NCBI GenBank assembly: GCA_963762145.1
Contig: CAVXJS010000021.1
Span: forward strand, 288,001-352,000
Direction of reading: 5' to 3'
DNA length: 64,000 nt
Source of the DNA: an uncultured Candidatus Rokubacteria bacterium
Lineage (GTDB): Bacteria > Methylomirabilota > Methylomirabilia > Rokubacteriales > CSP1-6
The notes under the pieces are model-generated. The model worked only from the letters and a program-made list of their open reading frames with translations. It ran no database searches and was not told the DNA's origin. Position numbers and translations under genes: made by a program. Positions 1 through 64,000 of this stretch are shown piece after piece. Each line of letters starts with the position of its first letter. Position 1 is the first letter of the stretch.

Positions 1-336
1 CCCGACTGCGCTGATGCCGTCGAAGACCTCCTTCAGGAGGTCGACGAGGCCTTCCAGGAAGACGGCCGATCCGACCCGCTCGTCGGCCGACGCGGTCGGG
101 GCCCGCTCGAGCAGGCGCTCGGTGCCCGCGGCGAGCTCCGAGACGCCGGGGAACCCGTGAAGGGCGGCCGAGCCCTTCAGACGGTGCGCGAAGACGACGA
201 GTGTCGCGAGAGCCTCCGCGGTCGGATTCTCCGGAGCGGTGAGCAGGCCGAGCTCGTCCTCGATGGCCCCGGCGGTATCCCAGGCCTCCATCAGGAAGAT
301 GCCCAGCAGCAGCTCGCGCTCGCGACGATCGGCCAT
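1..336 (-). CDS. CheA/ChpA-like chemosensory histidine kinase, N-terminal HPt domain (continues off the left edge)
   Basis: Manual translation from ATG at 336: MADRRERELLLGIFLMEAW...LVVFAHRLKGSAALHGFPGVSELA, containing the HPt motif AHxLKGSA; starts 4 nt after the MCP stop. Confidence 0.85.
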   Translation of the reverse strand, partial: MADRRERELLLGIFLMEAWDTAGAIEDELGLLTAPENPTAEALATLVVFAHRLKGSAALHGFPGVSELAAGTERLLERAPTASADERVGSAVFLEGLVDLLKEVFDGISAVG

Positions 337-340
337 CGGG

Positions 341-2207
341 TCAGCTCGCCAGCTTGAAGCGGGATAGCTTGGCGGTCAGCTCTTCCGCCAGGTGGGCCAG
401 CTGCTCGACGTTCTTCCGGCTCTGCTGCACGCCCTGCTCGGCCTTCACCGCCGCGCCCGCAATCGCCTGCACCGCCCCCGCGGCGGCCTCGGCGCCCCGG
501 ACCTGCGTCTGCGAGGCGTGGGAGATCTCGGCCGCGAGCTCGGCGGACGTCTGCGAGATCTTCCCGATCTCCTGGAGGGCCTCCTCCGCCTTGAGACTCA
601 CCTCGTACCCGGACTCGACCTCCCGGGTGCCGGCCTCCATCGCCACCACCGCCTCCTGGGTCTCCACCTGCACGCCCTTGATGAGCGTGCCGATGTCCCG
701 GGTGGCCTGGGTGGCCCGCTCGGCCAGCTTGCGCACCTCGTCGGCCACGACCGAGAACCGCAGCCCCGCCTCGCCCGCACCCGCCGCTTCGATCGAAGCG
801 TTCAGGGCGAGCAGGTGCGTCTGGGCCGCGATGTCCTGGATGGTGTTCACGATATTCGAGATCTCGAGCGAGCGGTCGCCGAGGGACTTGATCTTCTTGG
901 AGATCGTCTGCACCTCGGCCCGGATCTGCTGCATGCTCGCCAGGCTGTTGCGTACCGCTCCCTCGCCCTTGCTCGCGGCCTGGAGCACCTGGCGTGCCGC
1001 CTTCGCGCTCTGGTCGGCACTGTCCGCGACCTGGCGCACCGAGACCGTCACGTCCGCCACCGAGCGGGTCACGCTCACCGCGTCGCGGGTCTGGGCCTGC
1101 GCCGCCTCCGCGAGCTCGCCGGTGATGCGGATGGTGTCCTGCGAGCCCGAGGCCACGCGGAGGGCGGCCTGCCGCACGTCGCCGACGACCGAGGAGATCT
1201 CCTCGACCATCAGGTTGATCGCGTCCACCACGTTGCCGAGCACGTCCCAGCTCACCTCGCCGCGCCGGGTGAGGTCGCCCTTGCCGATCTCCACCACCGT
1301 GTCGAGGAACGTGATGATGTTCTGCTGCAGGTCCTCGCGCTTGCGGCGCTCCTCGTCGCGGTCGGTCTCGGTCTGGACCAGCGAGCGGAGCCGCACGATG
1401 GACTCGTTGAAGGTGACCGCCATCTGACCGATCTCGTCGCGCGACGTGACCGGCACCAGCTGGGAGAGGTCGCCCCGGCCCACGCGCTCGGCCACGCTCA
1501 CGAGGGCATTGACCGGACGCGTGATGCGCTGGGCGAAGATCACGCCCGCGAGCACCGCGACCGCCGCGATCCCCCCCAGCACCAGGAGCAGGAAGTTGCC
1601 GGCCCCGACCGCCGCGGTGCGGATGATCGACTTGTCCATGCCCACCCGCACGGTCCCGAGGCGGCCGCCCAGCATGGGCACGCCAATGTCGATGATCTCG
1701 CGCTCGCTCCCGCCGCGGGGATCGGAGATAGGTGAGCTCCTGGACCTGCGGCCGGGAGGCCTGCCCCGGCACCACGTTCTTCTCGATGATGCCCTTGGGC
1801 ACCACCGGGGCGAAGGTGTGGGCCACGAGTGCGCGCTGGGGATCGTAGACCATGACGTAGGCCACGCCGGAGATCTTGGCGAACTCGTCCACCTGGGCCT
1901 GCACGGTGGATGCGTCACGATTGACCACGAGGTCCGCCGCGGAGCTCGACAGGCTGTTGGCGATGGCGCTGCCCTTGTCGGTGAACTCGCGGGTGAGATT
2001 CTCCTGCAGCGACCGATAGGCGATGGTCCAGCTCGCGATCGCCACCGGCAGCAGGACCAGCACGAGGAAGATGGTGATCTTGCCCAGCAGGCCGAACCGC
2101 GCCCGGGAGACCGGAACGGGTGCGGCCTCGACGGGGGATCCCTCCGCGCCCTTCCTCGACCCGTGCCTTCTCCAGCCTCGCTTCAAGCCGTCCATGCCCA
2201 TGTTCAT
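341..2207 (-). CDS. Methyl-accepting chemotaxis protein (PilJ-like; TM, periplasmic domain, TM, HAMP, signalling domain) with one frameshift near 1724
   Basis: N-terminal half in ORF 291..2207 (TM1 ITIFLVLVLLPVAIASW); C-terminal half in ORF 341..1918 (TM2, HAMP, LLALNASIEAA...VVADEVRKLA). Removing one base at ~1724 joins them. ATGA overlap with the upstream gene. Confidence 0.9.
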
Positions 2208-3454
2208 GCCTTGACCGCGGCGGCCCAGTCGGCGACCGGCACCCAGCGATCGCCCTCGACCCGCGTGAAGTAGACGCTGTCCAGCCCCTGGTGCCGCTCG
2301 GCGCTGAAGGTGAGCGGCGCGCCGATTCCGAGGTCGAGGCCGCGGAGCGATTCCAGCGCCTGCCGGAAGGACGGCCGCCCCGCGTTGGACCCCGCCCGAC
2401 GCAACGCCTCGACGATCACCCGCGCGTTCACGTATCCCTCGAGGCTGATGAAGCTGTACTTCTGCGGCGCGTAGGCGGCGTCGCGAAGTGCCTCGGGCAC
2501 CTGCGGGTTTTGCTTGTCCATGAGGGCCCGGTACTCGAGGACGCCCGGCAGCACGGTATCGTCGTAGCTCGGCACCACCTGGGAGTTGATCAGCGCGCGC
2601 GTGTAGTCACGGCCCTTCGCGCGACCGTGCTTGGCCAGCAGGCCGAGCATGGCGTCCGATCCCACGAACGAGACGTTGGAGATCGGCGCGGTCCAGCCCG
2701 CGTCGCGCGCGGAACGCACGAAGGCAGCGCAGCCCTGGTAGGCCCCGGTGCAGAGCACGACCTCGCTGCCCGCCTCGCGGAGGGCCTGGACCGCGATCGT
2801 CATGTCCTCCTCGAACTTGGCGTTGCGGACGTAGGTGGCCTCCGCCACGATCTTGGCGTTGCGCGCGGCGAGGGCCCGAGCGACCCCGTCGGTCCCGCTG
2901 CGCCCGTAGGCGTCGATCTGGTAGTACACGCCGAAGCGCCGCGCCCCCGCCTGCCAGAAGCGCTCCACCAGCGCCGACATCTCCTGGCGATAGGAGGCTC
3001 GGACGTTGAAGACCTGATCGACGTAGGGAGTCTCGCGCTGGGGCTGAGCGCCGGTGAAGTTGCCTACCAGGACCACGCCCTGATCCGCGTACTGCTTGAT
3101 CACGGGCAGCGCGCGCGTGAGGGTCGGCGTGCCCACGTAGTTCGAGAGCAGGAACACCTTCTCTCGGTCCAGCAGCTGGATAGTGTTGCGGATGCACGGG
3201 TCCGGGTTGTAGCCGTCGTCGAGCGCGACCACCGTGATCTGCCGCCCGAAGAGGCCGCCGCGCGCGTTGATCTCACTGTAGTAGGCCTGCGCGCCCCGGT
3301 AGAGCTCGCTGCCGAGGCCCGCCGCGGCGCCCCGGAACGCCGCGCTCATGCCGATCCGGATCTCGCCCGCCTGGGCCCGCGCTGCGGTCCGCGGCAGCAC
3401 GACACTCGCGAGGCCGGTCGAGAGGACGCTGCCGATGAAGCCTCTCCGGTTCAC
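2204..3454 (-). CDS. Periplasmic substrate-binding protein, LivJ/LivK (branched-chain amino acid) family, with Tat signal
   Basis: NRRGFIG twin-arginine motif, AxA cleavage site, family motifs IRIGMSAAFRG, INARGGLFGRQI, LDDGYNP. Confidence 0.85.
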   Translation of the reverse strand: MNRRGFIGSVLSTGLASVVLPRTAARAQAGEIRIGMSAAFRGAAAGLGSELYRGAQAYYSEINARGGLFGRQITVVALDDGYNPDPCIRNTIQLLDREKVFLLSNYVGTPTLTRALPVIKQYADQGVVLVGNFTGAQPQRETPYVDQVFNVRASYRQEMSALVERFWQAGARRFGVYYQIDAYGRSGTDGVARALAARNAKIVAEATYVRNAKFEEDMTIAVQALREAGSEVVLCTGAYQGCAAFVRSARDAGWTAPISNVSFVGSDAMLGLLAKHGRAKGRDYTRALINSQVVPSYDDTVLPGVLEYRALMDKQNPQVPEALRDAAYAPQKYSFISLEGYVNARVIVEALRRAGSNAGRPSFRQALESLRGLDLGIGAPLTFSAERHQGLDSVYFTRVEGDRWVPVADWAAAVKA

Positions 3455-3966
3455 GCGGATACCTCCTGCGCGATCGTCGAAGTCGAGGGTCGAAGGGCGG
3501 CCAGGATCTTCGGAACGTCGAGCAGCGGCACGGTCTCCCCGGCCCAGTGGATCCAGCCCGCCATCACCGGACGGGGTCCCGACATCCGCGCGGCGGTCGG
3601 GCTGTCGACCGGCGCCACGTCCTCGTAGGGCTCGAGCCCGAGCACGGTGTCCACGACCAGCGCGGCCTGCACGGCGCCGTCGCGCACCACCAGCGTGCGG
3701 AGGGTACGACCGGGGCGGGCGTCCGCCAGTCCCAGCAGGTCCCGGACATCGACGATCGGCATCACGGTGCCCCGGAGGTTCGCCACGCCGACCAGATGCC
3801 GGGGGGCGCGGGGGACCGCGGTGAACTCGTCGAAGAGCACGACTTCTCGGGCGCTCCGGACGTCCACCGCGAAACGGGCCCCGGCCAGCGCGAACAGGCA
3901 GGCGCGCGGCGCCGGAGGGGCGTCCGGAGCAGCCGGCAGGACGGGGATCACGGGAGTCGGCGTCAT
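3451..3966 (-). CDS. cheW: CheW/PilI-like coupling protein
   Basis: FAVDVRSAREV, VPRAPRHLVGVANLRGTVMPIVD CheW signature. Confidence 0.9.
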   Translation of the reverse strand: MTPTPVIPVLPAAPDAPPAPRACLFALAGARFAVDVRSAREVVLFDEFTAVPRAPRHLVGVANLRGTVMPIVDVRDLLGLADARPGRTLRTLVVRDGAVQAALVVDTVLGLEPYEDVAPVDSPTAARMSGPRPVMAGWIHWAGETVPLLDVPKILAALRPSTSTIAQEVSA

Positions 3967-3970
3967 CGCG

Positions 3971-4333
3971 CTATTTCACGAACTGGCGCACCATGCCGAG
4001 AAGCTGGTCCGCGGTGAAAGGCTTGGCCAGGTAGTCCGCGGCGCCCTGTCGCTGCCCCCACAGGCGATCGCTCTCCTGATTCTTGGAGCTCACGAACACC
4101 ACCGGGGTGTCCTTGGTGCGGGGGTCGCGCCGGAGCCCGCGCAGCACCTCGTAGCCGTTGCGCTTGGGCATCACGATGTCCAGGAGCAGCAGGTCCGGCC
4201 GCTCCTCCACGACCCGATCCTCCAGGAGCTCGCCGTGATCGTACGACACCACCTGATGCCCGGCCGCCTTGAGGATGCCCTCGATCAGTTTCAGCTCTGA
4301 CACGGCGTCATCGACAACCATCACTTTGCCCAC
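3971..4333 (-). CDS. Single-domain response regulator, PilH/CheY-like
   Basis: GTG start at 4333 with GAGGAGG SD; VVDD, LDIVMP (phospho-Asp), SSK, YLAKPF; DRLWGQRQGA resembles PilH-type regulators. Confidence 0.9.
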   Translation of the reverse strand: MGKVMVVDDAVSELKLIEGILKAAGHQVVSYDHGELLEDRVVEERPDLLLLDIVMPKRNGYEVLRGLRRDPRTKDTPVVFVSSKNQESDRLWGQRQGAADYLAKPFTADQLLGMVRQFVK

Positions 4334-4641
4334 GAAGCGACCCTCCTCGACTGCGAGTGCACCTGGCCATAGCTTTTCGGGGGGTTCATCTACTGCAAAC
4401 CCCCTACCAACCGATGTTTTCCGCCGTCTTGGGCGCCGTTCAGCACTCGTCCGGGTCAATGCCGTGGATTCAAGGCTTTCCGGCCCTCCGGGGTCGTTTT
4501 GGGGACCGCCGTGGCAGGGTGACACCGGGCGGACGTCCGGTAGGTGACGCCTACTGTCAGAAGGACTGCCCCGAACCGTCGGCTGGACTGCCCAGTCCGC
4601 CGGGCACGGGCCGTCCTCCGGGCCCGGGGCCGGGGGTCAAC

Positions 4642-4670
4642 TTGCGATGATGGGGGGGCTATGCTAGCGT
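4642..4670 (+). promoter_or_regulatory. Candidate sigma70 promoter for the trxA operon
   Basis: TTGCGA-17 nt-TAGCGT with a TG extension, 76 nt upstream of trxA. Confidence 0.35.
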
Positions 4671-4746
4671 GGCGGTGCGTTTTTTATGGAACTCTCACCC
4701 GCTGTCCCGCACCAGTCCTGCCCGACCATAAGGAGACCTTGGATCA

Positions 4747-5073
4747 ATGTCCGATAGCACGCTCCATCTCACCGAGGCCAGCTTCGATACGGAACTGGGC
4801 AAGCATGCCGAGCTGCTGATGGTGGACTTCTGGGCCGAGTGGTGCGCCCCCTGCCGCGCGATCGCCCCCACGCTCGAAGAGCTGGTGCGGGAAGGAAACG
4901 GCTCGGTGACCCTCGCGAAGGTGAACGTGGACGAGCAGCCGGCCCTGGCGGCTCGCTACGGGATCCGTTCCATCCCGACGATCCTGTTCGTCAAGGGCGG
5001 CAAGGTGATGGACCAGGTGATCGGCGCGGTTCCGAAGGCGCAGCTCAAGAAGAAGCTGGACGCGAACGCCTGA
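4747..5073 (+). CDS. trxA: Thioredoxin
   Basis: VDFWAEWCAPC active site, SIPT cis-Pro motif, AAGGAG SD. Confidence 0.95.
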   Translation: MSDSTLHLTEASFDTELGKHAELLMVDFWAEWCAPCRAIAPTLEELVREGNGSVTLAKVNVDEQPALAARYGIRSIPTILFVKGGKVMDQVIGAVPKAQLKKKLDANA

Positions 5074-5084
5074 GCGGCTCATCC

Positions 5085-6619
5085 ATGTCGACGGTGGGGC
5101 CGGGTCTCCCCCCGCTCTCTCCTACGCGGGAGGAGTTTCGCACCCTGGCCGGGCAGGGCAACCTGATCCCGGTCTTCGCCGAGCTGGCCGCCGACCTCGA
5201 TACTCCGCTGTCCGCCTTCCTCCGGCTCCGGCCCGGCGCGTACGCCTTCCTGCTGGAGTCGGTCGAGGGCGGCGAGAAGTGGGCCCGCTACTCCTTCCTC
5301 GGCTCGGACCCCCTGATGGTCTTCACCGCAAAGGGCAAGCGGATCAGCGTCCGCCGGGCCGACGGCACCATCGAGCTGCTGCCGGGCTCGGACCCGTTCA
5401 CGGCGCTCCGGGATCTGCTGGCCCAGTTCAAGCCGGTCCCGGTGCCGGGGCTGCCGCGCTTCCAGGGCGGGGCGGTGGGCTTTCTGTCCTACGACATGAT
5501 CCGGCACGTCGAGCGGCTTCCGACCCTGACCGCCGACGATCAGAAGCTGCCCGACGCGGTGTTCATGTTCACCGACACCCTGCTGGTATTCGACAACCTG
5601 CGCCACCGGCTGCTGGTCATCGCGAATGCCCACGTCGCCCAGACCGATCCCGCCTCTCTCGACCGCGCGTACGACGCGGCCGCGGTCAAGATCGGCATGC
5701 TGCTGGGCAACCTGCGGCGGCCGGCCCGCTCCCCCGCCCCGCTCACGCTGCCGCCGGTCGAGCCGCTCGTGGCCCTGGGTGACGAGGGATTCACCTCGAC
5801 GATGGACGAGGCCGCCTTCACGGACGGGGTGCGCCGGGCGAAGGAGTTCATCGCCGCGGGTGACGCCTATCAGGTGGTGCTGTCGCGCCGCCTCGACACC
5901 GAGCTGCGGGCCGACCCCTTCACGGTCTATCGCGCGCTCCGCACGGTCAACCCGTCGCCCTACCTCTTCTTCCTGCGCCTCGGCAAGACCAGCATCGTGG
6001 GATCCTCTCCGGAGGTGCTGGTACGGCTCGAGGACGATCGGGTCGAGGAGCGGCCCATCGCGGGAACGCATCCGCGGGGGCGGACCGACGAGGAGGACGC
6101 CCGCCTGGCGGAGGAGATGCGCGCAGATCCGAAGGAGCGGGCCGAGCACGTGATGCTGGTGGATCTCGGCCGCAACGACGTGGGCCGGGTGAGCCGCCTC
6201 GGCACCGTCGAGGTCTCCGAGTTCATGGTGGTGGAGCGCTACTCGCACGTCATGCACCTGGTGAGTCACGTGCGAGGCCGGCTCGAGCCGGGCAAGGACG
6301 CCTTCGACGTGCTGGCCGCGTGCTTCCCCGCCGGGACCCTGACCGGGGCGCCCAAGATCCGCGCCATGGAGATCATCGAGGAGCTCGAGCCGACCCGCCG
6401 GGGCCCCTACGGGGGCGCGGTCGGCTACATCTCCTACTCGGGCAACCTCGACTCCTGCATCACGATTCGCACCGTGGTCTGCCACGGCCGCCGTGCGTCC
6501 ATCCAGGTCGGCGCCGGCATCGTGGCCGACTCCGATCCGAAGACGGAGTGGCTCGAAACGGCCTCGAAGGCGCGCGGCATGATCCTGGCGCTCCGCATCG
6601 CGGCGCAGGAGCAGCCCGC

Positions 6620-6623
<4 letters not shown>
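5085..6623 (+). CDS. trpE: Anthranilate synthase component I
   Basis: [49 protein letters not shown]; ATG at 5085. Confidence 0.9.
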
Positions 6624-7200
<577 letters not shown>

Positions 7201-7204
<4 letters not shown>

Positions 7205-8253
7205 ACGCGGAGCCACCCGAACGGGTGCGCCTGGGGAAACTGGGCGAGCTCGGCCTGATCCGTCGCATCCGGAGCCGTGCCGCCACGACCGACGCCGCGC
7301 CCGGCGTGGAGGTCGGCATCGGCGACGACACCGCGGTCCTCGCGGTGCCGCCCGGTCACAAGCTGCTCGCCACCACCGATCTCCTGATCGAGGACGTTCA
7401 CTTCCGCCGGGTCTCCGCCGCGCCCTCCGACATCGGCTGGAAGGCCCTGGCGGTCAACCTCTCCGACATCGCGGCGATGGGCGGCATCCCGCGCTGGGCG
7501 CTGGTGGCGCTGGCCGTTCCGGCCGACACCCCGGTGGACGAGGTGGACGCCTTCTACGCGGGCATGGCGGAGGCCGGCGCGCCGCACGGCGTGACCGTCG
7601 TCGGCGGCGACACGTCCGCGACTCCGGGTGGGTGGACGGTGAACGTCACGCTCCTCGGGATCCATCCAGGCGAGCCGCGGCTTCGCTCGCACGCCCGCGC
7701 CGGCGACGCGGTGGCGGTGACGGGCAGCCTGGGCAGCTCCGCCGCCGGCCTCCACGCGCTCGAGCGCGGGCTCGATCGCTCCCGGGACGCCGGCCTCGCC
7801 GGCGCGCGGCTGGCCGAGATCACGCGGGCGCATCTCCGGCCCCGGGCGCGCGTGGCGGAGGGGCGCTGGCTGGGCCATGCGCCCGGAGTCCACGCGATGA
7901 TGGACTGCTCCGACGGGCTCGCCACCGACCTCGCGCACATCTGCCGGGAGAGCGGGTCGAGCGCCCGGGTCCAGCTCGATGGCGTTCCGGTCGCGGCGGC
8001 CGCGCGCGAGGCGGCGCGCGCCCTCGGGGGCGACGCGCGCGAGTGGGCGGTGAACGGCGGTGAGGACTACGAGCTCCTGCTCACGTGTGACCCCGCCGCG
8101 GCCGACCGGCTCATCGCGGGCCTCGCGGAGGCGACCGGCACCGCGCTCACCGTGATCGGACGGATCGAGGGGGCGCCCGGCGAGGTCGTCTTCGTGGACG
8201 CCGACGGTGCGCCGGTTGCGATGCGCGGGGGGTTCGAGCACTTCCATGGATAA
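7201..8253 (+). CDS. thiL: Thiamine-monophosphate kinase
   Basis: [41 protein letters not shown]. Confidence 0.95.
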
Positions 8254-9526
8254 CCGGCTGCTCCTCGAGCTGTGCGCCCTCGGGATCCTGGTCCTGCTCT
8301 CCGCGCTGCTCTCCGGCTCGGAGGCGGCCTACTTCTCGCTGGGGCGAACGCGGCTGAAGGAGCTGGCGGAGCAGCAGGGCAGGACGCCCGGCCCCCTCGC
8401 CCCGCTGCTCGCACAGCCCAACGAGCTGCTCGTCACGCTCCTGGTCGGCATCACGGTGGTGAACATCGGGGCCTCCGCGCTCGCGGCCGCCATCGCCGAG
8501 CGGCTCTTCGGCGGCATCGGTCTCCCCATCGCCATCGGCGCCATGGTGTTCCTGCTGACCGTATTCGGCGAGGTGCTGCCCATGACGCTGGCGGTGGAAC
8601 ACCCGCTGCGGTTCGCGAGCTGGGTGAACCGGCCGGTGGCGTGGCTCTCCGTCCTCCTGAAGCCGATCCGGGTCGGACTCGGCGCCTTCACCGCGGTCAC
8701 CCTCCGCCTGGTCGGCTCCGAGCGGCGCACCGGGCGGCCCGAGATCTCCGAGGAGGAGCTCCGCACGCTGGTGGACGTGGGCGCGCGCGAGGGCGTGGTG
8801 GACCGGACCGAGCGCGAGATGATCCACAAGGTGTTCGAGCTGGAAGACACCCTGGTGCGCGAGGTGATGGTGCCGCGTCCGGACATGTTCTGCCTCGACA
8901 CGTCCATGCCGTCGGACGAGATCCTGCCGCTGCTCCGCGAGCATCTCCACTCCCGCGTGCCGGTTTTCGAGGAGACCATCGACCAGATCGTCGGGGTGCT
9001 CTACACCAAGGACCTCCTCCCGCATCTCGACGGGCTGCCGCCCACCTTCGACCTTCGCGCGCACCTCCACCCGCCCTACTTCGTGCCGGAGTCGAAGCGA
9101 GCCGACGCGCTGCTCCGCGAGTTCCAGGCCAAGAAGCTGCACCTGGCCATCGTGGTGGACGAGTACGGGGGCACCGCGGGCCTCGTCACCCTCGAGGACC
9201 TGCTCGAGGAGCTGGTCGGAGAGATCCGCGACGAGTACGACGAGGACGAGCGCCTGATCCAGCGCGTCGGCCCGCGGACCTTCCGGGTCTCCGGGCGCCT
9301 GCCCATCCACGAGCTGAACACCGCCGTCGGTCTCGCGATCCCCGACGAATCTTTCGACACGGTGGGCGGCTGGGTGCTCGATCTCTTCGGTCGCGTGCCC
9401 CACCGGGGCGAGAAGAAGGAGACCGAGGGTGGCGTCCGCGTGTCGGTGGAGAAGGTGGAGCGGACGCGCGTGCTCGAGGTGATCGTCGCGCTGCCCGAAG
9501 CTCCCGGGGCGCCGGAGGGCGCGTGA
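8246..9526 (+). CDS. CNNM/CorB (hemolysin family) DUF21-CBS-CorC membrane protein, paralog 1
   Basis: [61 protein letters not shown]. Confidence 0.9.
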   Translation: MDNRLLLELCALGILVLLSALLSGSEAAYFSLGRTRLKELAEQQGRTPGPLAPLLAQPNELLVTLLVGITVVNIGASALAAAIAERLFGGIGLPIAIGAMVFLLTVFGEVLPMTLAVEHPLRFASWVNRPVAWLSVLLKPIRVGLGAFTAVTLRLVGSERRTGRPEISEEELRTLVDVGAREGVVDRTEREMIHKVFELEDTLVREVMVPRPDMFCLDTSMPSDEILPLLREHLHSRVPVFEETIDQIVGVLYTKDLLPHLDGLPPTFDLRAHLHPPYFVPESKRADALLREFQAKKLHLAIVVDEYGGTAGLVTLEDLLEELVGEIRDEYDEDERLIQRVGPRTFRVSGRLPIHELNTAVGLAIPDESFDTVGGWVLDLFGRVPHRGEKKETEGGVRVSVEKVERTRVLEVIVALPEAPGAPEGA

Positions 9527-10785
9527 TCTACGTCTGGCTCATCGGCCTGTCGCTGCTGGTGACCGCGCTCTTCTCGGCCGCCGAGATGTCGTTCATCGCG
9601 GCGAACCGGCTCCGGCTGCGCCACATGGCGGAGGGTGGGCACCGGACCGCCATTCGCTATCTGGAAGCGTTCCGGAGCCCGGAGCGGCTCCTCTCCACCG
9701 CCATGATGGGCGTCACCATCGCCCACATCACCGCCTCCAGCGTGGCGACCTGGGCGCTCATCCCGCTGGTGGGCAGCGGGGCGGCGATCCTGGTCACCGC
9801 CGTCCTCACCCCGCTGATGCTCGTCTTGGGCGAGGTGATCCCGAAGGCGGTGGCCCGGGAGCGCGCGACCGGGCTCATCCTGATCCTGTTCCCGGTGGTG
9901 GAGATGCTGGGCAAGATCCTGGCTCCCCTCACCTGGGGCGCCAACGCCCTGGTGGGGCGCGCGCTGGCCCTGGTGGGACGCCAGCCCACCGGAGCCCGCC
10001 AGTTCGTGTCGCGCGAGGAGCTGAAGCTGCTGCTGCAGATGGAGCCGGAAGAGGCGGACGTCACGGTCACCGAGGCCGAGATGATCGACAAGATCTTCGA
10101 CCTGGGGGAGACCGCGGCGCGGGAGGTAATGGTCCCGCTGGTGGACGTGGCCGCGCTGCCCGACACCGCCTCGCCCGCGGACGCGCTCCGTCTCATCCAG
10201 GAGCGGGGCTTCTCCCGCATTCCCGTCTTCACCGACCGCGCGTTCAACATCGTGGGCGTCATCACCAGCATGGATCTCTTCAGCCGGGGCGTGCGGGCGC
10301 CGGACGTGCGCTCGCTGATGCGCCCCGCCACCTACGTCCCGGAGACCAAGCGCATCGACGAGCTGCTGCGCGAGATGCAGAAGAATCGCGTGCAGCTCGC
10401 GGTGGTGGTGGACGAGTACGGCGGCGCGGTCGGCATCGTCACGGTGGAGGACATCGTCGAGGAGATCGTGGGCGAGATCCGGGACGAGCACGACCGGACT
10501 CCCGACACCGTGGAGCGCCTGCCCGACGGCAGCTACCGCGTCGCGGGCCGCGCTGGCATCGACGAGGTCAACGAGGCACTCGACTGGAACCTGCCCAAGG
10601 GCGACTTCGAGACGATGGCGGGCCTCGTGCTCGCCACCCTGCATCGCATCCCCCTGGTCGGCGAGGTGTTCCGGGTCGGGCGCTACGCCTTCACGGTGCT
10701 CGAGGCCGACACGCGCCGCGTCCTCACCGTCCGCGTCACCCCCGGCCCCCTCACGAAGCCCACCCCCGACAAGCCCGAACCCTAG
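9523..10785 (+). CDS. CNNM/CorB (hemolysin family) DUF21-CBS-CorC membrane protein, paralog 2
   Basis: GTG start overlapping the paralog 1 stop; [50 protein letters not shown]. Confidence 0.9.
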
Positions 10786-10994
10786 CGCTTGCGCGAAGCA
10801 GCAGAACCGTTAGACTAGACGCCGCCAGCGCGAAACACGGCGTCAGGGCTACCCGGTCCTCGTAACGCGAGGCAGGTCGGATGAGCGCTGGCGCAAAGAA
10901 GCCCAACCGCCAAACCAGGAGTCCACACGAGCGAACCGGCGCAAGGCGAAGCAGGTCGGATGAGCGCTTGCGCGAAGGAGCCGAACCGCCAACC
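10784..10994 (+). repeat. Cluster of REP-like direct repeats (2 full ~48-nt copies plus 1 partial)
   Basis: GCAGGTCGGATGAGCGCT(G/T)GCGC(A/G)AAG(A/G)AGCC(C/G)AACCGCCAA at 10872 and 10951; partial AGCGCTTGCGCGAAGCAGCAGAACCG at 10784. Confidence 0.8.
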
Positions 10995-11033
10995 GAAGTC
11001 ATCTACATTTAACCTCGAGAAGGAGAAACAGAG

Positions 11034-11708
11034 ATGGCCGGCACGATGGTCGAGTTCCCCAGCAACGGGCACACCGCGAAGGGCTATCTGGCCACTCCCG
11101 CCTCCGGCAAGGGCCCGGGCGTCCTCGTCATCCAGGAGTGGTGGGGCCTGGTGGGCCACATCAAGAACGTGTGTGATCGCTTCGCGGCCGCCGGCTTCTC
11201 GGCACTGGCCCCCGATCTCTACCATGGCCAGACCGCGACCGAGCCGGACGCGGCGGGCAAGCTCTTCATGGCCTTGAACATCGAGCGGGCCGAGAAGGAT
11301 CTCTCGGGCGCCGCGAAGTACCTGGCCGGCCATTCCTCGACGGCCAAGCTCGGGGCGGTGGGCTTCTGCATGGGCGGACAGCTCGCCCTCTTCGCCGGTT
11401 GCACGAACGCGAACGTGGGCGCGGTGGTGGACTTCTACGGCATCCACCCAAACGTCAAGCCGGACTACACCAAGCTGAGCGGCCCCGTGCTGGGGCTCTT
11501 CGCCGAGAAGGACGGCTTCGTGACGCCGCAGACCGCCCGCGAGGTGGAGGCCGCCATCAAGAAGGCGGGCAAGACGGTCGAGATCAACATCTATCCGGGA
11601 GTGGACCACGGCTTCTTCAACGACGAGCGGGCCGACGTCTACAACAAGCCCGCCGCCGAGGACGCCTGGCGCCGCACCCTGGACCTGTTCAAGAAACACC
11701 TGAAATAG
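11034..11708 (+). CDS. Dienelactone hydrolase family protein
   Basis: VIQEWWGL, ALAPDLY, GFCMGG nucleophile motif, HGFFN; AGGAG SD. Confidence 0.9.
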   Translation: MAGTMVEFPSNGHTAKGYLATPASGKGPGVLVIQEWWGLVGHIKNVCDRFAAAGFSALAPDLYHGQTATEPDAAGKLFMALNIERAEKDLSGAAKYLAGHSSTAKLGAVGFCMGGQLALFAGCTNANVGAVVDFYGIHPNVKPDYTKLSGPVLGLFAEKDGFVTPQTAREVEAAIKKAGKTVEINIYPGVDHGFFNDERADVYNKPAAEDAWRRTLDLFKKHLK

Positions 11709-11726
11709 ACCGAGGGAGCGCAACAG

Positions 11727-11827
11727 GCAGCAAACGGGAGTCCGCAGACTGGGGGAGTGCGGGGGCCATTTCTGGGCCCCCGCATTTCAACAGAGCCTAA
11801 AGAACTAAACGGAAGACAGCGGAACGG
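11727..11827 (+). repeat. ~100-nt hairpin-containing intergenic repeat, copy A; hairpin may terminate the DLH gene
   Basis: 10-bp stem TGCGGGGGCC-ATTTCTG-GGCCCCCGCA (11758-11784) followed by TTT; aligns with the reverse complement of 41752-41850. Confidence 0.8.
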
Positions 11828-11861
11828 AAGACACCGGAACGGCACACAGCAGAAAGGCAGC
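11808..11861 (+). repeat. 15-bp tandem repeat, about 3.5 units
   Basis: AACGGAAGACAGCGG AACGGAAGACACCGG AACGGCACACAGCAG AAAGGCAGC. Confidence 0.8.
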
Positions 11862-11872
11862 CCGCAACACCA

Positions 11873-12367
11873 CTACCCCGCCGCGGCAGCCGCCTTCTTG
11901 CGCCGGCCCTTGGCTGCGCCCGCGGAGGCCTCACCCTTGCCGGCCTTCTTGTCTTCCTTGGGCGCCTTCTCGGCCTTGGCGTCCTTCTTCCCCTTCTCCT
12001 TGGGCTCTTCGGGCCGATCCACCAGCTCCAGCACCACCATCTGCGCGCGATCGCCGGGCCGCAGGCCCGCCTTCATGATGCGCGTGTAGCCGCCGTGCCG
12101 CTCGCTGAAGCGGGCCGCGATCGTGTCGAAGAGCTTCTTCACCACGACCGCGTCCGGCACCATGCTCAGCACCTGCCGGCGCGCGTGCAGGTCGTCGCGC
12201 TTGGCGAGGGTCACCATGTGGTCGGCGAGGCCGCGGACCGCCTTGGCCTTGGCCTCGGTGGTCATGATGCGCTCGTGCCGGAAGAGGGCGACGAGCAGGT
12301 TCCGGAACAGCGCCCAGCGGTGAGCGGTGACCCGCCCGAGCTTGAAGCCCGCCTTGCCGTGCCTCAT
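11873..12367 (-). CDS. rplQ: 50S ribosomal protein L17 with Lys/Ala-rich C-terminal tail
   Basis: [25 protein letters not shown]. Confidence 0.97.
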
Positions 12368-13350
12368 TTCGTCCCTCCGCGGCCGATCGCGCCCAGCAGA
12401 TTCGGATCGATGCGCATGCCGAGCGACAGTCCAAGCGCCGCGAGCGCGATCTTGATCTCCTCGATCGACTTGGAGCCGAGGTTCTTGACCGACTCGAGAT
12501 CCTCGTCGGTCTTCTGGACCAGGTCCGCGACCATCAGGATCTCGTGGTTCTTCAGCGCGTTGATCGCCCGCGCGGGGAGCGGCAGCTCCTCGAGCGGCTT
12601 GGAGAGGCTCTCCTGCAGGAAGCCCTCGCCGGTGGCCTCCACCTCTTCCTCCTCCTCCTCGCGCCCCTCGGGAGCCAGGTGAGAGAAGTGCGACTGTAGG
12701 TGCCGCGCCGCCCGCGACAGCGCGTCGTCGGGAGATACCGCTCCGTTGGTCCAGATCTCGAGGATGAGCTTCTCGTAGTCGGTGACCTTGCCGAGCCGCG
12801 CGTTCTCCACCCCGTAGGCCACGCGCTGGATCGGCGAGAAGGCCGAGTCTAGCGCGATCGCGCCGTCGGGCACGGTTCCCGCGAGATGCCGGTCGGCCGC
12901 CACGTAGCCGCGGCCCGCTCCGATTCCGAGGTCAATCGCGAGACTGGCGCCCGCGGCCAGCGTCGCGATGTGGATCTCCGGGTTCAGCACCTCGACGCCG
13001 CTCGCCTCCGATACGTCGGCCCCGGTGACCTGCTTGGGCCCGGTCGCCTCCAGCCGGGTCTCGGTCGGCTCGCCGGAGGGAACGCTCACCGCCAGCTTCT
13101 TCACGTTCAGCAGCACGTCGGTCGTGTCTTCCTGCACGCCGGGGATCTGGGTCCCCATGTCCTTCACCCCCGGGATCCGAACCCACGACACCGCCGAGCC
13201 CGGCACGATGGCCAGGAGGGTGCGGCGCAGGGAATGCCCGACGGTGAGGGCGTAACCCTTCTCGAACGGCTCGGCTACCAGCCGCCCGTAGCGATCGGAG
13301 AGAATCTCCCACTGGATCGACTTCGGCTTCTGAAACGGCGTTCTGGCCAT
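12364..13350 (-). CDS. rpoA: RNA polymerase alpha subunit (divergent)
   Basis: Position between rpsD and rplQ; SLRRTLL, GRGYV, FSPI, TDYEKL, alpha-CTD NLGSKS; ATG at 13350. Confidence 0.92.
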
Positions 13351-13378
13351 ATGCCCCTTCTGGCGGCGAGTCCGCCGC

Positions 13379-14002
13379 CTACTTCGAGAACAACTCGACG
13401 ATGAGCTGCTCCTGCACCGGGATCTGGATGTCCTCCCGCAGCGGAAGCCCACGCACCGTGCCCTTCTTCTCGTTGATGTCCAGGTCCAGCCACGGCGGTA
13501 CCGGCGAGCGCCCCGCCCCGAGGTTGTCGGCGACCCGCTCCTGCATCTTCGAGGTCGTCCGCAGCTGGACCACCTCACCCACCTTGACGATGAAGGACGG
13601 GATCGACACCTTCCGCCCGTTCACCTGGATGTGGCCGTGGCCGATCATCTGCCGGGCCTCCCGGCGGGACGCGGCCATCCCGAGGCGGAACACCACGTTG
13701 TCGAGACGTCGCTCGAGGAACTTGAGCAGGTTCTCACCGGTGATGCCCTTCTCGGCTTCGGCCCACGCGAAGTAGCGGCGGAACTGGGCCTCCAGCACGC
13801 CGTAGATGCGCTTGGCCTTCTGCTTCTCCCGGAGCTGGATGCCGTACTGCGTCGGCTTCGTGCGCCCCAGGCCGTGCTGGCCGGGCGGATAGTTCCTCCG
13901 CTCGATCGCGCACTTGTCGGTGAAGCAGCGAGAGCCCTTCAGGAACAGCTTGATGCCTTCACGCCGGCACTGCCGGCAAACGGCGGCTCGATATCGTGCC
14001 AC
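13379..14002 (-). CDS. rpsD: 30S ribosomal protein S4 (zinc-binding type)
   Basis: [23 protein letters not shown]. Confidence 0.97.
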
Positions 14003-14014
14003 TTACGTCTCCTC

Positions 14015-14443
14015 CTACACGCGTCGCCGCTTGGGCGGCCGGCAGCCGTTGTGCGGAATCGGGGTCACGTCACGGATGGCGGTGATCTCCAGGCCCACCG
14101 CCTGGAGCGAGCGGATGGCCGCCTCGCGCCCGGCTCCCGGGCCGCGCACGAACACCTCCACCTGCTTGAGGCCCACTTCCATCGCCTTGCGGGCCGCGTT
14201 CTCGGCCGCGGTCTGGGCCGCGAAGGGCGTGCTCTTGCGGGAGCCCTTGAAGCCCACGCTGCCCGCGCTCGCCCACGAGACCACGTTGCCCATCTTGTCG
14301 GTCAGGGTCACGATCGTGTTGTTGAAGGTGGCCTGCACGTGGGCGATGCCCACGCGGACCTCCTTGCGCTCCCGCTTGCGCCCGCCCTTCCGGGGCGCAA
14401 CCGAGGCTTTCTCGTCCGGCTTCTGTTCCGCGGCGTCGGCCAT
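14015..14443 (-). CDS. rpsK: 30S ribosomal protein S11
   Basis: [30 protein letters not shown]. Confidence 0.97.
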
Positions 14444-14455
14444 CGACTCGGCTCC

Positions 14456-14860
14456 TTACTTTTTCGGCGGCGCGGATGGCGCGGCGGCCACCGGCTTCTT
14501 CTTCACCATCACGCCCTTGCTCTTGCCCTTGCGCGTGCGCGCGTTCGTGTGGGTCCGCTGCCCCCGAACCGGCAGGCCCTTGCGATGCCGGATGCCGCGG
14601 TAGCTTCCGATGTCCATCAGGCGCTTCACGCTCATCGAGACTTCGCGGCGAAGGTCACCCTCGACCTTGTATTCGCGCTCGATGATGTCGCGCACCCGAC
14701 CCGTCTCCTCGTCCGACCAGCTCTTGACCCGCTTGTCGGGATCCACCCGGGCATCGGCGAAGATCTTCCTCGAGGACGGGATCCCGATCCCGTAGATGTA
14801 CTGGACCGCGATCTGTCCCCGCTTGTCCCGCGGCAGGTCGACTCCGGCGATACGTGCCAT
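14456..14860 (-). CDS. rpsM: 30S ribosomal protein S13
   Basis: [28 protein letters not shown]. Confidence 0.97.
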
Positions 14861-14868
14861 GGTGGCTC

Positions 14869-14982
14869 CTATCCCTGGCGCTGCTTGTGGCGCGGGTTGG
14901 TGCAGATGATCCGCACGACACCTTCGCGGCGGACGACCTTGCAGTGCTCGCACCGAACCTTGATCGATGGACGTACTTTCAT
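14869..14982 (-). CDS. rpmJ: 50S ribosomal protein L36 (not in the ORF track)
   Basis: Manual translation [37 protein letters not shown]; GAGGAG SD. Confidence 0.97.
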
Positions 14983-15044
14983 ATGCTCCTCGGGCTTCTT
15001 ACCCTTGCCCCTCTATGCCAAACTCGAACACCTACCAACCCGTT

Positions 15045-15263
15045 CTATTTGAATCTGTAAGTGATCCGGCCGCGGGTGAGGTCGTAGGGCGACAGCTCCA
15101 CCTTCACCTTGTCGCCCGGCAGGATGCGGATGAAGTTCATCCGCATCTTGCCCGACACGTGGGCCAGCACCCGGTGACCATTCTCCAGCTCCACCCGGAA
15201 CATCGCGTTGGGCAGCGGCTCCACCACCGTGCCCTCCACCTCGATCGCATCTTCCTTGGCCAT
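15045..15263 (-). CDS. infA: Translation initiation factor IF-1
   Basis: [24 protein letters not shown]. Confidence 0.97.
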
Positions 15264-15279
15264 GGACTCGCGTTCCCCT

Positions 15280-16041
15280 CTAGGCCGCGCGATCCAGTCG
15301 CGTCAGCACCTCGGGGCCCGCGTCCGTGATGGCGATGGTGTCCTCGAAATGCGCGGCCCAGCTCCCGTCGGCGGTCACCGCCGTCCAGCGATCCTCCAGC
15401 ACGCGCACCTCCCAGGAGCCCATCGTGATCATGGGCTCGATGGCCAGCACCATGCCGGTCTTGATCACCGGGCCCCGGCCCGCATCCCCGAAATTGGGGA
15501 TCTGCGGCTCCTCGTGGAGATTCCGCCCGATCCCGTGGCCAACGAAGGCACGCACGACCCCGAAGCCGTGGCTCTCGCAGTGGGTCTGCACCGCGTGGGA
15601 GACGTCGCCCAGCCGGTTGCCGGGGCGGCACTGCACGATCGCCTTGTCCAGGCTCTCCTGGGTCACGTCCAGGAGCTCCTGAACCCGCGGGGCCACCGGC
15701 CCCACCGGGAGCGTGATCGCGCAGTCCGCGTAGTACCCTTCGACGATACACCCGAGGTCCAGCCCCACGATGTCCCCTTCGCGCAGCTTCCGCTTGGACG
15801 ACGGAATGCCGTGCACCACTTCCTCGTTGATCGAGATGCAGACGGTGGCCGGGAATCCGCGGTAGCCCTTGAAGGCCGAGGCCGCGCCGCGCGAGACGAT
15901 GAAGGCCTCCACGTCGGCATCGATCTCCTTGGTGGAGATCCCGGGCTTGACCATCACGCGCAGGCGGTCCTTGACCTCGGCGAGGATCCGCCCGGCCGCC
16001 CGCATGTGGCCGAGCTCGCGCGCCGACTTGAGGAGGATCAC
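15280..16041 (-). CDS. map: Methionine aminopeptidase type I
   Basis: [28 protein letters not shown]; GTGA overlap with adk. Confidence 0.95.
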
Positions 16042-16697
16042 GAAGCCACCGGCTCCTCGACCGCCTTCCGGATCGCCTCGGCCACCCGATCCACCGGGCC
16101 CTCGCCGGCCACGCGCACCAGCAGGCCGCGGTTGCGGTAGTAGTCGAGCAGCGGCGCGGTCTGGGTCTGGTAGACGTCGAGCCGGCGTCCCACCGTGGCC
16201 TCCGCATCGTCGTCCCGCTGGTAGAGCTCGCCGCCGCACTGATCGCACCGGCCGGCCACCTTCGGCGGGGCCGAGACGAGGTGAAAGGCGGTGCCGCACT
16301 GCCGGCAGACCCGGCGCCCGGTCAGGCGGCGCACCAGCTCATCGCGCGAGACGTCGAAGAAGACCACCCGGTCGAGATCCTGGCCGAGTCGCCGCAGCAG
16401 CGTATCGAGGGCCTCGGCCTGGGGCACGGTGCGCGGGAAGCCGTCGAGCACGTAGCCCGGGCGCGCATCGGGTCGCGACAGGCGCTCGTCCACCAGACCG
16501 ATCACGACCTCGTCGGGCACCAGCGCGCCCTGGTCCATGAAGCGCTTGGCCTCGCGCCCGAGCGGCGTACCCGCGGCCACCGCCTCGCGGAGCATGTCCC
16601 CGGTGGCGACCTGGGGCACGCCGGAGCCCGCGGCCAGCCGCCGGGCCTGGGTGCCCTTGCCCGCGCCGGGGGCGCCGAGGAAGATCACGCGGCTCAT
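16038..16697 (-). CDS. adk: Adenylate kinase with zinc-binding LID
   Basis: GAPGAGKGTQA, LDGFPRT, CRQC...CDQC. Confidence 0.97.
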   Translation of the reverse strand: MSRVIFLGAPGAGKGTQARRLAAGSGVPQVATGDMLREAVAAGTPLGREAKRFMDQGALVPDEVVIGLVDERLSRPDARPGYVLDGFPRTVPQAEALDTLLRRLGQDLDRVVFFDVSRDELVRRLTGRRVCRQCGTAFHLVSAPPKVAGRCDQCGGELYQRDDDAEATVGRRLDVYQTQTAPLLDYYRNRGLLVRVAGEGPVDRVAEAIRKAVEEPVAS

Positions 16698-18004
16698 GCG
16701 CCCTTGGCCTTCTTGCGCAGGAAGCCTTCGTAGTTGCGCATCAGCAGATGGGATTCCATCTGGCGCACCGTATCAAGCGCGACGCCGACCACGATCAGCA
16801 GGCTGGTCCCGCCGAAGTAGAACGGGGTGTTGAACCACTGGATCAGGAAGTCGGGAAGCACCGAGATCAAAGCCAGGAACATCGCTCCCGGCAGCGTGAT
16901 GCGGGTCAGCGTCCGGTCGATGTACTCTGCGGTCTTCTTGCCCGGTCGCACCCCGGGGATGAACCCGCCGTACTTCTTCATGTTGTCGGCGAGATCGACC
17001 GGGTTGAAGACGATCGCGGTGTAGAAGTAGGCGAAGAAGATGATCAGGGCGCAGTAGAGAACGGTGTAGGTGAAGTGCCCGGGCGACAGGGCCTCCGAGA
17101 TGTACTGCATCCACGGATGGTGGATGAAGCGCGTCAGGGTCGCCGGGAACAGGATCAGCGAGGAGGCGAAGATGACCGGGATGACCCCCGCGGTATTGAT
17201 GCGGAGCGGGATGTGGGTGGACTGCCCCCCGTACATCCGCCGCCCCACCACGCGCTTGGCGTACTGCACCGGAATCTTTCGTTGCCCCTCCTGCATCACC
17301 ACGACCGCCGCGGTCACCGCCACCATCATGATGATCAGGCCCAGAAACACGAAGAGCTTGAGCTCGCCGGTGGAGATGAGGGTGTACGACGACACGATCG
17401 CCGAGGGCAGCCGAACCACGATGCCCGCGAAGATGATGAGGGAGATCCCGTTGCCGATTCCCTTCTCGGAGATCTGCTCGCCCAGCCACATGATCAGCGC
17501 GGTCCCGGTGGTCAGGGTCAGCATGGTCAGGAGCCGGAAGCCCCAGCCCGGATCCGGGACGAGGACCGCGCCGGTCTGGCTCCGCATGCTCTCGAGACCC
17601 ACCGCGATGCCGAACGACTGCACGAGCGAGAGCCCGATGGTGCCGTAGCGCGTGTACTGGGTGATCTTCTTCTTGCCCGCCTCGCCTTCCTTGGCGAGGC
17701 GCTCGAGCGCGGGGATGACCACCGTGAGGAGCTGCAGGATGATCGACGCCGAGATGTACGGCATGATCCCGAGCGCGAACACGGTGAGCCGGCGCAGGTT
17801 GCCTCCCGAGAAGAGGTCCACCATGCCAAGCAGCGTGCCCTGTACCTGGTTGAAGAACTCCGCGAGGGCCGCCGCGTCGATGCCCGGAGTGGGCACGTGG
17901 GCGCCCAGCCGGTAAGCGGCGAGGAGCACCAGCGTCATGATGACGCGGCGCTTGAGCTCCGGAACCTTGAAGATGTTCTGGAAGCTCTGCAGCCCTTCGA
18001 TCAC
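16694..18004 (-). CDS. secY: Preprotein translocase SecY
   Basis: [35 protein letters not shown]; GTG start at 18004. Confidence 0.97.
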
Positions 18005-18477
18005 TTGCGGGTCCCCGCGCCCTTGGCGGGCATCGCCTCGACGCGCCCACCCGCCGCCTCGAGCTTCTGCTTGGCCGCCCCGCTGACCTTGTGGACGCGC
18101 ACCGTGAGGGCGTGCGCGACGTCGCCGTCGCCCAGGACCTTGACCGCGCCCCGGCCCGACTTGCGGATCAGCCCGTTCATCACCAGCGTCTCCGGATCCA
18201 CGACGCTCCCCGCCGCGAAGCGGGTGGAGAGCTCGCCGACGTTGACGATGGCAAACTCGGTCTTGCCCCCGTAGGGCAGGAAGCCGCGCTTGGGCAGCCG
18301 GCGGTAGAGGGGCATCTGGCCGCCCTCGAAGCCCGGCCGCGCTCCGCCGCCGGACCGCGCCTTGAGTCCCTTGTGGCCCTTGCCCGACGTCTTGCCGTGG
18401 CCGGACCCCGGACCGCGGCCGATCCGCTTGCGCTTCTTGGTGGATCCCGGCGCCGGCTTCAGATCCTCGAGTCTCAT
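18001..18477 (-). CDS. rplO: 50S ribosomal protein L15
   Basis: [26 protein letters not shown]. Confidence 0.97.
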
Positions 18478-18743
18478 GACTGTTTCCTCGATCCGCTCGG
18501 CTCGATCCCTCTATTCGCTCGGCTCGCCTTCGGCTCACCTTGCTCTGCCCCGGCTGCGCCTCGCCCTTCTTCTACCTTGATGGCGAATACCACGTGGCTG
18601 ATCATGCCGCGGATGGTGGGCGTGTCGTCGTGCTCCACGCTCTGGCGGATGTGACGCAGACCGAGGGCGTGCACGGTGGCCTCCTGCTTCGGGGAGAGCC
18701 CGATGATGCTCCTCACCAACGTCACCCTAAGCTTCTTTGCCAC
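18474..18743 (-). CDS. rpmD: 50S ribosomal protein L30 with ~30-aa repeat-derived C-terminal extension
   Basis: [23 protein letters not shown]; GTG start with GGAGGT SD. Confidence 0.93.
18494..18566 (-). repeat. Dispersed repeat family 1, composite copy inside the rpmD 3' end
   Basis: Plus strand CGCTCGGCTCGATC..TATTCGCTCGGCTCGCCTTCGGCT..CGGCTGCGCCTCGCCC. Confidence 0.85.
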
Positions 18744-19257
18744 CGGCCACCTCCTGCGCTTCACCTTCCATGGACCGCCGCCGCGCCGCGTACGTGGACT
18801 GCAGCCGCTTCAGGCGCCGGAACGCGTCCATCGTCGCCTTCAACACGTTGTGCGGGTTGTTGGTGCCGAGCGTCTTGGTGAGGATGTCCTGCACCCCCGC
18901 CGCCTCCAGCACCGGACGCACCGCTCCGCCCGCGATGACCCCTGTTCCCTGCGCGGCCGGCTTGAGATACACGCGCGCGGCCCCGAAGTGCCCGGTGATC
19001 TCACACGGAATCGTCGTGTTCTTGAGGGGCACCAGCAGCAAGTCCTTCTTGGCGTGCTCGACCGACTTGCGGATAGCCTCGGGAACCTCGCGGGCCTTGC
19101 CGAGCCCGACCCCCACGTGCCCCTGCCCGTCGCCCACCACCACCAGAGCCGTGAACGAGAACCGCCGGCCACCCTTGACCACCTTGGCCACCCGGTTGAT
19201 GGCAACCACCCGGTCGGTCAGGTCCAGTGAATTCGGATCAATCCGCGCTTCCGCCAC
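18727..19257 (-). CDS. rpsE: 30S ribosomal protein S5
   Basis: [24 protein letters not shown]. Confidence 0.97.
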
Positions 19258-19271
19258 TCGGTGCTCCTCTC

Positions 19272-19637
19272 CTAGAACGCAAGGCCGGCGGCGCGCGCCG
19301 CCTCGGCCAGGGCCTTCACACGCCCGTGGTACTGGTAGCCGCCGCGATCGAACACGACCTGCGTGATGCCGTGCGCCTTCGCGCGCTGGGCCAGCAGCTC
19401 TCCCACGATCTTGGCCGCGGCCACGTTGCCCCCCGCCTTCGCCTTCTGGCGGAAGTCGGGAGCACGGCTGTCCACCGCGGCAAGCGTGCGACCGGTGGTG
19501 TCGTCCACGACCTGGGCGTAGATGTGGTTCAGGCTCCGGAACACGGCGAGCCGCGGCCGCTCCGCGGTGCCGATCACCCGCGCGCGGATGCGGAGGTGCC
19601 GCACCTTCCGCCCCTGGACCTTCTGTCCGGTCAGCAT
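19272..19637 (-). CDS. rplR: 50S ribosomal protein L18
   Basis: [22 protein letters not shown]. Confidence 0.97.
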
Positions 19638-20179
19638 TACTTGGCCCCCGCCTTCTTGCCCACTTTTCTCCGGATGTGCTCGTCCGCGTACTTGATGCCC
19701 TTGCCCTTGTAGGGATCCGGCTTCCGCAAGGCCCGCAGCTTGGCCGCGGTCTGGCCCAGCAGGGCCTTGTCGGCGCCCCGCAGGGTGATCGAGACCTGCC
19801 GCTCCACCTCCGCCTGGATGCCCTCGGGAAGCGGGAAGATGACGGGGTGCGAGTACCCGAGGGCGAGCTGCAGGGCCTTGCCCTGGAGCTGGCAGCGATA
19901 ACCGATCCCGACGATCTCGAGCTTCCGCTCGAAGCCGTCCTTGACCCCGGTCACCATGTTGAAGATCAGCGACCGCGTCAGCCCGTGCAGGGCGCGGACG
20001 TTGCGATGGTCGGAGTCCCGGGCGACGGTGAGGACGTTGGAGTCCATCGACACCGAGACCCCGGACGGGATCGACTGGCTCAGCTTGCCCTTGGGCCCCT
20101 CCGCCTTCACGGTGGCGCCTTCCAGCGCGACCTTGACTCCCTGGGGGACCGGAATGGGCTTCTTACCGATTCGCGACAT
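19637..20179 (-). CDS. rplF: 50S ribosomal protein L6
   Basis: [18 protein letters not shown]. Confidence 0.97.
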
Positions 20180-20193
20180 GGCTCGGGTCACTC

Positions 20194-20586
20194 CTACCAG
20201 ACGTAGGCCAGCACTTCGCCGCCCAGGTGCTGCTTGCGCACCTGGCGGTCCGTCATCACTCCGGCGGAGGTGGAGAGAATCGCCACCCCCATGCCGCCCA
20301 GAATGGTGGGGATCTTGTCCTTGGTCACGTAGATACGCCGTCCCGGGCGCGACACCCGCACGATCCCGGAGATGATCTTCTCGCTGCCCACGTACTTGAG
20401 GTACACGCGCAGCGTGCCCTGCTTGTTGTCCTCGATGATCCGGAAGTTCTTGATGAACCCCTCGTCCTTCAGGATCTCGGCCATCCGCAGCTTGAGCTTC
20501 GACGACGGGATGTCCACCTTCTCATGCTCGGCGCGGCTCGCGTTGCGGATGCGCGTGAGGAAGTCGGCGATCGGATCGCTGTACAT
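20194..20586 (-). CDS. rpsH: 30S ribosomal protein S8
   Basis: [30 protein letters not shown]. Confidence 0.97.
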
Positions 20587-20590
20587 GGCG

Positions 20591-20776
20591 CTACCAGCTC
20601 GCCTTGATCACGCCGGGCACCTCGCCCTTGAGCGCGAGCTCTCGGAAGCAGATCCGGCACGTCTGGAACTTACGCAGGAAGCCGCGGGGCCGGCCGCAGA
20701 TCTTGCAGCGCGTGTAGGCGCGCGACTTGAACTTCGGCGGACGCTGCTGCTTCATGATGAGCGAGGTCTTGGCCAT
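20591..20776 (-). CDS. rpsN: 30S ribosomal protein S14 type Z
   Basis: 61 aa, RCKICGR...CRICFRE. Confidence 0.97.
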
Positions 20777-20778
20777 GA

Positions 20779-21492
20779 TCAGGCCTCCGCCGTCCGGAAC
20801 GGTACACCCAGGTGCGTCAAAAGGGCCTTCGCTTCCTCGTCGGTGCGCGCGGTCGTGACCATCGTGATATCCATGCCGCGGACCTTGTCCACCTTGTCGT
20901 ACACGATCTCGGGGAAGATGATCTGCTCCTTGAGTCCCATGTTGTAGTTGCCGCGGCCGTCGAAGCCCTTGGGGGGCACGCCCTTGAAATCCCGCACCCG
21001 CGGCAGCGCCACGTTGACGAGCCGGTCCAGGAACTCGTACATGCGCGGCCCGCGCAGAGTCACCTTGCAGCCGATCGGCACGTTCTCGCGCAGCTTGAAG
21101 TTGGCGATCGACTTCTTGGCGCGGGTGACGATCGGCTTCTGGCCCGCGATCGCCTGCAGGTCGGCGGTGGCGAAGTCCAGCACCTTCGCGTTCTCCTTGC
21201 CCTCGCCCACCCCCATGTTGATCACGACCTTCGACAGCCGCGGCACCTGGAACGGATTGCCGTAGCCGCGCTCCTTCATCATGGCCGGGACCACCGCGGT
21301 CCGGAACCGCTCCCGCATCCGGGGAGGCACCGCTCCGCTGACGCTGGCTCGCTTGGCCGGCTGTCCCGGAGCGTCGGTCGCGGGCGCGCCCTTGCCGCCC
21401 TTGGGGCGCGCGGGGGCCTGGCCTCCGCGTCCCGCTGCGGCTCCGCCGCCCTTCCCGCCCCCCGCCTTGTCCGCCTTCTTCGGCTCTGCCAT
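20779..21492 (-). CDS. rplE: 50S ribosomal protein L5 with ~50-aa Gly/Ala/Lys-rich N-terminal extension
   Basis: [33 protein letters not shown]. Confidence 0.95.
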
Positions 21493-21499
21493 CACGCCC

Positions 21500-21826
21500 T
21501 CACGCCTTGTCGAGCATCTCGCCCGACCGTCTGGCCACCCGGACCTTCTTGCCGTCGGACAGCGCCTTCATCCCGACGCGGGTCGGCTTGTTGCTGCCGG
21601 GATCCACCAGCATCACGTTGGAGAGGTGGATCGCCCCCTCGCGCTCGATGATCCCGCCCTGCCGGATCTTCTGGGTGGGCTTCTGGTGCTTCTTGATCAT
21701 GTTGATTCGCTCCACCACCACGCGGCCCTTCTCGGGGATCACGCGCAGCACCTTGCCCTTCTTGCCGCGCTCCTTCCCCGCCACCACCACCACCGTGTCG
21801 CCCTTCCGCACGTGCGCGATCGCCAT
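21500..21826 (-). CDS. rplX: 50S ribosomal protein L24
   Basis: [20 protein letters not shown] motif, IHLSNV. Confidence 0.97.
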
Positions 21827-21834
21827 GGCGTCCT

Positions 21835-22203
21835 CTAGATGACCTCGGGGGCGAGGGAGATGATCTTGGTGAACTGCTTGTCCCGCAGCTCCCGCGCCAC
21901 CGGCCCGAAGATGCGCGTGCCCACCGGGTTGTCGTCGGCCTTGAGCAGCACCACCGCGTTCCGGTCGAAGCGGATGTAGGAGCCGTCGCGGCGTCCCACC
22001 TCCTTGACGGTGCGCACCACCACCGCGCGCGCCACCTCGCCCTTCTTCACGGTCCCGTCCGGCACCGCCTCCTTCACCGCCACCACCACCACGTCGCCGA
22101 GGGAGGCGTAGCGCTTGTTGGCGCCCCCCATGACCCGGATGCACTGGACCTTCTTGGCCCCCGAGTTGTCCGCGACGTCGAGCATCGAGCGGGGCTGGAT
22201 CAT
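21835..22203 (-). CDS. rplN: 50S ribosomal protein L14
   Basis: [29 protein letters not shown]. Confidence 0.97.
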
Positions 22204-22448
22204 GACGCGCTCGCCAGCACCTGCAGGATCCGCCACCGCTTTTCCTTCGACAGCGGCCGCGTCTCCTCGATCAGCACCCGGTCTCCGACCTTGCTCGCGT
22301 TCTGCTCGTCGTGCGCCTTCAGCCGCTTCGACCGGGTGATCACCCGCTCGTAGCGCGGATGACGGAACACGCGCTCGATGCGCACCACGCGCGTCTTGGT
22401 CATCTTGTCGCTGACCACCACGCCTTCCCGCCTCTTCTTCACACCCAC
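22200..22448 (-). CDS. rpsQ: 30S ribosomal protein S17
   Basis: [22 protein letters not shown]; GTG start with GGAGGAG SD. Confidence 0.95.
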
Positions 22449-22470
22449 GATTCGCTCCTCCCCAACCCGG

Positions 22471-22677
22471 CTACGCCGGCCGCGGGATGCGCAGCGCCCG
22501 CTCCCGGAGAATGGTCTGGGCCCGGGCCAGATCCCGCCGGGCGATCGCCACCCGCGCCGGGTTCTTGGCCACGCCCATCGAAAGCTGGAACCGCAGGTTG
22601 AAGAGCTCCTCACCGAGCTCCTGGGCCTTCTGCTGCAGCTCGTCGTCGGACATCTCACGCCACTTGGCCGCCTTCAT
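22471..22677 (-). CDS. rpmC: 50S ribosomal protein L29
   Basis: [17 protein letters not shown]; operon position. Confidence 0.95.
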
Positions 22678-22692
22678 GGTCGCCTCAGTGCC

Positions 22693-23109
22693 TCACAGCG
22701 CTCGCACGCGGGTCACGAACTTGGTCTTGATGCCGATCTTCTGGGCGGCCAGGCGGAACCCCTCCTTGGCCGTCGCCTCGTCCACTCCTTCCATCTCGTA
22801 CATGATGCGACCGGGCTTGACCACCGCCACCCAGAACTCCGGGTTTCCCTTGCCCTTGCCCATCCGCGTCTCGGCGGGCTTCTTGGTCACCGGCTTGTCC
22901 GGGAAGATGCGGATGAAGATCTTCCCGCCCCGCTTCACGCTACGGGCCAGCGACACTCGGGCCGCCTCGATCTGCCGGTTGGTGACCCAGCCGGGCTCGA
23001 GCGCCTTGAGGCCGAACTCGCCGAAGGCCAGGGTGGAGCCGCGCTGCGCCTTGCCCCTCATCCGGCCGCGCTGGGCCTTGCGATACTTGACGCGCTTGGG
23101 CATCAGCAT
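22693..23109 (-). CDS. rplP: 50S ribosomal protein L16
   Basis: [18 protein letters not shown]. Confidence 0.97.
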
Positions 23110-23115
23110 GGCGAC

Positions 23116-23766
23116 TTAACCTTCGGCGACGACTTTCTGGGTGGGGAGCACCTCACCCTTGAAGATCCACACCTTCACTCCGATCGCCCCGAACGTGGTG
23201 TGCGCCTCGGCGAGCCCGTAGTCGATGTCGGCGCGGATGGTGTGCAGCGGCACCCGGCCGTCGCGGTACCACTCGCGCCGCGCGATCTCCGCGCCGCCCA
23301 GCCGGCCCGCGCAGGCGATCCGGATGCCGTCGGCGCCCAGGCGCAGGGCCGAGGTGACCGCCTTCTTCATCGCACGCCGGAAGGCCACCCGCTTCTGGAG
23401 CTGCAGGGCCACGTTCTCGGCCACCAGCTGCGCGTCCAGCTCGGGATGCACCACCTCTTCGATGTTGAGGTAGACCTCCTTGGCCGTCCGCATCTGGATC
23501 TCGTTCTTGAGCTTCTCGACCTCGGCCCCCTTGCGGCCGATGATGATGCCGGGCCGGGCCGTGAAGATGGTGATACGCGCCCGGTTGGCCGACCGCTCGA
23601 TGTCGATCCGCGAGATTCCCGCGTGATAGAGCGCCGACTTGATGTAGCGGCGGATCTTGTGGTCCTCGTGCAGCAGCCCCGCGTAGCCCTTGGTCGCGAA
23701 CCAGCGCGAGCTCCACGTGCGCGTGGTCCCCAGCCGGAATCCGATCGGATGTGTCTTCTGGCCCAT
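23116..23766 (-). CDS. rpsC: 30S ribosomal protein S3
   Basis: [34 protein letters not shown]. Confidence 0.97.
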
Positions 23767-23768
23767 GA

Positions 23769-24143
23769 CTACCTCTTGTCTCCCCGCGCCGCCGCGCGCC
23801 CGGCGACCGTCTCGTCGCTCAGCTCGATGGTGAGATGGCTCGTGCGATGCTTGATGAAGTAGGCGCGCCCCATCGCCCGCGGGGACACCCGCTTCATGGA
23901 CGGCCCGCCGTCGGCCACCGCCTTGACGACCCGGAGATCGTCCAGATTCCGCACCTGGTGGTTGTGCTCCGCGTTGGCGATGGCGGAGCGCAGCACCTTC
24001 TCTATGAGGCGGCCGGCCGCCTTCGGGGTGTACTGCAGGGTCGCGAGCGCCTCCCCCACCGACTTGCCGCGGATGTGGTCGAGCACGAGGCGGGCCTTCG
24101 AGGCGGGTACCCGGATGTAACGCGCGGTCGCGGTCGTGCGCAT
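23769..24143 (-). CDS. rplV: 50S ribosomal protein L22
   Basis: [28 protein letters not shown]. Confidence 0.97.
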
Positions 24144-24145
24144 GC

Positions 24146-24439
24146 TCAGGACTTCCCGGTCGGGGAGGCGGAAGCCTTCTCGGCCTGCCCGTGGGCCTTG
24201 AAGGTGCGGGTCAGCGCGAACTCGCCGAGGCGATGCCCGACCATGTTCTCGGTGATGTACACCGGGATGAACTTCTTGCCGTTGTGCACCGCGAGCGTGT
24301 GCCCCACGAACTCGGGGATGATGGTGGACCGCCGCGACCAGGTCTTCAGCACCTTCTTCTGGCGCGTGCGGTTCAGCTCCTCGACGCGCTTCTCGAGGCG
24401 CTCCTCGATGTACGGGCCCTTCTTGGTCGACCGTCCCAT
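24146..24439 (-). CDS. rpsS: 30S ribosomal protein S19
   Basis: [22 protein letters not shown]. Confidence 0.97.
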
Positions 24440-24454
24440 GGTCTGTCCCGCCCC

Positions 24455-25279
24455 CTATTTCGTCCGCCGGGTCACGATGTAGCGATCCGACGGTCGCGCC
24501 CCGCGCCGCGTCTTGTAGCCCTTGGTCGGCTTGCCCCAGGGGGTCATGGGATGGTTGCCCTTGCCCTTGCCCTCGCCGCCGCCCATCGGATGGTCCACCG
24601 GGTTCATCACGGTGCCCCGCACGGTCGGGCGGAATCCCTTCCACCGCACGCGCCCGGCCTTGCCGATGGACACGTTCTCGTGATCGAGGTTACCTACCTG
24701 ACCGATGGTGGCCATGCAGTCGAGCTTCACCTGCCGGACCTCGCCGGAGGGCAGCTTGATGTTCGCGTGGTCGCCTTCCTTGGCCAGAACCTGGGCGAGC
24801 GTCCCCGCGCTGCGGCAGAGCTGACCGCCCTTGCCGGGCTGCAGCTCCACGTTGTGCACGAGCGTGCCCAGCGGGATGTTCCGGATCGGCAGCGCGTTGC
24901 CGGGCAGGATGTCGGCCTGCGGCCCCGACATCAGGATGTCGCCCGGCTTGAGCCCGAGCGGCGCGATGATGTAGCGCTTCTCGCCGTCCCGGTAGTGGAG
25001 CAGGGCGATGCGCGCGGAGCGACCCGGATCGTACTCGATCCCCGCCACCTTGGCCGGGATCCCGAACTTCTCGCGGCGGAAATCGACGTCGCGGAGCATG
25101 CGCTTGGCCCCGCCGCCCCGGTGCCGCACCGTGATGCGGCCGTGAACGTTGCGCCCGTTGGTGCGCCGCTTGGGGCGCAGCAGGCTCTTCTCCGGCGTCT
25201 TCTTCGTGATGTCTTCGTTGGTGACGAAGGTCATGTAGCGCCGGGCCGGCGACGTGGGCTTGACGGTGCGGATTCCCAT
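24455..25279 (-). CDS. rplB: 50S ribosomal protein L2
   Basis: [22 protein letters not shown]. Confidence 0.97.
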
Positions 25280-25283
25280 GGTG

Positions 25284-25574
25284 CTAGGCGCCCTCCACGA
25301 GCTCGATCTTGTGACCGGGGGCCAGCGTGACCATGGCCTTCTTCCAGCTCCGGCGCCGCCCCTCGAACTTGCCCATGCGCTTCCACTTGCCCTCGCGGGC
25401 CTGGGTGCGCACGTCCGCGACCTTGACGTTGAAGACCTTCTCCACCGCGTGACGGATCTCGACCTTGTTGGCGTCGACCGCCACCTCGAAAGTCACGGTG
25501 TTGGTGACTTCCTTCTGCTGCATGCTCTTCTCCGTCATCAGGGGGCGAACGAGCACCGAGCGCGGATCCCTCAT
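25284..25574 (-). CDS. rplW: 50S ribosomal protein L23
   Basis: [21 protein letters not shown]. Confidence 0.95.
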
Positions 25575-26197
25575 GACTTGAGCGCCTCCTGCAGCGCGAG
25601 CAGCGCCGCCTTCTCGAACACCACCCGCTCGCTCCGGATCAGCTGGTAGACCGACACGTGCCCGGGCGTCTCCAGGGTGAGCCACGCCACGTTGCGCGCG
25701 GCGCGCTTGAGCCCGTCCGGCACCTCGGCAACCACCAGCAGGGTGGGCACCCCGACGATGCCCAGCCCCTTCAGCCGGGTGGCCAGGGTCTTGGTCTTGG
25801 CGTCGGTCACCGCGAACGTCTCCACCACCGCGAGCTCGCCGGCGTCCAGCTTCACCGCCACCGCTTCGCGCAGCGCGGCCCGGCGCATCTCGGTGGGCAG
25901 GCGCTTGTCGTACTTGCGCGGCCGGGGCCCGAACGGCTTGCCGCCGCCCTTCCACTGGGTGGCCCGGATCGATCCCTGCCGCGCCCGCCCGGTGCCCTTC
26001 TGCTTCCACGGCTTGCGTCCGCCGCCCGACACGTCGCTGCGCCCGCGCGTCGAATGCGTGCCCGCGCGCCGCGCGGCCAGCTCCTTCACCACCGCCTGGT
26101 GGAGCAGAGGAATGCGCGGGGTGCCGCCGAACACGTCGGCGGACAGCTCGAGGGTCTGGGCCTTGCCGGTGCCGCCGCTGACCGGAACGCTGGGCAT
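25571..26197 (-). CDS. rplD: 50S ribosomal protein L4
   Basis: GGGRKPWKQKGTGRARQGSIR. Confidence 0.97.
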   Translation of the reverse strand: MPSVPVSGGTGKAQTLELSADVFGGTPRIPLLHQAVVKELAARRAGTHSTRGRSDVSGGGRKPWKQKGTGRARQGSIRATQWKGGGKPFGPRPRKYDKRLPTEMRRAALREAVAVKLDAGELAVVETFAVTDAKTKTLATRLKGLGIVGVPTLLVVAEVPDGLKRAARNVAWLTLETPGHVSVYQLIRSERVVFEKAALLALQEALKS

Positions 26198-26199
26198 GG

Positions 26200-26880
26200 C
26201 TACTTGGCCTCTCGCGCCTTCTGCTGCTGCGCCTTGGTCTGCTTCACGCTCTTGCGGATCACCACGAGCCCGCCGATCGCGCCCGGCACCGCGCCGCGGA
26301 GCAGGATCAGGTTCTGCTCGGGGAGCACGCGCGCCACCACCAGGTTGAGGACGGTGCGGCGATCGCCGCCCATCCGGCCCGGCAGGTGGTGGCCCGGCCA
26401 CACCCGCGACGGATCCGACGACGCACCTATCGAGCCCGGCCGGCGGTGGAACATGGAGCCGTGGGACGCGTCGCCGCCCGACCAGCCGTAGCGCTTGACG
26501 CCGCCCGCGAAGCCCTTGCCCTTGGTCACCCCCACCACGTCCACGAACTCGCCCGGAGTGAACAGGCCCACGGTGAGGGTCTGGCCGACCTGGTAGGCGC
26601 TCACCGCCTCGGTCTTCTGCAGCCGGATCTCCTGCAGCACCCGCATCGCTCCCGGCACGCCCGCCTTCTTGTAGAGGCCGGCCATCGCCTTGGTGACGTT
26701 CTTCTTGCGGGACTCGAAGCCGAGCTGGAGCGCGTCGTAGCCGTGGGTCGGCTTGGTGCGCAGGCCCACCACCGTGCAGGGGCCCGCCTCGACCACGGTC
26801 ACCGGGATGAGGTTGCCGTCCTCCCCGAAGACCTGGGTCATGCCCTTCTTGCGGCCGATCAGCCCCTCTTTCATCGCCAT
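26200..26880 (-). CDS. rplC: 50S ribosomal protein L3
   Basis: GRKKGMTQVF, KGKGFAG, PGRMGG. Confidence 0.97.
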   Translation of the reverse strand: MAMKEGLIGRKKGMTQVFGEDGNLIPVTVVEAGPCTVVGLRTKPTHGYDALQLGFESRKKNVTKAMAGLYKKAGVPGAMRVLQEIRLQKTEAVSAYQVGQTLTVGLFTPGEFVDVVGVTKGKGFAGGVKRYGWSGGDASHGSMFHRRPGSIGASSDPSRVWPGHHLPGRMGGDRRTVLNLVVARVLPEQNLILLRGAVPGAIGGLVVIRKSVKQTKAQQQKAREAK

Positions 26881-26902
26881 CGTCTTAGGTTCCTATCTTC
26901 TC

Positions 26903-26942
26903 TCTTGTATTCGCTCGTCTCGCCTTCGGCTGCGCCTCGCCC
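26903..26942 (-). repeat. Dispersed repeat family 1, intergenic copy (rpsJ-rplC)
   Basis: Plus strand TCTTGTATTCGCTCGTCTCGCCTTCGGCTGCGCCTCGCCC. Confidence 0.9.
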
Positions 26943-26949
26943 AGCATTT

Positions 26950-27270
26950 CTAGAGCTTGATCTCGACGTCCACACCACTCGGGAGGTCGAGCTTCATCAG
27001 CGCGTCCACCGTCTGGGGAGTCGGATCCAGGATGTCGATCAGTCGCTTGTGCGTCCGCATCTCGAACTGCTCACGTGAGGTCTTGTCCACGTGGGGCGAG
27101 CGCAGCACTGTCCACCGGTTGATGATGGTGGGCAGCAGCACCGGCCCGGTCACGCGCGCACCGGTGCGGCGCACCGTCTCCACGATCTCCTTCATCGAGC
27201 GGTCCAGAAGACTGTGGTCGTAGGCCTTCAGGCGGATCCGGATCTTCTGGTCGGCGCTGACGGTAGCCAT
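26950..27270 (-). CDS. rpsJ: 30S ribosomal protein S10
   Basis: [31 protein letters not shown]. Confidence 0.97.
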
Positions 27271-27276
27271 GGCGTG

Positions 27277-28473
<1,197 letters not shown>

Positions 28474-28494
28474 GATTCGTTCTCCTGTAGCGGG

Positions 28495-30612
28495 CTAGCG
28501 GGAGCCGCCGCGGGTGGAGCCCCCCTCGCCGCGGCTCTTCGCCATGATCTCTTCGGCAAGGTTGCGGGGCACTTCCTCGTAGCGGGCGAACTGCATCGTA
28601 TACGTGGCCCGACCCTGGGTCATCGAGCGCACGTCGGTCGCGTACCCGAACATCTGGCCGAGCGGCACGTTGGCGCGGATCACCTGGGCGTTGGCGCGCG
28701 CCTCCATCGACAGGATCTTGCCGCGGCGGCTGTTGAGGTCGCCCACGACCGCTCCCTGGAACTCCGAGGGGGTCACCACCTCGACGTCCATCACCGGCTC
28801 CAGCAGGACGGGCTTGGCCTTGCGGCAGCCCTCCTTGAATCCCATGGAGGCGGCGATCTTGAAGGCCATCTCGTTCGAGTCCACTTCGTGATAGCTGCCG
28901 TCGGTCAGGGCAACCCGCACGTCCACCACCGGGTACCCGGCCAGCACGCCGGTCTCGGCCGCTTCCTTGATGCCCTTCTCCACCGCCGGCACGTACTCGC
29001 GGGGAATGGCGGGGCCCTTCAGCTCGTTCTCGAACACCACGCCCGAGCCCGGCTCGCCCGGCTCCACCTCGAGCCACACGTCGCCGTACTGGCCCCGGCC
29101 GCCGGTCTGGCGCACGAACCGCCCCTGGGCTTCCGCCTTCTGGCGGACCGTCTCCCGGTAGGCGACCTGCGGCTTGCCGACGTTGGCCTCGACCTTGAAC
29201 TCGCGCAGGAGGCGGTCGACGATGATCTCGAGGTGCAGCTCGCCCATGCCGTGGATCAGGGTCTGGTTGGTCTCCGGATCCACGTTGACCTTGAACGTCG
29301 GATCTTCCATCGCCAGGCGGGCGAGCGACTGCCCGAGCTTCTCCTCGTCCACCTTGGTCTTGGGCTCGATGGCCACCGCGATGACCGGGGTCGGGAAATC
29401 CATCGCCTCGAGCACCACCGGCTTGCCCGGGTCGCACAGGGTGTCGCCGGTGCGCGTATCCTTCAGCCCCACGACGGCCGCGATGTCGCCCGCCGAGATG
29501 GAGTCGATGTCCTCGCGCTTGTTGGCGTGCATGCGCAGCAGCCGGCCGATCCGCTCCTTCTTCTCGCGCGTGGAGTTGTAGACGCCGGTGCCCTGGTTGA
29601 GGGTGCCGGAGTACACGCGCACGAAGGTGAGCTGGCCCACGTGCTGGTCGTTCATGATCTTGAAGGCCAGCGCGGAGAAGGCAGCCTTGGGATCGGCGTC
29701 GCGGGTCTCCGGCTGGCCGTTGTCGGGATTCACGCCGGTCACCGGCGGAATGTCGATGGGCGAGGGCAGGTAATCCACCACCGCGTCCAGCATCGCCTGC
29801 ACGCCCTTGTTCTTGAACGAGGCCCCGCAGATCACCGGGAAGAGCTTCATGGTGATGGTGCCGGCGCGGACCGCGGCCTTGATCTCGGCCGGGGTGATCT
29901 TCTCGGTCTCACCGCCCAGGTACTTCTCCATGAGGTGGTCGTCAACCTCGGCGAGGCCCTCGATCATCTTCTCCCGGTATTCCTTCACCACGTCCCGCAT
30001 GTCGGCCGGGATCTCCACCGTGTTGAACGTCCCGCCTAGGTCCTCGGAGTCTTCCCACACGTAGGCGACCTGGTCGATCAGATCCACCAGGCCGAGGAAG
30101 CCGTCCTCGCGGCCGATGGGCACCTGGATCGGGACCGCGTGCGCGCCCAGCCGGTCCTTCAGCATGGCCAGGCACCGGTAGTAGTCGGCCCCGATGCGGT
30201 CCATCTTGTTGACGTAGACGATGCGCGGCACCTTGTACTTGTCGGCCTGCCGCCAGACCGTCTCGGTCTGGGGCTCGACCCCGGAGACCGCGTCCAGGAT
30301 GGCGAGCGCGCCGTCCAGCACCCGGAGGGACCGCTCGACTTCCATCGTGAAGTCCACGTGGCCCGGAGTGTCGATGATGTTGACCCGGCAGTCCTTCCAG
30401 AAGCAGGTGGTGGCCGCGGACGTGATGGTGATGCCGCGCTCCTGCTCCTGGACCATCCAGTCCATCGTGGCAGTCCCCTCGTGCACCTCGCCGATCTTGT
30501 AGGATCGGCCGGTGTAGTAGAGGACCCGCTCGGTGGTCGTGGTCTTCCCGGCATCGATGTGCGCCATGATGCCGATGTTCCGGGTCTTTTCCAGAGGGTA
30601 CTGCGCTTCCAC
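28495..30612 (-). CDS. fusA: Elongation factor G
   Basis: [33 protein letters not shown]. Confidence 0.98.
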
Positions 30613-30656
30613 TGCTTGTCTTCTCCCTAGTAGGGCCGGCGGCGGGACTCAAGAGA

Positions 30657-30685
30657 AGAGGGGGGCGAGGTCACCGCCCCCCTCT
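30657..30685 (-). terminator. 11-bp stem-loop between rpsG and fusA (possible attenuator or processing site)
   Basis: AGAGGGGGGCG-7 nt-CGCCCCCCTCT perfect stem, followed by TCTCTT on the sense strand. Confidence 0.45.
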
Positions 30686-30698
30686 GTGCATCTCGTCG

Positions 30699-31166
30699 CT
30701 ACCAGCGGTAATGCGCGAACGCCTTGTTGGCCTCCGCCATCTTGTGAGTGTCTTCTCGCTTCTTCACCGCGGTGCCGCGGTTGTTGGCGGCGTCCAGCAG
30801 CTCGGCGGCGAGCTTGTCGGCCATGCTGCGCTCCGCCCGGCGCCGCGCGGCGCCGATGAGCCACCGCATGCTGAGCGCGGTGCGCCGGTCCGGCCGCACC
30901 TCGACCGGGACCTGGTAGGTGGAGCCGCCGACCCGCCGCGATTTCACCTCGACGGCCGGCTTGCAGTTGTCCACCGCGCTCTTGAAGAGCTTGAGCGAGT
31001 CCTGGCGGGCGCGATCTTCCATCGCCTGGAGGGCGTCGTACATGATCCGCTCCGCCGTGCTCTTCTTGCCGCCGTACATCATCATGTTCACGAACTTCGC
31101 CACCAGCCGGCTCCCGTGCTTCGGGTCCGGAAGGATCTCCCGTCGTGCCGCCCCCGCCCGCCGCAT
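30699..31166 (-). CDS. rpsG: 30S ribosomal protein S7
   Basis: [35 protein letters not shown]. Confidence 0.97.
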
Positions 31167-31167
31167 C

Positions 31168-31551
31168 CTAGGCTCCGGAGCCCTTTGGCTGCTTGGCGCC
31201 GTACTTGGAGCGGCTCTGACGGCGTCCGGCCACCCCCGCGGTGTCCAGCGATCCCCGGATGATGTGATAGCGGATACCGGGCAGATCCTTCACTCGGCCG
31301 CCACGGATGAGCACGATCGAGTGCTCCTGCAGATTGTGGCCGACCCCGGGAATATAGGACGTCACCTCGAGCCCGTTGGTCAGGCGCACCCGCGCGACCT
31401 TCCGGAGGGCCGAGTTCGGCTTCTTCGGCGTCGTGGTGTACACGCGAATGCACACCCCACGCTTCTGGGGACAGGACTCCATGGCGGGCGTCTTGGACTT
31501 CTTGCGCACCGCCTCGCGGCCCTGCCGCACCAGCTGGTTAATCGTTGGCAT
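31168..31551 (-). CDS. rpsL: 30S ribosomal protein S12
   Basis: [26 protein letters not shown]. Confidence 0.98.
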
Positions 31552-31599
31552 AGTTCGTCATCGACTTTCTCATGGCCTCAATAGGGCCAAAACCCTAAC

Positions 31600-31628
31600 T
31601 TTATATCTGACGAGTGCACGTTTGTCAA
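31600..31628 (-). promoter_or_regulatory. Sigma70 promoter of the str(-S10-spc-alpha) operon
   Basis: TTGACA-17 nt-TATAAA in an AT-rich gap about 50 nt upstream of rpsL. Confidence 0.65.
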
Positions 31629-31648
31629 TCGCCCCTTCCGGGCCGGTC

Positions 31649-35851
<4,203 letters not shown>

Positions 35852-35864
35852 TCTATGAATCTCC

Positions 35865-38800
35865 TTACGACGGCTTCTTGCCGTCCTTCGGGATGAGCTC
35901 CACGTCCAGCGCCAAGCTCTGCAGCTCCTTCACGAGCACGTTGAAGGACTCCGGCGTGCCCGGCTCCAGGAAGTTCTCTCCCTTCACGATGGCCTCGTAG
36001 ATCCGGTTCCGTCCTTCCACGTCGTCCGACTTGACGGTCAGCATCTCCTGCAGGGTGTGGGCGGCGCCGTAGGCTTCCAGCGCCCAGACCTCCATCTCGC
36101 CGAATCGCTGGCCGCCGAACTGGGCCTTGCCGCCCAGGGGCTGCTGCGTGACCAGCGAGTAGGGGCCGATGGAGCGAGCGTGCATCTTGTCGTCGACCAG
36201 GTGGGCCAGCTTGAGCATGTAGATGTAGCCCACCGTGACTTCCTGGTGGAACGACTTCCCGGTGCGCCCGTCGAAGAGCAGGGTCTTGCCGGTCGACGGC
36301 AGGCCCGCGTCACCCAGGTGGGTGCGGATCTCTTCCTCGGTGGCCCCGTCGAAGACCGGGCTCGCCACCCAGAGCCCCAGGGCCCGGGCCGCCCAGCCGA
36401 GATGGGTCTCGAGGATCTGCCCCACGTTCATCCGGGACGGCACCCCGAGCGGGTTCAGCACGATCTCCACCGGCGTGCCGTCGGGGAGGTACGGCATGTC
36501 CTCCTGGGGCAGGATGCGCGAGACCACGCCCTTGTTGCCGTGGCGGCCCGCCATCTTGTCGCCCACCGAGAGCTTCCGCTTCACCGCCACGTAGACCTTC
36601 ACCATCTTGATCACGCCCGGCGGCAAGTCGTCGCCGCGGCGCAGCCGGCCCACGCGCTCCTCCAGCATCCGGTCGAAGAACGCGATCTGGTCGTCGGCGA
36701 GGTCCTCGATCTTTTTCACCGTGACCGTCAGGCCCTCGTCCTCCTTGATCTTGATCTTCTTCAGCTCGTGCCAGGACAGGTTGTCCATGTCCGGGCGGTC
36801 GATCTTGTCGCCCTTCTTGGTGAGCCGCTCCTTGGTGGTCGGGTCGATCAGGTCGCCGACCAGGGTCTTGCCGAACAGCAGGTTCTTGAGCTTCTGGTCG
36901 CGCTCCATCTCGACCATGGCGATCTCGTCCTGGTAGTCCTTCTCCAGGCCCGCGATCTCCTCGTCCTCGATCGACTTGGCGCGGTCGTCCTTGTCCACCC
37001 CGCGACGGGAGAACACCTTCACGTCCACCACCGTGCCCTCGATGCCCGGGGGCACCGTCAGCGAGGTGTCGCGCACGTCGCCCGCCTTCTCGCCGAAGAT
37101 CGCGCGCAGCAGCTTCTCTTCCGGGGTGAGCTGGGTCTCGCCCTTCGGGGTGATCTTGCCGACGAGGATGTCGCCGGCCTTCACCTTGGCCCCGATCCGC
37201 ACGATGCCCGACTCGTCGAGGTCCTTGAGGGCCTCTTCCGAGACGTTGGGAATGTCGCGGGTGACCTCTTCCTTACCCAGCTTGGTGTCGCGGGCCTGGA
37301 CCTCGAACTCCTCGATGTGGATCGAGGTATAGCGGTCGTCCTTGACCAGGCGCTCCGAGACCAGGATCGCGTCCTCGAAGTTGTACCCGCCCCACGGCAT
37401 GAAGGCCACCAGCACGTTGCGGCCCAGGGCCAGCTCCCCCTGGTCGGTGGCCGGCCCGTCGCCGATCACGTCGCCCGCCTTCACCCGATCCCCCTTGCCC
37501 ACGATCGGGCGCTGGTTGATGCAGGTGTTCTGGTTCGAGCGGCGATACTTGGTCAGGTTGTAGATGTCGAGCGGCAGGTCCTGGACCGGATCCGCCTTCT
37601 TGGAGCGCGTCTCCGCCCGCACCACGATGCGGTTGGCCGAGACGTACTCGACCACTCCCGGGCGGCGGGCCAGCACCACCGCGCCCGAGTCGCGGGCCAC
37701 GATGTGCTCCATGCCGGTGCCGACCAGCGGCGCCTCCGGCTGCAGCAGCGGGACCGCCTGCCGCTGCATGTTGGCGCCCATGAGGGCCCGGTTGGCGTCG
37801 TCGTTCTCGAGGAACGGCACCATCGCCGCCGCCACCGAGACGAGCTGCTTGGGCGAGATGTCGATGAAGTGGATCTCGTCCGGCGCCACCATCTTGTACT
37901 CGCCGCCCTTCCGGGCCGAGACCCGGTCCTGCATGAAGCGGCCCTGCTCGTTCATCGACGCGTTGGCCTGCGCGATGACGTAGCGCTCTTCCTCGAGCGC
38001 GGTGAGGTACACCGGATCGCCGGGCAGCACGCTGCCCTTCTCGACCTTCCGATAGGGCGTCTCGATGAAACCAAATTCATTGATGCGCGCGTAGGTGCTG
38101 AGCGAGCTGATCAGGCCGATGTTCGGGCCTTCCGGCGTCTCGATCGGACAGATGCGCCCGTAGTGGGTCGGGTGCACGTCGCGCACCTCGAACCCGGCGC
38201 GCTCCCGCGACAGGCCGCGCGGGCCCAGGGCGGAGAGCCGGCGCTTGTGGGTCAGCTCGGCCAGGGGGTTCGTCTGGTCCATGAACTGGCTGAGCTGGGA
38301 GGAGCCGAAGAACTCCTTCACCACCGCCGAGACCGGCTTGGCGTTGATGAGGTCGTGCGGCATCAGGTTGGTGATGTCGGAGATCGACATCCGCTCCTTG
38401 ACCGCGCGCTCCATGCGGGTGAGACCGACGCGGAACTGGTTCTCGAGCAGCTCGCCCACCGAGCGGACGCGCCGGTTGCCGAGGTGGTCGATGTCGTCGG
38501 TCGGCTTGCTCCCGAGCTTGACCTGGAACAGGTGCCGTATCACGTAGACCACGTCCTCGCTGCGGAGGGTCTTGATGTTGAGGTTGGCCCCGATGCCGAG
38601 CTTCTTGTTGATCATGAAGCGGCCGACGCGGGCCAGGTCGTAGCGGCGCGGATCGATGAACATGCCGCGGAACAGCGCGCGGGCCGACTCCACGGTGGGC
38701 GGATCGCCGGGGCGCAGCCGCCGGTAGATCTCCACCAGGGCCTCGTCCGGATTCTTGAAGTGGTCGCGCGAGAGCGTCTCGTACAGCGAGCCGTCCGTCT

Positions 38801-39872
38801 TGCCCGGCACCATCGCGAGCAGCTTGAAGGGGGCCACCCGGCGCCCCATGATCTGGGCCAGGAGCGTGGCGGTGATCTCCTGGTTCGTCTCGACCAGGAC
38901 CTCGCCGGTCTCCGCGTCCACCACCCGCCCGCCGGTCCGGCGGCCCACCAGCGACTCCGCCTTGACCGGGATCTTGGTGATGCCGGCCTCGACGAGCTTC
39001 TCGATGATCTTCGGGTTCAGGGTCTTGCCCGCCTGGACGATCGCTTCCTTGGCGCGGGGCGCCTTGACGTCGTCGCCGACCTTGGCCCCGTTGTGGACCT
39101 CGGGGGAGAGCTTCACCCAGGCCATCCGGTCCTCGAAGGAGAGCACCTCCTCCGCCTCGTAGAACTGGCCGAGGATCTCCTCGTCGGAGAGGATCACGCC
39201 CTTCTCGAGGAACCAGAACGCGCGCAGGAACGCGGTGGCGAGCATCTTGCGCCGCCGGTCCACCCGCACGTAGAGGATGTCGTTGGCGTCGAACTCGAAC
39301 TCCACCCACGAGCCGCGGTAGGGGATCACCCGGGCCGAGAACAGCAGCTTGCCCGAGGCGACCGTCTTGCCCTTGTCGTCGTCGAAGAACACGCCCGCGG
39401 AGCGCTGGAGCTGCGAGACCACCACCCGCTCGGTGCCGTTGATGATGAAGGTGCCCTTCTCGGTCATGAGCGGCAGCTCGCCGAGATACACCTCCTGCTC
39501 CCGCACCTCGCGCACGGTCTGGGTCTTGGCTTCCTTGTCGTTGTCGATGACCTTGAGCCGCAGCGTCACCTTCAGGGGGATCGCGAAGGTCATGCCCCGG
39601 TCGTGGCACTCCTCGACCGTGTACTTGGGATCGCCGAAGTGGTAGCTGTGGAACTCGAGCATGGCGTTCCCGTTGTAGTCCTGGATCGGGAACACCGACT
39701 TGAAGACCGCCTGCAGTCCCGTCTCGTCGCGCCGCTCGGGCGCGATCTCCTTCTGGAGAAACTGCTCGTAGGACTGCTGCTGGATCTCGATGAGATTCGG
39801 AATCTCGACGATGGACGGGATCTTGCCGAAGTCCTTGCGGACCCGGCGCCCGCACTCGATGTTGTGCGCCAT
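35865..39872 (-). CDS. rpoB: RNA polymerase beta subunit
   Basis: [34 protein letters not shown]; ATG at 39872. Confidence 0.98.
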
Positions 39873-40024
39873 ACACCCTCCGCGCCCCGTTTGCCGCAGG
39901 GCTGGGTTCGACCCGCCGCCGTCACGCACTCCGGGGAGTCCGGAGCCGCGCCCAGCGGCGACACGTTGGTGTCAACGGGGAACCGGACACCGATTCCCCG
40001 GTCTGAGTCACTCCGCCGCGGAGG

Positions 40025-40408
40025 TTATTTGACTTCCACCGTCGCGCCGACCTCCTCGAGCTTCTTCTTCATGTCCGCCGCTTCCGCCTTGCTCACCTTC
40101 TCCTTCACCGCCTTGGGCGCTCCATCCACCAGGTCCTTGGCTTCCTTCAGCCCGAGACCGGTCAGCTCGCGCACGACCTTGATGACCTGGATCTTCTTCT
40201 CGCCCGCCGCGTTGAGCATCAGATCGAACTCGGTCTTCTCCTCGGCCGCCGCACCCGCCGCCGCGCCGCCCGCCGCCGGAGCGGCCACCGCCACCGCCGC
40301 CGCCGCCGACACGCCCCACTTCTCCTGCAGCAGCTTCGAAAGCTGGGCCGCCTCCAACAGCGTCAGCGTGTCCAGCTTCTCCGCGATCTCGTCGATATTC
40401 GCCGCCAT
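40025..40408 (-). CDS. rplL: 50S ribosomal protein L7/L12
   Basis: [27 protein letters not shown]. Confidence 0.97.
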
Positions 40409-40460
40409 CTCGCCTGCCTCCTGTGAATGCTACGTCGTGGTTGACTACGACCCGGTCGGC

Positions 40461-40979
40461 CTACTGAGCGGCGCTCTGGCTCCGCGCCTCGAGAACCCGG
40501 ACCAGCTCCCGCTGGGGAGCGGTCAGCAGCGATACCAATTGCGACGCCGGCCCCTGCAGCGCCCCCACCAGCTGGCTCCGCAGCGCTTCCTTCGACGGGA
40601 GGTCGGCCAGCGCCTTCAACTCCGCGGGCTGGACCAGCTTGCCCTCGACGAAGCCCACCTTGATGGTGAGGAGCGGGTTCGCCCGCACGAAGTTCTGGAG
40701 CGCCTTTGCCACCGGCACCGGATCCTTCGTGGTGAACACGAGCCCGGTGGGGCCCTTGAAGTGGCTGTCCAGGGGCCCCAGGTCCGTATCCTTCACGGCC
40801 AGCCGCGCCAGCCGGTTCTTCACCACCTTGTATTCGGCCGCCGCCGCCTTGAGCTGCTTGCGCAGGTCGGCGAGCTGGCGGACGGTGAGGCCGCGGTACT
40901 CGGTGAGGACCGCGGTCTTGGCGGTCCCCAGACGCTCCCGCAGGGCCGCGACGCTTTGCGCCTTCTCTTGAGTGGGCAC
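40461..40979 (-). CDS. rplJ: 50S ribosomal protein L10
   Basis: EYRGLTV, VVKNRLA, LADLPS. Confidence 0.96.
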
Positions 40980-40989
40980 TCGCGGCTCC

Positions 40990-41703
40990 CTATAGCGCCT
41001 TCTTGAACAGGTTCGCCACCCGCTGCGGATCGAGGTGGATCCCCGGCCCCATGGTGGACGACAGCGTGACCGAGCGCAGGTACTGGCCCTTGGCCGCGGC
41101 GGGCTTGGCCCGCACGATGGCCTCGAGCAGCGCCAGCGCGTTCGCGATCAGGTGGGGCTCCTGGAACGACTTCTTCCCGACCGGCACGTGCACGTTGCCC
41201 GCCTTGTCCACGCGGAACTCGACCTTGCCCGCCTTCACCTCGCGCACCGCCCGCGCCACGTCGAAGGTCACGGTGCCGAGCTTCGGGTTCGGCATGAGGC
41301 CGCGCGGCCCCAGCACCTTGCCGAGCCGGCCCACCTGGCCCATGAGATCGGGGGTGGCGATCGTCGAGTCGAAGTCCATGAAGCCGCCCTGGATCTTCTC
41401 GACCAGGTCCTCGGCGCCGACCACGTCGGCCCCCGCATCCCGCGCCTCCCGATCCTTCTCGCCCTTGGCGAAGACCGCGACCCGCACCGCCTTGCCGATG
41501 CCGTGGGGCAGCACGATCGCGCCCCGCACCATCTGGTCGGCGTGCTTGGGATCGACCCCGAGCCGGAGGGACATGTCCACCGACTCGTCGAACTTGGCGT
41601 TGGGCAGCTTCTTGAGGATGCCGAACGCCTCCTCGACCGAGTAGTCCTTCTCCCGGTCGAAGATCGACTCGGCCGCCTTCAGCTTCTTGCTCGTCGCTGG
41701 CAT
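40990..41703 (-). CDS. rplA: 50S ribosomal protein L1
   Basis: [23 protein letters not shown]. Confidence 0.97.
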
Positions 41704-41751
41704 CTTGGGCTCCCGTGTCCTGCTTCGTCCTGCCGTTCGTTCTGCCGGCTG

Positions 41752-41850
41752 CCGATCCGCTGATAACCGTTTACTTCTTCAAGCTCTTCAGCTGCGGGGG
41801 CCCCGAAATGGCCCCCGCACTCCCCCCGGCCGCGGACGACCGTTCGCGGC
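41752..41850 (-). repeat. ~100-nt hairpin-containing intergenic repeat, copy B (rplK-rplA)
   Basis: 34-nt core matches 11751-11784 at 33/34 positions; both flanks also align. Confidence 0.8.
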
Positions 41851-41869
41851 TTTGCTTTCGTGCCCTGCC

Positions 41870-42292
41870 CTAGACGACTTCGATCCCCATGCTGCGGGCG
41901 GTGCCTTCGATGGTGCGCATCGCGGACTCAATGGAGTCCGTGTTCAGGTCCACCAGCTTGGTCTGGGCGATCTCGCGCACCTGGGCGCGCGTCACCTTGC
42001 CGATCTTGTCCTTGTGAGGGATCGCGGAGGCCTTCGCGATGCCCGCCGCGCGCTTGAGCAGCACCGGCGCCGGCGGCGTCTTGACCACGAAGGTGAACGA
42101 GCGGTCCTGGTAGATCGTGACCACCACCGGCAGGATGAGGCCTTCCTGGGAGCTCGTCTGGGCGTTGAAGCCCTTGCAGAACTCCATGATGTTGACGCCG
42201 TGCTGGCCGAGGGCGGGACCCACCGGGGGCGACGGGTTGGCCTTGCCGGCCGTGATCTGCAGCTTCACCATCGCCTGGACTTTCTTCGCCAT
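41870..42292 (-). CDS. rplK: 50S ribosomal protein L11
   Basis: [22 protein letters not shown]. Confidence 0.97.
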
Positions 42293-42293
42293 G

Positions 42294-42842
42294 CTAGAGC
42301 CTCTCCACCTGGTAGTACTCGAGCTCGACGGGGGTGAGCCGCCCGAAGATGGCCACCATGACCTTGAGCTTGCCGCGCTCCGGATTCAAGTCGTCGATCG
42401 CGCCCTGGAAGTTCACGAACGGCCCCTCGATGACCCGCACCTTGTCCCCCTTCTGGAAGGTGGACTTGAGCTTGGGCTTCTCGGCGCCCTCCTCCATCTG
42501 CCGCAGGATGCCCTCGACCTCCTCCGGAGGCAGGGCCACCGGCTTGCTGCCCGATCCGACGAATCCGGTGACCTTGGGAGTGGAGCGGACGAGATGCCAG
42601 GTGTCGTCCGTGAGCTCCATCTCCACCAGGAGGTAGCCCGGGAAGAACTTCTGCTCGGTCTCGATCTTCTTGCTCTTGCGGATCTCCCGCACCTTCTCGG
42701 TCGGCACGATCACGCGCCCGATCATGTCCTGCAGCCCGAAGATCTTGGCGCGAGACTCGATGCCGGACGCCACCTTGTTCTCGAACCCCGAGTAGGTGTG
42801 GACGACGAACCACTGCTTCGCGGTGGTACCCGTCTCGCTCAT
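42294..42842 (-). CDS. nusG: Transcription termination/antitermination factor NusG
   Basis: [25 protein letters not shown]. Confidence 0.97.
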
Positions 42843-43030
42843 TTCAGAATGACCTCCACCAGGCGCGACAGGCCCACGTCGACCGCGCCCAGATACATCG
42901 CGAGGACGAACACCACGACCAGCACCACCATCGTGGACGCCGCCACGTCGTTACGACTGGGCCAATTCACTCGCCGAAATTCCGCCGCCACTTCCTGGAA
43001 AAACTCCTTCACCCGCTTCAAGAAATCCAT
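42839..43030 (-). CDS. secE: Preprotein translocase SecE
   Basis: EFRRVNWPSR followed by a single TM helix; position before nusG. Confidence 0.93.
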   Translation of the reverse strand: MDFLKRVKEFFQEVAAEFRRVNWPSRNDVAASTMVVLVVVFVLAMYLGAVDVGLSRLVEVILK

Positions 43031-43050
43031 TCGCTCACGATCTCGCAGTC

Positions 43051-43127
43051 TGGCAGGCGTGGAGGGATTCGAACCCCCATCCCCCGGATTTGGAGTCCGG
43101 TGCTCTAGCCGTTAGAGCTACACGCCT
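43051..43127 (-). tRNA. tRNA-Trp(CCA)
   Basis: AGGCGTG acceptor stem, anticodon arm CCGGA-CTCCAAA-TCCGG, GGTTCGAATCC, 3' CCA. Confidence 0.95.
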
Positions 43128-43139
43128 CCGAACCGTCCG

Positions 43140-43289
43140 CTACTTCGATTCCTTGTGCACGAAGTGCTTCCGGCACCACTTGCAAAACTTCTTGATCTCC
43201 ATCCGGTCGGGATGCGTCCGCCGGTTCTTGGTCGTCGAATAGTTGCGTCGCTGGCAGTTGGTGCACGCGAGGGAGATGATGTCGCGCAT
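43140..43289 (-). CDS. rpmG: 50S ribosomal protein L33, zinc type (not in the ORF track)
   Basis: Manual translation MRDIISLACTNCQRRNYSTTKNRRTHPDRMEIKKFCKWCRKHFVHKESK. Confidence 0.96.
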   Translation of the reverse strand: MRDIISLACTNCQRRNYSTTKNRRTHPDRMEIKKFCKWCRKHFVHKESK

Positions 43290-43292
43290 GAC

Positions 43293-44489
<1,197 letters not shown>

Positions 44490-44527
44490 CCGGGGGACCT
44501 CCTCGTAACCTTACCGGTCGCGGTTGA

Positions 44528-44603
44528 TGGAGCCCATGTCCGGGATTGAACCGGAGACCTCGTCCTTACCAAGGACGCGCTCTGCCGACTGAGCTACATG
44601 GGC
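44528..44603 (-). tRNA. tRNA-Thr(GGT)
   Basis: GCCCATG acceptor, GTCC-TTGGTAA-GGAC anticodon arm, GGTTCAATCCC, CCA. Confidence 0.95.
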
Positions 44604-44665
44604 CTGAACGCTACATGGGGCCTGAATGCCGAGCCTCGTCCTGTGCGCGATCCCAGGGACACGGG

Positions 44666-44740
44666 TGGAGCGGGAAACGGGATTCGAACCCGCGACCCCC
44701 AGCTTGGAAGGCTGGCGCTCTACCGCTGAGCTATTCCCGC
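44666..44740 (-). tRNA. tRNA-Gly(TCC)
   Basis: GCGGGAA acceptor, CCAGC-CTTCCAA-GCTGG, GGTTCGAATCC, CCA. Confidence 0.95.
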
Positions 44741-44785
44741 CCGTGGTCCTGCCGCGCTCGATATCAGTCACAATTGCAAAAGTGG

Positions 44786-44871
44786 TGGTGGGGAGAGGAG
44801 GATTTGAACCTCCGAAGGCGTTCGCCAGCAGATTTACAGTCTGCCCCCTTTGGCCACTTGGGTATCTCCCC
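44786..44871 (-). tRNA. tRNA-Tyr(GTA)
   Basis: GGGGAGA acceptor, GCAGA-CTGTAAA-TCTGC, long variable arm, CCA. Confidence 0.95.
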
Positions 44872-44905
44872 GGTTACACGCCTGATCGTAACCCCTTGAT
44901 AGTAC

Positions 44906-44981
44906 TGGCGCTGGCGGGAGGATTCGAACCCCCGACCCACTGCTTACAAGGCAGTTGCTCTACCACCTGAGCTACGCCAGC
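44906..44981 (-). tRNA. tRNA-Thr(TGT)
   Basis: GCTGGCG acceptor, ACTGC-CTTGTAA-GCAGT, GGTTCGAATCC, CCA. Confidence 0.95.
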
Positions 44982-44995
44982 AGTCGCAAACCCTC

Positions 44996-45024
44996 ACTTT
45001 AGGTTTGGGGCCCCATCAAGTCAA
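44996..45024 (-). promoter_or_regulatory. Sigma70 promoter of the Thr-Tyr-Gly-Thr-tuf operon
   Basis: TTGACT-17 nt-TAAAGT ending 14 nt before tRNA-Thr(TGT); overlaps the end of rlmB. Confidence 0.6.
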
Positions 45025-45821
45025 GGGTTTTCTGTCAAGTCCTTTGTTGCCGCTCCGCTGGCGGAGAACCTCGTAACACAGGACGGCCGCCGCGGCCGAA
45101 ACGTTCAGCGATTCGAGCCGACCGCGCATCGGGAGACTCGCCACGAAGTCGCAGCTCTTGGCCACGAGCGGCCGGAGGCCCTCCCCTCCCCGCCCAGGAC
45201 CAGGCAGATCGGACCGGTCAAGTCCAGCTCCCACGGGAGCTTCCCGCCCGTCGGGACCGCTCCCACCGTCCACACGCCTTCTTTCTTGAGTACTTCCAGC
45301 GCATTGACCAGGTTCGTTTCACGGGCGACCGGAATCAGCTCGGCGGCTCCCATTGCGGACTTCGCCGCCGCTCCCGTCAGGCCCGCGGCGTGATGCTTGG
45401 GCACGATGACCCCGTGGGCTCCGGTGGCCTCCGCGGTGCGGAGCACCGCCCCGAGGTTCCGGGGATCCTGCACCTGGTCCAGGGCCAGGAAGAACGCTGG
45501 CTGCCCGCGCTCCCCCGGGATCTCGAGCAGATCGGCGAGCGCCGCGTAGCTGGCGCCCGCGACCCGAGCCACCACCCCCTGGTGGTGGACGTCGCCCGCC
45601 ATCGCGGTGAGCTGGTCGCGGGTGCGGTAGGAGATCTTCACGCCCTGCCGCTTGGCGAGCCCGAGCAGCTCGTGCAGGGCGGGGCCGCGGCCCTCCGAGA
45701 TGATCGCGATCTCCTCCACCCGCCGGCTCCCCGAACGCAGCAGCTCGAGCACCGGGTTGCGGCCGAAGAGCGGCGGGCTGTCGTCCGGGGGGCTCTGCCG
45801 GGGAGGCATGTCGCGCGTCAC
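45016..45821 (-). CDS. rlmB: 23S rRNA Gm2251 methyltransferase (TrmH/SPOUT family), one frameshift at ~45185
   Basis: GRNPVLELL, HQGVVA, DPRNLGA, LVLGGEG then in the other frame GLRPLV...ESLNVS; the break lies in a G-run. Confidence 0.88.
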
Positions 45822-47250
45822 GACGTGAGCTTCCAGGTCGTCCCGTCCCGGGTGTCCTCGATGGTCACGCCCAGACGGCCCAGCTCATCCCGGAGCCGGT
45901 CCGCCTCCGCGAAGTCGCGCTGCCGCCGCGCCTCCTGCCGCAGGTACACGATCGACTCGATCCGCGCCTTGAGCTGCGGGTCGACGGCGGCCTCCTTGCG
46001 CACGCCCTCGAGGAGCCCCAGCACTCGCGCCAGCGACCACCAGCTCGCCCACCCCCAGCAGGAACGCGCCCGCCCCGATGGCGCCCTGCGCGACCTGCTC
46101 CCGCGCCCCGTGCAGCACCCGGGCGAGGTCGAAGAGCACGCCCAGCGCCTGCGGGGCGTTGAAGTCGTCGTCCATCGCCGCCTCGAAGCGCGCGCGGTGC
46201 GCTGCCACGTCCTCGAGCAGGCCGCCGTCGGGGCCGGGCGCGGGAGTGCCCCGGCCGGCCATGCGCTCCGCCTCCGTCACGAGCGCGCGCAGCCGGGCCA
46301 GCGCCTCGCGCCGACTCGGCGATGCGCTCCTCGGCGAAGTCGAGCGGGTGGCGGTAGTGCGCGCCGAGCAGGTAGAGGCGCATGGCGTCGGGCTCGTGGC
46401 GCTTGACCAGCTCGCGGATCGTCAGCGTATTGCCCAGCGACTTCGACATCTTCTCGGTGCCGAGGTTGAGCAGCCCATTGTGCATCCAGCACCGCACGAA
46501 GGGCTTGCCGGTCGCGCCCTCCGCCTGGGCGATCTCGCACTCGTGGTGCGGGAAGATCAGGTCCTCGCCGCCCCCGTGCAGGTCGAACGTCTCGCCCAGG
46601 TACTGGATGGCCATGGCCGAGCACTCGATGTGCCAGCCGGGCCGACCCGGTCCCCACGGGCTCGGCCACGACGGCTCGCCGGGCTTGGCGCCCTTCCAGA
46701 GGGCGAAGTCCCGCGGGTCGCGCTTGCGCTCGTCGATCTCGACGCGGGCGCCCGAGACCAGCTCGTCGAGATTCTTGCCCGACAGCCGCCCATAGGCGGG
46801 AAACCGGCGCGACCTCGAAGTAGACGTCGCCGTCGACGGGATAGGCGAGGCCCTTGGCGACCAGGCGCTCGATGAGCGCGACCATCTGCGGGATGTGATC
46901 GGTCGCCTTCGAGTACACGTCGGGGGCGAGGACGCCGATGCGCGGCCATGTCCTCGCGCTCCGCGGCCACGTAGCGCTCGGAGATCTCCTGGCGCCGTCA
47001 CGCCCTCGCGCTGGGCGCGCTGGATGATCTTGTCGTCGACGTCGGTGAAGTTCCGGACGAACTTCACCTGGTAGCCGCGGAAGAGCAGGTAGCGGCGGAT
47101 CATGTCGAAGGCGAGAGCGCTGCGCGCGTGGCCCACGTGGGAGTAGTCGTACACCGTGACGCCGCAGACGTAGATCCCGACGCGTCCCGGCGTGAGGGGA
47201 ACGAACTCCTCCTTCTTGCGCGTCAGCGTGTTGTAGATCCGCAGGGCCAC
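45818..47250 (-). CDS. cysS: Cysteinyl-tRNA synthetase with about 5 apparent single-base insertions
   Basis: YVCGVTVYD, HVGH, DFALWK, GRPGWHIECS, FPHHECE, KMSKS, spread over several frames. Confidence 0.9.
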
Positions 47251-47266
47251 CCCCGCCTCCTTTCGC

Positions 47267-47749
47267 TCAGGGCACTTCGACCGCGACCACCGCCATCGAC
47301 GCGATGCCCTCCTCGCGGCCGAGGAGGCCAAGGTGCTCCGGGCTCTTGGCCTTCACGCTGATCCGGTCCGGTCCGAGGCCCATGGTCGAGGCGAGCTGCT
47401 TGGCCATCTCGGGCAGGAAGGCGGCCAGGCGCGGCGCCTGGCAGATCACCGTGACATCGACATTGACCACGCGAGCTCCCTTGGCGGCGATCAGGTCCAT
47501 CACCGACTGCAGCAGACCCAGACTCGAGGCTCCTTTGTAGCGCGGATCGGTGTCCGGGAACAGCCGTCCGAGGTCCCCCAGCGCCAGCGAGCCGAGCAGC
47601 GCCTCGCAGACCGCGTGCGTGAGCACGTCGGCGTCGGAATGCCCGCCCAGACCGCGCGCGGCGGGCACCGTCACGCCTCCCAGCACCAGCGGCCTCCCCT
47701 CGACCAGGGGATGCAGGTCGAAGCCCAGCCCGGATCGGGTCTCCGTCAT
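47267..47749 (-). CDS. ispF: 2-C-methyl-D-erythritol 2,4-cyclodiphosphate synthase
   Basis: GFDLH, GHSDADV, GDLGRLFP, GREEGI. Confidence 0.95.
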   Translation of the reverse strand: MTETRSGLGFDLHPLVEGRPLVLGGVTVPAARGLGGHSDADVLTHAVCEALLGSLALGDLGRLFPDTDPRYKGASSLGLLQSVMDLIAAKGARVVNVDVTVICQAPRLAAFLPEMAKQLASTMGLGPDRISVKAKSPEHLGLLGREEGIASMAVVAVEVP

Positions 47750-48435
47750 GCCCGGCGGCGGGGCGCGACCCAGGCTCGGGCCGTCTGGAGATCCTCCGGT
47801 GTCGTGATCTTGAGGTTCTGCCCGAGCCCCGCCACCATGGCCACGGTCACACCCATCCGCTCCACGAGCACCGCGTCGTCCGTCCCCGCGAAGCCGTCCC
47901 GTCGCGCCTTGTCGTGGGCCTCCCAGAGTAGCGCGCGTGTAAAGGCCTGCGGGGTCTGGGTGAGCCAGAGTCCCTGCCGTGGAATGGTGGCCTCGATCTC
48001 GCCGCGGTCACCCACCCGCTTCACGGTCTCCCGCACCGGAATCCCGCAGGTGGCCGCGCCGCCCGACGCCGCGGCGGCCAGCACCCGCGCCACCAGCGCC
48101 GCGTCGATGAAGGGGCGAACCGCGTCGTGCACCAGCACGTGCTCGGCGAGGTCGGGTACCCGCTGGAGCGCCCGCCACACCGACTCCTGCCGGTCGGCGC
48201 CGCCGGCCACCACGTCGAGGATCCGGGGCACGCGCAGCCGCGCCAGGACCCGGCGCGTCTCCGTCACGTGCGCCTCCGGCACCGCCACCACGATGCCCGC
48301 GATGCCCCGCGCCCGGGCCAACGCCCTCAGGGTCGCGACGAGGATCGGCACGCGACCCAGACGGAGATATTGCTTGGGCCGGCGGGAGCCCATGCGCGTG
48401 CCCAGGCCTCCCGCCGGCACGATGGCGTAGGTCAC
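47746..48435 (-). CDS. ispD: 2-C-methyl-D-erythritol 4-phosphate cytidylyltransferase
   Basis: PAGGLGTRMG, KQYL, LVHDAVRP, QTPQAF, KITTPED; GTG start at 48435. Confidence 0.95.
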   Translation of the reverse strand: MTYAIVPAGGLGTRMGSRRPKQYLRLGRVPILVATLRALARARGIAGIVVAVPEAHVTETRRVLARLRVPRILDVVAGGADRQESVWRALQRVPDLAEHVLVHDAVRPFIDAALVARVLAAAASGGAATCGIPVRETVKRVGDRGEIEATIPRQGLWLTQTPQAFTRALLWEAHDKARRDGFAGTDDAVLVERMGVTVAMVAGLGQNLKITTPEDLQTARAWVAPRRRA

Positions 48436-49445
48436 CGCGGCGCGCTCTCCTCGTCCCGCTGCCGGGCAAAGATCATGCGACCGGCCGCGGTCTGGTAGAT
48501 CGTGGTCACGGTCACGTCCACCGTCTGGCCGATCAGGCGCTTGCCGTGCTCCACCACCACCATGGTGCCGTCGTCGAGATACGCGACGCCCTGGTTCGCT
48601 TCCTTGCCTTCCTTCACGATGTGGACGTGCAGCGGCTCGCCGGGCAGCACCACCGGCTTGAGCGCGTTGGCGAGCTCGTTGATGTTGAGCACCGCGACGC
48701 CCGAGAGCTCCGCCACCCGGTTCAGGTTGTAGTCGTTGGTGACGATCTTGCCACCGGTGGCCCGCGCCAGCTCGATCAGCTTGCGATCCACCTCCCGCAC
48801 CTGCGGGAAGTCCACCTCGTCGATGCGCACGCTGACCCGCGGGACGCGCTGCAGCCGCTGGAGCACGTCGAAGCCCCGCTTGCCGCGGTTGCGGCGGAGC
48901 GCGTCGGCCGAGTCCGCGATCTGCTGCAGCTCGCGCAGCACGAACTGGGGCACCAGGAGGGTGCCGGCCAGGAACCCGGTCTGGCAGACGTCCACGATGC
49001 GCCCGTCGATGATGACCGAGGTGTCCAGGATCTTGTCGCCCTCCTGGCGCCCCACCGCGGTCTTGGGGAAGAGCTTGACCGACATGTCTTCCAGGTCGTC
49101 GCGCTTGGCCAGCGTCACCATCGCGCCCAGGTAGCCCAGCAGCAGCGCGAAGAGCCCGCGCCCGAGCGCGCCAGCTCCCGGCACGACCGCCTCGACCGCG
49201 GTGCCCAGCCCCAGGCCGAGCACCACGCCCAGCATGGCGCCGGTGGCGCCCCAGAAGAGCCGGTCCACCGGGATGCGCCGGGCCTGCCACTCCAGCAGGA
49301 CGACGAGCACGCCGGCCAGCAGGCCGGCGCCGCCGAGGAACAGGTTGTAGGGCTGGTGCAGGTTGAGGGCGTGGGCCAGCGCGAAGCCGGCCGCGGTGGC
49401 CGCCATCAGGACCAGCGTCCGGACGATGAGCAGACCTATCTGCAT
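48432..49445 (-). CDS. Membrane-anchored PIN/TRAM domain protein (YacL-like)
   Basis: 4 TM segments, ILDTSVIIDGRI, TNDYNLN, QGVAYLDDGTMVVVE, QTAAGRMIF. Confidence 0.92.
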   Translation of the reverse strand: MQIGLLIVRTLVLMAATAAGFALAHALNLHQPYNLFLGGAGLLAGVLVVLLEWQARRIPVDRLFWGATGAMLGVVLGLGLGTAVEAVVPGAGALGRGLFALLLGYLGAMVTLAKRDDLEDMSVKLFPKTAVGRQEGDKILDTSVIIDGRIVDVCQTGFLAGTLLVPQFVLRELQQIADSADALRRNRGKRGFDVLQRLQRVPRVSVRIDEVDFPQVREVDRKLIELARATGGKIVTNDYNLNRVAELSGVAVLNINELANALKPVVLPGEPLHVHIVKEGKEANQGVAYLDDGTMVVVEHGKRLIGQTVDVTVTTIYQTAAGRMIFARQRDEESAPR

Positions 49446-49452
49446 CGCTCCC

Positions 49453-50820
49453 TCACGGTCCCAGCAGGACTTTCACGGCCTCGTCCACCGACCCCACGCC
49501 CTGCACGTCCAGGGGATAGCCCCCGCGATCCGTCAGGCTACTCTGGGGCACCACGGCCGCGGTGAAGCCCAGCGTTGCCGCTTCCTTGAGTCGTGTTTCG
49601 AGCCCGGTCACCGCCCGCACCTCTCCGGCCAGCCCGACCTCGCCGACCACCACCAGGTCACCCCGCAGTGGGCGGTCGAGATAGCTCGAGGCCGCCGCGA
49701 GCACCAGTCCCAGGTCGGCGGCGGGCTCGGACACCCGCGCGCCGCCGGCGACGTTGACGAAGGCGTCCTGCGATTGCAGGGGGAACCCCACGCGCTTCTC
49801 CAGCACCGCCAGCAGCAAGCATACGCGATTGTAGTCAGCACCCAGCACAGTACGACGCGGGGTGCCAAAGCCTGCCGGGGTGACCAGGGCCTGGATCTCG
49901 ACCAGGAGGGGGCGGGTCCCCTCCAGGCTGGCCACCACCACCGAGCCGGCGGCGTCCTTGGGGCGCTCGGCCAGGAAGAAGCCGGACGGATTCGGGACCT
50001 CGGCCAGGCCCCGCTCGCCCATCTCGAAGACCCCGATCTCATTGGTGGATCCGAACCGGTTCTTGACCCCCCGCAGCACTCGATACGAGTGGTGCTGCTC
50101 TCCCTCGAAGTACAGCACTGTGTCCACGAGGTGCTCGAGCACCCGGGGCCCGGCGATGGCCCCTTCCTTGGTCACGTGGCCGACCAGGAAGGTGGCGATC
50201 CCCCGCCCCTTGGCCAGGGCCATGAGCCGCGCCCCGCACTCCCGGACCTGGCTCACGCTGCCGGGGGCCGATTCGAGCCCGGGCAGGTACACGGTCTGGA
50301 TGGAGTCCACGATCAAGATCCTCGGCTGGATGGCGGCCACGTGGGCCTCGACCGTCACCAGATCGGTCTCGGCCACGAAGTAGAGCCCCGCGGGCGAGGG
50401 GCCGAGGCGATCGGCCCGCAGCTTCACCTGGCCGGCCGACTCCTCGCCCGAGACGTACAGGACCGGCCCCGCCCGCTCGGCCAGCATCCGGCTGACCTGC
50501 AGCAGGAGGGTGGACTTGCCGATGCCCGGGTCGCCGCCGATCAGGACCAGCGACCCGTTCACCACCCCGCCTCCCAGGACACGGTCCAGCTCCGCCATGC
50601 CGCTCGAGACCCGGTGCCCCCCGTCGCCTACGGAGATCTCGCGGATGGGCTGCGGCCGGCTCGAGGTCACCCCGGCGCGGGCGGGGCCGCGCGCGGGCGC
50701 GACCCGTTCCTCGACCAGCTGCACGTAGGCTCCTCCCCGCGCGCAGTCGGGGCAGGTGCCGGGCTTGGCCGCGGCGAGGCCGCACTCCTGGCAGCGATAC
50801 GTCGTCCGGTCGCGAGCCAT
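49453..50820 (-). CDS. radA: DNA repair protein RadA/Sms
   Basis: CQECG..CPDC zinc finger, GDPGIGKSTLL, KNRFG. Confidence 0.96.
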   Translation of the reverse strand: MARDRTTYRCQECGLAAAKPGTCPDCARGGAYVQLVEERVAPARGPARAGVTSSRPQPIREISVGDGGHRVSSGMAELDRVLGGGVVNGSLVLIGGDPGIGKSTLLLQVSRMLAERAGPVLYVSGEESAGQVKLRADRLGPSPAGLYFVAETDLVTVEAHVAAIQPRILIVDSIQTVYLPGLESAPGSVSQVRECGARLMALAKGRGIATFLVGHVTKEGAIAGPRVLEHLVDTVLYFEGEQHHSYRVLRGVKNRFGSTNEIGVFEMGERGLAEVPNPSGFFLAERPKDAAGSVVVASLEGTRPLLVEIQALVTPAGFGTPRRTVLGADYNRVCLLLAVLEKRVGFPLQSQDAFVNVAGGARVSEPAADLGLVLAAASSYLDRPLRGDLVVVGEVGLAGEVRAVTGLETRLKEAATLGFTAAVVPQSSLTDRGGYPLDVQGVGSVDEAVKVLLGP

Positions 50821-51974
50821 CAGCGTCCCCCGCTCCCGCCCGAGTTCCCGGCGGCGGCGCCGGACTCAATCGTCGAGCGGATCAGCGTCCGCAGCAGGAA
50901 GCTCCGCCGCGAGCCCTCCAGGAACTGCACGAGGTTCTCGTACACCGTCGGGTCCTCCAGGAGCGCGCCGACCGTGCCCTCGCCCTGCTTGAGCCGGTCG
51001 GTGACCGCGCGCAGATTGGCCATCGCAGCGCGGAAGTCGGCGGTGGCGTCGCCCAGCGAGCCCAGCGTGCCGTCGGTGCCGCCGTCGCGGGTGAGCTGGC
51101 CCAGCAGGCCCTGGCCCTGGGCCACCCGCTCCGAGACGTCTCGAAAGTTGTGCGCCACGACCCGCAGATCGTCGGCGATCGCCTTGTACTGCGGATCGTG
51201 GAGCAGGGCCGACAGGAGATTGTCGCGCGACTCGAGCTTGTCGGCGGTCCGCGCGATCGTGTCCATCGCGGCGAGCAGCGCGCGAACCGACTTGCCGCTG
51301 TCCGGCGAGAGCAGCACGCCCACCGCGTGGTCGTCCTGCTCGACCCGGGCCAGGAGCGCCTGAGTGCGGGTCAGGATCGCATTCAGCCTGGTCAGGGCCT
51401 GCGGCTCGTCGTAGATCAGCGCGTGGATCAGGCCCTTGCCCGTCTCCACCTCCCGGGCGATGCGATCCACCCGCTCCGCGGTGCCCTTGAGGCTGGAGGC
51501 GAGCTCGCGTACGGTCTGGAGCGTCTCCGCGCCGGCCTTGAACATCTGCTGCATCTCGACCGACTCCTGGGTGGTCAGGACGTCGCCCGGCTTGAGCGCG
51601 GGCGCCGCGGTGGTGCCGATGGTGATCTCCACGATCTTGTCCCCCAGGAGGCCCTGGGTGGAGATCTTGGCTTCCGAGTCGCGGCGCACCCGCTCCGAGA
51701 AGCGCCGCGCGATCGTGAGCGTCACCCGCACCTTGCCGCCCGGCTGCTCGGGCAGCTCGACCGCGGTGACGCGGCCGATCTGGACGCCGGCCAGCCGCAC
51801 GGTCGCGCCCTCGATCAGCCCGCTCACCTCGGTGAACTCGGCGACCAGGTCGTACTTGCGCTCGAAGTAGCGGCCCTGGGCTCCGAGCAGGTAGATGATC
51901 GCGAAGAACACGAGCAGGCCGGACAGGATGAAGGCCCCGATCCGGATCTGCAGGGCGACGCGGCCGTCGGCCAC
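50820..51974 (-). CDS. mlaD: MCE/MlaD family protein with long helical C-terminus
   Basis: N-terminal TM, GLIEGATVRLAGVQIGRV, GLLGDK, repeated GxGxxGxLxxD. Confidence 0.88.
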   Translation of the reverse strand: MADGRVALQIRIGAFILSGLLVFFAIIYLLGAQGRYFERKYDLVAEFTEVSGLIEGATVRLAGVQIGRVTAVELPEQPGGKVRVTLTIARRFSERVRRDSEAKISTQGLLGDKIVEITIGTTAAPALKPGDVLTTQESVEMQQMFKAGAETLQTVRELASSLKGTAERVDRIAREVETGKGLIHALIYDEPQALTRLNAILTRTQALLARVEQDDHAVGVLLSPDSGKSVRALLAAMDTIARTADKLESRDNLLSALLHDPQYKAIADDLRVVAHNFRDVSERVAQGQGLLGQLTRDGGTDGTLGSLGDATADFRAAMANLRAVTDRLKQGEGTVGALLEDPTVYENLVQFLEGSRRSFLLRTLIRSTIESGAAAGNSGGSGGR

Positions 51975-51977
51975 GAC

Positions 51978-52748
51978 TCAGATCTCCCGCAGCTCGCCGG
52001 CCAGGAACCGGCGCACGTCCGGGTTGGCGGAGCGGTGGATCTCGGCGGGCGTGCCCTGGTCGGCGAAGTGGCCCTGCATCAGGATCGCCATCTGGTCGGC
52101 CACCAGCTCGGCGAACTCCACGTCGTGGGTCACCACGATCGCGGTATCGCACACCCCGGTGCGGAGCTGGGCGATGAGCGCGGCCACCAGCTTCGCGTTG
52201 GTGGGATCGAGCCCGGCGGTGGGCTCGTCGAAGAAGACCACCTCCGGCTCCACGATCAGGGCCCGCGCGATGCCCACCCGCTTGCGCATGCCGCCGCTCA
52301 GCTCGGCGGGCAACAGGTCGTCGGTGTCGGGCAGCCCGACCAGGTCGAGGAAGTGGTGCACGCGCTCCGTGATCTCCCCGAGGGACAGGCGGGTGTGCTC
52401 GCGCAGCGGGAAGGCCACGTTCTCGAAGACGGTGAGCGAGTCGAAGAGGGCCGCCCCCTGGAACACGAACCCGCTGCGGCGGCGGAGCGGGAGCATGGCC
52501 TCCTCGCTCATCCGGTCGATGCGGGTGCCGAAGACGCGCACCTCTCCCGAGTCGGGTTGCGCGAGGCCCGAGGCGATGCGCAGGAGCACCGTCTTGCCGC
52601 TGCCACTGCCGCCCATCACCGCGAGGATCGTCCCCTTCGGCAGGGCAAAGCTCACCCCACGCAGGACCTGGTTGTCTCCGAACGACTTCCAGACCTCCCG
52701 GACCTCGACAAGCGGCGGAGCTGGGATGAGCGGCTGGCCGGGTGTCAT
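51978..52748 (-). CDS. mlaF: MlaF/Mkl-type ABC ATPase
   Basis: GGSGSGKT, FQGAALFDSLTVFENVAFPL, LSGGMRKRV, DEPTAGLDP. Confidence 0.9.
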   Translation of the reverse strand: MTPGQPLIPAPPLVEVREVWKSFGDNQVLRGVSFALPKGTILAVMGGSGSGKTVLLRIASGLAQPDSGEVRVFGTRIDRMSEEAMLPLRRRSGFVFQGAALFDSLTVFENVAFPLREHTRLSLGEITERVHHFLDLVGLPDTDDLLPAELSGGMRKRVGIARALIVEPEVVFFDEPTAGLDPTNAKLVAALIAQLRTGVCDTAIVVTHDVEFAELVADQMAILMQGHFADQGTPAEIHRSANPDVRRFLAGELREI

Positions 52749-52752
52749 CGGC

Positions 52753-53532
52753 TCACCAGTACATGAACAGGAAGAGCCGCGTGATGAAGAAGTCCGAGAT
52801 GATCACGCCCATGGCCACCTGCACCACCGTCGCGGTGGTCGAGCGGCCGAGCCCCTCGGTGCCTCCCTCGGTGGCCAGGCCGTTGTAGCAGCCGATCAGG
52901 GTGACGAGCCCGCCGAAGACGAAGCTCTTGCCGAGACCGGTGAGGAAGTCCTTGAGGACGACCCAGTAGGCGATGGTGTTCCAGTAGAGATACGGGTCCA
53001 CGCCGCGGTCGAACACGGCGATCAGCATACCCCCGAGCAGGCCCATTCCGTCCGCGAGGATCGTGACGAGCGGAAAGACCAGGAGGGCGGCCATGAGCCG
53101 GGGGACGATCAGCCGCTTGACGTAGTTCACGCCGAGCGCGCGGAGGGCATCGATCTGCTCGGTGACCTTCATGGAGCCGAGCTCCGCGGTGATGCCCGAG
53201 GCCACCTTGCCGCCCACCAGGATGGCGGTCAGCACGGGTCCCAGCTCGCGCAGGATGGAGAGCGCGACCACCGGGCCCACGTAGTTCTCGGCCCCGAAGC
53301 GGGCCATGTTCACCGCGGTCTGCAGGGCGAGCACCATGCCGGTGAAGAGCGCCGCGGTCAGCGCGACCACGAGCGAGCGCACGCCGATGATGTCGATCTC
53401 GCGGGCGACCAGCCAGAAGTAAGACGGCGGGAGGGTCAGGTTGCGGGCCACGCGCATGCCGAGCAGCGCGAGGCCGCCGTACCACAGGGCGGTCTCGCGT
53501 AGGTGGTAGCGCAGGTCCCGGGTCGCGATCAC
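52753..53532 (-). CDS. mlaE: MlaE/YrbE ABC permease
   Basis: RELGPVLTA, AELGSMKVTEQIDAL, GGTEGLGRSTT; GTG start at 53532. Confidence 0.92.
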   Translation of the reverse strand: MIATRDLRYHLRETALWYGGLALLGMRVARNLTLPPSYFWLVAREIDIIGVRSLVVALTAALFTGMVLALQTAVNMARFGAENYVGPVVALSILRELGPVLTAILVGGKVASGITAELGSMKVTEQIDALRALGVNYVKRLIVPRLMAALLVFPLVTILADGMGLLGGMLIAVFDRGVDPYLYWNTIAYWVVLKDFLTGLGKSFVFGGLVTLIGCYNGLATEGGTEGLGRSTTATVVQVAMGVIISDFFITRLFLFMYW

Positions 53533-54041
53533 CGCCGAGGCTCCAGCGTGAAGCTCTCGACCAGCGCCCGGAACGCGGGCCGCCCGTCGTCGAAGGCCTC
53601 GCTCGGAGCCACGTAGAGGAAGTCGTGGACGCACGGCTCCGCGCGCATCACGAAGGCCTCCACCGTGACCGGCCGCCCTTCCGCCAGGCCGCGGACCACC
53701 GAGTGGGCCGCCTCGCGGCCGTCCACGCGGGCGGTGCCGTTCTCCAGCACGTCGCGCCGGGTGAGCCCGAAGGTCAGATGCCGCGCGAGCACGTCGAGGG
53801 GACGGGTGGACTCGCGTCCGCTGCAGGTCGCGTCCACGACCATGCCGCCCCCTCGCGCCTCCGCGCGCAGGGCGAGGTCGGCCCGCTGGCCGGCCTCCAC
53901 AGCCCAGCCCGCGGACGGCAGCGTTACGCGATACCCCTTGGCCGAGTAGAACATGCCGTTCTCGATCCGCCCCGTCGCGGTCGCGCAGCCCTCGAGCAGG
54001 ACGAGGGCGACCAGGACGCGCGCGATGGCGTGGCCGGTCAC
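53529..54041 (-). CDS. Hypothetical lipoprotein
   Basis: GTG start overlapping the hisIE stop; signal [13 protein letters not shown] lipobox; GTGA coupling to mlaE. Confidence 0.7.
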
Positions 54042-54687
54042 GTGTCCTTCTTGTCCGGCTGGTGTCGGCGCGCGAGCTCCTGGAAGACGCGGCGGAGCGG
54101 AATGCCGCGGGCGGTCAGCAGGACCATGGTGTGGAACCAGAGATCCGCGACCTCGGAGACCACGCGCTCGTCCCCTTCGCCGCCCAGGGCCGCGGTCATC
54201 ACCTCGGCGGCCTCCTCGCCGATCTTCCGGCAGATCTGGGGCTGCCCCTTCTCGAACAGGGTCGCCACGTAGGAGCCGGGGGCCGGCGCCACCTTCCGCG
54301 ACTCGAGCACCCGCTCGAGGACCTCCAGCATCGCGGGGCCTGCCGCGCCGGCCGCGGGCGCGGCCACCCCGCCGTCGAGACGGGTGAAGAAGCAGCTCCG
54401 CGCTCCGGTGTGGCACGCCACGCCGTCCTGGTGCACCTGGACCAGCAGCGTGTCCCGGTCGCAATCAGCAAAGAGGCCGTCCACGTGCTGGGTGTGACCC
54501 GACGTCTCGCCCTTGCGCCAGAGCGCGTTGCGGGAGCGCGACCAGAAATGGGTGAGGCCCGTGCGCCGCGTCTCCTCGAGCGACGCGGGGCTCATCCACG
54601 CGACCATGAGGAGCTGGCCGGTCTCGGTATCCTGGACCACCGCCGGGATCAGCCCCTGTGCGTCCCACCTGAGATCGTCCGTCGGGC

Positions 54688-54691
<4 letters not shown>
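54038..54691 (-). CDS. hisIE: Bifunctional phosphoribosyl-AMP cyclohydrolase / phosphoribosyl-ATP pyrophosphatase
   Basis: [40 protein letters not shown]. Confidence 0.95.
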
Positions 54692-55497
<806 letters not shown>

Positions 55498-55503
55498 GGC
55501 CGT

Positions 55504-56223
55504 CTACCGCACCGCGGCCAGCGCGGCGCCCAGGTCCACCGCGCCGCTGTAGAGGGCGCGCCCCACGATGACGCCGGCCAGCTCCGGGACCGTCGCGAGC
55601 TGCCGGATGTCGTCGAGCGAGCCGACCCCCCCGGAGGCGAAGACATCGATGCCCGCCGCCTTGGCCACCGCCTCGGTGCTCCAGAGGTTGGGGCCGGTCT
55701 GGGTGCCATCGCGCGCGATGTCGGTATAGATGATGCCGGACGCTCCTGCCGCCGCCGCGTCGCGCGCCAGGGCGATGGCGTCGAGATCCAGCACGCGCGT
55801 CCAGCCGTCCACCGCGACGCGTCCGTCGGAGGCGTCGATGCCGACGATCACCTGCTCGCCGAAGCGCTCGCACACCTCGCCCAGGAACGCGGGGTCGAGC
55901 GCGGCGCGCGTGCCCACGATGGCCCAGCGCGCGCCCGCCTCCAGCACCGCCTCCACGTGGGCGATCTCGCGCAGGCCGCCGCCCACCTGCACCGGGATGC
56001 GCACCGCCGCGATCATGGCGCGCACGAGCTCGGTCTGGGCCGGGCGGCCCGCGAAGGCCCCGTCCAGATCCACCACGTGCAGCCGCCGCGCGCGCGCGTC
56101 CTGCCAGCGGCGGGCCGTCGCCACCGGATCGTCGGAGAAGACGGTCTCGGCGTCGGCCCGGCCCTGGAGCAGGCGCACGCATCGGCCCGCCTTCAGATCC
56201 ACCGCCGGCACGATCTCGAACAT
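55504..56223 (-). CDS. hisA: ProFAR isomerase
   Basis: PAVDLKAGRCVRL, LHVVDLDGA, QVGGGLR, YTDIARDG. Confidence 0.96.
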   Translation of the reverse strand: MFEIVPAVDLKAGRCVRLLQGRADAETVFSDDPVATARRWQDARARRLHVVDLDGAFAGRPAQTELVRAMIAAVRIPVQVGGGLREIAHVEAVLEAGARWAIVGTRAALDPAFLGEVCERFGEQVIVGIDASDGRVAVDGWTRVLDLDAIALARDAAAAGASGIIYTDIARDGTQTGPNLWSTEAVAKAAGIDVFASGGVGSLDDIRQLATVPELAGVIVGRALYSGAVDLGAALAAVR

Positions 56224-56268
56224 GGGATTGTTAACTACCTACCATTCCGCGCTCGGTTTCATGATCTC

Positions 56269-56294
56269 CTCGGCTCGCCTTCGGCTGCACCTCG
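56269..56294 (-). repeat. Dispersed repeat family 1, intergenic copy (hisH-hisA)
   Basis: Plus strand CTCGGCTCGCCTTCGGCTGCACCTCG, identical over 26 nt to the hisF copy. Confidence 0.88.
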
Positions 56295-56316
56295 GCAAAC
56301 TCGATCACGCTCATGT

Positions 56317-56931
56317 CTATCTTGCATCGCGGACGATGGCCGCGAAGTTCTCCAGCATGCGGATGCCCCAGCGCTGGCTCTTCTCGGGGTGGAACTGCGT
56401 CGCGTACAGGGTCCCGCGCGCGACGGCGGCCGGGAACGTGAGCCCGTAGGTGCAGGTCGCCACCCGGAGGGTCGTGTCGGCGGTCTCCGGGTAATAGGAG
56501 TGAACGAAGTAGAAGTGCGCCCCGCTCGGAATCCCGTCGAAGAGCGCGAGGTCGCCCTGGTGCGCGACCTGGTTCCAGCCCATGTGCGGCACCTTGAGGC
56601 CGCCCGGGAAGCGGCGCACCGCCCCCGGGATGACGTCGAGGCCCTTGCCCTGGCCGAACTCCTCGCTCTCCGAGAACAGGAGCTGGTAGCCCAGGCAGAT
56701 CCCGAAGAAGGGCCGCTCGCTCTCGAAGCAGGCGCGGAGCGGGGCGATCAGCCCCAGGGCCTGAAGGCTGCCCATCGCGTCGTGAAAGGCCCCGTCGCCG
56801 GGCAGGACCACCGCCTCCGCGTCGTCCACCACCTTCGGGTCCTGGGTGACGACCGCGGGCATGCCGATCCGCGCGAAGGCTTTCTCCACGCTGCCGAGAT
56901 TGCCCCGCCCGTAGTCGACGATGGCGATCAC
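56317..56931 (-). CDS. hisH: Imidazole glycerol phosphate synthase amidotransferase
   Basis: IVDYGRGNL, GICLG, VPHMGWN, YFVHSY, QFHPEKS; GTG start at 56931. Confidence 0.96.
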   Translation of the reverse strand: MIAIVDYGRGNLGSVEKAFARIGMPAVVTQDPKVVDDAEAVVLPGDGAFHDAMGSLQALGLIAPLRACFESERPFFGICLGYQLLFSESEEFGQGKGLDVIPGAVRRFPGGLKVPHMGWNQVAHQGDLALFDGIPSGAHFYFVHSYYPETADTTLRVATCTYGLTFPAAVARGTLYATQFHPEKSQRWGIRMLENFAAIVRDAR

Positions 56932-57535
56932 AAGGTGCCTTTGGTCGAGAGGATGCCGGTGATCCGCGGATTGAGGCGGGTGGCCTCGGCGAGCGCGCGG
57001 CCGGCTGCCTTGAAGGTGGCCTCCGCGATGTGGTGGAGGTTCTCGCCGTAGTGCATGTTGAGGTGCAGGGTGATCTCCGCGTTCACCGCCACCGCGCGGA
57101 AGAAGTCCTTGAGCAGGTCGAGATCGAAGTTGGCGATCCGCGTGCGCTGGAGCGGCACGTTGAAGACGAGATAGGGCCGCCCCGAGATGTCCACCGCGGC
57201 GTGCAGCAGCGCCTCGTCCATGGGCAGGAACGAGGCCCCGTAGCGGACGATGCCCTTCTTGTCGCCGACCGCCTCGCGGAGCGCCTTGCCCAGGCAGATC
57301 CCCACGTCCTCCACGGTGTGGTGGAGATCCACGTCGAGATCGCCCTTGGCGTCCACCGCGAGATCCATCAGCGCGTGCTTCGACCACGCCTCGAGCATGT
57401 GGTTGAAGAAGGGAATGCCGGTGTCGACCTTGGCGGCGCCGGTGCCGTCCAGGTTGAGCGTGAGGACGATCTGCGTCTCCTTCGTGTTGCGCTCGATCCG
57501 GCTCTGCCGCGGCACCGCCGGCTCCGTCTTCCCCG

Positions 57536-57539
<4 letters not shown>
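56928..57539 (-). CDS. hisB: Imidazoleglycerol-phosphate dehydratase (monofunctional)
   Basis: RNTKET, HHTVED, PMDEAL, HHIAEA, STKG. Confidence 0.96.
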
Positions 57540-58842
<1,303 letters not shown>

Positions 58843-58846
<4 letters not shown>

Positions 58847-59558
58847 TTCTTGTATTCGCTCGGCTCGATCTTCGAGACCGGCGGCTCGCCTGCGGCTGCG
58901 CCGCCTACACCCACGGCTGCGCCTCGCCCGGCAACTGCCTCCCGCATCGCGCCGACGAGCTGGTTCACCCGTGCGTGCTGGGTCTTGAGCGACGCCCGGT
59001 TGACGATGAGGCGCGCGGTGGAGGTCAGGATCTCGGCCACCTCCACGAGGCCGTTCGCCCGCAGCGTCTCGCCGGACTGCACGAGGTCCACGATGCGCTC
59101 GGCCAGGCCGACCAGCGGCGCCAGCTCGATGGAGCCGTCGAGCTTCACCATCTCGACCTGGATGCCGCGCTCCGAGAAGTACTCCTCGGTCAGGCGCGGA
59201 TACTTGGTCGCCACCCGCACCCAGGACCACTTGGCCGGGTCGTCGCGCTCCCACAGCTCGCGGGGCTCGGCGACGACCAGGCGGCAGAAGCCGAAGCCCA
59301 GGTCCACCGGCTCGTACACGTCCGGCTGCTGCTCGAGCAGGATGTCCTTGCCCACGATGCCGAGATCGGCGGCGCCGTACTCCACGTAGGTCGGGATGTC
59401 GGCCGGCTTGAGCAGGATGAAGCGCAGCCCGGCCGCCTCGTCGGTCAGCAGGAGCCGGCGCGAGTCGGGCTCGAAGCCCCGGATGCCCATGCCCGCGAGC
59501 AGGGCCAGCGCGGGGTCCAGCAGGCGACCCTTGGGCAGCGCGAGCGTCAGCGGCGTCG

Positions 59559-59562
<4 letters not shown>
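58843..59562 (-). CDS. hisG: ATP phosphoribosyltransferase, short form, with repeat-derived C-terminal tail
   Basis: [35 protein letters not shown]; no C-terminal regulatory domain. Confidence 0.95.
58848..58929 (-). repeat. Dispersed repeat family 1, composite copy in the hisG 3' end
   Basis: Plus strand TCTTGTATTCGCTCGGCTCGATC..CGGCTCGCCTGCGGCTGCGCC..CGGCTGCGCCTCGCCC. Confidence 0.88.
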
Positions 59563-60814
<1,252 letters not shown>

Positions 60815-60815
<1 letters not shown>

Positions 60816-61744
60816 CAGCAGCCCTCCCGGCGCGCGGCACCGGAGGCGCAGATCCTGAGCGAGGTCCGCGTGTCCTCCCAGCGCCCGCCGATGTACCGCT
60901 CCACGCCGTTCAGGTCCCGCCGGGCCCGGATGCCGGAGAACCCCTCGGCGGCCATGAGCGAGGCGAGCGGGCCCGCCTGGTCCTCGCCGATCTCCATCAG
61001 CAGCCACCCGCCCGGCTTCAGCACCGGGGGCGCGCCCACCACGATGCGGCGGAGCACGCCGAGGCCGTCCGGGCCGCCGTCCAGCGCCGCGCGCGGCTCG
61101 TGACGCGAGACCTCCGGCGGCAGCGACGAGATCTGCGCGCTCGGCAGATACGGCGGGTTCGCCACCACCAGGTCGAGGCTCGCGGAGAGCGAGCCGAGCG
61201 GCGCGAAGAGGTCCCCTGCGAGGAGCCGGACGCGCTCGTAGAGCCCGAGCGCGCGCACGTTGCGAGACGCGACGGCGAGCGCGCCCCCGGCCAGCTCGAC
61301 GGCCAGCACCTCGGCGCGGGGCAGCGCGGCCGCGAGCGCGCAGGCGATGGCGCCGCTGCCGGTTCCCAGGTCGGCGATCACCGGATCCGGGCAGCCCGCG
61401 AGCGCTTCGAGCGCCCATTCCACGAGGCCCTCGGTCTCCGGCCGTGGCACCAGCACGTCGGGGGTGACGGCCAGGCGCAGGCCGTGGAAATCCTCCCAGC
61501 CGAGCAGGTACTGGAGCGGCTCGCGGCGCTCGCGGCGCTCGATCAGCTGCCGGTAGCGGACCGCTTCCGCCTCGGTCAGCCGGCGCGCCGGCTCGAGATA
61601 GAGGGCGAAGCGCTCGATGCCCAGGAGCCCGGCCAGCAGCCACTCGGCCTCGGGGCGCGCGGGCCCGACCCCGGCCTCCTCGAGCGCGGCGGCCGCGCGC
61701 CCCAGCAGCCCGGGGACGGTCGAATCGGCGGCGACCTCGATCAC
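60815..61744 (-). CDS. prmC: Release factor glutamine methyltransferase
   Basis: EPLQYL, PRPETE, DLGTGSG, NPPY; GTG start at 61744. Confidence 0.95.
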
Positions 61745-62811
61745 GGCACGGTCTCCGCGAGCTTCTGGCTCTGCTCGCGGTCGCGCAGGCCGTCGATCAG
61801 CTCGTCGAGATCGCCCTCGAGCACCGCGGGCAGCCGGTGCAGCGTGACGTTGATGCGGTGATCGCTGACGCGTCCCTGGGGGAAGTTGTAGGTGCGGATG
61901 CGCTCGCTGCGCTCCCCGGTACCGACCTGGCTGCGCCGGTCGGCCGCGATGGCGGCGGCCTGCTCCTCCTGTGCCCGCTCCAGCAGGCGGGCCTTGAGCA
62001 CCCGCAGCGCCTTCGCGCGGTTCTTGATCTGCGAGCGCTCGTCCTGGCAGGTGACGACCAGCCCGGTCGGGAGGTGGGTGAGCCGCACCGCGGAGTCGGT
62101 GGTGTTGACGCCCTGCCCGCCGGGGCCCGAGGAGCGATAGACGTCCACCTGGATGTCCTTCTCGTCCACCTTCACGTCCACGTCCTCCGCCTCCGGCAGC
62201 ACCGCCACCGTGACGGTCGAGGTGTGGATGCGCCCGCTCGACTCGGTCGCGGGCACGCGCTGCACGCGGTGCACTCCCCGCTCGTACTTGAGCCGGCTCC
62301 ACGCCCCGCGACCCTGCACCAGCGCGACGACTTCCTTGAGGCCGCCCACCCCGGTGGGGTGGCTGTCGATGACCTCCCACTTCCAGCGCTGCCGCTCCGC
62401 GTACTTGGTGTACATGCGAAACAGATCGGCCGCGAAGAGGCCGGCCTCGTCACCGCCCGCGCCGGCCCGGATCTCCAGGAAGACGTTCTTGTCGTCGTTG
62501 GGATCGCGCGGGATGAGAAGGCCCCGCAGCTCCTCCTCGAGCTTCGCCTGCCGCGCGGTCAGCTCGTCGATCTCGGCCTGGGCCAGCTCGCGCATCTCGC
62601 GGTCGGCGTCCTCGGCCAGGATGTGACGGGCTTCCGACACGCGGGCGAGCACGTTCTTGTAGTCGTCGAACTTGTGCACCGTATCCGCGAGGTCGGCCGC
62701 GGCCTTGGCGGTCTTGGCGTAGACCGCGGGCTGCCCGATCACCTGGGGATCGGACAGCGAGCGGTTCAGCTCGCCGTAGCGCTCTTCGATCTGCCGGAGC
62801 TTGTCGAACAT
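61741..62811 (-). CDS. prfA: Peptide chain release factor 1
   Basis: VPATE (PxT motif), [16 protein letters not shown]. Confidence 0.97.
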
Positions 62812-62917
62812 GGGGGCGCCTCAGGAAGTACCCGGAAGAGGGCGCCGCCGCGGCTGGAGACGATGGAGTTGTGGATGGATCTGCGGCTCGGAGCGCGGCG
62901 CGGCGCCGAGCCGGGCG

Positions 62918-63133
62918 CTACCCTTCGGCGATCTTCTTCCTCTTGTACTTCTGCTGGAAGCGCTCGACCCGCCCGGCGGTGTCCAGGAACCGCTGCTTCC
63001 CCGTGAAGAAGGGATGGCACTTGGAGCAGACCTCGACCTTGATGGTCGGGACGGTGGAGCGGGTGTGGATGACTTCCCCGCAGTTGCAGGTGATCGTCGT
63101 ATCAACGTAATCCGGGTGAATGCCAGCCTTCAC
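62918..63133 (-). CDS. rpmE: 50S ribosomal protein L31 (zinc type)
   Basis: [29 protein letters not shown]. Confidence 0.97.
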
Positions 63134-63158
63134 GGCGCACCTCCTAGATGGATCTCAG

Positions 63159-63187
63159 AGGATAGCAGGGAGCACGTCAAAAGGCAA
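63159..63187 (-). promoter_or_regulatory. Candidate sigma70 promoter for rpmE-prfA
   Basis: TTGCCT-17 nt-TATCCT with TG extension, shortly upstream of the AGGAGG SD. Confidence 0.45.
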
Positions 63188-63201
63188 AAATGGGCGGCTT
63201 T

Positions 63202-63228
63202 GCGAGCCGCAGCCGAAGGCGAGGCGAA
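63202..63228 (+). repeat. Dispersed repeat family 1, inverted copy downstream of rho, overlapping a short hairpin
   Basis: Plus strand GCGAGCCGCAGCCGAAGGCGAGGCGAA, the reverse orientation of the other copies; sense-strand hairpin GCGGCT-CGCAA-AGCCGC followed by CCATTTTT. Confidence 0.7.
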
Positions 63229-63241
63229 CGGATCCGGGAAT

Positions 63242-64000
63242 CTAGCCCAGCTGGTTCATCTGGTTCAGGAAGTCCTTGTTACTCTTGACCATTTTCAGCT
63301 TGTCGAGCAGCAGCTCCATGGCCTCGACCGGGTTGAGCTGGGACAGGGCCTTGCGGAGCAGCCAGACCTTCTGCAGCTCGTCCTTCTCGAGCAGGAGCTC
63401 TTCCTTCCGGGTGCCGGTCTGCTCGATGTTGATCGTCGGGAAGATGCGCTTGTCCATCAGGCGCCGGTCCAGGTGCACCTCCATGTTTCCGGTGCCCTTG
63501 AACTCCTCGAAGATCACGTCGTCCATCCGGGAGCCGGTGTCGATCAGGGCGGTGGCCATGATGGTGAGCGAGCCTCCCTCCTCCACGTTCCGGGCCGCCG
63601 CGAAGAACCGCCGGGGCCGCTGCAACGCGTTGGCGTCGAGACCGCCGGAGAGCACCTTGCCGGAGGACGGGATCACCGCGTTGTGGGCGCGCGCGAAGCG
63701 GGTGATCGAGTCGAGCAGGATCACGACGTCGCGCTTGTGCTCCACCAGCCGCTTGGCCTTCTCGATCACCATGTCCGCGACCTGCACGTGCCGCTGCGGC
63801 GGCTCGTCGAAGGTCGAGGAGATGACCTCGCCCTTCACGGAGCGCTGCATGTCGGTGACCTCTTCCGGCCGCTCGTCGATGAGCAGCACGATCAGGTACA
63901 CCTCGGGGTGGTTCTTGGCGATCGCGTTGGCGAGGTTCTGGAGGAGCACCGTCTTGCCGGTGCGGGGCGCGGCCACGATCAGGCCGCGCTGGCCCTTGCC
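63242..64000 (-). CDS. rho: Transcription termination factor Rho (5' part outside the window)
   Basis: [40 protein letters not shown]. Confidence 0.97.

Follow-up and report, generated by a model that had tools for sequence, protein, structure and literature searches.

Two reciprocally divergent RNA polymerase alpha subunits in the Rokubacteriales and their probable assembly as an oriented heterodimer

Bacterial RNA polymerase is taught as alpha2-beta-beta'. The ribosomal protein cluster of an uncultured Candidatus Rokubacteria bacterium encodes an alpha subunit in which motifs of the N-terminal domain (NTD) are altered, and this raises the question as to whether that protein still serves on both sides of an alpha dimer or has become one half of an unequal pair. 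We addressed this using a 64,000-nucleotide stretch of contig CAVXJS010000021.1 (positions 288,001 to 352,000; assembly GCA_963762145.1), here called the window, together with the rest of the genome and its relatives. Taking together the anatomy of the proteins, their distribution and the analogy with known systems, we consider it likely, at roughly 70%, that a single beta and a single beta' are assembled on an oriented heterodimer of two alpha paralogs, A and B, with the window copy (B) on the beta' side.

An operon-borne alpha subunit and a second copy in the same genome

The features of the window on which the analysis draws, all on the minus strand, are as follows.

12364..13350, minus: rpoA, operon-type paralog "B", 328 aa (open reading frame, TIGR02027, Pfam, tree placement in clade B)
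12685..13272, minus: alpha NTD, dimerisation and insert domain, residues 27-222 (PF01193 at 27-222, PF01000 at 57-172)
13147..13170, minus: degenerate loop GVKDMGTQ, residues 61-68, equal to E. coli 63-70, within the beta-protected segment 65-75
12766..12798, minus: retained loop, residues 185-195, equal to E. coli 191-201, within or next to the segment 195-210 that beta' protects
12439..12615, minus: alpha C-terminal domain (CTD), divergent, residues 246-304 (PF03118, 68 bits)
11873..12367, minus: rplQ (L17), its ATG overlapping the rpoA stop (ATGA); synteny kept in relatives
13379..14002, minus: rpsD (S4), operon neighbour upstream of rpoA
14015..14443, minus: rpsK (S11), operon context
35895..39845, minus: rpoB, sole copy in the genome (C21:323895-327845, 1891.5 bits)
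31775..35749, minus: rpoC, sole copy in the genome (C21:319775-323749, 1829.7 bits)

The window rpoA is an intact reading frame, from an ATG at 13350 to a TGA at 12364-12366, and in a whole-protein profile search it reaches 292.1 bits on TIGR02027, for which the cut-off is 227.8. Pfam places each of the three alpha domains in it (PF01193, 6.2e-21; PF01000, 8.3e-21; PF03118, 5.7e-19). The gene sits in a cluster of the order rpsM-rpsK-rpsD-rpoA-rplQ, and the 28-nt spacer between rpsD and rpoA holds an inverted repeat, GC-rich and hairpin-like, and, ahead of the rpoA ATG, the Shine-Dalgarno sequence AAGGGG. The initial annotation had taken rpoB and rpoC to be adjacent to this gene and largely canonical; they score far over the respective cut-offs, and at 18-26 kb from rpoA they are not its direct neighbours.

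In order to number residues we aligned the window protein to E. coli K-12 rpoA (locus L088). At positions 63-70 it has GVKDMGTQ, against GVLHEFST as the consensus in single-copy relatives. The loop normally conserved on the beta side, G-V-x-H-E-(F/Y)-S (E. coli 63-69), is thus missing and replaced by GVKDMGT, and positions 47-50 read LLAI in place of the consensus LLSS. The loop at 191-201 keeps R191, G193, T196, D197, Y198, K200 and L201. All three motifs have the letters that the initial annotation gave for them; its claim that normally near-invariant NTD motifs are altered was thus correct for two of the three cited (63-70 and 32-41/47-50) but not for 191-201, which is well kept. The same annotation had described the frame as intact, with its CTD and both R45 and R191 in place, and with 328 aa, a PF03118 match and both arginines present in the E. 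coli alignment this holds. On fold and score the window protein is an alpha subunit, yet, judged by these motifs, an incomplete one.

The initial annotation had further predicted a second rpoA elsewhere in the genome and proposed a TIGR02027 search for it. Run over all 25 contigs of the source assembly (88% complete, 5.4% estimated contamination), that search located the gene at C15:390789-391671, between a comEC-like gene of the metallo-beta-lactamase fold on one side and mltG on the other. This second copy, of the type we call A, has GVLHEFSH and LLSS but is without the R-V-G-Q-x-T-D-Y-D-K-L loop, and its CTD matches PF03118 at 92.5 bits versus 68 for the window copy. Within one genome A and B are about 40% identical.

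In the source assembly (G000) the second copy is split over two frames, covering model positions 1-85 and 83-297, and comparison with two relatives shows one extra base (alignment column 339) that causes a 1-nt frameshift. Were the frameshift real, A would be a pseudogene in this genome and B would have to act alone. The extra base is, however, one of six private one-base indels in 3.25 kb spanning three genes, and these also split mltG into three frames. Over 38 kb, G000 and G013 differ by 45 one-base indels, 33 of them in 18.4 kb at the C15 locus and 12 in 20 kb at the operon; in the 3.9 kb around the window rpoA there are zero one-base indels private to G000. The frameshift is thus very probably a consensus error in the assembly, although the indels are unevenly dense between the two loci.

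Distribution, origin and selection of the two paralogs

In order to see how widely the pair occurs we searched 170 genomes of the phylum, each at least 85% complete, with TIGR02027. At least two matches, which are matches and not copy numbers, were found in 106 of the 124 genomes of the window's order (90 of 107 in family f1, 14 of 15 in f4, the single genome of f5, and the window's own genome), with 18 genomes of the order having fewer than two. In the remaining orders of the class, 5 of 46 genomes also had two matches, G074 being the one of these five looked at. Leaving out five unpublished genomes (G073, G066, G172, G171, G092), the counts are 105 of 121 in the order and 5 of 44 in the other orders.

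The two types are distinct in score and in location. Full-length single-copy rpoA of other orders in the class reaches 375-407 bits on TIGR02027, type A (non-operon) 313-335 bits and the full-length type B (operon) proteins of relatives 276-298 bits; the operon copies of families f3 and f4 score about 194-221 bits and span only model positions from about 2 to 220. Each of the 30 A-type loci examined in relatives is one uninterrupted reading frame, 330-339 aa long. A comEC-like and/or mltG match lies in the flanking DNA examined near 27 of these 30; the others are L006 and L022, which are short or contig-end stretches, and L010. The B-type loci are all in the rpsD-rpoA-rplQ context (28 of 28); 17 of them are full length (324-328 aa), 10 are short (237-255 aa) and one is the operon copy of G025. 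Two or three copies of type A are present in some genera, and one genome, G033, holds an apparent foreign fragment of a canonical rpoA. The divergence of the window rpoA is, on this comparison of sequences, real and lineage-wide, neither due to chance nor confined to one genome.

We built a careful tree with IQ-TREE from 50 rows under LG+C20 PMSF, excluding one long outgroup row and redundant rows. In it A and B are sister clades, their join having support of 99/99, with a joint stem of 0.29 and separate stems of 0.44 for A (100/100) and 0.30 for B (100/99), and the family-level branching of one subtree is mirrored in the other. A quick 80-row tree agrees. Both types also have in common the derived residues W16, F31, A36, W58 and F228, which speaks against a join due to long-branch attraction only. 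When the alternative that places all operon copies of the class in one clade without A was compared by the AU test, the difference in lnL was 29 with p = 0.055; this alternative, under which A could be older or of foreign descent, is disfavoured, although at that p value it is not formally rejected.

These data also bear on the explanation that the pair is an artefact, the second rpoA being a contaminant or lying on a chimeric contig and the window copy being a fast-evolving single alpha. The draft state and estimated contamination of the source genome would fit such an artefact, as would the foreign fragment in G033. A and B are, however, found on one contig in four assemblies (G013, G036, G038, G040), which excludes a binning artefact, and the synteny of each type is conserved, their phylogenies mirror each other and each is the other's closest relative. 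We regard this explanation as close to refuted.

For A, dN/dS was 0.108-0.180 over 15 within-genus pairs and 0.108-0.318 over all 45 pairs; for B the corresponding ranges were 0.077-0.183 and 0.077-0.463. In the full set dS approaches saturation among the most distant pairs. These ratios indicate that both paralogs are under purifying selection. Such selection is hard to reconcile with the proposal that one paralog is the working alpha and that the other has become a regulator or an assembly factor or is being lost. That proposal draws on the frameshifted A copy of the source assembly, on the operon copy without a CTD in two families and on the scores of A and B, both well under those of normal rpoA. 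Against it, besides selection, stand the 30 intact A copies of relatives and the company of the frameshift, one private indel among six; neither A nor B, moreover, has all the determinants required of an alpha working alone. We consider it quite improbable.

Reciprocal loss of docking determinants and the proposed heterodimer

Assigning the loops to beta or beta' relies on E. coli footprints and mutants as quoted in one paper (PMC3294249). In hydroxyl-radical footprints beta protects alpha residues 30-55 and 65-75 and beta' protects 175-185 and 195-210, and in mutants R45 matters for beta, with K86, V173 and insertions at 180 and 200 mattering for beta' (PMC3294249). As reference we took 22 single-copy sequences, namely that of E. 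coli, 8 of other phyla and 13 of the remaining orders of the class, these last being 12 single-copy loci plus the G074 operon copy. An NTD position was scored if its conservation among them was at least 0.75, and the 108 positions that qualified had the following outcome.

Kept in both paralogs: 44 of 108
Lost in both paralogs: 12 of 108
Mixed: 31 of 108
Lost in B only: 12 of 108 (25, 50, 66, 67, 68, 69, 81, 112, 118, 154, 156, 223)
Lost in A only: 9 of 108 (17, 28, 43, 86, 191, 193, 196, 197, 198)

Five of the losses private to B lie within the segments that beta protects (30-55, 65-75), and the beta' set contains none of them; of those private to A, four belong to the beta' set (K86, 195-210) and one to the beta set. 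This contrast, 5/0 versus 1/4, gives a Fisher p of 0.048, a value to be read with the small counts in mind and with the sites of one loop not being independent.

The pattern is clearest in the loops themselves. In B, S50 and the H66-E-F-S69 loop are gone while K86 and R191-G-x-x-TDY-x-K200 are kept, and A is the mirror image, keeping S50 and the HEFS loop and having lost K86 and the determinants at 191-200. The residues H, E, F and S at 66-69 are present in 0.04-0.11 of B rows versus 0.97-1.00 of A rows. At 191-201 the residues that the window protein keeps are conserved at 0.89-1.00 across the operon-type copies, with R191, G193, D197 and Y198 at 1.00, T196 at 0.89 and K200 at 0.96; in A rows there is a gap of about four residues in this loop, and K200 is replaced by R in all 30. 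The mean within-clade consensus is 0.48 in B versus 0.93 in A over positions 63-70, and 0.62 in A versus 0.84 in B over 189-200, and each lost loop is thus no longer constrained inside its own clade. The suggestion that the window copy is specialised for the beta' side therefore gains support from its sequence, S50 and the 65-69 loop being lost and K86, K200 and 191-198 kept, with the reverse in A.

Changes of B in the dimer helix (F35Y; V46T, in 0.57 of rows; S50I, also 0.57) were considered as heterodimer-specific packing and dropped as they vary between lineages. R45 is at 1.00 in both A and B. Counting against an oriented heterodimer, B thereby keeps a residue that is critical for beta binding in E. 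coli.

The CTDs differ as well. The functional roles of alpha CTD residues are those known from the E. coli literature. The CTD of B, where there is one, as in the window copy, keeps R265, N268, K271, G296, K298 and S299 and carries the substitutions E261 to P, V264 to A, C269 to A and K291 to S. That of A is canonical and hardly varies. The operon copies of f3 and f4, at 237-255 aa, have no CTD and no room for one ahead of rplQ; rplQ starts within a few tens of bases, and these short copies are for that reason truly without a CTD and not merely frameshifted. A CTD that is divergent in B here and dropped in two sister families suggests that regulatory contacts would be made mainly via the canonical CTD of A.

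An alternative reading of the same data is that each alpha pairs with its own kind, as A-A and as B-B, and that both homodimers take up one and the same beta and beta'. This would yield two pools of polymerase that differ in their regulatory CTDs and serve under different conditions. Retention of R45 and of most dimer-helix residues in both paralogs would allow this, and CTDs of which one is canonical and the other has lost E261, C269 and K291 would give the pools something to differ in. The two or three A-type copies of some genera hint at exchangeable alphas, and in Francisella the alpha1 homodimer has weak activity (PMC3294249). A homodimer must, however, have docking surfaces for beta and for beta' alike, whereas in each paralog one of the two determinant loops is lost and left unconstrained, and a B-B enzyme in f3 or f4 would be without any alpha CTD. 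Both genes are also kept almost throughout the order, as expected under mutual dependence. Two homodimeric polymerases are thus, in our judgement, unlikely.

It is because A and B have each lost a different docking surface that the oriented A-B heterodimer appears the most likely arrangement. We propose that a single duplication of rpoA, at the root of the order (Rokubacteriales-like, Methylomirabilota) or close to it, gave rise to A and B, and that both then evolved fast, each shedding a different surface. A has kept the beta-side determinants and lost the beta'-side loop, and B has kept the beta'-side determinants and lost the beta-side loop, so that A most likely occupies the alphaI (beta) position and the window's B the alphaII (beta') position.

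Relation to known alpha pairs

To our knowledge Francisella is the only bacterial case in which two unlike alphas have been shown by experiment. We found no paper on an rpoA pair in Rokubacteria, the literature retrieved on rpoA duplication, paralogs or heterodimers being Francisella and plastid work only, and the available part of a 2026 review on alpha-like subunits (PMC13374769) makes no mention of Francisella, Chloroflexus or Methylomirabilota.

If the proposed heterodimer is true, an independent, order-wide case with the same reciprocal losses would make alpha subfunctionalisation predictable from sequence, and the pair would tell the alpha surfaces used for beta from those used for beta'. 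It would also bear on the number of alpha CTDs that a polymerase needs, given that two sister families would have one. There is a practical side in addition. Marker sets for genome quality and for phylogenomics commonly count rpoA among their single-copy genes; if genomes of this order have two true copies, estimates of contamination would be inflated, and choosing the wrong paralog would distort trees.

In Francisella alpha1 and alpha2 form the dimer in vitro (Mukhamedyarov et al. 2011, PMC3294249), and the placing of alpha1 on beta and alpha2 on beta' was inferred by those authors (PMC3294249). PDB entry 6wmp has Francisella chains named 'alpha 1' and 'alpha 2', and the portions of PMC7588896 and PMC9304144 available to us state nothing on which alpha faces beta'. 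According to the part of PMC3294249 used here, alpha1 is the operon copy with RR at 44-45, VLHEYST kept and a five-residue gap in the 190-200 loop, and alpha2 has KQ at 44-45 and KVTSLED, with RVGRRTDLDKL kept. In phmmer comparisons with the PDB chains, A scored 180 bits against alpha1 versus 122 against alpha2, and B scored 125.5 bits against alpha2 versus 111 against alpha1. The likeness extends to two divergent paralogs that arose by a lineage-specific duplication with both branches accelerated, to one beta and one beta', and to the reciprocal pattern, in which the copy keeping HE(F/Y)S has a gapped and degenerate 190-200 loop and its partner the reverse. There are also differences, in that the operon copy of Francisella is the beta-side alpha1 whereas that of the Rokubacteriales is alpha2-like, and that alpha2 has Gln at 45 whereas both Rokubacteriales paralogs keep R45. 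The Rokubacteriales duplication is moreover independent, lies in another phylum and extends over a whole order, and where the Francisella heterodimer was demonstrated by experiment, the present pair is known from sequence and its heterodimer inferred.

Chloroflexus, although of another phylum, has the same layout as the Rokubacteriales, with an alpha2-like operon copy. In the excerpted text of PMC3294249 this operon copy has GVYQETDV and RIGQATDYDRL, and the non-operon copy has GVIHEFSS and a degenerate 190-200 loop; the authors judged the two possibly still equivalent (PMC3294249). As the patterns of Francisella, Chloroflexus and the Rokubacteriales are alike, the same two loops have been lost reciprocally in three separate duplications.

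It is conceivable, at a little under even odds, that in a whole order of bacteria abundant in soil transcription depends on an obligate, oriented pair of unlike alphas with an origin separate from that in Francisella, that its beta'-side alpha is shedding its regulatory tail and so replays the route by which archaea and eukaryotes acquired an asymmetric platform of the Rpb3/Rpb11 type, and that the genera with several A copies may swap beta-side alphas and thereby form alternative polymerases. The archaeal Rpo3/Rpo11 and the eukaryotic RPB3/RPB11 and AC40/AC19 pairs likewise present an asymmetric platform derived from an alpha-like duplication, in which one member is reduced, as is the NTD-only operon alpha of f3 and f4. 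Their split is far older and deeper and they need extra small subunits (PMC3294249), so that the resemblance is one of analogy only.

Type-A rpoA in the window's genome and in genus g20

The second rpoA of the window's own genome (G000), the type-A gene proposed to encode the beta-side alpha, lies outside the window together with the adjoining mltG, and several type-A copies are present in another genus of the same family.

G000:C15:389920-393171 (locus L003): stretch with type-A rpoA and mltG, outside the window
loci L091-L097 (genomes G108, G114 and G118; genus g20, window's family): multiple A-type rpoA genes

In the assembly of the window's genome a 1-nt insertion breaks the type-A rpoA, while mltG beside it is spread over three reading frames. 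This locus has 6 one-base indels private to the assembly within 3.25 kb, compared with 0 in the 3.9 kb around the window rpoA. Each of the three g20 genomes carries two or three A-type copies, which share 68-75% identity with the A copy of G013. The beta-side motif VLHEFSH is retained and the beta'-side 190-200 loop lost in every one of these copies, and only one of them sits in the mltG/comEC neighbourhood. The g20 copies may be exchangeable beta-side alphas.

The operon rpoA and its surroundings

window 13351-13378, minus strand: GC-rich inverted repeat GGCGGCG ... CGCCGCC in the rpsD-rpoA spacer
loci L044-L051, L053 and L085 (families f3 and f4, window's order): short operon rpoA

From the rpsD stop to the rpoA start the spacer measures 28 nt; the inverted repeat, which takes up most of it, may act as an attenuator or processing hairpin inside the operon. 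At the f3 and f4 loci the operon rpoA is 237-255 aa long, lacks the C-terminal domain and ends directly ahead of rplQ; if the oriented A-B alpha pair proposed from sequence is correct, the polymerase of these genomes would carry a single alphaCTD.

Two public records (L054 and L061) bear the titles Candidatus Dormiibacterota and Nitrosotalea sp. In both, the rpoA operon region shows 88-90% protein identity to that of the window and is placed within the window's genus clade, and the organism labels look wrong.

rpoA genes outside the A/B pair

locus L077 4046..5113, minus strand (genome G074, another order of the class): extra rpoA, 355 aa
locus L098, G033:C358:1-2500: canonical-looking rpoA fragment at a contig end, adjoining rplQ

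G074 has a fully canonical operon rpoA, and 3 kb downstream of it the extra rpoA is part of a small duplicate cluster of an rplF-like gene, an rpsK-like gene, rpoA and an EF-G-like gene. The extra copy retains PHEF and LLSS, has lost the RVGQxTDY loop and forms a long branch without placement in trees. The G033 fragment carries GVLHEFST, is 41-43% identical to A and to B alike, and is probably contamination in this genome bin.

Comparison with the Chloroflexus pair

According to the discussion of PMC3294249, the Chloroflexus rpoA pair has accumulated no drastic substitutions. As aligned in supplement 1 of that paper, the Chloroflexus pair shares the reciprocal loop loss of the Francisella pair.
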